Positions 1 through 64,000 of a stretch of 64,000 nucleotides of DNA are shown piece after piece; the stretch's first letter is position 1, and the number at the start of each line of letters is the position of its first letter. Under the pieces are notes generated by a model. The model worked only from the letters and a program-made list of their open reading frames with translations. It was not told the origin of the DNA and did no database searches. The stretch covers positions 44,559 through 108,558 of the forward strand of contig JADGAU010000001.1 of NCBI GenBank assembly GCA_015231865.1, in the 5' to 3' direction. The DNA comes from Gammaproteobacteria bacterium. Its GTDB lineage: Bacteria > Pseudomonadota > Gammaproteobacteria > GRL18. The translations under genes and the position numbers were made by a program.

Positions 1-2147
1 GTAAACGGGACAACCAAAGCAAGCATATTATTTAACTTATAACCAGAAAAAATAAGTACTAAAATTATAAGAAACAAGCCAATAAAAAACCAATAAAAAG
101 CCTGTTGTCTATAATCTGCTATCATTTCTTGAGCATTTAATTTTATGTCTAATAAACGGACATCAGAAGATGTATCCTGTTGTGACCATTGATCTTTAAA
201 TTTATCTGAAACCCCCTTTAAAGGAATGATTGCAAGCCAATCATTTGTGACAGTATGTTGTAAATTAAGTTGTTCCTTAGGGCTTAATAATAAGCTATTT
301 AATTGATTACTGATAAAATTTTCCGGCAATTCATTCAAAGACTGTTCACTTGCAAGCATTGGTAATAAATGACTGTTTTCTATTGATTCAATAAAGGGTG
401 CAAACGCATTTTCATTGAGCCCAAGTTTATTTATAACATCAATTATATTTGATGAAAGATTAGAAATATTCTGTAATTCTTGCTGCCTCTTACTTTGCCA
501 TTGTTGACTAGGAAAATAGTTGGCAGCCATATCAAAACCACTAATAAGCTTATCATTGATAAAAGTATTTAATACCGGTTTTAATTGTTCAGATTGTTGT
601 AATACATTTTCCAGTGAATTAGATTTTACAATTAGCGCATATCTTAATTCCGGAATACCGATTGCTTTTCTTAAATTAAAATCCTGTTGTTTTTTTGCTG
701 GAGCGATGGGACTCATGGCCGACAAATCATTTTCCCATAGTGATGCTTGATTAATGATTAATAAACTGCACGATACTAATATAATTAATGTTGTAATAAT
801 TTTAGGGCCTGGCTGGCTCAATAAAAATTGCCATTTAGAAATTTGATTAGTTAACGATTTTACGATTTGTTCATTTTGATGATTGCCTGGAACTGATGAT
901 ATCAGGCTGGGTAATAAATATCGGGTTAACATTGCTGCTGCAATTAATCCGGTTATTGCAAAAATACCCAATTGCCGCAAGCCTGATAAATCAGAAAATA
1001 ATATTGCTGAAAATCCGATTATTGTGGTTATCAAACCTAGACGCAATTTAGGCCAAATTATTTTTATAGTCTGATTTATATCACTAGTATTTTTTTCATG
1101 GAAATAATAGTGACTATACAAATGAATGGGATAATCAATGGCGACGCCAATAATCGTGATACCAAAAGCAATCGTGATTCCATGAATATAACCATCGATT
1201 AAGTTGACTACTGTTAAACCAGTTAAAGCTGCAAAGGCCAAAGGAAAGCCGATAACAATAAGCACTTTTATAGATCTGAAAACCCACCATAAAAATACCA
1301 TAAGCACAATAAAAGCGGCGGTTGATATATATTTAATTTGCTGGCTAATTATCTGTTTCGAATCAAGTGCGAAGACTGGAGCTCCACTTAAGATATAATC
1401 TAATTTAAAATCATTATTGCCCTCAACACTCTTTATCTGTTGATTATTATTAATTGCCTGGATTTCTGAATGGATTATATGAATGTTTTTTTCCTGTTGC
1501 TTTAAATCATAGCCTGTTGCCTTAGTTTTCAGAAATAGCAAACTCTGCTCATTATTAGCATCAAACCAAACACCATTTTTTTTGGATATTTTTTTGCTAT
1601 TCCATTGTTTTAATAAGGCTAGCCAACGCATTAGTGGATCTGATGAAATAAACTGCTGTTCAGTTGAGCTCAATAGCATTTGCATACTACTTAATAATTG
1701 CTTGAACGATTTTTCCAGAGCAACTTTAGAAAACGTCTCCGCAAGCAAGTTTTCATCATTTAACTGAAATAAATATCGATAGTCAAAAAATGGAGACAGT
1801 TTAAGTTCTGATGTTAATAATTGACCATTTTTCACCTCGGTAAACTCTGACTTTTGACGTAATCGTTGAGCAAGTAATTTATTAACATTGGCCAACAACA
1901 TTTGTGAAATAGATTTATCTTTAATTTCTTTATCGCTTTTATTTTTCAGTACGACAACAATAAATTTACTCGCATCACCTTCTTTCAGTTGATACTGCAT
2001 TATTTGATCTAAAACATTTTTCTGATCTGGCAAAAAAAAGCTGATATCCGAACGAACGATTAATGACTGACTTAAATAAATTACCAGACACAGAAAAATT
2101 GCTGACCAAAAGCCTAATATTTTATATTTTATTACTAATAGAGGCAC
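1..2147 (-). CDS. MMPL/RND-superfamily exporter of the aryl-polyene-type locus; C-terminus cut by window edge (absent from the ORF track because there is no stop in the window)
   Basis: Own minus-strand translation: the frame opens at GTG 2147-2145 (TAGTG, 1-nt overlap with the upstream stop) and stays open to position 1. N-terminal TM ILGFWSAIFLCLVIY; later membrane segments GITIAFGITIIGVAIDYPIHLYSH and LGIFAITGLIAAAMLTRYLLP. Follows a LolA-like gene as in aryl-polyene loci. Confidence 0.75.
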   Translation of the reverse strand, partial: MPLLVIKYKILGFWSAIFLCLVIYLSQSLIVRSDISFFLPDQKNVLDQIMQYQLKEGDASKFIVVVLKNKSDKEIKDKSISQMLLANVNKLLAQRLRQKSEFTEVKNGQLLTSELKLSPFFDYRYLFQLNDENLLAETFSKVALEKSFKQLLSSMQMLLSSTEQQFISSDPLMRWLALLKQWNSKKISKKNGVWFDANNEQSLLFLKTKATGYDLKQQEKNIHIIHSEIQAINNNQQIKSVEGNNDFKLDYILSGAPVFALDSKQIISQQIKYISTAAFIVLMVFLWWVFRSIKVLIVIGFPLAFAALTGLTVVNLIDGYIHGITIAFGITIIGVAIDYPIHLYSHYYFHEKNTSDINQTIKIIWPKLRLGLITTIIGFSAILFSDLSGLRQLGIFAITGLIAAAMLTRYLLPSLISSVPGNHQNEQIVKSLTNQISKWQFLLSQPGPKIITTLIILVSCSLLIINQASLWENDLSAMSPIAPAKKQQDFNLRKAIGIPELRYALIVKSNSLENVLQQSEQLKPVLNTFINDKLISGFDMAANYFPSQQWQSKRQQELQNISNLSSNIIDVINKLGLNENAFAPFIESIENSHLLPMLASEQSLNELPENFISNQLNSLLLSPKEQLNLQHTVTNDWLAIIPLKGVSDKFKDQWSQQDTSSDVRLLDIKLNAQEMIADYRQQAFYWFFIGLFLIILVLIFSGYKLNNMLALVVPF

Positions 2148-2851
2148 TAATTGACCTTGATATCAGGTGCTAAGAATGTATAGCTTATTTTTTCCATCGA
2201 ACTACCCTGAATAATCATAGTTTGAATATGTGGCAATGGTTTTCCATTATGATTAGATTTAAGCTGTTCTGTGTGTTTAATCACAACCTCAACTGTCTGC
2301 TTGTCCTGCTGAATTTGCTCGACAAAAGGATCATGTTTAGCCGTTAATAATAATTTTAACTGTAAATCATTCAGCCTAATTAATTTCATATCATAATATT
2401 CTTCTAATGCTTCTGTCTGACCTGATAGAAGTCCTGACAATAAAGCTTTAAACTGCAACATTTTTGTATCACTATTTAGAGGAATCTGATTTTCTCTTTG
2501 GTATTGCTTTGTCTCACTATTCCAATTGAGTTTAATGATTAACTGTTCGCCTGTTATTTCAAATTGTTGCCTCTCTGAGCCAGATATTGTCTTAATAAAG
2601 GTATCGGGAAAGATATACGTGATTGTTCCTTTATATTTTTTTGCTTCCTTATAAAAAAAAGACTCTCTTTTCTCAAGGTAAGGAATACTAATTTCTTTGA
2701 TCTTTGATAATGGTGAGAAAAGTTGTTTGATATTGGATTGCGGCAATAGTTCTTCTGCCATTAATGAAACGTTAGCCAGTGACAAGCCTAGAGTACTAAC
2801 TATTAAAAAAACCTGAAAATTGTTAAATATTAACTTAAACCGCTTTCTCAT
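2147..2851 (-). CDS. LolA-like outer-membrane lipoprotein carrier-like protein (aryl-polyene locus)
   Basis: The track ORF 2147..2923 is probably over-extended. The internal ATG at 2851 gives a classical signal peptide, MRKRFKLIFNNFQVFLIVSTLGLSLANVSLMA. Function inferred from size and position between acyltransferase and exporter. Confidence 0.55.
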   Translation of the reverse strand: MRKRFKLIFNNFQVFLIVSTLGLSLANVSLMAEELLPQSNIKQLFSPLSKIKEISIPYLEKRESFFYKEAKKYKGTITYIFPDTFIKTISGSERQQFEITGEQLIIKLNWNSETKQYQRENQIPLNSDTKMLQFKALLSGLLSGQTEALEEYYDMKLIRLNDLQLKLLLTAKHDPFVEQIQQDKQTVEVVIKHTEQLKSNHNGKPLPHIQTMIIQGSSMEKISYTFLAPDIKVN

Positions 2852-3803
2852 CAGACCAGAAATCATAAAAATTAAACCAGTTATATGGGTAATCAATACA
2901 GTGTTGTTCAATGGTATTGACATATTGTTGCATTAATTTTTGTATTTGTTCTTCTCTATTATTTCTATGTAACTCAACTTTTTCAGAAAGTAAATGGAAA
3001 TAGATATCATATTTATTAGCTTCTCGATGAAGAGCAAAACAAAGTATAACAGGTGCCTTTAGTAGGTGGGCTACCAACAAAGGACCCGATGGAAAACTGA
3101 TAGATTTACCCATAAATTGACATTCAACTGTGCGATTATCATGCTCTACTCGATCAGCTAGCATCCCAATTACTGTCCCATTTAAGTACGCAGCCTGTAC
3201 CTTTATCATTGAATCAGGCTGTCCAACTTCAATGACCTCATTTTTTAAATCGGGATTTAATTTTTCAAATGCGATATTAATTTTCTGATGGTCATTGTTG
3301 TACATCAAGGCTTTTACTTTAACATTTTCATGTTGTTGCGCCAAAGCTCGTAAGGCATCAAAATTTCCATGGTGAGATCCCAATAAAACAACGCCTTGCT
3401 TACTTTGTATTTGATTTAATAAAATTTCTTCATTATATAAAGTGATATCAAATGCTTTTGATTTCCCGGTTAAAAAATAAACCCGATCTAATAACATATT
3501 TGAGAACGCATAATAATGCCTGAAAATATCGATAATATTTGGACTGCTCTTACCGGCATAAGTAAAGTTTCTCTGCAAATACGCCCTAGAATAACGCCTG
3601 GTTTTTGAACTAATGACAAAATAGAAAACGATTGGATATAAAAATAATCTACCTACACGACGTCCTAAATGTAGAATAATCCAAATAATTAGATTGATCA
3701 TAAAAGAACTGCCACGATCTTCCGTTTCTTTCCATTGCTGCTCTGAACTATTTGTACGTTTTTTTGTGCGTTTTTGTTCCCCTATTTTCATTTTAACTGA
3801 CAA
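2835..3803 (-). CDS. Lysophospholipid/lipid A-type acyltransferase (LpxL/HtrB-like)
   Basis: N-terminal TM, HX4D motif in LLGSHHGNFD, about 320 aa. The start could instead be the ATG at 3791. Confidence 0.75.
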   Translation of the reverse strand: MSVKMKIGEQKRTKKRTNSSEQQWKETEDRGSSFMINLIIWIILHLGRRVGRLFLYPIVFYFVISSKTRRYSRAYLQRNFTYAGKSSPNIIDIFRHYYAFSNMLLDRVYFLTGKSKAFDITLYNEEILLNQIQSKQGVVLLGSHHGNFDALRALAQQHENVKVKALMYNNDHQKINIAFEKLNPDLKNEVIEVGQPDSMIKVQAAYLNGTVIGMLADRVEHDNRTVECQFMGKSISFPSGPLLVAHLLKAPVILCFALHREANKYDIYFHLLSEKVELHRNNREEQIQKLMQQYVNTIEQHCIDYPYNWFNFYDFWSDEKAV

Positions 3804-4104
3804 GAAAAGTGCCCTGGCTAATTATAATGGACGAATTTGATTCAATAACTTTAAAGTTAATTTTTTGATTATTTACTGAGTGATAGGATAGTTGGCAGTT
3901 AGTATCAGGTCTGAGCATATTTTGGAACTTGACCTGCTGATATACCTTGATATCAGACTTCATTTTTTCCATCCAATACCGACTAACCTGATCAAGAATC
4001 ACCACACCAGGAACAACTGGGTTATCTGGAAAATGTCCTTCTAAAGAAGGATGATTTGCAGCTATAGTAAATTCGGTTTGTAATATCATTCTCATCTTCG
4101 ACAT
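3793..4104 (-). CDS. Hotdog-fold (FabZ/ApeI-like) thioester dehydratase
   Basis: HPSLEGHFPDNPVVPGVVILDQ motif, about 100 aa, locus context. Confidence 0.75.
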   Translation of the reverse strand: MSKMRMILQTEFTIAANHPSLEGHFPDNPVVPGVVILDQVSRYWMEKMKSDIKVYQQVKFQNMLRPDTNCQLSYHSVNNQKINFKVIESNSSIIISQGTFLVS

Positions 4105-4119
4105 GTTTTTACCACAAAA

Positions 4120-5547
4120 TTAAGATGAACGACAAATTGATAAGAGTGTTTTTAATTCAGATTTAGGTAGTTTTCCTGTCGCATTTCTAGGCAAATTATC
4201 TATATAATAAATATTTTTTGGCAAAAAAACCGCTTCAATTTTAGTTTTCAAATAGTCTTTTACTTTCCTATTCATTTTCTTTTGATTTGATAAATCATTG
4301 CCTTCCTTAACAACAGCAAATGCAATAAGTCTACTTAAATCACCATTTTTTTCCTCATAATAACAAGCATCACTAAATTGCTCAAATGATTGTAAATGAT
4401 GATTTAAATAAGCCATTGATGTTCTTTTCCCTGCTAAATTAATTATATCTTCCTTTCTCCCTTCTAAGTGAAAATTATGAGCATCTATTAACTTAATATT
4501 ATCATGTAATAAAAATTGCTTAATTGAACGATTTGTCAACACCCTAACATCATTATCCATTGGTTCTAAAGAAATATCCTCTAAGGTCTGCCAGTGTAAA
4601 TCAGCTTGTTTACTATTCCTGTTTCGATAGGCCATACTACCAACTTCTGTACAACCATAAATTTCCAGGATTGATGCCTGGTAAAAATTAGAACACTGCT
4701 TAACTAATGACTTATCAAGAAATGCCGTAGCTGATATAAATTGTTTCAAATGTGGTAAGAGTACCTGGTTACTCACACAGGCTTTTAAGTGTAAGGGGGT
4801 TGTAATGATAGTTATTTGAGTATGATAGTCTCTTAAAGCTGCTAACTCCTGTAAACAATTTGACACATCCTGAGGGAAAAATGGTTTATCAGAATGCATT
4901 AATAAGCCATGTTGAAATGCAAATAATATACTCCACTCAAGACCATACATATGCTGTGCTGGCACAGTAGCCACCAATGCCTGTAAGGTTTTAGTTTTTT
5001 CTGTTTGTCTTGTTGCTTCTAATAATTTATCGGTTAAATAATTAGCCGCTAGCAGATCGCCTAATTGTTTATAATAAGGTTTAGGGAAACCGGTACTTCC
5101 TGATGTAAAAATTATTGCCAGTTCTTTTTTAAGGTCTAAAGATGAATAGTATTTTTGTAATAAAGATTCAGCAATATCATAATTTTTAACTTCAGAATTT
5201 AAGAACTCTATACAATGCTCTGAGATTTTATAAGTAATAAAATCTGCCTCTATATCCTCATCAGATAGTGCTAAAATTGATGTATAGTTATCACTTAAAT
5301 ATTCAAAAATAAATTCAGAGATTGTCGAAGGGAATAAACTTAGATTATTTTGGCGTATTCCCATTAACAAACCAACGACAAAGAAAAACCTTTCTTCATA
5401 TAAATTCAATAAAAATTTATGTTTAGGAATATTTTTAAGCAATGATTCCACTAGCAGTATCAATTCACCAAGCGTAACTAAATTTCCGCGAAAATAAATT
5501 ACCGGTTCATTAACACTGCCATAATTAAATAAATTAATTTTATTCAT
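4120..5547 (-). CDS. AMP-dependent ligase (aryl-acid:ACP ligase candidate, XanA2/ApeH-like)
   Basis: AMP-binding motif IIFTSGSTGFPKP; C-terminal ATGKLPK; adjacent ACP. Confidence 0.8.
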   Translation of the reverse strand: MNKINLFNYGSVNEPVIYFRGNLVTLGELILLVESLLKNIPKHKFLLNLYEERFFFVVGLLMGIRQNNLSLFPSTISEFIFEYLSDNYTSILALSDEDIEADFITYKISEHCIEFLNSEVKNYDIAESLLQKYYSSLDLKKELAIIFTSGSTGFPKPYYKQLGDLLAANYLTDKLLEATRQTEKTKTLQALVATVPAQHMYGLEWSILFAFQHGLLMHSDKPFFPQDVSNCLQELAALRDYHTQITIITTPLHLKACVSNQVLLPHLKQFISATAFLDKSLVKQCSNFYQASILEIYGCTEVGSMAYRNRNSKQADLHWQTLEDISLEPMDNDVRVLTNRSIKQFLLHDNIKLIDAHNFHLEGRKEDIINLAGKRTSMAYLNHHLQSFEQFSDACYYEEKNGDLSRLIAFAVVKEGNDLSNQKKMNRKVKDYLKTKIEAVFLPKNIYYIDNLPRNATGKLPKSELKTLLSICRSS

Positions 5548-5577
5548 GAAATCAACTAAAAATAAATCAATACCTTT

Positions 5578-6189
5578 TTATTGCAATAGCTTACGTTGAT
5601 CGATTGTCATCAATTGTCTAGTAAATTCTATCGGTGATTCCCAACGCTTAAACCAGAATAAACGGAAAACCCATTCTGCAAATAAAAGTGTAAGCAATAA
5701 GAGATAGTTAACAAAATTTGTAAATAAAGACCAAACTTCTAACGATGCCCAAAAAGTCAAAAAAAGAGTATTAACTAATAATAAAGCAATAAAAACTACC
5801 CAAACCCAGGTTAGAATATCAGTATATCGCATTTCTGCTGGCTCGTTTTCTTGCTTTGTCAGTTGATAAAAGCGAGTAATTAATGGTGTTCTATTCGGCA
5901 ATACTGAACGAACAAATGGATACCAGATGATTGATATCATCAATATTGGCGGTAGATAAATGATTGAGTGGTCCAGGTAATACCATGAAAAAACAGCAAT
6001 AGACAATAGTGCTATAAATATCAGTAGTTTAGTTTTTTTTTGCTGACCATCAGCTAAGTCGGGCCGGGCAATTATAAAGTAGAAAAAAGGAAGCAAACAG
6101 GCAACTAAAAAAGGAACATGGTAACTAACACTTAAGTGAACTAATAAAGGATAGAAGAAAAACTGAAAACGAGCAATGAAATCTAACAT
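5578..6189 (-). CDS. Integral membrane protein of the aryl-polyene locus
   Basis: About 6 hydrophobic helices; sits between the ACP and ligase genes as in APE loci. Confidence 0.6.
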   Translation of the reverse strand: MLDFIARFQFFFYPLLVHLSVSYHVPFLVACLLPFFYFIIARPDLADGQQKKTKLLIFIALLSIAVFSWYYLDHSIIYLPPILMISIIWYPFVRSVLPNRTPLITRFYQLTKQENEPAEMRYTDILTWVWVVFIALLLVNTLFLTFWASLEVWSLFTNFVNYLLLLTLLFAEWVFRLFWFKRWESPIEFTRQLMTIDQRKLLQ

Positions 6190-6214
6190 TGCTTTATATC
6201 ATAGACATAACTAA

Positions 6215-6475
6215 TCACTTCGTTTTATTTTCTTCAATATGTTTACTTAGCGAATTTAGAGAACGAAAAATCTCCCTGTTTTTACTATCATCAGAGCGTA
6301 ATTGAAAACCAAAAGTCTGTGTTATTGCCATTGATAGTTCAAGTGCATCAATAGAATCAAGTCCTAATCCTTCTCCGAATAAGTAATCTTCAGGATCAAT
6401 GTCAATAACTTCTATATCTAAATTCAACGTATCAATAATCAATTGTGCTGTTTGTTGTTGTAATTCACTATTCAT
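6215..6475 (-). CDS. Acyl carrier protein
   Basis: 86 aa, acidic; phosphopantetheine site context GLGLDSIDALEL. Confidence 0.85.
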   Translation of the reverse strand: MNSELQQQTAQLIIDTLNLDIEVIDIDPEDYLFGEGLGLDSIDALELSMAITQTFGFQLRSDDSKNREIFRSLNSLSKHIEENKTK

Positions 6476-6588
6476 AATATTGCTTGAGATTAAATTCTAT
6501 TTTCTAATTAAGAGCATAATTTGTTATTATAGCAATAATTTTTACAATCTTTTATCAAATTCTGCTAAAAAATCAAATTTACCTTAAT

Positions 6589-7638
6589 ATGCCCGCAAAA
6601 CTTCCTTTTCAAATTGATTATTTAAGCCCATCTCAGCTAGATAAGTTTAAATTATCTTTAAAAGAAAATCAGCAATCACCGCTGTTGCTGATTGCACATA
6701 AACCCATAGATAATAAAGATTTTGACATTAAGGACTCATCTCTTATTAGGGTTAATTCTGGTCTAAAAACTATTTCTCAAGACAATGTGAGTTGCTATGA
6801 ATTATGGTCTGCCCCAGGAAAGTGGTTATTTAATAAAGAAATGAGTAAAACCCACAGTGAATTTAATTATGCTTACAATGATGAGTTTTTTATTGCCGGC
6901 ATTTCTGTAAATCTTTCCCACAAGCGAACGCTACAAGACCTTAGCCAACTGGTTTATCAAGAAATATTAACGTTAATAAAAAAATATAATAAAACAAATA
7001 TATTAAGAATGTGGAATTATTTCCCGAAAATTAATCAAATCGATAATAATCTGGAACGTTATCAACAGTTTTGTGTTGGTCGTTATTGTGCTTTTGATAA
7101 TATAAGTAACTACCCCGCTGCCAGCGCCGTTGGGAATTTTAGTTCATCATTAGTGGTAACCTTTATCGCATCTAAAAATAAGCCCGTATTTATAGAAAAC
7201 CCTGAACAAATTAGTGCATATGAATACCCCGAAGTTTATTCGCCTAAGAGCCCGTCATTCTCAAGAGCGTGTTTCAATTCAGGAGATAAGGACTCACAAC
7301 TTTTTATTTCCGGAACAGCTAGTATTACTGGTCATCAAAGCCGTTATACCAATGATATTTTAGGGCAAACACGGCTTACTCTGAATAATTTAGATACCCT
7401 AATTAAACATACAAATAGCAGCATTTTAAAAAAAGATAAATTTAAACTATTAATGTCTGATAAAAAAATATCTGACAAAGGCTCTCCTGCTATAAAAGTT
7501 TATGTTAGAAACCCCGAACAACAACCAAAAATAGCCGCCATCCTTGAAAAGTATATACAAAAAGAATCTATTTGTTATTTACAGGCTGATATTTGCCGAC
7601 AGGAACTCGATATAGAAATTGAATTATTTTATCCATGA
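6589..7638 (+). CDS. FkbO/Hyg5/XanB2-type chorismatase (hydroxybenzoate-forming) candidate
   Basis: C-terminal RidA/YjgF-like region with FISGTASITGHQS, typical of this family. Divergent from the ACP/ligase operon, as xanB2 is in xanthomonadin loci. Confidence 0.6.
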   Translation: MPAKLPFQIDYLSPSQLDKFKLSLKENQQSPLLLIAHKPIDNKDFDIKDSSLIRVNSGLKTISQDNVSCYELWSAPGKWLFNKEMSKTHSEFNYAYNDEFFIAGISVNLSHKRTLQDLSQLVYQEILTLIKKYNKTNILRMWNYFPKINQIDNNLERYQQFCVGRYCAFDNISNYPAASAVGNFSSSLVVTFIASKNKPVFIENPEQISAYEYPEVYSPKSPSFSRACFNSGDKDSQLFISGTASITGHQSRYTNDILGQTRLTLNNLDTLIKHTNSSILKKDKFKLLMSDKKISDKGSPAIKVYVRNPEQQPKIAAILEKYIQKESICYLQADICRQELDIEIELFYP

Positions 7639-9176
7639 ACATTTTCTATCGATTTATGACGATACTGTAAGGCTTCACTGATATGCTCATTATTAATTCC
7701 AACTTTCGCATTATACTCTTCATCCAGATCAGCTATCGTCTTAGCTACTCGCAAAATTCTATGAAAGGCTCTGGCCGATAATTTTAGGTTGGAAACCGCT
7801 TTATCAAGTAATTGTTTATTGTTTTCAGATAAGGGACAATATATTTCAAGTTCTTTGTTTGTTAACTGCGAATTTGCCTTGCCGGCACGTTTAATTTGTT
7901 TTTGATGGGCGGATATAACTTTTTGCTGAATAGTTTTTGAACTTTCTGAATAAGTAACAGAATTTGATGGTTTATTTTCCTGTTTTAAATTAAATAACTC
8001 ATCCTTAGGAACACTGGAAAGTTTTATAAACAAATCAATTCTGTCCAATAATGGCCCGGATAATTTACTCTGATAACGTAAAACTTGTTCAGAAGTACAT
8101 CGACAATGGTGCTGGCTATCTCCAAGATAACCACATGGACATGGGTTCATTGCTGCAACCAATTGAAAGTTTGCTGGGTAAGACGTCTGTCTCGCAGCCC
8201 TGGAAATATGAATAACTCCTGACTCCAGTGGTTCCCGTAACACTTCCAGCACATGTCGGCTAAATTCTGGCAATTCATCTAAAAACAGCACACCATTATG
8301 CGCCAAACTGATTTCACCCGGTTTGGGATAACTGCCACCGCCAACCAATGCAACGGCAGAAGCCGTATGATGTGGACTTCTAAAGGGGCGAACTGACCAA
8401 TTATTGACATTCACTTGTTCGCCATTAATTGAACGAATCGATGCTGTCATCATTGCTTGTTGTTCCGTCATTTCAGGCAAAATATCAGGTATTCTTGATG
8501 CCAACATTGTCTTTCCTGATCCGGGTGAGCCACTCATCAAAATGGAATGATTACCTGCAGCGGCTATGGTAAGTGCTCTTTTTGCATGCTGCTGACCTCG
8601 CACATCGGAAAAACATAATGATGTGCTACTGGCAATTACTGCAAACTTTTCTGGCTTTGCAAGTTTTTTCATTCCATTTAAAAAAGCCGTAACTTCCAAT
8701 AAATGTTCTGCATATAGAATATTTAGTCCATGGATTAAGCTTGCTTCCGGCACATTATTTTTAGGAATAATAATGGTTTTTTTTGTGGCTTTTGCCTGAA
8801 CAGCAGCTGCGATAATACCTTTAACAGGTCTTAGTTCACCGCTTAATGCTAATTCCCCATAAAATTCATATTGGTGTAAATCGCATTCTCTAATTTGTTT
8901 AGAAGCACTTAAAATTCCTATAGCAATTGCCAAATCAAAGCGACTGCTTTCTTTAGGTAAATCTGCCGGCGCCAGGTTAATCGTAATTCGACGAATAGGG
9001 AATTCAAATTCGCAATTAGATATTGCACCACGAACACGATCTTTGCTTTCTTTAACGGCTGTTTCAGCCAACCCAACCATGCTTATACAAGGCAACCCAT
9101 TAGCAAGGTGGACTTCAATAAAAACTTCAGCAGCTTCCAGTTCGGCATTACGACTTTTAATGATTGAGAGAGACAT
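7629..9176 (-). CDS. comM: YifB/ComM Mg-chelatase-like AAA+ protein
   Basis: Lon-protease-like N-domain, Walker A GSPGSGKTMLA, Walker B VLFLDELPEF, CPCG zinc motif; 515 aa. Confidence 0.9.
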   Translation of the reverse strand: MSLSIIKSRNAELEAAEVFIEVHLANGLPCISMVGLAETAVKESKDRVRGAISNCEFEFPIRRITINLAPADLPKESSRFDLAIAIGILSASKQIRECDLHQYEFYGELALSGELRPVKGIIAAAVQAKATKKTIIIPKNNVPEASLIHGLNILYAEHLLEVTAFLNGMKKLAKPEKFAVIASSTSLCFSDVRGQQHAKRALTIAAAGNHSILMSGSPGSGKTMLASRIPDILPEMTEQQAMMTASIRSINGEQVNVNNWSVRPFRSPHHTASAVALVGGGSYPKPGEISLAHNGVLFLDELPEFSRHVLEVLREPLESGVIHISRAARQTSYPANFQLVAAMNPCPCGYLGDSQHHCRCTSEQVLRYQSKLSGPLLDRIDLFIKLSSVPKDELFNLKQENKPSNSVTYSESSKTIQQKVISAHQKQIKRAGKANSQLTNKELEIYCPLSENNKQLLDKAVSNLKLSARAFHRILRVAKTIADLDEEYNAKVGINNEHISEALQYRHKSIENVHG

Positions 9177-9319
9177 AACTAATCCTGGTATTTATTAATA
9201 GTGGGATTAGTTTATCTAATGAGAAAAAATAAAGCCGTCAGATAAATCTGATTTTTATATCAGCCTTAAACTACTTTTTTATAAATAATAATGTCTTGTT
9301 AGGGGGCTAGTCTGCAAAT

Positions 9320-9928
9320 TTATAAAGGATAGTAGTTAAAAAACTCTAATTTTGCTTGTTTTTTATTATAGCTGAAGCGACTTATGCTGCCCGGATCGAC
9401 CTGAGCTTGATACCAATTAATAATGGGAGCATTGATACACCAACCTAAACTGGCTCTGATGACACCCGCATGGGCGATAATGAGACATTTTTTACCCGTA
9501 TATTGTTTTAATATTAGCTCAATGCTATGAGAAATCCGATCTTTAAATTGCTGTAATGGCTCAGCCCCCTTTGGCCGGTTTAAAACAGGATTTAAATAAA
9601 AGTCCTGATATTCCTGCAGTCTATTTTCCTTCAACCATTGCCGTGATTTGCCTTCCCAGTCTCCAAAACCCACTTCTTTCAAGTCATCAATAATATGATA
9701 GTCAATGTTTCGTTCCTTTGAGAGATACTGGGCAAAAGATAAACAACGCTGCATCGGTGATGTAATAATAACCTCCCAATCATTAACCAGCTGACTATTG
9801 TTTTTCATTTGCCACCAGCCTTTTTCACTCAAAGGATCATCGACACCATGACCACGATATAATTGACCACCCTCTGGCTGGCCATGACGCATAAAATCTA
9901 GACGAGTTGTTTCTATTTTCATATTCAT
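9320..9928 (-). CDS. Histidine phosphatase family protein (phosphoglycerate mutase / alpha-ribazole phosphatase-like)
   Basis: Catalytic RHG in DFMRHGQPEG and a second His in IIAHAGVIR. Confidence 0.8.
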   Translation of the reverse strand: MNMKIETTRLDFMRHGQPEGGQLYRGHGVDDPLSEKGWWQMKNNSQLVNDWEVIITSPMQRCLSFAQYLSKERNIDYHIIDDLKEVGFGDWEGKSRQWLKENRLQEYQDFYLNPVLNRPKGAEPLQQFKDRISHSIELILKQYTGKKCLIIAHAGVIRASLGWCINAPIINWYQAQVDPGSISRFSYNKKQAKLEFFNYYPL

Positions 9929-10060
9929 TGTAGTCCGTGCTTAACCAATACATTCGATTATAGGAACAATATTAATCTATGTAAAATTGCGGTATTTTAT
10001 ATAATATAACTATTATCTGTTATAAACTATTATCCTCAATAATCAAAATTTGGAATTGAT

Positions 10061-11290
10061 ATGAATAAAACAATAAAACTTATATTTGCTTCATCTCTTG
10101 CATTAACTTTCAATATTGCCCATTCATCTGCGGATTTTTTCGATTTTAATTCAACTTACTGGCAAAACTCAACAGCCAACTATGAAACCACTAATAATGG
10201 AGATGGAACCTTTACTCAAGTTGGTGAAGCTAAACTTTTTTCCTCAACAATTACAGCAAAACTGATAACGACTCAAGAGGGTGAATATTCCGACAACGGC
10301 ACTGATAAATTAAGTATAACTTTCTCATCTGCAGGCAGAGAATCAATTGCTTTTGAAAACCTTGGCAAAACTGATGCGGAAAACTGGCTTGATGACAATG
10401 CAGATAAAGTAGCGATTCTTTTATTTGCCAGCAATTTAGGTACTTCTTTAGCAGGTGAAGACTCTGCAACAACTGAAGCTAATGGTGTCATTGATACACT
10501 AATTTTCACACCAACAAATAAACAGGGTTCTAAAGAAAAAATTAAAAAAGATGGCCTTACGGTTACAGCTAGTAGAAGTTTAGCAAGTGGTGCACTTTTT
10601 TACTCTAAATTTGATAATGATGGAGATAAAGGAACTCGTACCGGTATTACTATAGGATATGATACAGACATTAGCGAGAACTTAACTGTGAAATTTCTTT
10701 TACCTTATAATCAAGTCGAAATTGATGATAGTGTCAATACCAGTTCTCAAGTATTATCCCCCTCTTTTGCGTTTAGTTACTTAGTTTCAGACACTGACGA
10801 CAGTCAAGTTAAAATTGGTGCAAATATACAACTTACGGCTACTTATAGTGAAACTGATTTAACAGATCTCGGTTATTTAAGATATAGTTCAACTATTTTC
10901 GGGTCATATCGTTACTTTGCTTCAGACAATATGACGATTACTACTGGTGCGACTTTGGGTTATGGTGAGTACACAGCTCCCGGCGTAGATGATCCGACTA
11001 TTACTAAGATTTTTGAATCAATGGGAACTGATATTGTTTTAGGCTTTGGTGGCTTAATTGAATACGATTTTGATGATAGCAAAGGTATGGATTTTCAAAT
11101 ATCCGGATCACACAATTTTAACTCAACACTAATTGATGGAAAAGACTATATATCATTTGGACCAACGTTCAGATATAGCGTCATGGATACTTTTAATTTA
11201 AACATAGGATACAAACATACTGAAAAACTTAGTAGTGATACAGATTATAGTTCAGATACTATTATGTTAAATGCTCTTTATCAGTTTTGA
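10061..11290 (+). CDS. Outer-membrane beta-barrel protein, autotransporter-like (short passenger plus barrel)
   Basis: Signal peptide ending AHS/AD; about 150-aa N/T/D-rich region; amphipathic beta-strand pattern; C-terminal LNALYQF with terminal Phe. Confidence 0.6.
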   Translation: MNKTIKLIFASSLALTFNIAHSSADFFDFNSTYWQNSTANYETTNNGDGTFTQVGEAKLFSSTITAKLITTQEGEYSDNGTDKLSITFSSAGRESIAFENLGKTDAENWLDDNADKVAILLFASNLGTSLAGEDSATTEANGVIDTLIFTPTNKQGSKEKIKKDGLTVTASRSLASGALFYSKFDNDGDKGTRTGITIGYDTDISENLTVKFLLPYNQVEIDDSVNTSSQVLSPSFAFSYLVSDTDDSQVKIGANIQLTATYSETDLTDLGYLRYSSTIFGSYRYFASDNMTITTGATLGYGEYTAPGVDDPTITKIFESMGTDIVLGFGGLIEYDFDDSKGMDFQISGSHNFNSTLIDGKDYISFGPTFRYSVMDTFNLNIGYKHTEKLSSDTDYSSDTIMLNALYQF

Positions 11291-11305
11291 TATCTGATCA
11301 ATATT

Positions 11306-11932
11306 ATGTATAAATTTGTTTTAACTTTTTTTGCCTTATTTCTTATCACTCCACCCATCTGTGCTAATACTCGGGACACTATATATGTTTTCGGATATCT
11401 AAATTCTGTCGACAATAAGACCTGGCAAAATAGCCATGTAGGTTTTGGTGTAAAAAATCAGTTAAAACAAATTTTATTTGATAGCAATCAATTTACTATT
11501 AAGGAAGAAAAAGAGCTAAAAAACCGTGAGCAAACTTCTAATGAGAGCTGGATGTTGTCAAAAGAAAGTGTAACTATCGATAATCTCAAAATGATGTCGA
11601 AAAAAAATGATATTAATATTATCTTTTGGGTTGAAGTAGTCAGTTTTGGAAAGTTAAACAGCAAACTATTTATTGGCCCTTTTTCATCTAGCAGCAAGCG
11701 TACCAATCTGGTCGCCAAGGTATGCATGTTTTTATCAAGTTCACATGAAATCACTTGCGAATTAGGAGTTGGCAAATCACGTAGAAAATCAAGTTCTTTT
11801 TTATTTACACTCAAAGATCATCGACAGGGAAGAAAAGTTTTTGATGGTTCAATGGTGGGTAAAATTTCCAATAAAGCGATAAGTGACTCTGCCACAAAAT
11901 TACTGGAAAAACTGGAAGATAAACTAAGATGA
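11306..11932 (+). CDS. Secreted CsgG-like domain protein
   Basis: Signal peptide. The module VFGYLNS..HVGFGVKNQLKQILFDSNQFTIKEEKE is paralogous to the N-domain of the next gene and fits the CsgG/HfaB-type pattern. No canonical lipobox (PPIC-A). Confidence 0.45.
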   Translation: MYKFVLTFFALFLITPPICANTRDTIYVFGYLNSVDNKTWQNSHVGFGVKNQLKQILFDSNQFTIKEEKELKNREQTSNESWMLSKESVTIDNLKMMSKKNDINIIFWVEVVSFGKLNSKLFIGPFSSSSKRTNLVAKVCMFLSSSHEITCELGVGKSRRKSSSFLFTLKDHRQGRKVFDGSMVGKISNKAISDSATKLLEKLEDKLR

Positions 11933-11965
11933 CTTCCTAAGTCAGACTACTTGTAAGGGCAAATT

Positions 11966-13573
11966 ATGATTTATTCTAAATTATTAAATTCATTGATCAT
12001 TATCTTTATTCTATTGCTAGCTTCATGTGCAACAGAAAAAACAACAATAGAAGACATTAAAACACCATTAGACACGAAAAAAGAAGCACAAAAATCGCTT
12101 GCCTATCCTGTTTATTATGGCCTGCCAAGGAAAGTAATGGTTTTCCCATGGAATATTTCTAAAGTTGATTTAGACAAATATCCTCACTTCAGAAATTTAC
12201 AAATTGGTTTTGGTATTAGTAACCGATTACTCGATGAATTATTTCAAAGTGGTCAGTTTGAACTAATTGAAGAAAAACAAGCTGTAATATCCAGGATGTT
12301 GCAGCAAATGCAACAATGTACAACCGGTCTGTGCAATAATAATTATGCACCAATGCAGAAACTGCCAAGTCCTACATATATTGTATACCCAGAGGTATAC
12401 CATGTTGGTGTAGAAAAGAATGTATCGATCAAAGGTTTATCATCCGAAGCGAAGTTAACAACTGAAATAGGCGTACAAATTAATTTTGTCGATGTAAAGT
12501 CAGGTACTACACGCTCATTAGGTAGTGCTATTGGCAGCCATCCAAACTCACAAAAATCGACAATATTATCAAATCCAAAAATTGATTTTAGCCAATCTGC
12601 ATTAGGAAAAGCCGCTGAAAAAGCTATAAAAATGGCGCTAATCAAATCAATAAAAAACTTACCACCGGAATCTCAAAAAAGCTCACCGCCAATAAGGCCT
12701 GATAATAGTAATAATTCTGCAACTATTGCAGTAACAGACTTGCCTGGTTCAATTACAAATATTGCGAATAGAGAATCCCCAAAAGACAATTCAATTATAA
12801 AAGCCATTAAAACTGCTGAGAAATCATCTACCAAGAAAGATATTAGCACTTTTATGGATAAAAATAACTTTCATGCTTTTATTATTGGTAATAACCAATA
12901 CCAACATGTTACTAAATTAGAAACTGCTGTTAACGATGCCAATGAAATAGCGAGTGTATTGAAAAATGATTACGGATTTAAAACTGAAGTACTTATTGAT
13001 GCCACTAGACAAGAAATCATTGCCAAATTTGATAGTTTAAGAAAAAAATTAAAGAAAAAAGATAAATTATTAATTTATTATGCTGGGCATGGATATTACG
13101 ATGAATCTGCAGATCGTGGTTATTGGCTTCCGGTCAATTCAACAACAGACAATACCGCCGAATGGATTTCAAATATTGATATAACCGATAAGGTCAGATC
13201 GATTCAGGCAGAACATGTCATTGTAATCTCGGATAGTTGTTATTCTGGAACACTCACCAGAGGGCTTTATATTGATTTGCGTCCCACTGAAACATTATCT
13301 GAATATCACTATAGAATGATGACTAAACCTGCTAGAACTGTTATGACTTCAGGTGGTTTAGAACCAGTTTCTGATGGCGGAAGAGGTAACCACTCAGTTT
13401 TTGCAGGTGCCTTTTTAGACTCATTAAAAGCTAACAAAAAGGCTATTGATGGAATGGCTTTATTTAATCAAGTTAAAACGCAAGTAACAGCCTCTGCCGA
13501 ACAGACACCTGAATATTCAGATATTAAAAGAGCTGGTCACAAGGGTGGAGATTTTATTTTTATTAAAAGATAA
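11966..13573 (+). CDS. Lipoprotein with N-terminal CsgG-like domain and C-terminal caspase (peptidase C14) domain
   Basis: Lipobox LLLAS-C21. CsgG-like pattern at aa about 45-232 (IGFGISNRLLDELFQSGQFELIEEKQ). P/S/N linker. Caspase fold at aa about 301-535 with LLIYYAGHG (H375) and VIVISDSCYSG (C425). Confidence 0.7.
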   Translation: MIYSKLLNSLIIIFILLLASCATEKTTIEDIKTPLDTKKEAQKSLAYPVYYGLPRKVMVFPWNISKVDLDKYPHFRNLQIGFGISNRLLDELFQSGQFELIEEKQAVISRMLQQMQQCTTGLCNNNYAPMQKLPSPTYIVYPEVYHVGVEKNVSIKGLSSEAKLTTEIGVQINFVDVKSGTTRSLGSAIGSHPNSQKSTILSNPKIDFSQSALGKAAEKAIKMALIKSIKNLPPESQKSSPPIRPDNSNNSATIAVTDLPGSITNIANRESPKDNSIIKAIKTAEKSSTKKDISTFMDKNNFHAFIIGNNQYQHVTKLETAVNDANEIASVLKNDYGFKTEVLIDATRQEIIAKFDSLRKKLKKKDKLLIYYAGHGYYDESADRGYWLPVNSTTDNTAEWISNIDITDKVRSIQAEHVIVISDSCYSGTLTRGLYIDLRPTETLSEYHYRMMTKPARTVMTSGGLEPVSDGGRGNHSVFAGAFLDSLKANKKAIDGMALFNQVKTQVTASAEQTPEYSDIKRAGHKGGDFIFIKR

Positions 13574-13612
13574 AGAAATTAATATACTAGAACCTCATTG
13601 CGTCAGAGTTTG

Positions 13613-13636
13613 AAAACTCTCTAACTGAGAGTTTTT
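13613..13636. terminator. Bidirectional hairpin terminator between the caspase-lipoprotein gene and pyrE
   Basis: aaaactctc / taact / gagagtttt forms a 9-bp stem flanked by A and T runs. A second small hairpin lies just upstream (agagtt tgaa aactct). Confidence 0.6.
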
Positions 13637-13656
13637 ATTAACAAAAGACTTTAATT

Positions 13657-14310
13657 TTAACAATCACCATATTCATCGCGATATGCCTGTACTTTAGTTG
13701 CATACTCTTGCAATTCAGGCATATTATCAACTGATTCCAGGTATTTAATCAAGTCGGCTAATTTAATAATACTGGTAACAGGAATTTGAAACTGTTGTTC
13801 TATTTCTTTAATGGCTGAAATATCATTTTTACCTCTTTCCTGCCTGTCCAGGGCAATGACTACACCTGCAGCTTTGGCATTTTCATGCTCTATAATATCC
13901 ATTGATTCACGTACAGAAGTACCCGCAGAAATAACATCGTCAATAATCATCACTTTACCGTTTAAAGGTGAACCGACTAAATTACCGCCTTCCCCATGAT
14001 CTTTGACTTCTTTACGATTAAAACAATAAGGTGTTTCCTTTTGATGATTATCAGCCAAAGCAATTGCACAAGTAGATGCTAATGGTATTCCCTTATAGGC
14101 GGGACCAAACAAAACATCAAATTCAATCTGACTATCTATCAAAGCCTGTGCATAAAATCGTCCCAATTTTGCCAAACTGGAACCCGTATTAAATAAACCA
14201 CTATTAAAAAAATATGGACTTAAACGACCAGATTTTAAGGTAAATTCACCGAAGCGCAAAACACCTAAATCGATAGCAAATTTGATAAATTCCTGTTGAT
14301 AAGCTTTCAT
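13657..14310 (-). CDS. pyrE: Orotate phosphoribosyltransferase
   Basis: PRPP-binding loop [13 protein letters not shown]; 217 aa; typical PyrE N-terminus MKAYQQEFI. Confidence 0.92.
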
Positions 14311-14621
14311 ATTTTAGTCCATATTTTGTTTAAGATTAGCTAATTATATTCGATTATGAGCTAATCTGTTAGAATGAAAGTATATAAATAATCTAGGTTG
14401 CGTTTAAGGAAAAATAGTTCTGAAAGACAAGGTGTTAGTTTTTTTGACGTAAGCCCTGTCGGACAGGTAAGAAAGTAAGTCTTATAACGGAGTTTGGCGA
14501 CATACTTATACGTTAGGTAACTTCTAAGAGCTTGCTGTAGTCAAAAAAATCAATGGCTTGGCTAATATTCACATAAAACTCAACTTAAATAAACAAGAAA
14601 AAATAAACAGGGAATTAATCA

Positions 14622-15419
14622 GTGAAAGTTATTTCAGCAAATTTAAATGGCATTAGAGCGGCAGCTAAAAAAGGTTTTTTTGATTGGATGTTAAATGAAC
14701 AACCAGATGTCGTCTGTATTCAGGAAACCAAAGCACAAATTGACCAATTAGATGCCGAAGTATTCTCTCCCGATGGTTATCATCGCTATTTTTTTGATGC
14801 TGAAAAAAAAGGTTATAGCGGTACTGCCATTTATAGCAAAGTGGAGCCTGATAATATTACTAAGGGTTTAGGCTGGGATATTGCCGATAATGAAGGGCGT
14901 TATCTTCAGGCTGATTTTGGAGATTTAAGTATCGCCTCGTTATATCTTCCTTCAGGTTCATCAAAAGATGATCGCCAGACCTTAAAAATGGAATTTTTGG
15001 ATAAGCTCAATCCAATTTTACAAGAAATGAAAGATGGCTCTCGAGATTATATTATCTGTGGAGACTGGAATATTGTTCATAAACGCATTGATATTAAAAA
15101 CTTTACCGGCAATAAAAACCGTTCTGGCTGTTTACCCGAAGAACGTGCCTGGCTGGATAAAGTGTTTGATGATCCTGAAGCCAATGTAGCAGAACCGATA
15201 GGCATGGTTGATGCCTTTAGAGTATTAAACCAGGAACCGGAACAATATACCTGGTGGTCCAATCGTGGTCAGGCCTGGGCCAACAATACGGGTTGGCGTA
15301 TTGATTATCAGATTATAACGCCATCATTAAAGGAAAAGCTTATCAGTACCAGTATTTATAAAGATCAACGCTTTTCAGATCATGCGCCATTAATTGTTAA
15401 TTATGACATGGACATTTAA
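14622..15419 (+). CDS. xthA: Exodeoxyribonuclease III
   Basis: GTG start; MKVISANLNGIRAA, CIQETK, SDHAPL motifs; 265 aa. Confidence 0.9.
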   Translation: MKVISANLNGIRAAAKKGFFDWMLNEQPDVVCIQETKAQIDQLDAEVFSPDGYHRYFFDAEKKGYSGTAIYSKVEPDNITKGLGWDIADNEGRYLQADFGDLSIASLYLPSGSSKDDRQTLKMEFLDKLNPILQEMKDGSRDYIICGDWNIVHKRIDIKNFTGNKNRSGCLPEERAWLDKVFDDPEANVAEPIGMVDAFRVLNQEPEQYTWWSNRGQAWANNTGWRIDYQIITPSLKEKLISTSIYKDQRFSDHAPLIVNYDMDI

Positions 15420-15442
15420 AGTTATAGGTTTAACTAAGTGCA

Positions 15443-16162
15443 ATGAATTTAGCTGATCCACAATTATTGACTGCCTTTCTTGCCGGCTTATTAGGTGGAG
15501 CACATTGTTTAGGAATGTGTGGCGGTATAGTCGCATCATTGAGTTTTGGATTGCCGCAAAGTGTATCAGTGCATAATCAATCTAATCTCATCAACCGTGA
15601 ATTGATTGGTTACTTATTTTTCTATAATTTGGGGAGAATACTTTCCTATACCATTGCTGGTATGTTAGTAGGTGGATTTACTATGATGGCTGCTAATTTA
15701 ATTAATATTAATCAGGTACAAGTAGTCTTGCATCTATTCGCTGGCTTATTAATGCTGGCATTGGGCTTATACTTAGCTGGCTGGTGGGGCGGCATCGTTA
15801 AGATTGAACAACTCGGTGGGCCTGTTTGGAAAAAAATAGAGCCAATTTCCAAACAATTTATTCCAGTTAAAAGTTATAAAAATGCTTTTTTCTTAGGTAT
15901 TCTCTGGGGATGGTTACCCTGTGGCTTAGTTTATACTATTTTGTTTATGGCAATTGCTTCGGCCAGTCTGATACAGGGTGGACTGATTATGCTGTGTTTT
16001 GCTTTAGGAACATTCCCTATGTTAATGTTTATGGGTGTTTTTGCTGGCAGCTTAAGAGAGTTTGTGCAAAATCAATTCTTTCGTCAAATGGCTGGAACAA
16101 GTATTATGCTTTTTGCTTGTTATAGTTTGTTTCTGGCGTATCAATCAACGATCATCAAGTAA
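15443..16162 (+). CDS. DsbD_2/TauE-like membrane protein (HCxxMCGG motif)
   Basis: 6-7 TM helices; GGAHCLGMCGGI near the N-terminus and WLPCGLVY later. Confidence 0.6.
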   Translation: MNLADPQLLTAFLAGLLGGAHCLGMCGGIVASLSFGLPQSVSVHNQSNLINRELIGYLFFYNLGRILSYTIAGMLVGGFTMMAANLININQVQVVLHLFAGLLMLALGLYLAGWWGGIVKIEQLGGPVWKKIEPISKQFIPVKSYKNAFFLGILWGWLPCGLVYTILFMAIASASLIQGGLIMLCFALGTFPMLMFMGVFAGSLREFVQNQFFRQMAGTSIMLFACYSLFLAYQSTIIK

Positions 16163-16214
16163 ACGGCGCACTAAGTAAACAATGATCAAACAAACAAAAC
16201 GATAAAGTAGAAAA

Positions 16215-17696
16215 ATGGAATATAAAGACTTACGAGATTTTATAGAAAAACTGGAAGAAATGGGTGAATTAAAACGAATTCAGCATGAAATTGATCCCTA
16301 TCTTGAAATGACTGAAATTGCTGACAGGACTCTTAGAGCAGGTGGGCCAGCATTACTATTTGAAAATCCTAAAGGTTATGATATGCCCGTATTAGCCAAC
16401 CTATTTGGCACACCTAAGCGTGTTGCTATGGGAATGGGTGAGGAGTCGGTCGATAAATTAAGAGATGTGGGGAAATTATTAGCCTTTTTAAAGGAACCAG
16501 AACCACCGAAAGGCTTTAAAGATGTATTAAATAAAATGCCCCAATTTCGAAGAGTTTTGGATATGCATCCAAAAGTTCTTAGAAGCTCTCCTTGTCAAAA
16601 GAAAGTATTTAAAGGTGATGATGTTGATATTAGCAAAATACCAATACAAACCTGTTGGCCTGGTGATGCGGCACCATTAATCACCTGGGGCTTAGTTGTT
16701 ACTAAAGGTCCGGAAAAAGATCGCCAGAATATGGGTATTTACAGACAACAAGTATTAAATAAAAATCAGGTTATTATGCGCTGGCTTGCTCATCGTGGAG
16801 GGGCACTTGATTTTAAAGAATGGTGTAGTAAACATCCTGGAGAAAAATTTCCTATTTCGGTTTCCTTGGGTGCTGATCCAGCAACCATTTTAGCGGCCGT
16901 TACACCTGTGCCAGATTCGTTATCTGAATATGCTTTTGCAGGCCTTTTACGTGGCTCTAAAACTGAATTAGTAAAATGTATTACTAATGATTTACAAGTA
17001 CCTGCAAGCAGTGAAATTGTTCTAGAAGGTTATTTACAAGAAGGAGTTGTTGCAGAAGAAGGTCCTTATGGCGATCACACCGGATATTATAATGAAGTTG
17101 AATCTTTTCCGGTATTTACTATTGAATGCATTACCATGAGAGAAAATCCTATCTATCATAGCACTTATACAGGACGCCCTCCTGATGAACCAGCTATTTT
17201 GGGCGTGGCTTTAAACGAAGTGTTTGTTCCTATTTTACAAAAGCAGTTCCCTGAAATTGTTGACTTTTATTTACCACCGGAAGGTTGCTCTTATCGTATG
17301 GCTGTAGTCACCATTAAAAAGCAATATCCCGGGCATGCGAAAAGAATTATGTTTGGTGTTTGGTCTTTTTTACGTCAGTTTATGTATACCAAATTTATCA
17401 TTATTTGTGATGATGATGTTAATGCCCGTGATTGGAATGATGTGATGTGGGCAATTACCACTCGTATGGATCCAATTCGTGATACCACATTAATTGACAA
17501 TACACCAATCGATTATCTTGATTTTGCTTCTCCTGTCTCTGGCTTAGGTTCTAAGATGGGGCTTGATGCAACATCCAAGCTACCTGGAGAAACCAATAGA
17601 GAATGGGGGAAACCGATTGTCAAAGATGAAAATATCACTAAAAAAATCGATCTTATTTGGAATGAACTTGATATAATATCTGAAACGAATAATTAA
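16215..17696 (+). CDS. ubiD: UbiD-family decarboxylase (4-hydroxy-3-polyprenylbenzoate decarboxylase)
   Basis: 493 aa; [14 protein letters not shown] N-terminus, [22 protein letters not shown]. Confidence 0.9.
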
Positions 17697-17712
17697 TTGT
17701 TTCAAGCTCTTA

Positions 17713-18933
17713 ATGCCTAATAACATGTCCAAATTAAAAAAAATAAAGATTGATCAAATAGAAGTTGGAATGTTTATCCATAAAATAGATATTTCATGGA
17801 TAAATAGTCCATTTTTAAGGCACCGCCGAAAAATAGAAAAAGAAAAAGATATTTTATTACTCAAAAAATCAGGCGTTAAAAATGTTGTGATTGATTTATC
17901 AAAAGGAAAAGATATTACGCCTGTTAAATCAGATTCATCTGATGAAATCAATGAACAGAATACTGATGAAAATACTTTTCAACAAAATGATAATGACGAA
18001 CCGTCGGTTCCTTTAAGTGAAGAAATGCTTGTTGCCAGAAAAGTTCAGCAACAAATTCATCATCTTGTTTCAGATTTGAATGAAAAAATTAAAAATGATG
18101 AGCCTATCAATGTCGACTCAATTAAGCCTATTATTTCTGAAACACTGGCAAGTCTGAAGCGAAACGATCAAGCATTATTATCTATCTTACATATGCATCG
18201 TAAAGATGTACGACTTGATTCCCATGCCTTTGGGGTATTCAGTATTGTTTTACCTTTAGCTATTAAATGTAAACTTTCTCATGAAGATATTGATATTTTA
18301 GGCATGGCTGCACTATTACATGATTGTGGCTGGTCTCGCCTGCCAATTAATCTTATAGGCAAAAGACAAGCATATACCGAGAGAGAACAACAACTCATTA
18401 AGCAGCATACTACTATTGCTGTTAACGCACTACAACTAAGTAACTGTGTTTCAAAGGATGTACTGCAACTGGTTGCTCAACATCATGAAAATTCTAATGG
18501 TGATGGTTATCCTGGAAAACTAAAAGAAGAAAAATTACATCGTTTACATCATTATTTACAAATAGCCGATATATATGATGAACGTATACATGGCTTTGAT
18601 GATCAACCTGCAGAATTACCCGCAAACGCACTTAGATTAATTTATCAAAAAAGTACTCTCGGGTTTTTTCCGACTATTTTAGCCGTAGAAATGCTTAGAA
18701 TCATGGGAATTTATCCTATTAGCACCATTGTAAAATTAACCTCTGGTGAAATCGGCATTGTTCGGGAAATTAATCGCAAACTACCTTTATTACCCTTAGT
18801 AGAATTATTACTGGATGAAAATAATCAGCTATTAACTCAGCGTGAAATGATAAATTTATCCAGCAAAGAAGAAAGCCGTTTAGTGGCGGATGTGTTGGAT
18901 GATAGTGCATTACCTGCTGATATTGTAATTTAA
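17713..18933 (+). CDS. HD-GYP domain c-di-GMP phosphodiesterase-like protein
   Basis: LLHDCGW (HD) and HHENSNGDGYPG (GYP). The N-terminal IKIDQIEVGMFIHK resembles the DUF3391-type leader of HD-GYP proteins. Confidence 0.8.
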   Translation: MPNNMSKLKKIKIDQIEVGMFIHKIDISWINSPFLRHRRKIEKEKDILLLKKSGVKNVVIDLSKGKDITPVKSDSSDEINEQNTDENTFQQNDNDEPSVPLSEEMLVARKVQQQIHHLVSDLNEKIKNDEPINVDSIKPIISETLASLKRNDQALLSILHMHRKDVRLDSHAFGVFSIVLPLAIKCKLSHEDIDILGMAALLHDCGWSRLPINLIGKRQAYTEREQQLIKQHTTIAVNALQLSNCVSKDVLQLVAQHHENSNGDGYPGKLKEEKLHRLHHYLQIADIYDERIHGFDDQPAELPANALRLIYQKSTLGFFPTILAVEMLRIMGIYPISTIVKLTSGEIGIVREINRKLPLLPLVELLLDENNQLLTQREMINLSSKEESRLVADVLDDSALPADIVI

Positions 18934-18941
18934 GGACGCTA

Positions 18942-21356
18942 ATGATTTCTAATCAGGAACAGGCATTTAAATATTTTTACAAACAATTTCCTGATGGTGC
19001 CCTGCATATTTCTGCAGAAGGTATTATTTTAGGCTTAAATAACAAGGCAGAACAATTATTAGGCTGGCATGAAGAAGAAATAATAGGACAACTCATACAT
19101 GAAGAATTGTGTCCTGATGATAGTGAATCAGGACATCAGGAATCAAGATGTGCCTTTGGGAAAGACTCTTTGTCTAAGTTTATTAATAGTCCCCAAGATT
19201 CATTACCAAATAAATTTGATCAATTGTGGGTTAAAAAAAACGGTGTTTACCTTCATCTGGAAACTCAATTATTTATTACTTACTATAAGCCCAAAGAACC
19301 TATTTGTTTTATAACTTTTAAAGATATTTCTAATTTACGCTTTAGTCCTGATGAAACCCAGCGCTTATCTTTATTTCCTGAACTCAATCCCTCTCCTGTT
19401 TTACAATTAGATGAACAGGCTGTGATACACTATGCCAATGCCAGCATGACCGACATGATGGTCAAATATGGTTTCTCTGATAATGGCTTTCCCAATATTC
19501 TTCCAGATAATCTCTCTTCAATTACGCAAAAATGTTATGACCGGGAAAACTTTATCAATATAGAAAAAAAATTTGGTAATCGATATTTTAGTTGGAATTT
19601 TCATTCTATTAAAGAAGATCATAAGCGATTAATACAAGTCTATGGCTTGGATATAACAGAAAGAAAATTATACGAATCCAGCCTCAAGGAACTGGTTAAA
19701 TTACATGAAGTACATAGCCAGCAAAAAAGTGACTTTCTATCAAATATGAGCCATGAACTAAGATCACCAATGAGTGGTATTCTGGGTATGGTAAATTTAT
19801 TACTGGATACTGATTTATCAGATTCACAATTTGATTACCTTGATAAAATTCAAAAATCATCTGATACAATGTTAATACTAATTAATGACATTTTAGATTT
19901 ATCAAAAATAGAAGCAGGCAAACTTGAAATTAATCTGGAAAAATTTGATTTAATTGATGCCATGTATGACATCGTTAACCTTCTGGAATTTCAGGCAAAT
20001 CAAAAATCAATTAATCTCGAATTACGTATTTCACCAGCAATTCCAAACACCTTAATTGGTGACTCTCTTAGAATTCGTCAGATTATTCATAATTTCTTAA
20101 CCAATGCCATTAAATTCACCCCCAGTCATGGATATGTTTGCCTTGATGTCGAATTTGATAAACAAATACTCAACAATGAAGTTAATCTTACTTTTGTTGT
20201 CGACGACTCTGGTATTGGTATTGATGAAGAAAATCAGCAGTATGTATTTGGAAAGTACCAGCAAGCTGAAAGCTCAATTGTAAAAAATTATGGCGGAACC
20301 GGTTTAGGGCTAGCCATAAGTAAAGAACTTGCAGAATTAATGTCTGCAGAAATTGGATTAACGAGTATCAAAGGTGAGGGTTCATCTTTTTGGCTTAAAA
20401 TTACCCTGCCTATTGACATCCATGAAGAAATTATAGATGCCTACTATAATAAAGAAACTAACTTTTTTAAAAAATCCACTGCCCTAGAAAAGAAAAACTG
20501 TCTGATTATTGGCGGCTTAACTACCACGGCAACGATACTCAATGAGCAACTTAAGTATTGGGATGCTGAAACATATACGATAGAAGAACCGGAAACAGCA
20601 TTACAATATTTACAGTCAAACAATATCCCCGACTATGACTTTGTTTTTCTATTGGATATTGATGATCAGGATTTAATCTATCAAATTTCAAATGCTTCTG
20701 AGAAATTATCTATTAATTGTGATCAGTATACAAATACTAGATGGATCTCAATTACTCAATACCCGGAGAAAAAATTTATTGCTTATTTACAAGAACTTGG
20801 TTTTGATGCACTGGTTAAAAAGCCAATTCATCCAATGAAGTTTAAAAATTTATTACTAGAATGCCTAAAACATATACCAGGCAGTCAACGTGAAGAAATT
20901 AAATCAATTGCCCGAATTGAAAAACATTTAAATGTTAATAAACTGAATGAAGAGCAATTTGAGTTTAATATTTTGCTTGCTGAAGATAATCTCGTTAACC
21001 AAAAAATTAGTAAAATCTTACTGGAAAAGCTTGGCTGCAAGGTTTCACTGGCAATTAATGGTGCAGAAGCAGTTAAACAATACCTGGATGCAAATAATAA
21101 TCCATTTGATGCAATATTTATGGATTGCCATATGCCAATACTTGATGGTTTTGAAGCGTCACAAGAAATAAGAATGCTTGAAAAAACACATAAATTGAAT
21201 GAAATAAGTATTGTTGCTTTAACAGCAAATACTGCTGAAGATGAAATGAAAAATACACAAGCGGCTGGAATGAATGCCTTCTTATCAAAGCCTATCGATA
21301 AGGATAAGCTAATCAGCATACTTTCTGAAATAAGGAAACGAAAATCTTTTACTTAA
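18942..21356 (+). CDS. PAS-containing hybrid sensor histidine kinase with a degenerate and a canonical receiver domain
   Basis: H-box SNMSHELRSPM; G2 box GGTGLGLAIS. The middle REC-like segment has an atypical acidic pocket. Terminal REC: ILLAEDNLVNQ...FMDCHMPILDG...LSKP. Confidence 0.85.
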   Translation: MISNQEQAFKYFYKQFPDGALHISAEGIILGLNNKAEQLLGWHEEEIIGQLIHEELCPDDSESGHQESRCAFGKDSLSKFINSPQDSLPNKFDQLWVKKNGVYLHLETQLFITYYKPKEPICFITFKDISNLRFSPDETQRLSLFPELNPSPVLQLDEQAVIHYANASMTDMMVKYGFSDNGFPNILPDNLSSITQKCYDRENFINIEKKFGNRYFSWNFHSIKEDHKRLIQVYGLDITERKLYESSLKELVKLHEVHSQQKSDFLSNMSHELRSPMSGILGMVNLLLDTDLSDSQFDYLDKIQKSSDTMLILINDILDLSKIEAGKLEINLEKFDLIDAMYDIVNLLEFQANQKSINLELRISPAIPNTLIGDSLRIRQIIHNFLTNAIKFTPSHGYVCLDVEFDKQILNNEVNLTFVVDDSGIGIDEENQQYVFGKYQQAESSIVKNYGGTGLGLAISKELAELMSAEIGLTSIKGEGSSFWLKITLPIDIHEEIIDAYYNKETNFFKKSTALEKKNCLIIGGLTTTATILNEQLKYWDAETYTIEEPETALQYLQSNNIPDYDFVFLLDIDDQDLIYQISNASEKLSINCDQYTNTRWISITQYPEKKFIAYLQELGFDALVKKPIHPMKFKNLLLECLKHIPGSQREEIKSIARIEKHLNVNKLNEEQFEFNILLAEDNLVNQKISKILLEKLGCKVSLAINGAEAVKQYLDANNNPFDAIFMDCHMPILDGFEASQEIRMLEKTHKLNEISIVALTANTAEDEMKNTQAAGMNAFLSKPIDKDKLISILSEIRKRKSFT

Positions 21357-21886
21357 GAATCTAAGTATTGATCCTTTAACTCGACATAATGATCTGCAGA
21401 AATTTTTAACCAATTAAGCTCTTCATCAGTTAATTCCCTAATTGGTTTTGCAGGCCTTCCCATCCACAAATAGCCACTTTTAACTCTCTTATTTTGCGCC
21501 ACTAAACTTCCTGCTGCAATTAACACATTATCTTCAATGACTGCACCATCCAAGACACAAGAGCCCATACCTATCAAACATAAGTTACCTATCTTACAAC
21601 CATGTAAAATTACTTGATGGCCAATAGTGACTCTATCGCCCATTTTTAAAGGATAACCATTTTCCGGACTGCCAGGATATGGGCTAGTGACATGAAGCAC
21701 TGAATTATCCTGTATATTACTTTGCTCGCCAATACTAATATTATTGACATCACCACGTATCGTAACATTCGGCCAAATTGATGAATCTTTACCAATAATT
21801 ACTTGACCAATTACCTGGGCTGATGGATCGACAAAAGCAGAATGATCAACCTGTGGTTGATATTGTTTAAATTTTCTTAAAGTCAT
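21353..21886 (-). CDS. Gamma-carbonic-anhydrase-like hexapeptide-repeat protein (YrdA/PaaY family)
   Basis: Left-handed beta-helix repeats, 177 aa, HGC..G motif region. Confidence 0.8.
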   Translation of the reverse strand: MTLRKFKQYQPQVDHSAFVDPSAQVIGQVIIGKDSSIWPNVTIRGDVNNISIGEQSNIQDNSVLHVTSPYPGSPENGYPLKMGDRVTIGHQVILHGCKIGNLCLIGMGSCVLDGAVIEDNVLIAAGSLVAQNKRVKSGYLWMGRPAKPIRELTDEELNWLKISADHYVELKDQYLDS

Positions 21887-22016
21887 ATGGATATAATTTA
21901 TGGATAAGCAATATAAATAAACATTATATCAGACAAGAATTGAACACACTATTAGTAAAATAGCATGATTGCAGGTATAGACAGGAGAACAGGTAGGCTA
22001 ATTAAATACCCTTAAG

Positions 22017-22577
22017 CTATGCTTTAAGATCAATTCCCGATTTATCAATAACATCTTCTGGAATATTATTCGAAGTATTAACTGGTACTTCGCCAGAAGT
22101 TGGATAAGCCGAACTGGTAGAATTAGATTCATAACGGACATTAAAAGAGCTACCTTCTCTTGCTCTGGCTAATCGCTGATCTAGCTCATGTCGAGTTTCT
22201 ACCGGATCAGAATTTGAGTTCTCTTGTGGAGAATATTCGCTTGTATATTCATCATCTTCAGCATCATTTGACTCATCTTGTGGAGAATACTCGCTTGTAT
22301 ATTCAGCATCTTCTAATTCTTGTTGAAGTTTATCGTTATCACTTCTTAGTTCAGAATTTTCTCGGCTTATTTCTAAAATATCTTGCTGAAGTTCCTGCAC
22401 TTTAGACTCTGCTCGTGCCTTTTCATTACTTAAATCATTAACTTTTGCTTTTAAATTTTTTTCAGCAGAAGTTCTAACATTTGCTTCAATAGTTTGTCGT
22501 GAAAACCTCTCAGAAGCTTCCGCTAAAGTAGCAAAGCCCTGACTTTGAAACTGATTTAAACCATCGATTGCAGACAT
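22017..22577 (-). CDS. Acidic coiled-coil protein of unknown function with an internal tandem duplication
   Basis: Heptad-like region KVQELQQDILEISRENSELRSDNDKLQQELED, then EYTSEYSPQ twice at an 18-aa period. No family recognised. Confidence 0.5.
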   Translation of the reverse strand: MSAIDGLNQFQSQGFATLAEASERFSRQTIEANVRTSAEKNLKAKVNDLSNEKARAESKVQELQQDILEISRENSELRSDNDKLQQELEDAEYTSEYSPQDESNDAEDDEYTSEYSPQENSNSDPVETRHELDQRLARAREGSSFNVRYESNSTSSAYPTSGEVPVNTSNNIPEDVIDKSGIDLKA

Positions 22578-22726
22578 TAAACTAACTCACTATTATCTAA
22601 TTTAAGAATACAACTTTACTTATTACTTTTATATTAGCACAGTTTTTTAATTTTTTTGTGATTAAGTTCACATTTTTATGGTTTTAATTAAAGTTTTTTA
22701 TTTTTCGGCCGATATCGGTCGCTTAT

Positions 22727-23692
22727 TTATTTTTCATGACAATATTTTTCCAGCTTATCAAACATCGTTGCGCTAATATTTAAATTAAACTGACTATCAA
22801 GCTCTCTAATACATGTTGGGCTGGTTACATTTATTTCAGTAATATAATCACCTATCACATCTAAACCAACAAAAATTAAACCTTTAGCCTTTAAAGTTGG
22901 CTTGATTTGATCACAAATCCAATAATCTCTTTCATTTAACGCTATGCCTTGCCCCTGGCCGCCGGAAGCTAAATTACCTCTATTCTCTCCAACAGATGGT
23001 ATTCGAGCCAAAGCATAATCAATTGGATCACCATCAATTAATAAAATACGTTTATCTCCTTCTGTTATTTCTGGAATAAAACGTTGCATCATGACAAATG
23101 ATTGTTGATTATTGGTGACACTTTCTAAAATAACATTGGTATTAGGATCGCCTTGCTGAATTCTAAAAATTGAACGCCCACCCATTCCATCTAATGGTTT
23201 AATAATGACATCTTGATGTTGTTCAATAAAGGCTTGAAAATCTGAGAAGTCACGACTGACCACAGTTGGTACTATGCATTCCGGGAAATTAAGGGTAAAC
23301 ATTTTTTCATTCGCATCACGCAAACTTTGTGGTTTGTTGACAATAATAGGGTGATTAACTAATTTTTCTGCAAATTCCAAAATATAAGTTGCATAGATAT
23401 ACTGCATATCAAATGGTGGATCTTTGCGCATTAAAACAACATCTAGCGATGATAATTCAATTAAACTTTCTTCGCTGGTAAATTGATACCAGATATCTGG
23501 CTTATCATAAACTTTTACTTTTCTCACTCTAGCCATTGGAATTTCAGATTTCATAAATAAATCTTGAATTTCCATATAATAAATTGTGTAGCCTCGATTC
23601 TGAGCTTCTAACATCATCGCAAAGCTACTATCTTTGTAATATTTAATTTGAGAAATGGGATCCATAATAATCCCGATATCAAGTTTCTTCAT
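22727..23692 (-). CDS. gshB: Glutathione synthetase
   Basis: 321 aa ATP-grasp; MKLDIGIIMDPI N-terminus and rsmE-gshB synteny as in E. coli. Confidence 0.9.
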   Translation of the reverse strand: MKKLDIGIIMDPISQIKYYKDSSFAMMLEAQNRGYTIYYMEIQDLFMKSEIPMARVRKVKVYDKPDIWYQFTSEESLIELSSLDVVLMRKDPPFDMQYIYATYILEFAEKLVNHPIIVNKPQSLRDANEKMFTLNFPECIVPTVVSRDFSDFQAFIEQHQDVIIKPLDGMGGRSIFRIQQGDPNTNVILESVTNNQQSFVMMQRFIPEITEGDKRILLIDGDPIDYALARIPSVGENRGNLASGGQGQGIALNERDYWICDQIKPTLKAKGLIFVGLDVIGDYITEINVTSPTCIRELDSQFNLNISATMFDKLEKYCHEK

Positions 23693-23703
23693 AAACTTAC
23701 CAT

Positions 23704-24444
23704 TTATTTAAAATCACCCCAAAGGGATTGTAAAATACTGATAATAGCCAAACTGGCTGTTTCAGTTCTTAATATTCTTGGTCCTAGTTGTATATCAACA
23801 CTATTGTACTGGCTTAAAATATTTACTTCTGTTTCACTGATTCCTCCTTCCGGGCCAATAAAAATATTTATAGCTTTTGAAGGTAAAGAATCAATATCAG
23901 CTAATGTATTAGCTGCCCATGGGTTAAGTACGATGGTTAAATCCGAAGGTTCAAGTAGTTGGCAAGCGGATTGAAAATCAATAGGAGAATCAACCTTTAC
24001 CAGAGCATTTTGACCTGATTGTTCCATAGCGCTATATGCAATTTTTTGCCAATGCTGTAATTTCTTAGATAGACGCTTTTCATCATTAAGTTTAATATTC
24101 GTGTGTTCCATCCAAACGGGTTGAATCGATGAAACACCTAATTCAACAGACTTTTGAATAGTAAAATCCATTTTCTCAGCTTTTGATATCCCTTGATACA
24201 AACAGATTTTTAAAGGCGATCGTGTGTCTTGTATTACAAACTCACCAATTTCAAGCGTGATTGTTCTTTTTTCAACTGATTTTATTTGAGCAGAAAAATA
24301 GCCAAATGGTGAAATGCCATTAAACACATTCAGCCTATCACCTTGTTTTAAACGTAGCACATTTTTAAGATAGTGGCTTGAGTCACTATTTAGCAATAGC
24401 TCTATATTAGAACTTAATGGCCGGTCAATATATAATCTAATCAC
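23704..24444 (-). CDS. rsmE: 16S rRNA m3U1498 methyltransferase
   Basis: 246 aa; HYLKNVLRLKQGD N-domain; C-terminal FIGPEGGIS...LGPRILRTETA. Confidence 0.88.
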   Translation of the reverse strand: MIRLYIDRPLSSNIELLLNSDSSHYLKNVLRLKQGDRLNVFNGISPFGYFSAQIKSVEKRTITLEIGEFVIQDTRSPLKICLYQGISKAEKMDFTIQKSVELGVSSIQPVWMEHTNIKLNDEKRLSKKLQHWQKIAYSAMEQSGQNALVKVDSPIDFQSACQLLEPSDLTIVLNPWAANTLADIDSLPSKAINIFIGPEGGISETEVNILSQYNSVDIQLGPRILRTETASLAIISILQSLWGDFK

Positions 24445-24630
24445 TTAAACTCACTTTAAATATTCGTTAAAGGAATGCTCTTAAGACTATTTTCCTATTC
24501 GTACTGGCTAGAGCTAAAATCCATGTCATACAAATATAGGTATTTAAAAACATTTCAAAAATTAGCATAATACTAAACTATTAAAGATATAAACAAAATA
24601 TAAACATTTTAATAAATACTTATCTAACTA

Positions 24631-25626
24631 ATGGTAGTAAACATCATGACTAATGCATCACATAATACATCCATATTTGCTCTCTCCAAGAAAAGCAAAA
24701 AAATCTGTGTCATTGGCGGTTCTGGCTTTGTAGGTACAGCATTAATTAATAGGCTTAGTCGTGAAAAACATCAGGTCAAAGTATTTACCCGTAGAAAAGA
24801 AAGAGCTAAGCATTTGCGCATGCTACCCGGCGTAACAATCTGTAGTGTTGATTATTATGCTGCTAAAGTTCTAGAAAGACAGTTTGATGGCTATGATATT
24901 ATTATCAATCTTGCTGGTATATTAAACCCACAAGGTGCTATTAGCTTTAAACAAGTCCATCTGGTTCTGACTCAACGTCTTCTTGAGGCTGCCTCTGCTG
25001 TTGGTATTACCCGCTTTATTCATATGAGTGCTTTAAATGCCGGTGACAAGGCCAGTGATTATTTAATGAGTAAAGGTCACGGTCAGGAAGCGGTTCACAA
25101 AATTGCCAAAATGAAAGTAACCACTTTTTGTCCTTCAATTATTTATGGAAAAAATGATCAGTTCTTTAACCGGTTTGCTACTTTAATTCAGTTACCTGGC
25201 ATTATGCCATTAATAGGTGCTAAAGCCCGTTTTGCGCCAATCTATGTTGAAGATGTTGTGTCTGCAATCATTAATAGCTTAGGTAACCATGAAACCTATG
25301 GAAATAATTATGCCTTATGTGGACCTAAAGTTTATACCTTGCATGAATTAGTAAACTATACAGCAAAAATGCTTGAACAGCAGAAAACAATCTTCCCGAT
25401 GAATTGGTTATTATCAGGGTTATTTACTCGGCTTTTATCAATTTTACCCATAAAACCGATCACTGTTGATAACCTCAGAAGTATGAAACTTCCTAGCTTT
25501 AGTGAACATCCCATTGCCAAAGAGTTAGGGGTTACACCTGTATCAATTGAATCAGTCTTACCTTGGTACCTGGGCAGTAACGAAAAGAATTTACTAAATG
25601 ATCGTTATCGGGATATTGCTCAATAG
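24631..25626 (+). CDS. NAD(P)-binding SDR/epimerase-family protein (NDUFA9-like)
   Basis: Rossmann motif ICVIGGSGFVGTAL; about 330 aa. Confidence 0.7.
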   Translation: MVVNIMTNASHNTSIFALSKKSKKICVIGGSGFVGTALINRLSREKHQVKVFTRRKERAKHLRMLPGVTICSVDYYAAKVLERQFDGYDIIINLAGILNPQGAISFKQVHLVLTQRLLEAASAVGITRFIHMSALNAGDKASDYLMSKGHGQEAVHKIAKMKVTTFCPSIIYGKNDQFFNRFATLIQLPGIMPLIGAKARFAPIYVEDVVSAIINSLGNHETYGNNYALCGPKVYTLHELVNYTAKMLEQQKTIFPMNWLLSGLFTRLLSILPIKPITVDNLRSMKLPSFSEHPIAKELGVTPVSIESVLPWYLGSNEKNLLNDRYRDIAQ

Positions 25627-25650
25627 CAATGAATTAATAGACTGACAATT

Positions 25651-26898
25651 GTGAAAATCTATAAAGTAGGTGGTAGTGTCAGAGATAAACTGCTTGGAAT
25701 TGATGCCAAAGACCAGGATTTTGTTGTTGTTGGTGCCACCGTTGAAGAAATGCTTAAACAAGGCTTTAAACCAGTAGGGAAAGAATTTCCTGTTTTTTTA
25801 CATCCTCAAACTCATGAAGAATATGCGTTAGCTAGAACGGAAAAAAAAGTATCTCTTGGTTATCAGGGATTCACTTTTTTTTGTGAGCCGGAAGTCACTC
25901 TCGAGCAAGACTTATACCGACGAGATTTAACCATTAATGCTATTGCAGAAACTGATAATGGTAACATAATTGACCCTTATGGTGGTGAACAGGATTTAAA
26001 CAATCGCATACTTCGACATGTTTCTATTGCCTTTTCAGAAGATCCCGTTAGAGTTTTAAGAGTTGCACGCTTTGCGGCCAGATACCATCACTTAGGTTTT
26101 ACTATCGCTGATGAAACTATTGAACTTATGACAGCTATGGTTACTAGTGGTGAAGTTGATGCTTTAGTAATGGAAAGAGTTTGGAATGAAATAAGTCGTG
26201 CATTAACTGAACCAAACCCGCAAATATTCTTTGAAGTGCTTAAGCAATGTGGTGCACTAAATGTTCTCTTGCCTGAAGTTAATGCTTTATTTGGTGTACC
26301 CCAGTCTGAACAATGGCATCCTGAGATTGATACGGGTATCCATACCTTAATGGTGCTAAAGCAAGCCAGAAAGCTTGCTAATAACTTATCAAGTGATGAA
26401 CAAATTACTATTTGTTATGCTGCCCTTGTTCATGATCTTGGCAAAGCGCTAACACCAAAAGCTGAATGGCCAAGTCATAAAAAACATGAGTTTCGTGGTG
26501 TCAAACTGGTAGAAAATTTAAGCCAACGTCTAAAGGTATCTAAACTACAAAAAGAACTCGCCTTAGTCGTGACAGAGTACCACTTATACCTACATCGTAT
26601 TGATGAAATTAAAGCCTCAACCATGGTTAAATTTTTTAATTCTGTTGATGCATTTAGGCGACCTGAACGTTTTCAGCAGTTTTTGTTAGCCTGTGAAGCC
26701 GATTCACGTGGAAGACTCGGCTATGAGGATATAGAACCAATACAAATCAAACATTGCCAACACTACTTGCAGGCAGCTCAAGCGGTTAATGTCCAGGATG
26801 TTATTGTTCAAGGGTTTAAAGGTGCCGCAGTAAAAGAAGAGTTGGATCGTCAAAGAATTCATTCTGTAAAAGTCTTATGCAATCAATTGAGGGAATAA
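25651..26898 (+). CDS. cca: Multifunctional CCA-adding enzyme with HD domain
   Basis: GTG start; VGGSVRDKLLG, RRDLTINA, HD motif LVHDLGK; 415 aa. Confidence 0.9.
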   Translation: MKIYKVGGSVRDKLLGIDAKDQDFVVVGATVEEMLKQGFKPVGKEFPVFLHPQTHEEYALARTEKKVSLGYQGFTFFCEPEVTLEQDLYRRDLTINAIAETDNGNIIDPYGGEQDLNNRILRHVSIAFSEDPVRVLRVARFAARYHHLGFTIADETIELMTAMVTSGEVDALVMERVWNEISRALTEPNPQIFFEVLKQCGALNVLLPEVNALFGVPQSEQWHPEIDTGIHTLMVLKQARKLANNLSSDEQITICYAALVHDLGKALTPKAEWPSHKKHEFRGVKLVENLSQRLKVSKLQKELALVVTEYHLYLHRIDEIKASTMVKFFNSVDAFRRPERFQQFLLACEADSRGRLGYEDIEPIQIKHCQHYLQAAQAVNVQDVIVQGFKGAAVKEELDRQRIHSVKVLCNQLRE

Positions 26899-26907
26899 TC
26901 AAAATTA

Positions 26908-28203
26908 ATGATTAGCAAATTTCCATATTATCAAAACTGCCCCGTAGCAGAACAAATAGCAATTATTCTGCATCGAATTTACTCAATGAAATTAACAACA
27001 TCATCAGGTGGAAATATTTCTATTAAGGATGATGATGGAAGCATCTGGATTACACCTGCATCAATTGATAAAAGTAGTCTGACAAAGGATGATATTGTTT
27101 GTATCAAAGCAGATAATTCAATTATTGGTCAACATAAACCCTCATCTGAGCTGCCATTTCATCAAGCTATTTACAATAGTAGAACAGATATTTCTATTAT
27201 TTTACATGCACACCCTGATCCACTAGTTGCTTTCTCAGCAACAGGAACGACGCCTAAGCCTGAAATTATACTGGCTGCAAAAGAAACCTGCCAATCAATT
27301 GGATTCGTAAAATATGCTCTCCCAGGAAGCACTCAACTTGGACAGAATATTGCTGATACTTTTTCTAAAGGCTTTAATACCGTGCTTCTCGAAAATCATG
27401 GCGTCGTATCTATTGCCTGTAACATATACGATGTATTAGCTCAGTTTGAAACACTGATCAATGTAGCCCGTATTCAAATTAATGCAACAATATTAAATAA
27501 AAATTTTCCTATTAACACAGACTATGATAAAAGTTTTAAAAAAATACCTATTTTATCTGCTCTACAGAAACTAACATCTGATGTAACTGAACCTTTTGAC
27601 ATTGAAAATGCTCCTCTACTTTGCAACTATCTTAATAGAAGCTATATTCAAGGTTTGTTTACTTCAAGTTCAGGAACTATTGCTATAAGAACAAAAAATG
27701 GCTATTTAATTACACCTGAGAAGTTTGACCGTGGTAGCTGCTTTGAATCTGAATTAGTCAGCATTTATGACAACAAATATAGGCATGGAAAAGAACCATC
27801 GAAGTTAAGTGCAATTTTAATATCCATATTTGATTCTAACCCCGATATCAATGCGATATTTTTTGCCCAGCCGCCTACTTTAATGGGGTTTAATATTTCG
27901 CAAACAAATTTTGTCTCTCGAATTATTCCTGAAGCCTATATGTTTCTTCGTGATGTCACTTCCCTGGAGCCAGATAAATTACCATCTATTGCTAAATATA
28001 TATCTGCATCTACGCCCTTGGTTATGCTACAGAATTTAGGTGTCTTTGTAACTGGAAAAAACCTATTTCAGGCTTTTGATCGATTAGAACTAGCAGAATT
28101 TACAGCCAAAGCATTATTTAGTGCAATACAACTAGGAAGAGTTAATAGCATGAGCAAGGAACAAATCAATGAACTAATAAAAGCACTTGATCTACCGAAA
28201 TAA
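26908..28203 (+). CDS. Tandem class II aldolase/adducin-fold protein (active-looking N-half, degenerate C-half)
   Basis: N-half: SSGGNISIK, ILHAHPD, LLENHGV. C-half: SSSGTIAIR, but FFAQPP and LQNLGV replace the His positions. Confidence 0.7.
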   Translation: MISKFPYYQNCPVAEQIAIILHRIYSMKLTTSSGGNISIKDDDGSIWITPASIDKSSLTKDDIVCIKADNSIIGQHKPSSELPFHQAIYNSRTDISIILHAHPDPLVAFSATGTTPKPEIILAAKETCQSIGFVKYALPGSTQLGQNIADTFSKGFNTVLLENHGVVSIACNIYDVLAQFETLINVARIQINATILNKNFPINTDYDKSFKKIPILSALQKLTSDVTEPFDIENAPLLCNYLNRSYIQGLFTSSSGTIAIRTKNGYLITPEKFDRGSCFESELVSIYDNKYRHGKEPSKLSAILISIFDSNPDINAIFFAQPPTLMGFNISQTNFVSRIIPEAYMFLRDVTSLEPDKLPSIAKYISASTPLVMLQNLGVFVTGKNLFQAFDRLELAEFTAKALFSAIQLGRVNSMSKEQINELIKALDLPK

Positions 28204-28272
28204 CGAATATTTATTACGTTAAAACTTACTGATTACTAGTGTTTTATGATACCATGTTTTTTGCTGTAGGCT

Positions 28273-29598
28273 CTATGGTGTAAGGTTTTCTGATGTCGTG
28301 TTTGCTGATGTAGACCTTTCTGGTGCAGGAGGGGTACTCACTGCTAAAGCTTCTAATTTAGAATCATATATTGCCGAAACCATACTATTAATAGAATTAT
28401 ATTTTAAGGGAAACACCAGTTTTTCATGTTCAAGATGATTATCCATCATATGAACAGCTGAGTTCAGCAAGTCGGTAATTGGCTTGGGGTGTTCAGAAAA
28501 AAGCGATAATGACTCATGATTCATTAACTGCTCAAGTTCATTCATAAAGTTAGCTGTGTCTCTAACAAAACTTTGTTGAGGAGTTGCTTGTTTTTGTTCT
28601 TCTAAGGCATTGCCTTCCTTCTCAGTCTGCTGAACTTTTTCATAAGAACTGACAGCGCTTCTAGCCATTTGTTGATGCTTCATTTCTACAGAAAAACCAA
28701 CTAATTCCTGTTCATTAAAACCAATTTCTTTTGATTTATTAAATGCTTCTTCAATATTTCCTTGATAAAAATCCTCTGCAACTGTGCCTAACTGTTTGAA
28801 TAGATCATCAATAGCCGCTCTTTCATCTTCATCTAATTCACCATCAACCTGATACTGTAATTTAAATTGTGATGACTGTTCATGGCTAAAAGAAAAAGTG
28901 GACTGTTCATCTCCCTGTGCGAAAACCGTTGATACTTGTTCATTTTGACGCATAGACAGACCAATAGTAACTTTATCTCCATCCTGAGTTGTTACTTCAA
29001 CGGTTGTTCTTCTTTTTTCAGAAGACTCATCAATACTAGCTGAACTTTGATTGATTAATTCTGCACGTCTGGTCTTTTCTTCTTCAGCCTTTTGTTGTGC
29101 TTTTTCCGGATCTTCTAAACGATCAAATCCCAGTTGAATAAAATCATAGGTTTTATCAATATCTTCTTTAACTTTACCATTTAATACACCAATAGAGTCA
29201 AGAATTTCTTTAGCTTCACTAAAACCTTTTTCGACTGCGTCTCTGGCAACGGCCAAACGTTGTTTTTTATCTTCATCATCATCGCCCATGGCAACGCCAA
29301 GTTCAACGAAGTTTAATATTCTGTCTGCGACTTTATCGGGTGTAAAATCCTCAGCTTTAAGGCCTGATAATTCAACTCCTTCTTCACCAAAACGCTGTTC
29401 CAGTTTATCTGCCAGTTCTTTATTAAGAATTTTTTGAGTTTGCTCAGGAGACATAAATTTAGATGACAATTCGTTAGCCACAGCCGACTCTCGAATTTTA
29501 TTTTCGTCTTTCCTTTCGTCAAAGGACTGAATTTTATGATTTCTATTCTCCTGAATGCCCAACGTATTAGGACTTCCAGAAAGTTTGTCAATATTCAT
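28273..29598 (-). CDS. Acidic hypothetical protein (N-terminal region resembles DUF5610)
   Basis: 441 aa, very Glu/Asp/Gln-rich, no TM or signal peptide. The EDFTPDKVADRILNFVE segment recalls DUF5610 proteins (from memory, unverified). Confidence 0.45.
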   Translation of the reverse strand: MNIDKLSGSPNTLGIQENRNHKIQSFDERKDENKIRESAVANELSSKFMSPEQTQKILNKELADKLEQRFGEEGVELSGLKAEDFTPDKVADRILNFVELGVAMGDDDEDKKQRLAVARDAVEKGFSEAKEILDSIGVLNGKVKEDIDKTYDFIQLGFDRLEDPEKAQQKAEEEKTRRAELINQSSASIDESSEKRRTTVEVTTQDGDKVTIGLSMRQNEQVSTVFAQGDEQSTFSFSHEQSSQFKLQYQVDGELDEDERAAIDDLFKQLGTVAEDFYQGNIEEAFNKSKEIGFNEQELVGFSVEMKHQQMARSAVSSYEKVQQTEKEGNALEEQKQATPQQSFVRDTANFMNELEQLMNHESLSLFSEHPKPITDLLNSAVHMMDNHLEHEKLVFPLKYNSINSMVSAIYDSKLEALAVSTPPAPERSTSANTTSENLTP

Positions 29599-29746
29599 TA
29601 TGACTCCAACTCTTATTTATGGTATCTCAGCAGTAATAGCGTTATAAAATTTATATACTTTAGTATTTTTTTTAAAATAATTAAAGTTTTTTATTTTGTC
29701 CGAAAGAAAGACATTAGGATAGATTTAACTTTATAATGTAAATACT

Positions 29747-30433
29747 ATGAATATAGCTATAATTCCAGCACGTGGTGGCAGTAAAAGAATTCCCAAAAAA
29801 AATATAAAAAAATTTTTGGGGAAGCCTATTATCGCCTATTCAATTGATGCTGCGCATAAGAGTGAACTATTTGATAAAATTATAGTTTCTACCGATAATG
29901 AGGAAATTGCACAGCTTGCATTAAAATTTGGTGCAGAAGTTCCTTTTCTTCGTCCCAATGAGTTAGCAGACGACTTTACGGGAACAACGCCTGTTGTAAG
30001 ACATGCAGCACAATGGGTAGAACAAAATATCGCTAAACCTGATAATATTTGTTGTATATATTCAACTGCACCATTTGTTCAAGCACAGGCAATAAAAGAC
30101 AGTTTTACTATGTTAGCCAATCTAAGTAAAGGTCATATTACCGCTATAACGAGTTTTTCATTTCCTATTCAGCGTGCATTTAAATTAGATAAAGATAACC
30201 ACCCTATCCCTTTTTACCCTGAATATATGCCTTGTCGATCACAGGATCTTGAAGATGCTTATCATGATGCCGGGCAATTTTATTGGTGGACATATGATGC
30301 ATTAATAAATGGTGTTAGCGAACATAAAGCCTATCAACTGCCCCCATATCTGGTCCAGGATATTGATACACTTGAGGATTGGAAAAGAGCTGAATTAATG
30401 TATCAAGTTCTTTCTCAAGAAAAATCATGCTGA
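29747..30433 (+). CDS. Acylneuraminate/pseudaminate-type cytidylyltransferase (NeuA/PseF family)
   Basis: N-terminal IAIIPARGGSKRIPKKN signature; 228 aa. Confidence 0.8.
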   Translation: MNIAIIPARGGSKRIPKKNIKKFLGKPIIAYSIDAAHKSELFDKIIVSTDNEEIAQLALKFGAEVPFLRPNELADDFTGTTPVVRHAAQWVEQNIAKPDNICCIYSTAPFVQAQAIKDSFTMLANLSKGHITAITSFSFPIQRAFKLDKDNHPIPFYPEYMPCRSQDLEDAYHDAGQFYWWTYDALINGVSEHKAYQLPPYLVQDIDTLEDWKRAELMYQVLSQEKSC

Positions 30434-31722
30434 ATGTGCTTATAACCAGTGCGGCTAACAAAGTTTGGTTAATACAAGCTTTTCAACAGGCTGTCAGGAA
30501 AAATGGTGGTGGCCTCGTTCATGCTGCTGATATTAGTGCAAATAAAGCTGCATTACTATTTGCAGATCAGGTATTTATTTCACCCAAAAGTGATCAGCCT
30601 AATTTTATTAATGAAATTATTAGCTATTGTCTCAAGTCAACAATTAAACTAATTGTTCCTAGTAGAGATGCTGAGTTAGCAGTATTTGCAGAACATAGAC
30701 AAGATTTTACTGCAAAAGGCATTCAAGTTATGGTTTCTAATTTGAAAACTATAAAATTATGCCAGGATAAATACTTATTTCACGAGTTTTGCCACAAACA
30801 TAAGTTTAATAATATTGCTACATTCTTAGCAGAAGGAAATTACTTAAAAGAAATACCTCCCAATTTATTTCCTGTTTATGTAAAACCACGAACGGGATCT
30901 GGTTCCATGATGCATCAAGTTATTCCCTCCCCGAAAAAACTGGGCTTATTCTTAAGATTTTATGATGACACTCAATTTATTATCCAGGAACTTCTTAAAG
31001 GCAAGGAAATTACAATTGATATTTTCTCTGATTTTAATGCCCGTGTTTTGAGTGTCGTTCCACGGCAGCGAATAGATGTTCAACACGGTGAGTCCTATAT
31101 TAGCCAAACAATAAAAAATGATGAGCTAATAGTACAATGCCACAAATTAGCCCACAAATTACAACTGATTGGTCATAATACAATTCAATGTTTTGTTGAA
31201 GATATCACTGGTGCAATAAAATTTATTGAAGTTAATCCGCGTTTTGGAGGAGGGGCTGCATTAGGATTTGCCGCTGGGCATCATACGCCAGAATATCTAG
31301 TCCAGTTACTACTTTATAACAACATTCACTCTATCACTGATAGTTACATTGTTAATTTATTGCTATACAAATATTTAAACAATAAAATCCTGCTCAAAGA
31401 AGGTGAGGTTTATCAAGAAACTTTGCCAGATAAACAAACTTTTTGTATTGATATTGATGGCACAATTTGCACTGAATACTGTCAATATGAAGATGCCAGC
31501 CCAATCTATTCAGTCATTAATAAAGTGAATCATTTATACCAGCAAGGCCACAAAATTATCCTATTCACTTCAAGAGGTTATTCCAGTAAAACAAACTGGT
31601 TACCATTAATAGAAAAGCAACTGATCGACTGGGGAGTTAATTATCATGAAATTCATCAAGGTAAACCTTATGCTGATTATTATATCGATAATAAGGCAAT
31701 TGATGTATTGGATTGGGTTTAA
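30427..31722 (+). CDS. ATP-grasp enzyme fused to a HAD-type phosphatase domain
   Basis: ATP-grasp: VYVKPRTGSGS, IEVNPRFGGG. HAD: FCIDIDGTIC (DxDGT), LFTSRG, GKPYADYYIDNKA. 7-nt overlap (ATGCTGA) with the upstream gene. Confidence 0.7.
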   Translation: MLNVLITSAANKVWLIQAFQQAVRKNGGGLVHAADISANKAALLFADQVFISPKSDQPNFINEIISYCLKSTIKLIVPSRDAELAVFAEHRQDFTAKGIQVMVSNLKTIKLCQDKYLFHEFCHKHKFNNIATFLAEGNYLKEIPPNLFPVYVKPRTGSGSMMHQVIPSPKKLGLFLRFYDDTQFIIQELLKGKEITIDIFSDFNARVLSVVPRQRIDVQHGESYISQTIKNDELIVQCHKLAHKLQLIGHNTIQCFVEDITGAIKFIEVNPRFGGGAALGFAAGHHTPEYLVQLLLYNNIHSITDSYIVNLLLYKYLNNKILLKEGEVYQETLPDKQTFCIDIDGTICTEYCQYEDASPIYSVINKVNHLYQQGHKIILFTSRGYSSKTNWLPLIEKQLIDWGVNYHEIHQGKPYADYYIDNKAIDVLDWV

Positions 31723-31816
31723 TTAAACTATTTTATTGGTATTTACCTTAATATAGTTTCTCTTTCAACTATGCAAGACTATTCTTTATTACTTAATTTT
31801 ATGGAGAATCACCAAC

Positions 31817-32851
31817 ATGAAGAAATCCTTTCTATTTCATCATAAATTAACAGTTTTTTATTTACTTAGTTCCTTCATATTTCTTACGTGGATGCAAGTA
31901 GCTCATGCTACAGGAAAAGTAACTGGCTCATTAATTTCAAAACACCCCTCCTGGTTTAAAGAAAGTTTTCTGGATATTAGCGAAGATGTTTCAGAAGCTA
32001 AAGATAATGATAAGCATGTCATTCTTTTTATGCACCTAAATGGCTGTCCATATTGTTATAAGATGACAGAGGAGAACCTAAAAAATGCTCCCTATACCAA
32101 TTTTATTAAAGAAAATTTTGAAGTCATTGCACTAAATATCAAGGGTGATAGAGAGGTCTCTCTTAATGAAGATATTTCATTAACTGAAAAAGCATTAGCA
32201 GAACATTTTAAGGTTCTTTACACTCCAACTGTCATTTTCTTAAACACTGATAACAAAATTGTTGCAAGAATCAATGGTTACCGTAATATTGACGATTTTA
32301 AACAGATATTGGATTATGTCCAAAGCAAGTCTTATCTTAAAACATCATTAGCTAAATTTATTGATGAAAGAAAAAAAGAAAAATATGTTTTTCAATCTCA
32401 CCCATTATTAATGCAATCGGATGATTTACAATCGCTCAAAGGAAAACCTTTGGCTCTTATATTTGAAGATAAATCTTGTAAAGATTGTAGCAAACTTCAT
32501 GAAGGTTATTTAAAAGATCCTGATGTCAATGAAGTATTAAAGAAAATGAACTTTGTTCGTCTTGATGCACTATCAAATCAATCAATTAAAGATATTCACG
32601 GTAATAAAACAACACCTAAAGATTTAGCTGAAACACTTAAATTAAGTTACCGCCCAGGCATTATTCTCTATGATCAAGGTAAAGAAATTATGCGTATTGA
32701 AAGCATGCTTTACAAATATCATTTTACAGAAGTTCTACGCTATGTTGCAGAAGGTCACTATAAAAAATACCCCAAAAGTTTTTATGATTATTTAGATGTC
32801 CGTACAGCTGAATTAGTTAAACAAGGTGTTAATATTGATATTGGCAAGTAG
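31817..32851 (+). CDS. Periplasmic protein with two thioredoxin-like domains
   Basis: Signal peptide ending HA/TG. Two CxxC motifs in thioredoxin-fold context (FMHLNGCPYCYKM; FEDKSCKDCSKL). Confidence 0.65.
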   Translation: MKKSFLFHHKLTVFYLLSSFIFLTWMQVAHATGKVTGSLISKHPSWFKESFLDISEDVSEAKDNDKHVILFMHLNGCPYCYKMTEENLKNAPYTNFIKENFEVIALNIKGDREVSLNEDISLTEKALAEHFKVLYTPTVIFLNTDNKIVARINGYRNIDDFKQILDYVQSKSYLKTSLAKFIDERKKEKYVFQSHPLLMQSDDLQSLKGKPLALIFEDKSCKDCSKLHEGYLKDPDVNEVLKKMNFVRLDALSNQSIKDIHGNKTTPKDLAETLKLSYRPGIILYDQGKEIMRIESMLYKYHFTEVLRYVAEGHYKKYPKSFYDYLDVRTAELVKQGVNIDIGK

Positions 32852-32895
32852 GGGCTAAAGGATTAGAGTTTAGTGATTAGGGGTTAGAAAGAAGT

Positions 32896-33126
32896 ATGGG
32901 ACTTTTAGATAAAGCTAAAGAACTTAGTGATAAAGTTAATGAGTCAGTTACTAAGTTTAGTAGTGATGAGGTCATTGCTAATACCGTTATAAAAGCAGTT
33001 GATAAGCAGGAAAAAGTGAATGCTATTCTTGAGGCTAAAGGCTGTAATTATCGAATCGCCGATATTGAACTTGGAATGGGTATTCCACCAAGTGTATCTT
33101 TTAGTGTAAAAAGAACTGAAAACTAG
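32896..33126 (+). CDS. Small hypothetical protein (76 aa)
   Basis: ORF with AGAAAGAAG about 3 nt upstream of the ATG as a possible RBS. No family recognised. Confidence 0.35.
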
Positions 33127-33587
33127 CTACCGCCTCGAAAATCATGCTGACGCCAGGCCTCATAAGAAATGATGGCCACCGCATTAGATAAGTTTAAGCT
33201 ACGATTTTGTTCTTGCATCGGTATCCGTACCCTATTTTCTACGGCAATACTATCCATAACCTGAACCGGCAAACCATGAGTCTCAGAACCAAATAATAAT
33301 AAATCCCCAGCTTGATAAGCAAGCTTATCATGAGCTTGCTGCCCCTTGGTTGTGCAAGCAATTACCCGTGAATCTGGAAGTGCAGTCAATAGTGACTGAT
33401 AATCAGGGTAAAGCGTAACATTAGCTAAATCATGATAATCGAGTCCGGCTCTGCGTAATTTTTTTTCTTCAAAGTCAAAGCCCATCGGCTCAACGATATG
33501 AAGCTTACAACCGTTATTTGCTGCTAAACGGATGATATTACCGGTATTCGGGGCAATTTTTGGCTCATACAATGCAATATGAAACAT
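33123..33587 (-). CDS. trmL: tRNA (cytidine/uridine-34 2'-O)-methyltransferase, SpoU family
   Basis: 154 aa; [22 protein letters not shown]-terminus; C-terminal [10 protein letters not shown]. Confidence 0.88.
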
Positions 33588-33597
33588 AAATAATTAC

Positions 33598-34605
33598 TTA
33601 GTGTTCATAATTAAAATCACGATTTAAAAGACTTTTTACCGCATCCTTAGGTTGCTTATTTTGATATAGCACAGAATATACCTGCTCTACAATCGGCATC
33701 TTTACTTTAAGTGTGTGCGATAAAAGATGAACAGCTTTTGCTGCCTCGTAGCCTTCAACCACTTGCTTTATTTCTTCCATCGCTTGCTGAATATTTTTTC
33801 CAGAACCAATAGCCAAACCTAAACGACGATTTCTAGATTGATTATCTGTACAGGTTAACATTAAATCACCAATACCAGACAGTCCCATTAAGGTAGTTGG
33901 TTTACCGCCTAAGGCAACAGCAAATCGAGTCATTTCAGCAATACCACGAGTAATTAGAGCCGTTCTAGTGTTAGAGCCAAAACCCAAACCATCAGCAATG
34001 CCGGCGGCGATAGCCAAAACATTTTTAACCGCGCCACCGACTTCTAAACCGACAATATCATCGCTCATATAAGGTCTAAAGGAATCATTATGACTAACCT
34101 GAGCCAGTTCTTTAGCAAACCGCTGTTGGTTTGAAGCGATGGTTACAGCTGTTGGTAAGCCATCAGCAACCTCTAGTGCAAAGGTTGGTCCTGAAATAAT
34201 TGCTAATTCGATGCTATCATTAAACTCTTCAATAGCGACTTGATGTAAAAGTTTTTGTGTCTCAATTTCAAAACCTTTTGTTGCCCATGCTAGTTTCTTG
34301 ATATCTGGTTTGAAGCCCTTGATCGTCTGTAATAATGTTCTAAAACTATGGCTAGGAACAGCAATTACTAATATATCTGAAAAAGAAATTGCTGCTTCTA
34401 AGCTTGACTCACATTGAAGATTTTCTGGAAACTGACGATCAGGCAAAAACTCTTGATTTTTACCTTCAAGCTGCATCTTTTTGATCTTATCAATATTTCT
34501 ACCCCATAAAGTAACCGGGTGACCATTGCGACTAAATAGCATGGCTAGAGCGGTTCCCCAGGAACCAGCGCCTAGAACACTAATATTAGCTAACTGCTTT
34601 GACAT
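33598..34605 (-). CDS. gpsA: NAD(P)H-dependent glycerol-3-phosphate dehydrogenase
   Basis: VLGAGSWGTALA Rossmann motif. The track start (34620) is a TTG; I prefer the ATG at 34605. Confidence 0.9.
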   Translation of the reverse strand: MSKQLANISVLGAGSWGTALAMLFSRNGHPVTLWGRNIDKIKKMQLEGKNQEFLPDRQFPENLQCESSLEAAISFSDILVIAVPSHSFRTLLQTIKGFKPDIKKLAWATKGFEIETQKLLHQVAIEEFNDSIELAIISGPTFALEVADGLPTAVTIASNQQRFAKELAQVSHNDSFRPYMSDDIVGLEVGGAVKNVLAIAAGIADGLGFGSNTRTALITRGIAEMTRFAVALGGKPTTLMGLSGIGDLMLTCTDNQSRNRRLGLAIGSGKNIQQAMEEIKQVVEGYEAAKAVHLLSHTLKVKMPIVEQVYSVLYQNKQPKDAVKSLLNRDFNYEH

Positions 34606-34631
34606 TAATATTGATAGCAATACATATATAG

Positions 34632-35117
34632 TTAATGTAAATCTTTATTTACTTCATCTGGTTGTACTGCTGCTTTTTGTTGTTGGATATGTTGTGCATA
34701 CATTGCATCAAAGTTAACAGGTTGAAGAAGTAGTTGCGGAAATCCACCTTTAGTCACTAAATCAGAAATTGCTTCACGAGCAAAAGGAAACAATAAATTT
34801 GGGCAATAACTACCAAGCATTGCATCAAGGTTAGGTTTCTCAAAACCAGTAATATTAAAGATGCCGGCTTGATGAACTTCTGCTAAAAACGCGGTATTTT
34901 CGTCAATTTTTGCTGTCACGGTAATTCGTAAGACAACTTCATAAATATCACCTTCATTAAGTACATTAACAGACGTATTTAAATCCACATTGATTTCAGG
35001 TTGCTTCTTTTCTGTGAAGATTTGAGGTGAATTAGGGGTTTCAAAAGAAACATCTTTGATATAAATTTTTTGGATAGCAAATTGCTGCAGCTTCTCTTGT
35101 GATGCTTCGTCTGACAT
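34632..35117 (-). CDS. secB: Protein-export chaperone SecB
   Basis: [17 protein letters not shown] and [15 protein letters not shown] are close to E. coli SecB. Confidence 0.92.
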
Positions 35118-35133
35118 TTTAACCTCGTATTAG

Positions 35134-35574
35134 TTAAGAATAATGGTTAATCCATTGAGTCAAGCGGCCTTCATCCATCGCACCTGCTTGCCTATCAACT
35201 TCTTGACCTTGTTTAAATAAAATTAGTGTTGGGATACTTCGAATTGCATATTGCGTTGAAAGATTCTGCTGTTCTTCTGTGTTCACTTTAAAGAAAAAAG
35301 CCCGGTGCGACATTGACTCTGCTACTTTCTCAAAAACCGGAGCCATCATCTTACAAGGTCCACACCAGCTAGCCCAAAAATCAACAACAACAAGTAAGGA
35401 GTTTTTTTCAACAAAACGTGAAAAATTTCCTTCATTTAAATTAAATACTCGACCTGCAAATAATGGTGATTTACATTTGCCACATTTAGCAGCTTGATTA
35501 ATTTTAGTAATTGGTAGTTTGTTTATTCCGCTACAATGGCAACAAACAACAAACTTGCTTTGCTCTTCAGCCAT
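35134..35574 (-). CDS. trxC: Thioredoxin 2 (zinc-finger N-extension)
   Basis: N-terminal CxxC...CxxC (CCHCSG, CGKCKS) plus WASWCGPCK. Confidence 0.88.
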   Translation of the reverse strand: MAEEQSKFVVCCHCSGINKLPITKINQAAKCGKCKSPLFAGRVFNLNEGNFSRFVEKNSLLVVVDFWASWCGPCKMMAPVFEKVAESMSHRAFFFKVNTEEQQNLSTQYAIRSIPTLILFKQGQEVDRQAGAMDEGRLTQWINHYS

Positions 35575-35657
35575 AACACACTCTCTTATTCATTAGTCAT
35601 CAATAAATGAAAATCTTTAAAATACAGCGATGCTTTTTATAATATCAGCCTTATAGT

Positions 35658-35927
35658 TTATTTAAATAATAATCCATCAAGCCTACCAGCTGCTTCAGTT
35701 GCATATAAATCATCGCATCCGCCAATATGTTCATCATCAATAAATATTTGTGGAACTGATGTAATTCCACCACTTTTTCCAACCATTTCACTATATTTGC
35801 TTGGATCAGCATCAATATCAATTTCTGTAAACTTAACAGATTTGCTATTTAATAACGATTTAGCACGAACACAATAAGGGCAAAATTGCGTGCAATACAT
35901 AACTATATTTGCTTGCTCTTGAGACAT
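35658..35927 (-). CDS. grxC: Glutaredoxin 3
   Basis: CPYC active site, TSVPQIFI, GGCDDL. The track start 35945 is a TTG; the ATG at 35927 is more likely. Confidence 0.88.
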   Translation of the reverse strand: MSQEQANIVMYCTQFCPYCVRAKSLLNSKSVKFTEIDIDADPSKYSEMVGKSGGITSVPQIFIDDEHIGGCDDLYATEAAGRLDGLLFK

Positions 35928-35968
35928 TTCCTTTTCTTGAGACAATGTTAACTGCTCCTAAACTTAAT

Positions 35969-36382
35969 CTATACTTTACTGACAGGAAGTTTTTCTCCTT
36001 CCCAGGCAACGATGCCGCCTTTTAAATTAAAAACTTGTTCATAGCCTGAACGCCTTAATATTGAAACTGCTCTTGAGGAACGATGACCAGAACGACAACT
36101 GACGACAATGGTTTGATTTTTATATTTATCCAATTCATTTAGGCGGCTTTTCACCTGGCCTAGTGGGATATGAACGGAATCAGCAATATGGCCAGCTTCA
36201 AATTCACTGGGCTCTCTGACGTCAACAACCACCGTGTTTTCCTTATTGATTATTTGAACAACTTCAAGCGGTGTTTTATCCCACTTACCCTTAATAAAAG
36301 AGTTTATAATCATATAGAACAGAATCGTCCATACAACTATTAACAATAAATTGTTACTATAAAATTCACCGATATTTTCCAT
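35969..36382 (-). CDS. Membrane-anchored rhodanese-domain protein (YibN-like)
   Basis: N-terminal TM; rhodanese active-site loop VVSCRSGHRS. Confidence 0.8.
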   Translation of the reverse strand: MENIGEFYSNNLLLIVVWTILFYMIINSFIKGKWDKTPLEVVQIINKENTVVVDVREPSEFEAGHIADSVHIPLGQVKSRLNELDKYKNQTIVVSCRSGHRSSRAVSILRRSGYEQVFNLKGGIVAWEGEKLPVSKV

Positions 36383-36542
36383 TAATCACATGACCTAAAC
36401 TGAATAAAACTGATATAAACGTAAATGAGCAATACGCGAGTGCTATACTCGTATACATCATACCCTAACTTTATTACCAGGGTAAACGGGCAAATAGAAA
36501 GAAACCGGGTACAATTTCTCTTTAGCCAGAAAATTAGCCAAA

Positions 36543-36896
36543 TTAATCAATAGAACAAAAAACCTCTCTCATCATACAGACCAGACGAAGTGTTCTTGCA
36601 TCTCCAACTCGATAATAAACACGATTTGCATCTTTTCTTGAAGCTAGAATGCCTTTATCTCTCAAAATAGCAAGGTGTTGTGAAATATTACTTTGCGATG
36701 TGCCAACCTTTTCGACAATATCCTGCACACTGTTTTCCTGGCTGCCTAATGTACATAAAATCTTTAATCTTAATGGGTGAGACATAGCTTTAAGTGATCG
36801 AGAAGCTCTATCAATATCATCATCCTTAGTCATCAAGCCTAAAAGCTCATCAGTATAACAAGTTGCATTGTCATCTTTAGTATCATTAGTTGCCAT
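36543..36896 (-). CDS. ArsR/SmtB-family transcriptional regulator
   Basis: Winged HTH: HPLRLKILCTL...VQDIVEKVGTSQSNISQHLAILRDKGIL. Confidence 0.85.
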   Translation of the reverse strand: MATNDTKDDNATCYTDELLGLMTKDDDIDRASRSLKAMSHPLRLKILCTLGSQENSVQDIVEKVGTSQSNISQHLAILRDKGILASRKDANRVYYRVGDARTLRLVCMMREVFCSID

Positions 36897-37156
36897 ATTT
36901 AGTTATCCACCCTGGTACAATCTTTTTAAACCGATAAAACACTAAGCAATGAGATATTTATATTTCTCTTACAATCAAGAGTATATAAAATATCCTTGCA
37001 AATTATATTAATATTACAGTATACATTAATATGAGAAAATAAGTAAATGTCTTATAGCTTGTTATCGTTAAAAATGAGACCAATTAGTTATTTAAATATC
37101 GTAGCAAATCAAGTATTATCTAAGTTTTTTGATCAAAGACAAAATAATATTTCCCT

Positions 37157-38716
37157 ATGACCGACTTTAGACCCAAGCCCGTTGCATTAATAATTTTGGA
37201 TGGATGGGGCTATTCTGATATCAATAACAATAATGCCATTGCCAAAGCTAACAAACCCAATTGGGACAAATTGTGGAAACAATATCCTAATACCTTAATC
37301 AAAGGCTCAGGTGCTGATGTTGGATTACCCAGTGGACAAATGGGAAATTCAGAAGTTGGACATTTGAATATTGGAGCAGGGCGTGTCGTTTATCAAGAGT
37401 TCACCCGCGTTAGTCGTTCAATTAGAACCGGTTCATTTTTCTCTAATAACACTTTGACTGATGCAATTGATTTTGCCTTAGAAAATAATAAATCTGTTCA
37501 TGTGCTTGGATTATTATCCGATGGTGGCGTTCATTCGCATGAAAACCATATTCATGCAATGATGAAACTGGCTATAACTAAAGGCGTTGAAAAGCTCTAT
37601 TTACATGCTTTTCTTGATGGAAGAGATACCGCACCTCAGTGTGCAATGAAATCGCTTGAAAAAATGCATCATTATTTAAATGAGCAGGGCAAAGGTCATA
37701 TTGCTTCTATTGTTGGCCGTTATTATGCCATGGACAGAGATCATCGTTGGGATCGAATAAAAACTACCTATGATCTGATCACAGATGGCAAAAGCAAGTT
37801 TTCTGCAAAATCAGCAGCAGAAGCATTAAACCTTGCATACGAACGAGGAGAAACTGATGAGTTTGTGCAAGCAACATCTATTGCCAATATTGATGGTTCA
37901 ATTGCCACTGTTGAAGATGGTGATGTCATTATCTTTATGAATTACCGTTCTGATCGGGCTAGACAAATTACACGCCCTTTTATTTCAAATGACTTTGACT
38001 GCTTTACTAAAGATAGGAACGTTAAACTAGGTCGTTTTGTTAGTTTAACTGAGTATTCTGCAAACTTTGATGTTCCAGTTGCCTTTCCTCCGGAACGTTT
38101 AAATAATGTTTATGGTGAATACATTTCAAAATTTGGTCTTCGCCAATTACGTATTGCTGAAACTGAAAAATATGCACATGTTACTTTCTTTTTTAATGGT
38201 GGTGCTGAAGAGCCATTTGAATATGAAGAACGGATTCTTATTCCATCCCCTAATGTGGCAACTTATGATTTACAGCCTGAAATGAATGCACCAGAGTTAA
38301 CCAAAAAATTAATAGAAGCTATCAATACTCAGAAATACGATAGTATTATCTGTAATTTTGCCAATCCTGATATGGTAGGGCATACAGGTAAACTAGAACC
38401 AACAATAAAAGCAATTGAAGCTGTAGATCGATGCCTTGGTATGATAGTCAAAGCAATACAAGACGTCGGTGGTGAGCTATTAATAACAGCTGACCATGGT
38501 AATGCAGAAAAAATGTTGAATGATGAAACTGGTCAGCCTCATACTGCTCACACCATTAATCCAGTGCCCTTAATCTATATTGGCCGCAAAGCTGAAATTG
38601 CCAGTACGGGTGCCTTATCAGATATTGCACCAACGATGTTAACCTTATTAGGACTGGATATTCCTGAAGAAATGAATGGTAGGTCATTACTTAATTTTCA
38701 AGAAATTAACTTATAA
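37157..38716 (+). CDS. gpmI: 2,3-bisphosphoglycerate-independent phosphoglycerate mutase
   Basis: 519 aa; [30 protein letters not shown]. Confidence 0.93.
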
Positions 38717-38760
38717 TCATCTTTATTTTTAAACTAAAAGGTTAAATTTAAAAAATTAAG

Positions 38761-39921
38761 ATGAAACCTTTATTCCTCCTATTTTTATTTACTATTTGCC
38801 TACCTGTATTGGCTGATGATAAAGCACAACTGTCTCAAAAAAAACTAGCAACCCAGGAACTTAATCAGCTTAAACAAAAAATTAGCCAATTAAAAAATGA
38901 ATTAAGTAGCATTAGCCAGAAAAAAAATAAACATTTATATAAACTTCAACAGTCTGATCTTAAAATTAATGCTATTAGTAATAAAATTCACAAGCTCAAT
39001 ATCAAAATCCAAAACCTGCAGAAACAACAAAGTAATTTAAATAAAAGCTTAATCAAGCATAATCAAAATTTGTCCATGCATCAAAACATTTTATCTCAGC
39101 AAGTAGCAGCTAGTTATCAGGCAGGAAAGCAAGAATTAGTAAAATTATTATTAAATCAACAACAGCCGGCAAAATTTAATCGTATCATGACCTATTACGA
39201 ATACTTCCATAAAGCCCGCCTACATCAAATACAACAAGTAAGCCAAATTATTTCTAAAATTGGAGAGGAACAACATCAACTCCAATTAACGGAACAGGAA
39301 ATCTCTTTACAACAACACCTTTTAGAGCAAGAGCACGAAACTTTTAAACAAGAAAAAAGTAAACAACAATTTTTAATTTCTGAATTGAATGAGCGACAAA
39401 AACAATCGACAGATCAATTAGAACAATTGATAAAAGATAAAAATAGACTCAATCAATTATTATCTCAGATCCAGGCTGCAGTTAATAGAATGGCAGCCTT
39501 AGAACAACAAAAACCATTTAAACAGCTTAAAGGTAAATTGACCTGGCCTAGCTCTGGCAAGTTAAAGAAACTCTATGGACGTTGGAGAAGTGTTAATAAA
39601 GTGAAATGGAATGGCAATATCATTCAAAATCCTGAAGGTTCAGAAGTTTATAGTATTTCATCTGGCAGAGTAGTTTTTTCTGACTGGTTTCGCGGCTATG
39701 GCTTATTAACGATTATTGATCATGGCCAACAATACATGAGTTTGTATGGGCATAGCCAAAGTTTATTAAAAAGTGTTGGCGATGAGGTTTATGTTGGTGA
39801 ACAAATTGCTACCAGCGGCAGAACCGGGGGTAACGCAATACCAGGGACTTATTTTGAAGTTCGCTACAAAGGGCAGCCAGTAAACCCTTCAAGCTGGTGT
39901 AAGAAAATGCCCAAAAGCTAA
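38761..39921 (+). CDS. envC: Murein hydrolase activator EnvC (coiled coil plus M23/LytM domain)
   Basis: Signal peptide, long Gln/Lys-rich coiled coil, C-terminal LytM domain (IIDHGQQYMSLYGH). Confidence 0.85.
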   Translation: MKPLFLLFLFTICLPVLADDKAQLSQKKLATQELNQLKQKISQLKNELSSISQKKNKHLYKLQQSDLKINAISNKIHKLNIKIQNLQKQQSNLNKSLIKHNQNLSMHQNILSQQVAASYQAGKQELVKLLLNQQQPAKFNRIMTYYEYFHKARLHQIQQVSQIISKIGEEQHQLQLTEQEISLQQHLLEQEHETFKQEKSKQQFLISELNERQKQSTDQLEQLIKDKNRLNQLLSQIQAAVNRMAALEQQKPFKQLKGKLTWPSSGKLKKLYGRWRSVNKVKWNGNIIQNPEGSEVYSISSGRVVFSDWFRGYGLLTIIDHGQQYMSLYGHSQSLLKSVGDEVYVGEQIATSGRTGGNAIPGTYFEVRYKGQPVNPSSWCKKMPKS

Positions 39922-40086
39922 ATCTTATTTATATTCATGATATTTGGCCAAAAGTAACGCAGTCTGTATTTTCCCTCATGAACCCTACTCCTGGTTAAAG
40001 GTGATGAGTATACTTGAATTGTTAACAACGACTGTTATATAGTCACCAATTAAATTAACTAAAAGAATCATAATCATTCAGAAATT

Positions 40087-41463
40087 ATGCAAATATCACA
40101 TCAAAAATTATCATTACTGCTCACTATTGTTTTTGGCCTACTTTTTCACCCTGTGTTTGCCGAAGATATCAATACTGACTCAATTAAAGAAAACAAAGAT
40201 AGCCTGGAAACTAAACAAGAAGCTGAAAGTTTTTCCAGACCACTACCCATTGATATTATTCAAGAATTTACTCATAGCTTTGATAAAATTAGAAAAGAGT
40301 ACGTTGAAGATATTGATGATAAAGAAATTCTTACTAATGCTATAAAAGGAATGCTTTCCGGTTTAGATCCTCATTCAACTTATTTGGATTCAACATCTTT
40401 TGAAGAAATAAAAGAAGGAACAAAAGGTGAATTTAGTGGGCTTGGTATGGAGGTTGGTGTTGAAGATAAACACATTAAAGTAATTACTCCTATTGATAAC
40501 TCCCCAGCTCAAAAAGCAGGCATAAGAGCCGGAGATTTCATTCTTAAAATAAACAATACACCAACAAGAGGTATGAGTTTAGATGATTCTGTAAAATTAA
40601 TGCGCGGTGAAGTTGGAACGACAATTACCATCACAATTTTACATGAAGGCAGTAAAACTCCTGAAGATATCACCATAACTCGTGAAGTAATTAAACTTTC
40701 CAGTGTAAAATCAGAATTACTTAAACCTGATTTTGCTTATGCTCGATTGTCTAGTTTTCAATCCCGTTCTGCAAATGATCTTAAAGATCAAATTAAAACA
40801 CTTGCGAAAACAAATAAATCACCGCTTAAAGGCCTAATCCTGGACTTAAGAAATAATCCCGGAGGAATTTTAACGGGTGCTGTTGATATTAGTGATTTAT
40901 TCATAAATCAAGGATTGATTGTTTATACTAAAGGACGCCACGAATCTTCTATTCAGAAATATTCAGCAACTCAAGGAGATATTTTAGATTCAGCACCTAT
41001 TGTTGTTTTAGTTAATAAAGGCTCTGCATCTGCTTCAGAAATTGTTGCCGGTGCACTTCAAGATCACAAACGTGCTATCATTATGGGCCAACAATCATTT
41101 GGAAAAGGTTCAGTTCAAACAATCTTACCGATGTCTGAAAAAACAGCGATCAAACTTACCACAGCAAGATACTATACACCCTCGGGCAAAGTCATTCAGG
41201 CTAAAGGCATTGTTCCGGATATTGTTATTGAAAACTGGAAACTTGACAAAACAAAATCAAAATTTAATTCCAGTGTTAAGGAAGCGGATTTAGAAGGCCA
41301 TTTAAGTGGTGCTAAAATTTCCTCAAAGGATAAAAATGGAGAAAAATCTGACAAGAACCTTTCAAAAATAAGCTCTAAATTAGAAACCGACTATTTACTA
41401 AATGAAGCTCTAAATTTATTAAGAGGCATAGATATTTTAAGTAAGCATAAAAAGGCTCTATAG
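40087..41463 (+). CDS. ctpA: Carboxy-terminal processing protease (S41)
   Basis: PDZ region GLGMEVG...GDFILKIN; catalytic context GSASASEI and SFGKGSVQ; gpmI-envC-ctpA synteny. Confidence 0.85.
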   Translation: MQISHQKLSLLLTIVFGLLFHPVFAEDINTDSIKENKDSLETKQEAESFSRPLPIDIIQEFTHSFDKIRKEYVEDIDDKEILTNAIKGMLSGLDPHSTYLDSTSFEEIKEGTKGEFSGLGMEVGVEDKHIKVITPIDNSPAQKAGIRAGDFILKINNTPTRGMSLDDSVKLMRGEVGTTITITILHEGSKTPEDITITREVIKLSSVKSELLKPDFAYARLSSFQSRSANDLKDQIKTLAKTNKSPLKGLILDLRNNPGGILTGAVDISDLFINQGLIVYTKGRHESSIQKYSATQGDILDSAPIVVLVNKGSASASEIVAGALQDHKRAIIMGQQSFGKGSVQTILPMSEKTAIKLTTARYYTPSGKVIQAKGIVPDIVIENWKLDKTKSKFNSSVKEADLEGHLSGAKISSKDKNGEKSDKNLSKISSKLETDYLLNEALNLLRGIDILSKHKKAL

Positions 41464-41474
41464 TTAACTATTCA

Positions 41475-42251
41475 ATGAAGATTAAATCTCGTCTTGTTAA
41501 TAGAGGATTAACCTGTTTTTATTTTTGGTTAATTGTCTTTTTGATATTGCCTATAACTGCTTTTAGCTCACCAATAAATAAAACTAGCTATATAGCAATT
41601 ATTATAGATGATCTGGGCTATAAACCACAAAACGATCGTCGTGCTTTAGCACTTAAAGGCAACCTCAGCTATGCTTTTTTACCGTTTGCACCAAATAGTA
41701 AGGTTCTTGCGAAACAAGTCGTAAAAAAGCAGCAAAATATTTTTTTACACCTTCCTATGGAAGCCACCAATTCGGTAAAATTAGGTCCTGGTGGTTTGAC
41801 TTATAAAATGACAAAAAGTGAATTTACTAATTCAGTCATTAATAGTATTAACTCAGTTCCATATATCATTGGTATCAATAATCATATGGGAAGTTTATTG
41901 ACGACAAGTAATATTCACATGCAATGGTTAATGGAAATAATGTCTCAAAAAAACCTTATTTTTATAGATAGTCGAACAACAACTAAAACTGTTGCAGAAA
42001 AACTCGCTAGACAAAACCATATACAGGTTACTCGTCGAAATGTTTTTCTTGATCATACTCGAAATGCTAAAGATATCCAGTTTCAATATAATAGATTGTT
42101 AAAACTGGCCAAAAGAAATAAAACCGCTCTCGCTATCGCACACCCTTTTCCAGAAACTTTAACTTTTTTAGAACAACAACTACCCAAACTTAAGTCATTA
42201 GGTATAGAATTAGTCTCTGTTTCTGAATTAATAAAACAACAACAATTATAA
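41475..42251 (+). CDS. Divergent polysaccharide deacetylase family protein (YibQ-like)
   Basis: N-terminal TM; AIIIDDLGY, NNHMGS motifs; synteny. Confidence 0.8.
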   Translation: MKIKSRLVNRGLTCFYFWLIVFLILPITAFSSPINKTSYIAIIIDDLGYKPQNDRRALALKGNLSYAFLPFAPNSKVLAKQVVKKQQNIFLHLPMEATNSVKLGPGGLTYKMTKSEFTNSVINSINSVPYIIGINNHMGSLLTTSNIHMQWLMEIMSQKNLIFIDSRTTTKTVAEKLARQNHIQVTRRNVFLDHTRNAKDIQFQYNRLLKLAKRNKTALAIAHPFPETLTFLEQQLPKLKSLGIELVSVSELIKQQQL

Positions 42252-42258
42252 TTATTTA

Positions 42259-42849
42259 ATGAATAAAAACGTCCTAATTATCTTAGCTGAAGGTTTTGAA
42301 GAACTCGAGGCAGTTACTGTAATTGATTTACTTCGAAGAGCTGATATTACTGTGACAATTGTAAGTTTAGACAATAGCACGCAACTTAACCCTGTTACAG
42401 CAAGTAGAGGAACTAAGATTTTACCTGATATTTCAATCGACACTGCTTTAACACAATCATTTGATTTGCTTGTATTACCTGGCGGACTTCCAGGCGCCGA
42501 TAACCTAAATAAAGATAAACGTGTTCATCAAATAATTGAAAAAATGAATAAAGAAGGAAAATATATCAGTGCTATCTGTGCTGCACCAAGAGTTTTAATG
42601 GAAGCAAATTTATTGTCTAATAAAACTTATACCTGTTACCCTGATAGTGTTGATCTTAAGAAATATAAAAAAGTACAAACAAAAGGCAGTCTTCGAATCG
42701 ATAAAAACGTTACCCTATGTAATAATGTTGTAACTTCAAAAGGCCCTGGAACGGCTATTGAATTTGCCTTAACACTTATTAGCTTACTTACTGATAAACT
42801 TACTGCGAACAATATTGCTGATGGATTACTTCATCCCCGGTTATTTTAA
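42259..42849 (+). CDS. DJ-1/PfpI family protein (YajL/ThiJ-like)
   Basis: Nucleophile-elbow Cys in YISAICAAP; LPGGLPGA. Confidence 0.85.
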   Translation: MNKNVLIILAEGFEELEAVTVIDLLRRADITVTIVSLDNSTQLNPVTASRGTKILPDISIDTALTQSFDLLVLPGGLPGADNLNKDKRVHQIIEKMNKEGKYISAICAAPRVLMEANLLSNKTYTCYPDSVDLKKYKKVQTKGSLRIDKNVTLCNNVVTSKGPGTAIEFALTLISLLTDKLTANNIADGLLHPRLF

Positions 42850-42855
42850 TATTTT

Positions 42856-43812
42856 ATGAATAAGATTCTATCTTTATTTTTTTTATTTTTTACATATCCA
42901 GTCTATGCTTGGAATATTGATGGGCTTGGTCAGTATAAATTCGAATTAATAAATAATACTCATAACGTTTATATTATGCATGGCCCGTTAGGTTTACCAA
43001 CTAAACAAAATACTGGCTTTATGAATAATCCGGCGATGATAATTAGTCAACAGGGAGTTATTATCATTGATCCCGGCTCAACGTATGATGTAGGCGTAAA
43101 TGTAATATCTGAAATAAAAAAAATTACGAATAAACCTGTTTTAGCTGTATTTAACACGCATATTCATGGGGATCATTGGTTTGCTAATCATGCCTTTAAA
43201 CAATATTACCCAAACGCAAAGTTTTATGGCAGTCAAAATATGATTGACCAGGCTAATGGTGAAAAAGCAATTATCTGGTTAAACTCTATGAATTCTATGA
43301 CAGAGGGACTAAGTAAAAATACCATTATTACTCCTCCTAACCTTATTACAGAAAATCATCAAAAAATTCAGATTGATGATCAAAGTTTTGTTATTTATTT
43401 GACTAATTTGGCTCATACCAATACAGATATAATGATTGAGCATGTTCAAAGTAAAACCTTATTCCTTGGCGATAATGGTTTTAATGGCCGCTTTGGTCAG
43501 TTTGATGATAGCTCAAATATCCAAGGAAATATTAAAGCTTTACAACTAGCTCAACAACTTGACATTAATTACTATGTCCCGGGACATGGTCAATCAGGAC
43601 AATACATCGATGTTGTAAAACCATATCTTAATTATTTATTAATGCTAAAAAGGACTGTTGCAAAAGGTTTTGAAGAAGGTTTGGAAGATTATGAAATTAA
43701 AGATAAGATTGAATTAGAATTTTCTCAATACAACGGTTGGGTTGGTTTTAATATTGTTTTTGGCAAACATGTCAATAAAATGTATCTTGAAACTGAAAGT
43801 AATTATTGGTAA
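42856..43812 (+). CDS. Secreted MBL-fold metallo-hydrolase
   Basis: Signal peptide; HIHGDHW (HxHxDH). Confidence 0.8.
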   Translation: MNKILSLFFLFFTYPVYAWNIDGLGQYKFELINNTHNVYIMHGPLGLPTKQNTGFMNNPAMIISQQGVIIIDPGSTYDVGVNVISEIKKITNKPVLAVFNTHIHGDHWFANHAFKQYYPNAKFYGSQNMIDQANGEKAIIWLNSMNSMTEGLSKNTIITPPNLITENHQKIQIDDQSFVIYLTNLAHTNTDIMIEHVQSKTLFLGDNGFNGRFGQFDDSSNIQGNIKALQLAQQLDINYYVPGHGQSGQYIDVVKPYLNYLLMLKRTVAKGFEEGLEDYEIKDKIELEFSQYNGWVGFNIVFGKHVNKMYLETESNYW

Positions 43813-43958
43813 TTAAACCTAACAAATCATTATGAATGTAATGAGAATAAATAAATTGCTGAAGAAAATCTCAAGATTTAGTGATATAAACACTCGCAGT
43901 AACTTTAACTATTTTTTTTATGTTAAAGCACAATTAAATAAATTAAAAGGATACAACC

Positions 43959-44897
43959 ATGGCTACAACTACTCCTGATAACACAAAAAATAAAGAGACT
44001 ACTAATAATCAAATTAATATTGATGGTGAAATTATTAACGTAGAAGAACTGACAACACGATATTATAAATTACAGCAAGAACGCAATACTTTAAAAAGAA
44101 GTAATACTAAAGCTGTTAGACGTTATAAACGTGAAGAAGAACTAAAGCCCTATCAAGCTGAACTTATTCGTTTACAAAAGCACCTTGAAGATAATAATAA
44201 AAAAATGATTATTATATTTGAAGGTCGAGATGCTTCTGGTAAAGGTGGTACGATTCGACGTGTTACACGTTATATGAATGAAAAACATTATCGTATTGTT
44301 GCCTTAGGAAAACCTACAGAAGAACAAAAAACACAATGGTTTTTCCAACGTTATGTATCTCAACTACCTCATGGCGGTGAAGTGGTTTTATTTGATCGCA
44401 GTTGGTATAACAGAGCTATGGTTGAACCGGTATTTGGGTTTTGTACCGCCGAAGAATATCAACAATTTATGAAAGGTGTTGTAGGTTATGAAAAAGATTT
44501 AGTACGCCAGGGAACCATTCTCGTTAAACTATATTTTAGTGTGACAAAAGAAGAACAGGAAAGGCGTTTTACTCGTCGTAAAACTGATGTTTTAAGGCAA
44601 TGGAAATTATCCGAAGTTGATGTGCAGGCTCAGGAACGATGGGATGATTTTACCAATGTAAAATATGAAATGTTAAAACGTACTCATACTGCTACTTGCC
44701 CATGGACAATTATTCGCTCCAATGATAAACATCAGGCCAGACTTAATGCAATGCGTACTATTTTAAATAGTGTTCCTTATAAACGTTCAGATTCTTCACT
44801 TGATTTTGTACCCGATCACAACATTGTTTGCTCTGGTGCTCGAGAGATTGAATTAATGGAAGCTCAACGTCTACGTGAAGGTAAGTTTATTTCTTAA
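43959..44897 (+). CDS. ppk2: Polyphosphate kinase 2
   Basis: IIFEGRDASGKGGTIRRV Walker-A-like motif, FDRSWYNR. Confidence 0.88.
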   Translation: MATTTPDNTKNKETTNNQINIDGEIINVEELTTRYYKLQQERNTLKRSNTKAVRRYKREEELKPYQAELIRLQKHLEDNNKKMIIIFEGRDASGKGGTIRRVTRYMNEKHYRIVALGKPTEEQKTQWFFQRYVSQLPHGGEVVLFDRSWYNRAMVEPVFGFCTAEEYQQFMKGVVGYEKDLVRQGTILVKLYFSVTKEEQERRFTRRKTDVLRQWKLSEVDVQAQERWDDFTNVKYEMLKRTHTATCPWTIIRSNDKHQARLNAMRTILNSVPYKRSDSSLDFVPDHNIVCSGAREIELMEAQRLREGKFIS

Positions 44898-44961
44898 ATT
44901 TATGTCTCTTTATCAAATTCAATTTTATTTTTTACTTTAATTACCTGGTCTTTTTTAAAAA

Positions 44962-45861
44962 ATGATACGCGAACTCATAAATCAGGCTAATACAGTTATT
45001 CTTGGTAAAGAGCATCAAATTAAGCTTTCTATTTGTTGCCTACTAGCGCAAGGGCATCTGCTGATTGAAGATTTACCTGGAATGGGTAAAACAACTTTAT
45101 CCCATCTGATTGCTCAACTTTTTGGTTTAAATTATACCCGTATTCAGTTTACCAGCGATATGTTACCTGCTGATATTATAGGTGTTAGTATTTTTAATAA
45201 AGAAACACATGACTTTAAATTTATTAAGGGACCAATTTTTACTCAAGTTGTACTTGCTGATGAAATTAATCGCTCATCTGCCAGAACCCAAAGCGCCTTA
45301 TTAGAGGCAATGGAAGAAAATCAGGTATCTATTGATAAGCATACCTATCCATTAGATAAACCTTTTTTTGTTATTGCGACACAAAATCCCAATTTTCAAA
45401 TGGGAACTTTTCCTTTACCTGAATCTCAGTTAGACAGATTTTTAATGAGAATTACTCTTGGCTATCCAGAACCCGCTGTAGAACGTCTTATTTTGCAGGG
45501 AAGACAAGATAAACTTATTAATTCACTGTCTCCTTTTTTTAATAACAATGAACTATTAAACCTTCAGAATAAGGTCAGTAAAGTTTTTGTATCTGATGCT
45601 ATTTTAGATATTATCCAGGAAATACTCAGGATCTCCAGAGAGCAAAGTCAATTTATTACTGGTTTGTCACCTCGTGCAGGACTTGCTTTAATTCAGGCAT
45701 CTAAAGCCTGGGCATTATTGCACGAACGTGAAATGGTCATACCTGATGACATTGACAATATTTTAACTGCTGTAATCGGCCATCGCCTTCAAAATAGCAG
45801 CCTGCAATCTTTATCAGATGAAGAGATACGTAATGTATTTCAACAAGTGCAAATGGTATAA
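44962..45861 (+). CDS. MoxR-like AAA+ ATPase
   Basis: LIEDLPGMGKTT Walker A, VLADEINR Walker B; about 300 aa. Confidence 0.88.
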   Translation: MIRELINQANTVILGKEHQIKLSICCLLAQGHLLIEDLPGMGKTTLSHLIAQLFGLNYTRIQFTSDMLPADIIGVSIFNKETHDFKFIKGPIFTQVVLADEINRSSARTQSALLEAMEENQVSIDKHTYPLDKPFFVIATQNPNFQMGTFPLPESQLDRFLMRITLGYPEPAVERLILQGRQDKLINSLSPFFNNNELLNLQNKVSKVFVSDAILDIIQEILRISREQSQFITGLSPRAGLALIQASKAWALLHEREMVIPDDIDNILTAVIGHRLQNSSLQSLSDEEIRNVFQQVQMV

Positions 45862-45869
45862 ATCTTTTT

Positions 45870-46904
45870 ATGGATTTAAATAGACTTGCTGCCAAATCTA
45901 ATAATGCAAAACTTGCCTATCATTTGATAGAAAATATACAGCTTTATTTTGTTGAACGGTTAAATTCAATTAGCCATAATGTTGGTAATAACCAAGACTT
46001 TATACCTATAGAATGGTTTAGAAACTCTGGAACAAATGGTGGCGGTGTACGCTTTGTTAGTCAAGACGAGTCTATTTTTAACCGTGCGCAAGTTAATTTT
46101 TCACAAGTTCAATATGAACTAGATAGTTCAAAATCATTAAATTCAGCAACGGCTATTTCTACTATAATACACCCGTTCAATCCTCAAGCACCGTCTATGC
46201 ATATGCACATTAGTTATACTGAACTTAAAAATGAGCATAGTTATTGGCGAATTATGGCAGATCTCAATCCTGCTATTTTCTATAAAGAGGATGCAATTGT
46301 TTTTAAAAACAATCTTAAAACTTCTTCCAATAATTATTTTAATGAAGGCTATCAGCAAGGTTCAAAATATTTTTATATCCCGGTTTTAGAATGTCATAGA
46401 GGTGTTGAACATTTTTATCTGGAAGGCTTTAGTTCTGGTGATTTTAACGTTGATTCTAAGTTTGCCAAAAAAATAGGCGAATCAGTGATCGATACCTATA
46501 TTACAATTATTAATAATCGAATAAATAACGATTTTTCTGCAACAGATAAAGAGGTTCAACTTGCTTATCATACGCTTTACCTATTCCAGGTTTTAACTCT
46601 TGATAGAGGTACAACTTCCGGCTTACTTATTCATAATGAAAATGATGTAGGTATTCTTGGATCCATACCCTCACATATTGATACTGAATTATTACGTTCC
46701 TGGGTTAGTAAAATGCCAATACCACAAGATAAATTATTAAATGCTATTTGTAATACTTTAGGGAATGGCGTTGTAATTATTGATGATTTGATGAAACAAA
46801 AACTTTGTGAGGTTTCAAGAAGGCATTATCAAGCATATCCTGAAGCTTTAACTATGCAAGCTAGCGGTAATCAAATACCGCCAACTGTCAATAATCATCG
46901 GTAA
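45870..46904 (+). CDS. Divergent coproporphyrinogen III oxidase (HemF)-fold protein
   Basis: Collinear with the HemF blocks as I remember them: GGGVRF...FNRAQVNFSQV, IIHPFNPQAPSMHMH, DLNP, FYIPVLECHRGV, LDRGTTSGL. Several canonical positions are substituted. Confidence 0.55.
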   Translation: MDLNRLAAKSNNAKLAYHLIENIQLYFVERLNSISHNVGNNQDFIPIEWFRNSGTNGGGVRFVSQDESIFNRAQVNFSQVQYELDSSKSLNSATAISTIIHPFNPQAPSMHMHISYTELKNEHSYWRIMADLNPAIFYKEDAIVFKNNLKTSSNNYFNEGYQQGSKYFYIPVLECHRGVEHFYLEGFSSGDFNVDSKFAKKIGESVIDTYITIINNRINNDFSATDKEVQLAYHTLYLFQVLTLDRGTTSGLLIHNENDVGILGSIPSHIDTELLRSWVSKMPIPQDKLLNAICNTLGNGVVIIDDLMKQKLCEVSRRHYQAYPEALTMQASGNQIPPTVNNHR

Positions 46905-46914
46905 TTAGAGCATA

Positions 46915-47709
46915 TTAAATTGCTAGATATTCATTTCTTAAATCTTCATCATCTAGCACTTCCTTAGCAGTGCCATCAAATACGATTCGGCCCATATCTA
47001 AAATAATTGCTCTATCAGCCAGTTTAAGAGCTGCAACCGCATTTTGTTCAACAATAATTGTCGTAATACCTAATTTTTTAATATTTTTCAAAATATTTTC
47101 AATTTCATGAACTATCACCGGCGCTAAACCTTCATAAGGTTCATCCAGTAATAATAATTTAATATCTCTGGCTAAAGCCCGACCAATTGCTAACATCTGT
47201 TGCTCACCACCAGATAAGGTAACACCTTCCTGTTTGCGTCTTTCACCCAAACGAGGAAAATGTTCGTATATTCGTTCTATACTCCATCCGTGAGGTTCAA
47301 CTATTTGAGCTAATTCAAGGTTTTCCTGAACCGTTAAACCGGCAATAATATCCCGATCTTCCGGTACTAATGAAACGCCAAGCTGTGCAGCTTGATATGA
47401 CTGCATTTCGTGTAGGGGTTGATGATCTAGCCAAATCTCTCCATGATGCACCTGAGGATCATTCATTCTTGCAATTGAGCGAAGAACCGTTGTTTTACCT
47501 GCACCATTTCTTCCTAGTAGAGCAACAATTTCACCTTCATGGATGTCTAAATTAACACCGTGAATAATATAACTTTCACCATAATAAGAATGTAAATCCC
47601 AGCATGAAAAGAAAGCAGGAGCTGTACCAACATTTCTTATATTTTCATTCTTATGGACTTTTATAAATGGGTTGTTTTTCTCGCTTGCCGCTATTAATTT
47701 CTCACTCAT
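46915..47709 (-). CDS. ABC transporter ATP-binding protein (LivF-like) with about 40-aa N-terminal extension
   Basis: GRNGAGKTT, LSGGEQQ, LLLDEP. The ATG at 47709 (ATGAGTGA overlap with the upstream stop) is preferred over the track GTG at 47721. Confidence 0.85.
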   Translation of the reverse strand: MSEKLIAASEKNNPFIKVHKNENIRNVGTAPAFFSCWDLHSYYGESYIIHGVNLDIHEGEIVALLGRNGAGKTTVLRSIARMNDPQVHHGEIWLDHQPLHEMQSYQAAQLGVSLVPEDRDIIAGLTVQENLELAQIVEPHGWSIERIYEHFPRLGERRKQEGVTLSGGEQQMLAIGRALARDIKLLLLDEPYEGLAPVIVHEIENILKNIKKLGITTIIVEQNAVAALKLADRAIILDMGRIVFDGTAKEVLDDEDLRNEYLAI

Positions 47710-48466
47710 CGTCTGCACCACCTAAATATGCCTCTTGAACAACTGGATTTCCCTTTATTTCATCAGGCGTACCTTCAGCAATAATTGCACCCTGAGCAAG
47801 AACAGAAATCTTGTCTGCAAGACTGAATACCACATGCATGTCATGTTCAATAATTATTTTAGTCATACCACTTTCTTTAATTTTCTTTAAAGTATCTATG
47901 GTTTTATTTGTATCATGTCTCGCCATACCTGCAGTAGGCTCATCCAGCAATAATAGCTTTGGATGCTGTATTAAGCTCATTGCTAATTCTAATCGACGTT
48001 TATCACCACGTGACATATTCCCTGCATGATGCATCATTTGATCTTTTAAGCCAAAATTCTCCAAAATATCAGTGGCTTCTTTATAAATCGTATCTTCTTG
48101 CATTAGAGATTTGAACCAGTTTAATTTAAAGTTACCATCCCGCCTGGCAAATGCAGGGATCATAACATTTTCGATAAGTGATAGTTCAGGAAAAATTTCT
48201 GGTGTTTGAAATACTCTGGCAATACCAATCTGGTTAATTTGATATGCAGTTTTCCCTACAACATTTTCACCTTTAAATGTAACCGTTCCCGTATCAGGTA
48301 TTAACTTACCAATACAACAATTTAATAACGTTGATTTGCCTGCGCCGTTTGGTCCAATAATTGCGTGAACCGTTCCTTCTTCGACGTTAAGGTTCACTTC
48401 ATTTAAGGCTTTTAAACCACCGAACGTTTTATTGACGCCCTGTATTTGAAAAAATGAACTTTCCAC
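47702..48466 (-). CDS. ABC transporter ATP-binding protein (LivG-like)
   Basis: GPNGAGKST Walker A, LLLDEP Walker B; 254 aa. Confidence 0.88.
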   Translation of the reverse strand: MESSFFQIQGVNKTFGGLKALNEVNLNVEEGTVHAIIGPNGAGKSTLLNCCIGKLIPDTGTVTFKGENVVGKTAYQINQIGIARVFQTPEIFPELSLIENVMIPAFARRDGNFKLNWFKSLMQEDTIYKEATDILENFGLKDQMMHHAGNMSRGDKRRLELAMSLIQHPKLLLLDEPTAGMARHDTNKTIDTLKKIKESGMTKIIIEHDMHVVFSLADKISVLAQGAIIAEGTPDEIKGNPVVQEAYLGGADDE

Positions 48467-48468
48467 AA

Positions 48469-49584
48469 TTATTCCTTATCTTTCTTTGACATTAGATTTT
48501 TTATTTTATCGAAGCCCTGCATGATACCGCCTGGCAAGAATATAACAATTATCATAAATAATAATCCAAGCGTTAAATGCCATCCTTCACCTACAAATAG
48601 ACTGCTAAAATCTACGACAAATGCATGCATCGAATCAGGTACGAATGAGAAGAAATCGCCTAATTCTTTTACTCCGATTGATGAGAAAATATTTTCTAAA
48701 TATTTAATAATGCCAACACCAAGCAATGGACCAAGTAAAGTACCTACACCGCCTAAGATTGTCATTAATACAACTTCACCTGAAGCTGTCCACTGCATTC
48801 TTTCAGCGCCTGCCAAAGGGTCGGTAACTGCTAACAAACCACCGGCTAAACCGGCAAACATACCGGAAATAACAAATGCAGCAAGAAGATACGGTTTTGT
48901 GTTATAACCTGTGTAGGACATACGGGTTTGATTAGATTTAATCGCACGTAAGTTTAAACCAAAAGGAGAATTGAAGATCTTTAATGAAATATAAAAAGCG
49001 ATTATTAATAAAACTGCACAAAAGTAAAATCCCTGATAGCCACTCATTTCCAGTCCAAATAAATTTGTTGATGGGATACCTTGTCCAACTTCTACAAACA
49101 AACCATCAACAACACGTGGATCATTTTTTGATAATTGTAGTCCGGTTTCACCATTTGTTATGGGTGTTAATACAGAATAAGCCAAATTATATGACATCTG
49201 AGCAAATGCCAATGTTAGAATTGAGAAGTAAATACCTGAACGTCTCAAACTTATATAACCAATTAATAAAGCAAATATACCCGCTAGTACCATACTAAAT
49301 ATAATTGCCGGTAATACATTCATAGTTAGCAGTTTAAATGACCACACAGCGGTATAGGAACCCACACCCAAAAAGGTCGCATGTCCAAATGATAGATAGC
49401 CGGTTAAACCAAATAAAATATTGAACCCAACTGCAAAAATTCCAAATATTGCAAATTTTTGTAGAAGATCAGGATATGCTGCACCGATTGGTTCAAGCCA
49501 TAATGGCATAGTTAAAACGACCACTGAAAATATCACCATATATAATGGAATATTATTGGATTTTAGAATTTTTTCATTTTTCAT
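48469..49584 (-). CDS. Branched-chain-amino-acid-type ABC permease (LivM-like)
   Basis: 371 aa polytopic protein; operon context. Confidence 0.8.
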
Positions 49585-49640
49585 CTTAGTCTCAACTTCA
49601 AAATTCAGATTAATAATTCTGATTAATATAGTGGTAATAT

Positions 49641-49740
49641 TTGTTAATGTAGCGAGGCATCAAGAATTAAAGGTGATGGAGTGTATATAAAATACATGAC
49701 TGAACCTTTTTATTCTTGATAACGAAGTCTACATTAACAA
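49641..49740. repeat. Long imperfect inverted repeat in the 171-nt spacer between the two permease genes
   Basis: ttgttaatgtag (49641-49652) pairs with ctacattaacaa (49729-49740). atcaagaat (49659-49667) pairs with attcttgat (49712-49720). Confidence 0.7.
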
Positions 49741-49755
49741 AGAATGCCGCTATAT

Positions 49756-50772
49756 TTAGTCTTCAAATACACCTTTCTTACCCATCAAACCACGTGGTTT
49801 AACCAGCAAGACTATGACCGCAACCAAATATATGATAATTTGATCAATTCCCGGAAGAATTGATTTAACTTCATTCATTGCAGCAAATGACTGCAAAATA
49901 CCTAACAGAAATCCAGCAAATACTGCTCCTTCAAGAGAGCCCATACCGCCAACAACCACAACAACGAAAGATAAAACAAGAAAGTCCATACCCATATGAT
50001 AATCAGGTGGAAGTATCGGTGCATACATAACGCCAGCTAATCCAGCAACAATTGTTGCAATACCAAAAACGATAGTGAACCGTCTTTCAATATTTATTCC
50101 TAACAATCCGACCATATCTCTATCAGCCATACCAGCCCTTACAACTAATCCAAAAGTTGTATATTTCAAAAAGGCAAATACTGCACCTATTATGGATAAT
50201 GAAAATCCAAGATAAATAAGTCGCCACCAAGGGTAAACAACATTTTCCCCCAACCCAACTAAAGAACCCACTGGAGCACTACCAGAAAATGTTGCCGGTG
50301 CCGGTGTTGGAATTGGGTTAGCACCATAAAAATGGCGTATTATTTCTTGTAACACGATGGCTAAACCAAAGGTTACTAAAATCTGTTCAGCGTGAGTACG
50401 CCTGTAAAAATGACGAATCAGTCCACGCTCCATTGCAATGCCAATCGCAAGCATCAATGGAATTGCTAATAATATCGATATCGGGACCGAGTAATCAATA
50501 ATTGCTGTCCCCGTATCTCCCCACCATATTTCTAAATAGGGTTGCTCTTTAAAAGCATCAAAAAATTTAATACTTTCATCTTTAACTGATTTCGATATTG
50601 TTAATAATTGATGCATCGATACGGCACAAAAGGCACCTAACATAAACAAAGCACCATGTGCAAAGTTAACAACACCCAATGTTCCAAAGACTAAAGTCAG
50701 CCCTAATGCAATTAAAGCATAAGCACCACCTTTATCTAAACCATTTAAAAGTTGGATAATGATTGTATCCAT
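49756..50772 (-). CDS. Branched-chain-amino-acid-type ABC permease (LivH-like)
   Basis: 338 aa polytopic; N-terminus MDTIIIQLLNGLDKGGAYALIALGLTLVFG is typical of LivH. Confidence 0.85.
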   Translation of the reverse strand: MDTIIIQLLNGLDKGGAYALIALGLTLVFGTLGVVNFAHGALFMLGAFCAVSMHQLLTISKSVKDESIKFFDAFKEQPYLEIWWGDTGTAIIDYSVPISILLAIPLMLAIGIAMERGLIRHFYRRTHAEQILVTFGLAIVLQEIIRHFYGANPIPTPAPATFSGSAPVGSLVGLGENVVYPWWRLIYLGFSLSIIGAVFAFLKYTTFGLVVRAGMADRDMVGLLGINIERRFTIVFGIATIVAGLAGVMYAPILPPDYHMGMDFLVLSFVVVVVGGMGSLEGAVFAGFLLGILQSFAAMNEVKSILPGIDQIIIYLVAVIVLLVKPRGLMGKKGVFED

Positions 50773-50784
50773 AATGAAAACCCA

Positions 50785-50899
50785 GTTAAGAAGTGTTAAG
50801 TGTTAAGTGCTAAGTGTTAAGTAAAAAGCCCTAATCATAATGATTAGGGCTTTTCTGACCAAGTGTTTTTCTTAACACTTAGTGCTACCCACTTAACAC
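50785..50899. repeat. Composite palindromic element: tandem GTGTTAAG-like octamers and their inverted copies flanking a perfect hairpin
   Basis: The left arm gttaagaagtgttaagtgttaagtgctaagtgttaagt and right arm cttaacacttagtgctacccacttaacac are reverse-complementary at both ends. Confidence 0.75.
50824..50854 (-). terminator. Intrinsic-terminator-like hairpin (attenuator) between the binding-protein gene and the permease genes
   Basis: aaaagccctaatca / taa / tgattagggctttt. On the minus strand the GC-containing 10-bp stem is followed by TTTTT. Confidence 0.65.
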
Positions 50900-50906
50900 A
50901 CTATTT

Positions 50907-52253
50907 TTATACTACATATGGTCCTAATTCACCACCAAAGATTTTTGCATCATATTCAACTTGCTTACGAGGAACCTGTTGAACAATTTCCAATAAATCA
51001 AACTGGCTAGTAGGCTTCATATTACCTCTCATTACCAAGACATCTTTGAAACACTGGTGATCTTCAGCACGGTATTCAGTTGGGCCATTACCCATACCAT
51101 CGAACTCAAAACCTTCTAAAGTTTTAATAACTTCAGGTGGGTAGAAAGTACCAGCAGTTTCACAAGCATTTGCATAAAGCAAAGTCTGTACATAACATGT
51201 GTGAGCAGCCTGTGATGGTGGGAAACCATATTCCTGACCAAATGACTTAACAAAAGCTTGTGAACCAGCATCTTTAAGTGCCCAGTTCCAGTTTGTTGTA
51301 CCTAAAATACCCTGCAGGTTTTTACCAGCACCTTGAGCCATTAAACGTGAATATAGTGGAACAATAATTTCAAACTGTTTACCATTAACCTGCTTATCTC
51401 TTAAGCCAAACTGAACTGCCTGAGTCAATGAGTTAATCATATCCTTACCATAATGGTTAAGGATTAGTGTATCAGCACCAGAGTTTAAAATAGGCGTAAT
51501 ATACTGTGAAAAGTCACCAGCACCAACTGGAGTCTTAACAGCTTTAAGCGTTTTCCAGCCAAGTGCTTCAGTCGTTTCTTTAATTGACTCTTCCTGAGTC
51601 CAACCCCAAGTGTAGTCAGCTGTTAAATGATATGCATTTCTGTCTGTACCCATTTCTTTCTTAAGAACAGGGCCTAATGCAGCACCAGACATTTTTGCAT
51701 TAAAGAAGTGACGAAAACCATAACGACGCTTATCTTTACCAGTTGTATCATTCGAGTGTGTCAAACCAGCCATAAAGATTATGCCCATTTCCTGAGCTAG
51801 TGACTGAACGGCAATCGCAACACCTGATGAAGAACCACCAGAAATCATTAATGCACCTTCTTTTTCAATCATTCTTTTTGCAGATGAACGAGCGGCATCG
51901 GATTTAGTTTGAGTATCACCGGTTACAAATGTTACTTTCTTACCTAAGACACCATTACCTTTTAAAACTGAAGGCTTCATAGTATTTAACATACCGCCAT
52001 CGCCTTCACCATTTAAGTGTTTTACTGCTAATTTGAATGCACGAAGTTCATCAGCACCTTCGTCTGCATAGGCACCTGTTTGTGGTACATTAAAACCTAA
52101 AACTAAATTTTTTGAATTGCCAGGGTTATTCCTAAAATCAGCCGCCCAAGTATTACGGCTAAAGAACATTGGCGCACCTATCGCCGCAGATGAAGCTACG
52201 CCAGCCTTTAAAACCTGGCGACGTGACCAGTTATTTGTTTTTTTATCAGTCAT
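50907..52253 (-). CDS. Periplasmic substrate-binding protein (Leu/Ile/Val-binding-type fold) with twin-arginine signal
   Basis: SRRQVLKAG Tat motif followed by a hydrophobic stretch and AWA/AD cleavage context; 448 aa. Ligand not assignable. Confidence 0.75.
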   Translation of the reverse strand: MTDKKTNNWSRRQVLKAGVASSAAIGAPMFFSRNTWAADFRNNPGNSKNLVLGFNVPQTGAYADEGADELRAFKLAVKHLNGEGDGGMLNTMKPSVLKGNGVLGKKVTFVTGDTQTKSDAARSSAKRMIEKEGALMISGGSSSGVAIAVQSLAQEMGIIFMAGLTHSNDTTGKDKRRYGFRHFFNAKMSGAALGPVLKKEMGTDRNAYHLTADYTWGWTQEESIKETTEALGWKTLKAVKTPVGAGDFSQYITPILNSGADTLILNHYGKDMINSLTQAVQFGLRDKQVNGKQFEIIVPLYSRLMAQGAGKNLQGILGTTNWNWALKDAGSQAFVKSFGQEYGFPPSQAAHTCYVQTLLYANACETAGTFYPPEVIKTLEGFEFDGMGNGPTEYRAEDHQCFKDVLVMRGNMKPTSQFDLLEIVQQVPRKQVEYDAKIFGGELGPYVV

Positions 52254-52440
52254 TCTTATTTTCCTTAAGCTATATTTTTTGTAGTTTAATTATGGACTAA
52301 AAAACCGGTGTCTTTTAATTTTTCTTATAATCATTAAACACGTCCGCCAACTATATACTCTTGCATCTATAGAACGCCATTAGACTTTAGTCTATAATAG
52401 ATGAATTATAAATTTATTACCCTCAAGTAGCTCGTATTCA

Positions 52441-53100
52441 ATGCCCAAACAAATTGTAGTAGCTGATGATCATCCCTTGTTTCGTTCAGCCATTAGTAGT
52501 TTATTAATCTCACTTCATAAGAATGGTGCTAGCGCTAATGCTAATGATATCAAAGTCGCTGAAGTTGAAGATTTTTCTTCTTTAATTGAATTATTAAAAT
52601 CTTCTCATTCTACTGTAAGTCTTATTCTATTAGATTTAAAACTACCTGACATCAAAGGTATTGAGGGTTTATTGTTCCTTAAGAAAAATTATCCATCATT
52701 ACCTGTTGTTATTGTTTCTGCCTATGACGAAGATAAAATAATTCATAATGCTATGCAATACGGTGCTAGTGGCTTTATACCTAAAAACCTTGAGATGCCT
52801 ATCATTGCAAATGCCATTAGTGATATTTTAGCTGGAAATGTCTGGTATCCACAAATCAGTACCAGTGATAGCCATATTACAAATGATTTTAAGGAGCTCA
52901 CCTGTACCCAATTAAAGGTATTATCTTTATTAAAAGAAGGCTTGCTGAATAAAGAAATGGCCTCTTCTATGAATGTCACTGAAGCAACTATTAAGGCTCA
53001 TTTAACAGAAATATTTCGTAAACTAAATGTCAGCAATAGAACTCAAGCCGTTCTTTTAGCGAAAGAATTAGACCTGCCTGATTCTAATTTAGAACATTAA
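52441..53100 (+). CDS. LuxR/NarL-family response regulator (CrbR/ErdR-like)
   Basis: REC: VVADDHPLF...LLDLKLPD. C-terminal LuxR HTH: LNKEMASSMNVTEATIKAHLTEIFRKLNVSNRTQAV. Confidence 0.85.
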   Translation: MPKQIVVADDHPLFRSAISSLLISLHKNGASANANDIKVAEVEDFSSLIELLKSSHSTVSLILLDLKLPDIKGIEGLLFLKKNYPSLPVVIVSAYDEDKIIHNAMQYGASGFIPKNLEMPIIANAISDILAGNVWYPQISTSDSHITNDFKELTCTQLKVLSLLKEGLLNKEMASSMNVTEATIKAHLTEIFRKLNVSNRTQAVLLAKELDLPDSNLEH

Positions 53101-53302
53101 CTTATTTTAAACTAGTCAAATTTTCTGTCCTTTCTTTAGAAATCATCCTAAACTAGCGTTATACTCTAAAATACTTAGGCCCTAGTATACTGATACTGCT
53201 TAATGATCAATCATATGCATTCGTTTAACAGAAATACTGCTTGATAAGTATATTAGAATATATTAATATGTGTTTTTAAAATTACAACCTAGGATTGCTT
53301 AA

Positions 53303-54112
53303 ATGATATTCATCAAACAGGGAATTTATGTCTTATTAATGATGCTCAGCTTATTGTTAAGCATGTCTGGTTTCGCTCAACCTTACCCATACTGGCAAGC
53401 ACCCGGGGCATACCCAGTTAATAATTATCAGGCGCACCCTTATAATGTGCCTCAAAGCTATGCTAACCAAGGCTTCTCGCCATATTCATATAATAGAATG
53501 GTGAATCCAAGGCTTATGGCTCCAAGGCCAACACCTTACCCAGCATATAATCCTGGCTATAATTATAATCGTCCATATACTCCAGTAGCACCTATGCAAG
53601 CTAGAGGTCCAATTACTGGCCCAGTTGGGCCTATTGGGCCACTTGTTCCACCTGCATATCCATATGCTAGAAACAATCCTTATGCTAATCGCAATAATAG
53701 ATTCCCAATGAATCCATTTAATAACCGTTCATTCTCTGGAAAATCATTCCCTGGTAAAAATAGTTTCTTTAGTGACCATGGAATGCCATATGAACGCCGA
53801 TTTTATGAACGAGGTCCTTTTGATAAAGATAGTTGGACTAAAGATGAAGATGATGGCCAGTTTGGTATCTTTGATATTATCCCATCAAACAAATTTGGTG
53901 AGTACTGGGATGGTTTCATAGATGGTCCAAATGATTCAGGTGATATCCCTGGTTCGCCAATAAAATGGCCGCAAATATTAATGCCTGACCCATTTGATGT
54001 TAGTGAACAGCTTGAAGATGCTGCTTATGAAACACCGTCTATACCACTATACGGTACTTATGGTACAACCGGTAACACTTCTGGCAGTGATGACGAGTAT
54101 GATGATGATTAA
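53303..54112 (+). CDS. Secreted Pro/Tyr/Asn-rich low-complexity protein with acidic tail
   Basis: Signal peptide ending GFA/QP; about 150 aa of P/Y/N/A-rich sequence; globular-looking segment; C-terminal SGSDDEYDDD. AGGA 8 nt upstream of the ATG. Confidence 0.55.
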   Translation: MIFIKQGIYVLLMMLSLLLSMSGFAQPYPYWQAPGAYPVNNYQAHPYNVPQSYANQGFSPYSYNRMVNPRLMAPRPTPYPAYNPGYNYNRPYTPVAPMQARGPITGPVGPIGPLVPPAYPYARNNPYANRNNRFPMNPFNNRSFSGKSFPGKNSFFSDHGMPYERRFYERGPFDKDSWTKDEDDGQFGIFDIIPSNKFGEYWDGFIDGPNDSGDIPGSPIKWPQILMPDPFDVSEQLEDAAYETPSIPLYGTYGTTGNTSGSDDEYDDD

Positions 54113-57100
54113 ATCATAGCTGATTGCAATAAACTTCTTAGTTTAGCAGGCTCAACAGGCTTAGGTAAAAATTTAAAACCATTGTTGTTGACCTGCTCCT
54201 CTAATTGCTGACTATATTCTGCTGTCACCAAAACACCAACAAAGGGCTGTTTACATTTTTTACGACAGAGCTTTAATAAGTCTAAACCATTCAAATCCTC
54301 TCTATCTAATTGATAGTCCATAAGAACAATATCAAAACTTTGTGTTAATTTTGTCATTTTTTCATAATCATCAATTTTATTAATACCGGTTACTTGTGCG
54401 CCCCATTTATTTAACAAGGCTTCACTTGCCTGTAAAATATCCTGATCATCATCGACACATAATATTTTTTTATTTATTAACCACTGCTTAGTGTTATTTA
54501 CTACATTCATTGTATTAGCACTAATCATAGGATTACTTTCCTCGTATATTTTAGGTAACACTAATTTAAAGGTTGTTCCTTGACCTATATTAGAACGTAA
54601 ACTTATTTCATGGTTTAATAATTCTGAAGCCTGACGGCAGATAGCCAGGCCTAAGCCAGCACCTTGTTTATTTTTTTTCTCTAATTGTTTAAATGGCTGA
54701 AATATATCTTCCTGCTTTTCTTCAGGTATTCCCGCACCTGAGTCTCTTACCTCAATCGCACACTCATTTTTATTTACCCATCGACAAGCGACAATCACCT
54801 TACCATTTTGAGTATAGCGAATCGCATTAGAAACTAAGTTTTGTAAAATACTAAGTAATAAAGTTCTATCGCTTCTAGTTTTTTTATCATCCGTATATAT
54901 AATTTTTAATTGAATATTTTTGCGTTTTGCTATGACTAAAAACTCATTTTGAATTTCTCTTAATATTTCATTAATAGAAATATTTCTTAATTCCGGGATT
55001 AAAACACCAGAATCAAGCTTTGATAAATTTAATAAAGATTTTAATAAAGATTCTGCTGTATTTAAGGCGTTTAAGGAATTTTGAGCTAATTTCTGCTTAT
55101 CAGGCTCATCTGTTAATTCTTCTAAAAGTGTTCCTAAGTAAAGTTTTGACGCACTTAAAGGCTGAGCTAAATCATGGCTGGCAGCTGCCAGGAAATGTGT
55201 TTTATTATTAATCACATCTTCTAACTGTTGATTAACCTCTGATAACTTTTCGGTCCTTTCTATGACTTTTGCTTCTAAAGTTTCATTAATCGCTGCTAAT
55301 CTTTTCTCTACCTGCTTTAAAGGTGTAATATCTGTATAAGTGGTTATATAACCGCCATCAGGTAAACGTGCACCTTGTGTTTGAATAATACGGCCATCCT
55401 GCCACTCTCTGGAAAAAGTAAAGTGTTTTCCATAACGTAAAAATTCAAGACGCCTTTCTATTTGAGTTTCCAGACCATCAACCAGTACAGGACCATAACC
55501 TCTCTTTAAATTAAACCGAATAACTTCATCAACGGGTTTACCTGCTCGAACAAAATCTGGATCTAAATTAAATAATTCAAGATACTGTCTATTCCAAACT
55601 ACCAGACGTAAATCCGCATCAACCACACTAACTGCCTGTCCAATATGATCAAAAGTCACTTTCAGGATTTCACGATTAAATTCAATTGCCTGCCCGGTTT
55701 GATCAATAAACCCATATAAATTCTGTTCTGGAAGTGCCGCAGATCGAATCAAATGTTCCGCAGAAGAGAGGCCAATACTACTGGCTAATAAACGTTCAGT
55801 TAACTCCATAAAATTATCATCTGCAACCTGATGCTTAATTTTATCTGTATCACAGCCCTGTTCCAGAAAGTATTCTTTAGTTCGCTCTTCACCGGTAAAG
55901 CGTGTGCATAACTCAAGTAAATCAGAAACTTTAATATGAAACTTACCTTGAGGTAAGGTCATTTCCCGAGTTTGATCAATATATGAAGCTGCTTGAAGTC
56001 TATCAACCAAACTAGGATTATATTTTAAGGAAAAATAAATAAAGCTCAAAATATTGAAAAATAAACTCCAGAAAACAGCATGGGTTAAGGCATCATTAAA
56101 ATGTATTCCAAACAATTGATTCGGATTCCAAAACGAATTTTTATCTGCTAATAAATCTATAAATATCGTTGGCATCCAGGAAGAATGGACTAAAGACGGT
56201 AAAAATAAACAATAAAACCATACCAATAAACCAAGCACCAGACCGACAAATACGCCTTGTTTATTCGCTCTATGCCAATACACTGAAGCCAAAATAGAAG
56301 GCAATAACTGAATTGCAATGGCAAATGATACTAAGCCAATACTTTGTAAAGACTTATCTGTTCCACCAACATAATAATAACCATAGGCTAACAAGACGAT
56401 AGCCAGTATTGTTAAGCGTCTGACTATTAATAAAATTTGATGGGTATTGCCCTGATAGAAACGAACTAAAATTGGAAAAATCAGTTCATTTGAGACCATT
56501 GTGCTTAAAGCAATCGTGGCAACAATGACCATCCCGGTAGCCGCAGAAAAACCACCTAAAAAACTAAGGATAGACAAAACGCTATGATCTGTAACCATTG
56601 GAATTAATAAAACATATAAATCAGGATTTTTATGCTCATCAATAATTAATAAGCCTGCTGCTACAATTGGTACTACAGCCAGACTAAAAAGCATTAAATA
56701 CAGAGGCAAACCCCAACGAGACAAGTCTTCACCACCTCGCGCTTCTACCACTAAAACATGAAATTGTCTGGGTAGAAGAATAATTGCTCCGGCAGCAAGA
56801 AACGTTTTGGTCAATAAATCGGTCGAAAATTCGAAAGATTCAAAAGGTTGTACTAACAATTGAATCGTACTTATATTATTCTGTGCCTGCGCTGCCTGAT
56901 TGACTACAATATCAAAAGCCAGTACTGCAATTGCTAAAAAGGCAAACAATTTAATAATCGATTCAAAACTAATTGCATGAATCAAGCCCCTATGATGTTG
57001 TGAAGCATCAATAGTCCGAGCACCAAATAAAATTGAAAAAATGGCAAGTATAATCGACAAGACAAAAGCCGTATCAAAAAATGCAACACCTGTCAGATTA

Positions 57101-57549
57101 GCCGAGTTGCCTGTTAAGGTATCATAAGTATTTGCTATTGCTTTGATTTGTAAAGCAATGTAGGGCATCGTCCCCATTAAAGCAATAATGGTAACGATTG
57201 CTGATAGTCGCTTGCTTTTACCATATCGTGTGGCAATAAAATCAGCGATTGATGTCGTTTTATGACGTTTAGCTGCGGCAATGATTTTTTTAATAAAAGG
57301 AAAAAAGAAAATAAAAACTAAAATTGGACCCAGATAAATCGTAAAAAAACTTAAACCGGATTGTGCCGCATTGCCAACTGCTCCATAAAATGTCCAGGAA
57401 GTACAATAAACAGTTAAAGACAAAACATAAATGACAGGATATAATTGAGACACTCTACTATCTTTATTACGCTCACATCGGTAGGCAATATAAAACAAAA
57501 TAGACAGGTAAATTGCTGTAACAGCAACAACAATTGCAGAATCAATCAA
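54109..57549 (-). CDS. Hybrid sensor kinase with N-terminal sodium:solute-symporter (SLC5) domain, STAC-like linker, PAS, HisKA/HATPase and receiver (CrbS/MxtR/CbrA-type)
   Basis: About 13 TM helices; H-box AASHDLAQPL; GAGLGLAICRQ; REC ILCVDDDQDIL...VLMDYQLD...LPKP; 1146 aa. Confidence 0.85.
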   Translation of the reverse strand: MIDSAIVVAVTAIYLSILFYIAYRCERNKDSRVSQLYPVIYVLSLTVYCTSWTFYGAVGNAAQSGLSFFTIYLGPILVFIFFFPFIKKIIAAAKRHKTTSIADFIATRYGKSKRLSAIVTIIALMGTMPYIALQIKAIANTYDTLTGNSANLTGVAFFDTAFVLSIILAIFSILFGARTIDASQHHRGLIHAISFESIIKLFAFLAIAVLAFDIVVNQAAQAQNNISTIQLLVQPFESFEFSTDLLTKTFLAAGAIILLPRQFHVLVVEARGGEDLSRWGLPLYLMLFSLAVVPIVAAGLLIIDEHKNPDLYVLLIPMVTDHSVLSILSFLGGFSAATGMVIVATIALSTMVSNELIFPILVRFYQGNTHQILLIVRRLTILAIVLLAYGYYYVGGTDKSLQSIGLVSFAIAIQLLPSILASVYWHRANKQGVFVGLVLGLLVWFYCLFLPSLVHSSWMPTIFIDLLADKNSFWNPNQLFGIHFNDALTHAVFWSLFFNILSFIYFSLKYNPSLVDRLQAASYIDQTREMTLPQGKFHIKVSDLLELCTRFTGEERTKEYFLEQGCDTDKIKHQVADDNFMELTERLLASSIGLSSAEHLIRSAALPEQNLYGFIDQTGQAIEFNREILKVTFDHIGQAVSVVDADLRLVVWNRQYLELFNLDPDFVRAGKPVDEVIRFNLKRGYGPVLVDGLETQIERRLEFLRYGKHFTFSREWQDGRIIQTQGARLPDGGYITTYTDITPLKQVEKRLAAINETLEAKVIERTEKLSEVNQQLEDVINNKTHFLAAASHDLAQPLSASKLYLGTLLEELTDEPDKQKLAQNSLNALNTAESLLKSLLNLSKLDSGVLIPELRNISINEILREIQNEFLVIAKRKNIQLKIIYTDDKKTRSDRTLLLSILQNLVSNAIRYTQNGKVIVACRWVNKNECAIEVRDSGAGIPEEKQEDIFQPFKQLEKKNKQGAGLGLAICRQASELLNHEISLRSNIGQGTTFKLVLPKIYEESNPMISANTMNVVNNTKQWLINKKILCVDDDQDILQASEALLNKWGAQVTGINKIDDYEKMTKLTQSFDIVLMDYQLDREDLNGLDLLKLCRKKCKQPFVGVLVTAEYSQQLEEQVNNNGFKFLPKPVEPAKLRSLLQSAMI

Positions 57550-57712
57550 TAATCTCTCTCCATAAAATTTTCTTCATTGAGCATAGATGAACTATGTAAT
57601 TGAAGCAATAACAAAAAGTAACTAAGTCTGCATTTTCAAAGATTAGTGGTATATACTAAGGCTCGTTGACAACAGGCCCTAGAACCTTAATTGTAGTTAT
57701 ACCAAACTCTAC

Positions 57713-58651
57713 ATGAATAGAATCAATCAATATATTGCCAGAAAAATAAAACCCGTTGAAACGATGACTTTAACGCATCGTAAAATTTATATTTTACCAA
57801 CAAAAGAAGGTTATTATTTTGCCCTCACCATTATTTTAATGGTGTTAGCAGCGATCAATTTTTCAAACAATCTAATTTATTTATTTACTTTTTTTCTTAT
57901 TGCTATTGCTTTGTTGTCTATGTTTTATACTCAGTTTAACTTACTGGGCGTCAAAATTCATAGCCAACATGCAACACCTGTTTTTTGTGGCGAAGACATG
58001 AATGTACCGATTGTTATTCAGCAAACTTTACAAAAACATAAGCAATCGATGGCAGTTCAAATTAAAATCAATGATTTTAGCCATCAAATAAATTATGTTG
58101 ATTCTGCCCATTTACACTTTTTTCAACTTAAAACAACTCAACGAGGCTATCTAGACATTCCAATGGTTACCATATCCTCGACCTTTCCATTTGGCTTATT
58201 TCGTGCCTGGTCCTTAGTCAAACTTGAATCAAAAAACCTGGTTTATCCTCAGCCTCTAAACTACGATTCAGACTTAATGGGACAATCAAATAGTCAATCT
58301 CAAAGAGAGGGCACACAAAAAGGGGATGATGAATTTTTCGGTCTATCACAATATATTCAAGGTAGCTCGTTAAAAAAAGTTCATTGGAAAATGGTCGCTA
58401 AAGAGCAGGGGATGTATTTAAAAGATTTTGTTGAAGGAGGGCGAGCTTTAAAACAATGGTTTGATATTCGTGACTTCCCCGGGCACATTCCATTTGAAAA
58501 AAAACTAAATTTTCTTTGCTACTTAATTCAACAAGCGAATCTGCAATCGATGACTTATGGCTTAAAACTGTATCATGATCAAACCGTGTTAGGCACTGGT
58601 CAGTTGCATTATCAGCATTGCCTTTCATTGTTGGCCTTGGTTGAAACATAG
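57713..58651 (+). CDS. DUF58 domain protein (MoxR-system partner)
   Basis: Two N-terminal TM helices; FFGLSQYIQGSSLKKVHWKMVAKEQGMYLKDF matches the DUF58 core pattern. Confidence 0.8.
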   Translation: MNRINQYIARKIKPVETMTLTHRKIYILPTKEGYYFALTIILMVLAAINFSNNLIYLFTFFLIAIALLSMFYTQFNLLGVKIHSQHATPVFCGEDMNVPIVIQQTLQKHKQSMAVQIKINDFSHQINYVDSAHLHFFQLKTTQRGYLDIPMVTISSTFPFGLFRAWSLVKLESKNLVYPQPLNYDSDLMGQSNSQSQREGTQKGDDEFFGLSQYIQGSSLKKVHWKMVAKEQGMYLKDFVEGGRALKQWFDIRDFPGHIPFEKKLNFLCYLIQQANLQSMTYGLKLYHDQTVLGTGQLHYQHCLSLLALVET

Positions 58652-58654
58652 ATA

Positions 58655-60721
58655 ATGACTTTTATTCCACTACTAATAACCAGTTTAGTTTTAACAACGA
58701 TAAGCCATTATCAATCATTGCCTATTATTTTTATTCTCGTTAACTTTTCTGTATTAGCCTGGTTTTTCTTTACCCGAGTCAATCTTAACCACATTCAACT
58801 TAAGCCTGAATTTGGTCATCCAGCTTTAAAACATCTATTTACCGTATCATTTCTTGTCATCCTGATCAGCTACTATGGATTTCATTTTACCCAGGATATA
58901 GCCACAACCTTATTAACATCAATGTTGTGTTTAAAATTATTAGAAATAAATAATAAAAATGCTCACCGACATATTACTATGATCATTTATTTACAATTTT
59001 TTTCACTCATTGTGTCATTTTTAAATTCACAGGAATTTCTTCTGGTTATTTATAATTTTATTGTTTTGCTCTTTTTACTGTTTTTATTATTACATTACCA
59101 AATTGAATTTCGGGGCAATTGCCATGACAGTAATAATCAAACCCTATCTTATGGCTCAACGAAACGACATACATGGTTTACCGAAGCCCATTATTTAAAA
59201 AAAATTATTGTCATCACAATCCCGATAACCATTTTCCTATTTTTGTTTTTTCCTAGAATTCCAGGCCCTTTATGGACTTTACCATCATTAAGCCAACAAA
59301 GTGTCACTGGTTTATCAGATAGTATGTATCCGGGAAGTGTGAATGAACTCTCTCAATCGGAAGAGCTGGTTTTTACGGTTAAATTTGAAGATAAAATTCC
59401 AAGTTCTGATCAACTTTATTGGCGTGGTCCTGTGTTAACAAAAACGGATGGCTTTTTATGGGAGCAGATAAAAAAAAGAACTCACTCTCGCCCACTTAAC
59501 AAAGCCAGTAAAGTCGATTATTTCTCAGAGCCAATTAGTTATGAAATTAATCTGCAGCCACAGCAGCAAAAATGGTTATTTACCTTGGATATGCCATACT
59601 CACTCTCAAGTCCAATGATAAAAAATCCGTTTCTATCAGATAATATGCAATTTCTAGTTAGATATAATATTCGCCAACTGGTTCAGTATAGCGCCTTATC
59701 CTATCGAGATTATTACCTTAAATCGATTAAACAAGATATTCAAGAGGCATTGATTTATCCTCATCCGTCTAATCCAGAAACCTATGCTCTGGGTCAAGAG
59801 CTGGCAAAAAATAACAGTCCGAAACAAATCATTCAACTGGGTCTCGATTATTATCTTGAGAAAGAATTTTTCTATACACTAAAACCAAACATAATGACTG
59901 AAAACCCTAGTGACCAATTTTTATTTCAATATCGCCGTGGTTTTTGTGAACACTTTGCCAGTAGCTTTGTATTATTAATGCGAGCAGCCAATATTCCTGC
60001 CAGAGTTGTTACCGGTTATCAGGGGATGAGTTATAACAAGGTGGGTGATTATTATCGGGTAACACAATCCAATGCTCATGCATGGGCTGAAGTCTGGCTA
60101 GAAGAAAGTGGCTGGACGCGAATCGATCCAACTGCAGTTATTCCTCAACAGCGAATTGAAAACGATATATTTGAACGTCAACAGGATAATCTAGCCTTTT
60201 ATAATTTAAATTATTCGGATGTTTCGCAATTACAGAAAAAATTCAAAGTCTCTGAATTTCGCAGGGCATACCTAAACATGCAACAGTCACTTCACTACTT
60301 GAATTATCGCTGGAACCAATGGGTCATCAGTTATGATACAAAAAAACAAAATTCACTTTTGAATTGGCTAAATTTAAAAAATCTAACTCAAATACTATGG
60401 ATTGCGATTAGTGTATTTAGCCTGTTTATTGTCTTTTTTATGTGGTCAGTGAATAGAAAACAGAAAAAAACGAATGATCCGCTATTAAAGCTCTATCAAC
60501 AATTAATAACTAAGTTAAAAAAACACGGCTTTGATTATCCTGGTAACCAACCACCTCAATTAACAAAACAACAAAGTCTTTTGTTTTTCCCGGAAAATTC
60601 AAAGGAGCTTGAAGATATTTTTAATTTATTTATTAAGTTAAGGTATACAAATTCTAACACTGAAGCTGAAAAAAAATCATTTAAAAAACTAGTTAATCGT
60701 TTAAAAATATTGAACAATTAA
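58655..60721 (+). CDS. Transglutaminase-like membrane protein (TgpA-like)
   Basis: N-terminal polytopic region; Cys-His-Asp core (GFCEHFASSF, NAHAWAEVWL, GWTRIDPT); C-terminal TM. Confidence 0.85.
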   Translation: MTFIPLLITSLVLTTISHYQSLPIIFILVNFSVLAWFFFTRVNLNHIQLKPEFGHPALKHLFTVSFLVILISYYGFHFTQDIATTLLTSMLCLKLLEINNKNAHRHITMIIYLQFFSLIVSFLNSQEFLLVIYNFIVLLFLLFLLLHYQIEFRGNCHDSNNQTLSYGSTKRHTWFTEAHYLKKIIVITIPITIFLFLFFPRIPGPLWTLPSLSQQSVTGLSDSMYPGSVNELSQSEELVFTVKFEDKIPSSDQLYWRGPVLTKTDGFLWEQIKKRTHSRPLNKASKVDYFSEPISYEINLQPQQQKWLFTLDMPYSLSSPMIKNPFLSDNMQFLVRYNIRQLVQYSALSYRDYYLKSIKQDIQEALIYPHPSNPETYALGQELAKNNSPKQIIQLGLDYYLEKEFFYTLKPNIMTENPSDQFLFQYRRGFCEHFASSFVLLMRAANIPARVVTGYQGMSYNKVGDYYRVTQSNAHAWAEVWLEESGWTRIDPTAVIPQQRIENDIFERQQDNLAFYNLNYSDVSQLQKKFKVSEFRRAYLNMQQSLHYLNYRWNQWVISYDTKKQNSLLNWLNLKNLTQILWIAISVFSLFIVFFMWSVNRKQKKTNDPLLKLYQQLITKLKKHGFDYPGNQPPQLTKQQSLLFFPENSKELEDIFNLFIKLRYTNSNTEAEKKSFKKLVNRLKILNN

Positions 60722-60882
60722 ATTTAATTTGTGATTTAATCTTATTTATTTTTTAATTTATTTGCCGATGAAATAAAAGAATAATAAAATCTTCTTATAT
60801 TTAAATTTATATCTATCTACATAATTGCAATTAACTTACTATCCATAATGCTTTTACAGGATAAATAACAGGAATTAATAAT

Positions 60883-63800
60883 TTGATTACAACTAAAAAT
60901 AGACTTTCATCTAATTTTGATAGTCGCATCAACCTTATTGATGATATAAGTTTCTCCTATCAACAAAATTATCTTAATAGTATTTATACTGATTTAACTC
61001 TTCTCAAGCTTAAAAAGCTTAAGCAAGATGAAGATCAAACTAGTACATTAGATCAATCTGATAATATTAAGACAGAGAATTTGATACAAAACATTGATCT
61101 AACGATTAATGAAAGCAAAAACTTTACTGCTATTCAATATGCTGAAGCCCAGATACAAACTGAAGATACATGGTATGTTGGTGAAGACCCTATTTATGTC
61201 CCTGCACCTGCACCTGTAAATCAAGAACAAACTTCATATTCACTAACGCCTCTAGGATGGGGGCTAGTTATCTTGGGTGTTGGAGGGGCTGTTGCGTTAG
61301 CAGCTGGAGGTAGCAGCAGTAACAGCAGTTCGGATCAAACTTCTGATTCAGGCAATACCGCTATTGAAGGAACCATTGTAGCCGGACCTGTCGTCGCTGG
61401 TCATGGCTTAACTGTTTCTATTTATTCAGACAGGGGTGAATTACTTATTGCCAATGTTGAAGTAAATGATGATGGTACTTACAAAGCTGATTTATCTAGT
61501 GCCTATCAAGGAATTATTCTAGTCCAAGTCAATGATTCCGATTCAGGTGTTGACTATATTGATGAGAGAACGAATCAAGCCGTTGATTTAACAATCAGCT
61601 TAAGAGCTATAACAAACTTATCTAAACCTGACACACATACCATAAACCTTAATTTAGCAACTGAATTACTAACTAGAGCCTTAGGGCTAAGCGCATCTGA
61701 AACCAATATATCATCTATTGGGACAATTAATGCAGATCAAATATTAACAAAACAGACTGAAGTTGAGGAAGCTCTAAATATTAATTATGGCCAATTAATC
61801 AGTGGCGAAATTAAGGTATTAATTGATACAGAAGGTAATAATACCGGCACATCAAATAATTATGGTAATGTTTTAGCAGCGCTCTCTGCAATGGAGTCCG
61901 ATTCTGTCTCAACCGAGGGTGTATTATCTTCATTAGAAACTCTGCTCAATGATCCTACTGGACAAGCAAGTATTGTTACTAAATTAAAATTAACTCAACT
62001 TACTGATCATGCAGAAACAGTCAGTAATAATCCAACAACTAATTCATTTCCTCAATATGTTGAAGGTATAATTAGTGACACCACTAAACCAACACTAATA
62101 ATTACAGATAATGTTGATGGTATTGCAACCTATAATGATGTCACGTTTACATTTACCTTTTTAGAAGATGTCATTGGCTTTGATACTAGTGATATTGTTG
62201 TTACAGGAGGAAGTTTTAGTGAAGATAAATTTACCAAAGTTTCTAGCAAAATATATACACTGGTGGTAACTCCAAATGATAATAGTAGCGCGAATATAAC
62301 TATTGATATTTCAGCTGATAAATTTAGTGATGTATCTGGCAACTTAAATGATGCCATTACTCAATATACCCAGGCTGTTAATTCAGATAGTATTATGCCC
62401 ACAGTAAAAATTACCGATAATGCGGATGATATTATATCAGGTGACGTAACTTATACTTTTACTTTTTCCGAAGATGTGACTAATTTTAGTAAAGAAGATA
62501 TTGAAGTCAGTGGCGGTAACAAAGGTGATTTCGTTTCTGTATCTGCGAGTAACTATACTTTGATTGTCACTCCTAATAGTGATAGCACTGAAAACCTGAC
62601 TATTGATATTGCTGCCAATAGTTTGAATGATTTAGCAGGAAACAATAATGAAGCAATAGAACAAATTGTTCAGGCGGTTGATACAGCACCTCCAACCCTG
62701 GTCATTAGCGATACTGCAGATGAAACAACATCAGGCAATGTAACTTATACTTTTACTTTTTCAGAGGATGTTACAGGTTTTGATAGCAGCGATCTGACTG
62801 TCAATGGTGGTACTTTCCTGACAGAGGATTTTAGCAAACTATCCGATAGCGTTTATACACTAATCGTTACCCCAAACCCTGATAGTACCGACGATATTAC
62901 AATTGATATAGCGGCCGATAGTTTCACCGACTTGGTCGGAAATAATAATCGTGCAATAGAACAAAGTGTGCAAGCTGCCGATACAGAAATACCAATTTTA
63001 GAAATTACGAGTGATACCGAAGGCGTGGTATCTTCAGATGTTATGTATACCTTTACTTTTTCTGAAGACGTGACTGGATTTACTGAAAATGACATTTTTG
63101 TTAGCGGCGGAGATAAAGGAACCTTTGATCCAAGTTCTGAAAGTGAATATACATTAATTGTTACACCAGATGCTGATAGTACCAGAGATATAACCATTGA
63201 TGTTCCAGCTAATAGTTTTACTGATGCTGCGGGTAACAATAATTCAGCAATAGATCAATTTGTTCAGTCTGTTGATACAATTGCTCCAACTGTGGTTATC
63301 ACCGATAACGCTGATGATGTAACATCGGATGATGTGACATATATCTTTACTTTCTCTGAAGATGTCACTGGCTTTACCGAAAATGATATTGATATTGGTG
63401 GAGGTACGATTAGTTCATTTAATTCTGACTCTGCTAGTGTCTATACTATAGTCGTAGCTCCTGATAGTGATAGCACTGATGATATTACCATTGATATTGC
63501 CGCAGATAGATTAACCGACTTAGCTGGCAATAATAATGCGGCAATTGATCGAGCTATTCAGGCTGTCGATACCTTAGCGCCAACCTTGCCAGATAATACT
63601 AAGATTACGATTGTAGATGCAGATGATGATTATATTAATAACTCAGAAAAAAACTCGTTTATCATCACCGGTATAGCCGATGCTGTAGAAAGTGGCGCAA
63701 CTGTCTCTTTAAACATTAGTGATGAAGATGATACAACGATTGAGAATATTGAACCTGTTACAGCACAAGCAGATGGATCCTTTAGTTTTACTGGTATTAA

Positions 63801-64000
63801 TGTAGGGAATTTAGTGGATGGAGAGTTAAACTTTAGTTTTACCGCAACTGATGATTTAGGTAATGTTTCTGATGTTTTAACTAAATCTATTATTTTAGAT
63901 ACTACCACAATTAATCCTGATGACACTAAAATTACCATTGCAACCGATGACAAGATTAATGAATCAGAAAAGGCTGCTGTAACAATTGTTGGCGCTGCCG
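60883..64000 (+). CDS. Giant repetitive Ig-like-domain adhesin (Bap/LapA-like), N-terminal about 1039 aa only (absent from the ORF track because there is no stop in the window)
   Basis: Own line-by-line translation is open from the TTG at 60883 to the window end (AGGA 9 nt upstream; in-frame TAA at 60862). TM-like LGWGLVILGVGGAVALAAGG; tandem about 100-aa repeats. Confidence 0.8.
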   Translation, partial: MITTKNRLSSNFDSRINLIDDISFSYQQNYLNSIYTDLTLLKLKKLKQDEDQTSTLDQSDNIKTENLIQNIDLTINESKNFTAIQYAEAQIQTEDTWYVGEDPIYVPAPAPVNQEQTSYSLTPLGWGLVILGVGGAVALAAGGSSSNSSSDQTSDSGNTAIEGTIVAGPVVAGHGLTVSIYSDRGELLIANVEVNDDGTYKADLSSAYQGIILVQVNDSDSGVDYIDERTNQAVDLTISLRAITNLSKPDTHTINLNLATELLTRALGLSASETNISSIGTINADQILTKQTEVEEALNINYGQLISGEIKVLIDTEGNNTGTSNNYGNVLAALSAMESDSVSTEGVLSSLETLLNDPTGQASIVTKLKLTQLTDHAETVSNNPTTNSFPQYVEGIISDTTKPTLIITDNVDGIATYNDVTFTFTFLEDVIGFDTSDIVVTGGSFSEDKFTKVSSKIYTLVVTPNDNSSANITIDISADKFSDVSGNLNDAITQYTQAVNSDSIMPTVKITDNADDIISGDVTYTFTFSEDVTNFSKEDIEVSGGNKGDFVSVSASNYTLIVTPNSDSTENLTIDIAANSLNDLAGNNNEAIEQIVQAVDTAPPTLVISDTADETTSGNVTYTFTFSEDVTGFDSSDLTVNGGTFLTEDFSKLSDSVYTLIVTPNPDSTDDITIDIAADSFTDLVGNNNRAIEQSVQAADTEIPILEITSDTEGVVSSDVMYTFTFSEDVTGFTENDIFVSGGDKGTFDPSSESEYTLIVTPDADSTRDITIDVPANSFTDAAGNNNSAIDQFVQSVDTIAPTVVITDNADDVTSDDVTYIFTFSEDVTGFTENDIDIGGGTISSFNSDSASVYTIVVAPDSDSTDDITIDIAADRLTDLAGNNNAAIDRAIQAVDTLAPTLPDNTKITIVDADDDYINNSEKNSFIITGIADAVESGATVSLNISDEDDTTIENIEPVTAQADGSFSFTGINVGNLVDGELNFSFTATDDLGNVSDVLTKSIILDTTTINPDDTKITIATDDKINESEKAAVTIVGAA
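62077..63567 (+). repeat. Five tandem coding repeats (309, 294, 300, 294, 294 nt) inside the adhesin gene
   Basis: Units begin at 62077, 62386, 62680, 62980 and 63274. Consensus: DTxxPTxxITDNxDD..S.DVTYTFTFSEDVTGF...DI.V.GG......S...YTLIVTP..DST.DITIDIAA.S..DLAGNNN.AI.Q.VQAV. Confidence 0.9.

What the first reader, a model, noticed from the sequence alone, without database searches (positions are those of the whole stretch)
10061..13573. Envelope operon: autotransporter-like barrel, CsgG-like protein, and CsgG-like lipoprotein fused to a caspase (C14) domain
The three genes are co-directional with 15- and 33-nt spacers. They have their own AT-rich upstream region (9929-10060) and a strong hairpin terminator (13613-13636). 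Gene 1 has a signal peptide, a roughly 150-aa N/T/D-rich passenger-like region, and a beta-strand region ending LNALYQF, an outer-membrane-protein signature. Genes 2 and 3 share an N-terminal module (HVGFGVKNQLKQILFDSNQFTIKEEKE versus LQIGFGISNRLLDELFQSGQFELIEEKQ) that fits the CsgG/HfaB lipoprotein pattern. Gene 3 has a canonical lipobox (LLLAS-C21, Ala at +2, so outer-membrane sorting is expected), a P/S/N linker, and a complete caspase fold with the His-Cys dyad in family-typical contexts (YYAGHG H375, SDSCYSG C425). The predicted protease is therefore extracytoplasmic and tethered to a module that forms nonameric rings in CsgG. I know of no characterised system with this architecture. As inference only: ring assembly could give proximity-induced activation of the caspase domains at the outer membrane, acting on the gene-1 passenger or on other envelope or foreign targets.
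Basis: partly seen in the sequence, partly recalled or inferred. Interest (0 to 1): 0.75.

Follow-up and report, generated by a model that had tools for sequence, protein, structure and literature searches.

The report
Outer-membrane CsgG-like lipoprotein fused to caspase
A rare three-gene cassette encodes a likely outer-membrane barrel protein, a soluble CsgG-like protein, and a lipoprotein in which a CsgG-like module carries a caspase-type protease on a flexible tether; this protease would sit outside the cytoplasm, and I found no published description of such a system.

Summary

Gene 3 has a Peptidase_C14 domain (Pfam E 4.9e-28). Its dyad aligns with the MALT1 paracaspase motifs.

The gene-3 N-terminal module and gene 2 are paralogues and are homologous to CsgG:
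- The AF2 model has pLDDT 81, and the top 25 PDB fold matches are all CsgG.
- hhalign against an alignment headed by E. coli CsgG gives 99.9% probability.
- 58 of 102 profile relatives carry Pfam CsgG.
- Pfam's own CsgG model, however, is below threshold on the window protein.

Synteny is strong. A gene-2 homologue lies directly upstream of every gene-3 homologue seen (17 loci). A gene-1 homologue is adjacent in 12 of 13 loci where that region is visible. Flanking genes differ between loci.

New points:
- The gene-2/gene-3N pair also exists widely without a caspase, and as single fused proteins.
- The same N-module is fused to two different C14 clades.

Not supported: gene 1 as an autotransporter.

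Not shown: ring or pore formation. The hairpin region is about 13-16 residues shorter than in E. coli CsgG.

Best reading: an outer-membrane-anchored periplasmic protease complex. This is a new variant of known kinds. Interest 0.6.

The parts
9929..10060 (.). Divergent AT-rich intergenic region upstream of gene 1; presumed promoter region
   Evidence: 24% G+C over 132 nt. The consensus scan found no + strand sigma-70-like site here, only - strand sites.
10061..11290 (+). Gene 1: secreted protein with an N-terminal domain of about 130 aa, a Lys-rich linker and a C-terminal predicted outer-membrane beta-barrel
   Evidence: ORF. Sub-threshold hits to OMP_b-brl (E 0.002), DUF3575 and OprF. It ends in an aromatic residue (F409). 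A homologue is adjacent to the caspase gene in 12 of 13 loci.
10061..10129 (+). Gene 1 signal peptide (aa 1-23)
   Evidence: Sequence MNKTIKLIFASSLALTFNIAHSS. Assigned by eye, not by a predictor.
10517..10552 (+). Gene 1 Lys/Arg-rich linker NKQGSKEKIKKD (aa 153-164) between the N-domain and the barrel; candidate cleavage site (inference)
   Evidence: A basic stretch sits at the same alignment position in both gene-1 subfamilies.
10553..11287 (+). Gene 1 predicted beta-barrel region (aa 165-409)
   Evidence: About 11-12 amphipathic beta segments by a crude alternation score. Pfam OMP_b-brl aligns to aa 175-409.
11306..11932 (+). Gene 2: soluble periplasmic CsgG-like protein, a paralogue of the gene-3 N-module; no lipobox; conserved Cys pair (C140, C151)
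   Evidence: A homologue lies immediately upstream of every gene-3 homologue seen, often overlapping its start.
11966..13573 (+). Gene 3: lipoprotein made of a CsgG-like module, a flexible linker and a C14 caspase domain
11966..12028 (+). Lipoprotein signal peptide with lipobox LLLAS-C21 and Ala at +2
   Evidence: A lipobox Cys is conserved in 11 of 11 gene-3-type homologues, with Ala or Thr at +2.
12098..12670 (+). CsgG-family module (aa 45-235)
   Evidence: AF2 pLDDT 81, pTM 0.73. Foldseek top 25 PDB hits are all CsgG, best E 1.5e-8. hhalign probability 99.94% against an alignment headed by E. coli CsgG. Pfam CsgG scores only 11.7 bits, below the 20.8 cut-off.
12671..12871 (+). Non-conserved P/S/N/K-rich linker (aa 236-302)
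   Evidence: The linker is 41-86 aa long and unalignable among homologues.
12872..13519 (+). Peptidase_C14 (caspase/paracaspase-like) domain, aa 303-518; His375 codon 13088-13090, Asp423, Cys425 codon 13238-13240
   Evidence: Pfam E 4.9e-28. The family profile hits MALT1 at E 2.4e-15 with both dyad motifs aligned. Codons checked.
13608..13642 (+). Terminator-like hairpin with a U-run, lying between the convergent gene 3 and the downstream - strand gene
   Evidence: -15.2 kcal/mol, z -3.4.

Best explanation
The locus encodes an outer-membrane-associated periplasmic protease complex. Shown or directly read from sequence: gene 3 is exported and lipidated at Cys21, and Ala at +2 predicts sorting to the inner leaflet of the outer membrane. 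Its CsgG-family module is followed by a 41-86 aa non-conserved tether and a C14 protease with an intact His375-Cys425 dyad and a D-x-C motif as in MALT1. Gene 2 is a soluble periplasmic paralogue of that module. Its gene is always directly upstream and often overlaps the gene-3 start. Inferred: gene 2 and the gene-3 module assemble into a hetero-oligomer under the outer membrane, probably ring-shaped as in several relatives of this fold. This assembly is associated with the gene-1 barrel protein. Oligomerisation brings the tethered protease domains together, giving dimerisation-type activation as in caspases and paracaspases. The protease then cleaves envelope substrates after Arg or Lys. The best candidate substrate is the conserved Lys/Arg-rich linker between the N-domain and the barrel of gene 1. 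I do not think the module forms a CsgG-type 36-strand channel, because its hairpin region is too short.
For: C14 domain: Pfam E 4.9e-28. The dyad and D-x-C align with MALT1 'YYAGHGY' and 'LDMCRK'. The motifs are present in 119-120 of the 120 best caspase-domain hits, of which 102 have a hydrophobic N-terminus, so this is mostly a secreted clade. Lipobox: present in 11 of 11 homologues. Periplasmic markers: an invariant Cys pair in 11 of 11 gene-2 homologues, and a C118/C123 pair in the window's gene 3. CsgG homology. Paralogy of gene 2 and gene-3N. Pairing: gene 2 sits upstream of gene 3 in all 17 loci, with overlapping stop and start in several. A caspase-less gene-2-type plus gene-3N-type pair exists (L022). 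The 141 representative relatives split 76:65 between the two types. Single proteins fuse the two module types in the same order, which is a Rosetta-stone argument for physical interaction. Gene 1 is adjacent in 12 of 13 loci while the flanks differ. The same N-module (48% identity) is fused to a second, distant C14 clade that keeps the dyad, with motifs FYYAGHA and LDACRDN. This argues for selection on the module-plus-C14 combination. A basic linker is conserved in gene 1.
Against: No oligomer could be modelled, and no activity or substrate is known. Pfam CsgG is below threshold on the window proteins. The hhalign target alignment includes bridging sequences that were themselves found with this family's profile. 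The topology of the gene-1 N-domain (periplasmic or surface) is unknown, and the AF2 model of gene 1 failed with pLDDT 32. One locus (L005) has no gene-1 homologue next to the pair. The Arg/Lys specificity is inferred only from the D-x-C motif.
Confidence: 0.45

Rival explanations
1. The module is a true CsgG-type secretion channel. Gene 3, with or without gene 2, forms an outer-membrane-spanning oligomeric beta-barrel pore, and the tethered caspases beneath it process an unfolded substrate before or during export. Gene 2 would act as a periplasmic cap or adaptor, as CsgE does.
For: The top 25 fold hits are all CsgG. Homology covers E. coli CsgG residues 39-238, including the hairpin strands. 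The most conserved stretch of the gene-3 module (FPWNISKVDLEKYP) aligns with the CsgG beta1/constriction-loop segment (VYNIQDETGQFKPYP), sharing K-(P)-Y-P. AF2 predicts unusually long strands of 18-19 residues with an amphipathic pattern.
Against: The region from beta3 to alpha3 is about 71 aa against about 87 in E. coli CsgG, enough for one hairpin at most. AF2 gives three long strands and no return strand for TM2. The hairpin tip (VEKNVSIKGLSSEAKLTTE) is charged and has no aromatic girdle (sequence). The C-terminal helix is absent. No candidate secreted substrate gene is conserved in the cassette. Many relatives of this fold are not pores: LpoB, FlgT_M and a kinase sensor domain.
Confidence: 0.2
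2. The cassette is an envelope-located defence or programmed-death module. Phage attack or envelope damage triggers the tethered caspase, which degrades envelope proteins and kills or arrests the cell.
For: Distribution is patchy and rare, with different flanking genes in each lineage. One lineage is flanked by IS66 and IS4-type transposases. There is a generic hit to a PADLOC 'caspase' model at E 2.3e-14. From general knowledge, caspase-like proteases are common effectors in bacterial conflict systems.
Against: In the window the cassette sits among housekeeping-looking genes with the same G+C content. No NTPase or sensor partner is present, and there is no PADLOC hit for genes 1 or 2. NCBIfam caspase_w_EACC1 scores below its cut-off, 73 against 140 bits. 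No plasmid matched the N-module, and the only phage match is a stand-alone CsgG-like protein.
Confidence: 0.15
3. Gene 1 is a small autotransporter or surface protein that works independently. Genes 2 and 3 are only neighbours of it, or the C14 domain serves as a non-catalytic scaffold.
For: Gene 1 has an autotransporter-like order: signal peptide, N-domain, then a barrel with about 12 amphipathic segments. One locus lacks gene 1, and in two loci it is divergently transcribed.
Against: No Pfam Autotransporter hit for any of six gene-1 homologues. Gene 1 stays adjacent in 12 of 13 loci while everything else around it changes, and across two different caspase clades. The dyad is conserved in every homologue.
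Confidence: 0.1

Closest known systems
CsgG (curli secretion channel lipoprotein; Pfam PF03783; PDB 4UV3, 4UV2, 6L7A)
   Same: Same fold, with homology over the periplasmic domain and hairpin strands. Gene 3 has an N-terminal lipobox. The K-Y-P segment aligns with the start of the constriction loop.
   Different: It scores below Pfam's cut-off. It is about 13-16 residues shorter in the TM1/TM2 hairpin region and lacks the C-terminal helix. None of the three proteins hits CsgA, CsgE or CsgF in Pfam. It carries a C-terminal protease and comes with a soluble paralogue.
MALT1 paracaspase and bacterial secreted C14 proteins ('orthocaspases/metacaspases') with PG_binding_1, SH3_3, PEGA, Sel1 or ankyrin accessory domains
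   Same: The C14 domain is 50-55% identical to thousands of such bacterial proteins. MALT1 is the closest solved relative by sequence, and the dyad aligns. The design is the same: a conserved protease joined to a variable localisation module.
   Different: The accessory module here is a lipidated CsgG-like domain not listed among the accessory domains in the 2012 survey (PMC3501461). The cassette also has fixed partner genes.
Ring-forming or barrel-partner lipoproteins of the same fold: PelC (with PelB), LptE (with LptD), and FlgT/FlgP/FlgO of the flagellar H ring
   Same: All are weaker fold hits (PelC, LptE and the LPHT ring, E 6e-5 to 1e-3), and FlgT_M, FlgO and LpoB are Pfam hits among relatives. 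From general knowledge, the shared logic is a periplasmic or lipoprotein module working with an outer-membrane barrel protein.
   Different: None of them carries a protease. There are no polysaccharide, LPS or flagellar genes in the cassette.
Fap amyloid system: FapF barrel with a periplasmic N-domain plus the FapD cysteine protease (recalled from memory, not tested)
   Same: The concept is the same: an outer-membrane barrel with an N-terminal domain works with a periplasmic cysteine protease.
   Different: No sequence relationship was found; the gene-1 profile has no PDB hit. FapD belongs to a different protease family, and no amyloid subunit gene is present here.

Membership tests
CsgG family (PF03783) | Match to the Pfam model above its gathering score | tested here: not met
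   Gene 3 scores 11.7 bits against a cut-off of 20.8 (E 0.15), and gene 2 has no hit. Only 2 of 14 family members hit, with best E 0.034.
CsgG family (PF03783) | Homology to CsgG by fold and by profile-profile comparison | tested here: met
   The Foldseek top 25 PDB hits are all CsgG, E 1.5e-8 and TM-score 0.40-0.51. hhalign gives 99.94% probability and E 2e-36 over 190 columns against an alignment headed by E. coli CsgG. 58 of 102 exhaustive-profile relatives carry PF03783.
CsgG family (PF03783) | N-terminal lipoprotein signal (lipidated Cys) | tested here: met
   Gene 3 has LLLAS-C21, and 11 of 11 homologues have a lipobox. Gene 2 and its homologues have none.
CsgG family (PF03783) | Two transmembrane beta-hairpins per protomer (TM1 and TM2) that build the 36-strand barrel | tested here: inconclusive
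   The hairpin region is 13-16 residues shorter than in E. coli CsgG. AF2 shows three long strands and no TM2 return strand. The hairpin tip is polar or charged and lacks aromatic residues. No multimer model could be made.
CsgG family (PF03783) | Constriction loop (Tyr51, Asn55 and Phe56 in E. coli, numbering from general knowledge) | tested here: inconclusive
   A loop of equal length is present, with invariant K-Y-P aligned to K-P-Y-P. The Asn-Phe pair is not conserved.
CsgG family (PF03783) | Curli partner genes (csgA, B, E, F) in the locus | tested here: not met
   Genes 1 and 2 have no Pfam hit to curlin, CsgE or CsgF. The flanking ORFs look like housekeeping genes by eye.
CsgG family (PF03783) | Nonameric ring assembly | not testable with these tools
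   Only single-chain prediction was available.
Peptidase C14 (caspase, paracaspase, metacaspase) | Match to PF00656 above its gathering score over the whole domain | tested here: met
   98.8 bits against a cut-off of 21.4, aa 303-518, profile positions 3-224 of 233.
Peptidase C14 (caspase, paracaspase, metacaspase) | Catalytic His-Cys dyad at the family positions | tested here: met
   The family profile aligns LiYYAGHgy with MALT1 LLYYAGHGY and vvaDsCfs with FLLDMCRK. His375 and Cys425 were verified. That these motifs hold MALT1 His415 and Cys464 is from general knowledge.
Peptidase C14 (caspase, paracaspase, metacaspase) | Proteolytic activity and P1 specificity | not testable with these tools
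   Asp423 (D-x-C, as in MALT1 and metacaspases) suggests Arg/Lys specificity. This is inference only.
NCBIfam caspase_w_EACC1 (NF047832) | Score above the curated cut-off | tested here: not met
   73.4 bits against a cut-off of 140.
Type Va autotransporter (gene 1) | Autotransporter beta-domain (PF03797) match | tested here: not met
   No hit at E up to 1 for gene 1 or five homologues. Only sub-threshold hits to OMP_b-brl, DUF3575, DUF2490 and OprF were found.
Type Va autotransporter (gene 1) | 12-strand barrel with a pore-traversing helix and an N-terminal passenger | tested here: inconclusive
   A crude count gives about 11-12 amphipathic segments in aa 165-409. The single-sequence AF2 model is unusable, pLDDT 32. 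The profile has no PDB hit.

The most novel reading that the evidence does not exclude
Gene 2 and gene 3 form a CsgG-like hetero-oligomeric ring, or a one-hairpin-per-protomer pore, in the outer membrane. The ring displays a crown of tethered caspase domains in the periplasm. This would be an envelope counterpart of the apoptosome or inflammasome, in which ring assembly gives proximity-induced protease activation. Its output would be either secretion-coupled processing or triggered destruction of the envelope, with the gene-1 barrel as partner or first substrate.
Probability: 0.17. Interest if true: 0.85.

Novelty: new variant of a known kind. Interest (0 to 1): 0.6.

Why it matters
Caspase-family proteases in bacteria have mostly been studied as cytoplasmic effectors of defence or cell death. 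The large secreted clade has no known function. This cassette offers a compact, testable case: a lipid-anchored, tethered C14 protease with two fixed partners, and a candidate substrate encoded next to it. It also points to a widespread, undescribed two-component system of paired CsgG-like proteins, one soluble and one lipidated, sometimes fused into one protein. The caspase fusion is a rare elaboration of that system. If the module does form rings, it would be a natural example of scaffold-driven protease activation outside the cytoplasm.

Tried and rejected
- Pfam, NCBIfam and PADLOC scans of genes 1 and 2 gave nothing above threshold.
- A sequence profile of the N-module against PDB sequences found only chance hits. 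The fold search was needed to see CsgG.
- The word-indexed homologue search found only 3-8 relatives of gene 2 and the N-module. The exhaustive profile search found 274.
The single-sequence model was unusable, pLDDT 32.
- The gene-1 profile had no PDB hit.
- The first genome scan, with the mixed alignment, failed for lack of conserved stretches. The second found only 2 loci among 185,579 species representatives, both Methylococcaceae MAGs. It relied on two strict peptide patterns, so this count is a lower bound.
- No plasmid carries the N-module.
- Literature searches on CsgG with caspase, orthocaspase with periplasm, and Peptidase_C14 with periplasmic found nothing on this architecture.
- I rejected curli-system membership: there are no curli partners and the hairpins are short.
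- I rejected membership of the EACC1-associated caspase family: the score is below its cut-off.
- I rejected the autotransporter label: there is no profile support.


Full report
**The observation**

The three ORFs, their spacers and all quoted motifs are in the sequence as described.
- Gene 1 is 10061-11290, gene 2 is 11306-11932 and gene 3 is 11966-13573, all on the + strand, with 15- and 33-nt spacers.
- The 132-nt upstream region is 24% G+C.
- A hairpin at 13608-13642 folds at -15.2 kcal/mol (z -3.4) and is followed by a U-run. It lies between gene 3 and a convergent gene. The simple terminator scan missed it.
- G+C content matches the surroundings, and the neighbouring ORFs look like housekeeping genes.
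- NCBI names gene 3 'caspase family protein' and leaves genes 1 and 2 as hypothetical. The source is a Gammaproteobacteria MAG.

**The protease**

- Gene 3 aa 303-518 match Pfam Peptidase_C14 at E 4.9e-28 over almost the whole model.
- A profile of nine full-length homologues hits the MALT1 paracaspase domain at E 2.4e-15. It aligns LiYYAGHgy with LLYYAGHGY and vvaDsCfs with FLLDMCRK. His375 and Cys425 therefore sit at the catalytic positions, and Asp423 matches the D-x-C acidic residue of Arg-specific relatives. The specificity is inference.
- The domain is 50-55% identical to thousands of bacterial C14 domains joined to PG_binding_1, SH3_3, PEGA, Sel1, ankyrin, PDZ and other modules.
- 102 of the 120 best hits have a hydrophobic N-terminus, and 119-120 keep both motifs. 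This is a large, mostly secreted and uncharacterised protease clade with interchangeable localisation modules.
- The NCBIfam EACC1-type caspase model is below its cut-off. The PADLOC hit is to a generic caspase model only.

**The N-terminal module**

- Gene 2 and gene-3 aa 45-235 are paralogues. blastp gives E 1e-5 to 2e-10 over 170-198 aa.
- Pfam's CsgG model is sub-threshold: 11.7 bits against 20.8 for gene 3, nothing for gene 2, and 2 of 14 family members at best E 0.034. A sequence profile found nothing in the PDB.
- An AF2 model of aa 22-240 built from 18 sequences is good, with pLDDT 81 and pTM 0.73. Its 25 best PDB fold matches are all CsgG (E 1.5e-8, TM-score 0.40-0.51). Weaker matches follow to CT253, Cj1090c, GNA1162, the LPHT flagellar ring, PelC, LptE and HpaA.
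- An exhaustive profile search found 274 representative relatives. Of 102 scanned, 58 carry Pfam CsgG (best E 7e-72), 10 carry LpoB and 5 carry FlgT_M.
- hhalign of the gene-3 module against an alignment headed by E. coli CsgG gives 99.94% probability over 190 columns, covering CsgG residues 39-238. The E. coli sequence was verified as identical to PDB 3X2R.
- Caveat: that target alignment includes bridging sequences that were recovered with this family's own profile.
- I conclude that the module is a divergent member of the CsgG family in the homology sense.

**Is it a pore?**

This is not shown.
- Against a pore: relative to E. coli CsgG, the segment that forms the two transmembrane hairpins is about 13-16 residues shorter, and the C-terminal helix is missing.
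- Against a pore: AF2 predicts three long strands and no return strand for the second hairpin.
- Against a pore: the hairpin tip is charged and has no aromatic residues.
- Against a pore: many relatives of the fold are not pores. Examples are LpoB, FlgT_M and the extracytoplasmic domain of a Ser/Thr kinase.
- For a ring: the most conserved stretch of the gene-3 module (FPWNISKVDLEKYP) aligns with the CsgG beta1/constriction-loop segment and shares K-(P)-Y-P.
- Ring assembly stays plausible. Multimers could not be modelled here.

**Localisation**

- All 11 gene-3-type proteins have a lipobox Cys followed by Ala or Thr. Gene-2-type proteins have ordinary signal peptides.
- Gene 2 has an invariant Cys pair 11 residues apart in 11 of 11 homologues, and the window's gene 3 has a C118/C123 pair in a loop. 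Both fit an oxidising compartment.
- The linker between module and protease is 41-86 aa long and unalignable, so it is a flexible tether.

**Conservation of the cassette**

- Gene-3 homologues were found in about a dozen lineages from metagenomes and MAGs. The two species representatives in GTDB are both Methylococcaceae.
- A gene-2 homologue lies directly upstream in every one of 17 loci, often with overlapping stop and start codons.
- A gene-1 homologue is adjacent in 12 of 13 loci where that side is visible. It is co-directional in 10 and divergent in 2. One locus (L005) has a different gene there.
- The outer flanks differ in each lineage. One lineage is flanked by IS66 and IS4-type transposases.

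1. The gene-2-type and gene-3N-type pair exists without any caspase. In L022 a 219-aa soluble type is followed by a 236-aa lipoprotein that passes Pfam CsgG. The 141 representative relatives split 76:65 between the two types.
2. Single proteins of about 400 aa fuse a gene-2-like module to a gene-3N-like module in that order. This is Rosetta-stone evidence that the two modules work together.
3. A second set of loci (L011, L014, L020, L028, L030) has the same N-module (48% identity to the window) fused to a distant C14 clade. That clade is about 30% identical and carries the motifs FYYAGHA and LDACRDN with the dyad intact. By contrast, the window's C14 domain is 50-55% identical to domains in unrelated architectures. 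The module-plus-C14 combination has therefore been assembled or exchanged at least twice, which argues for a functional link.

**Gene 1**

- It has a signal peptide, an N/T/D/S/G-rich domain of about 130 aa, a Lys-rich linker (NKQGSKEKIKKD) and a C-terminal region of about 245 aa. That region has about 11-12 amphipathic beta segments and ends in Phe.
- Two subfamilies exist. Both end in an aromatic residue, and both have a basic stretch at the same place.
- Only sub-threshold hits to generic outer-membrane barrel families were found. No Autotransporter hit and no PDB hit appeared. The single-sequence model failed.
- 'Outer-membrane barrel protein' is reasonable. 'Autotransporter' is not supported.

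**Mechanism**

My best reading (confidence about 0.45) is an outer-membrane-anchored periplasmic protease complex.
- Gene 3 is tethered to the inner leaflet of the outer membrane.
- Its CsgG-like module pairs with gene 2 into a hetero-oligomer, probably a ring, next to the gene-1 barrel.
- Clustering activates the tethered paracaspase-like domains.
- These domains cleave envelope substrates after basic residues, with the gene-1 linker as the first candidate.
- Shown: domain identities, dyad, lipobox, paralogy and synteny. Inferred: assembly, activation, specificity and substrate.

Rivals:
- A true CsgG-like channel with secretion-coupled processing (0.2).
- An envelope defence or cell-death module (0.15).
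- Functionally independent neighbours, or a non-catalytic C14 domain (0.1).

**Novelty**

Both domain families are known, and secreted bacterial caspase homologues with accessory domains are known. I found no description of the following in the searched literature:
- the lipidated CsgG-like accessory module;
- its obligatory soluble paralogue;
- the linked barrel protein;
- the underlying system of paired CsgG-like proteins.

I rate it a new variant of a known kind, with interest 0.6.

Noticed in passing
L021 3854-4567 (Flavobacterium phage vB_FspM_immuto_2-6A, NC_055915.1 13731-14444, gp017): A 160-kb Flavobacterium phage encodes a stand-alone homologue of the CsgG-like module (27% identity, E 8e-15), annotated as hypothetical. 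It lies near genes for lectin and cohesin domain proteins.
   Followed up: partly
L022 432-1091 and 1106-1816; proteins P0142, P0154, P0197, P0229, P0234: There is a widespread family of paired CsgG-like proteins without a caspase: a soluble type followed by a lipoprotein type. Single proteins fusing the two types in the same order also exist. Relatives split 76:65 between the two types. This pair seems undescribed as a system.
   Followed up: partly
L014 5279-6817, L011 843-2402, L020 523-1983, L028 3138-4691, L030 4209-5759: A second group of loci fuses the same N-module to a different C14 clade. It has caspase-like motifs FYYAGHA and LDACRDN, is about 30% identical to the window's domain, and ends in FYFIPP.
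   Followed up: partly
L014 526-2108 and 6907-7338; L015 855-2437 and 7236-7664: In this lineage the cassette is bracketed by IS66-family and DDE_Tnp_1 transposase genes.
   Followed up: no
L005 3418-8805 (- strand): In a Methylococcaceae MAG, the caspase gene is followed by a minus-strand cluster with OmpA, DUF2807 and a 527-aa DUF4384 protein. From memory, DUF4384 is a domain often found with bacterial caspases. The gene upstream of gene 2 there is not a gene-1 homologue; it is a Cys/Pro-rich repeat protein (QAPQVLQNGACVTPAPTC repeats).
   Followed up: no
protein P0264 (647 aa): This protein has a Ser/Thr protein kinase domain (aa 10-256) fused to a C-terminal CsgG/LpoB-like module (aa 468-635). 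Here the fold is presumably used as an extracytoplasmic sensor domain.
   Followed up: no
window 6589-7638 (+) and 7629-9176 (-): A 349-aa ORF of unknown function overlaps, by 10 nt and in convergent orientation, the end of a 515-aa ORF that reads like a ComM/YifB-type Mg-chelatase-like ATPase (by eye).
   Followed up: no
window 1-64000: No Rfam family reaches its gathering score anywhere in the 64-kb window.
   Followed up: no
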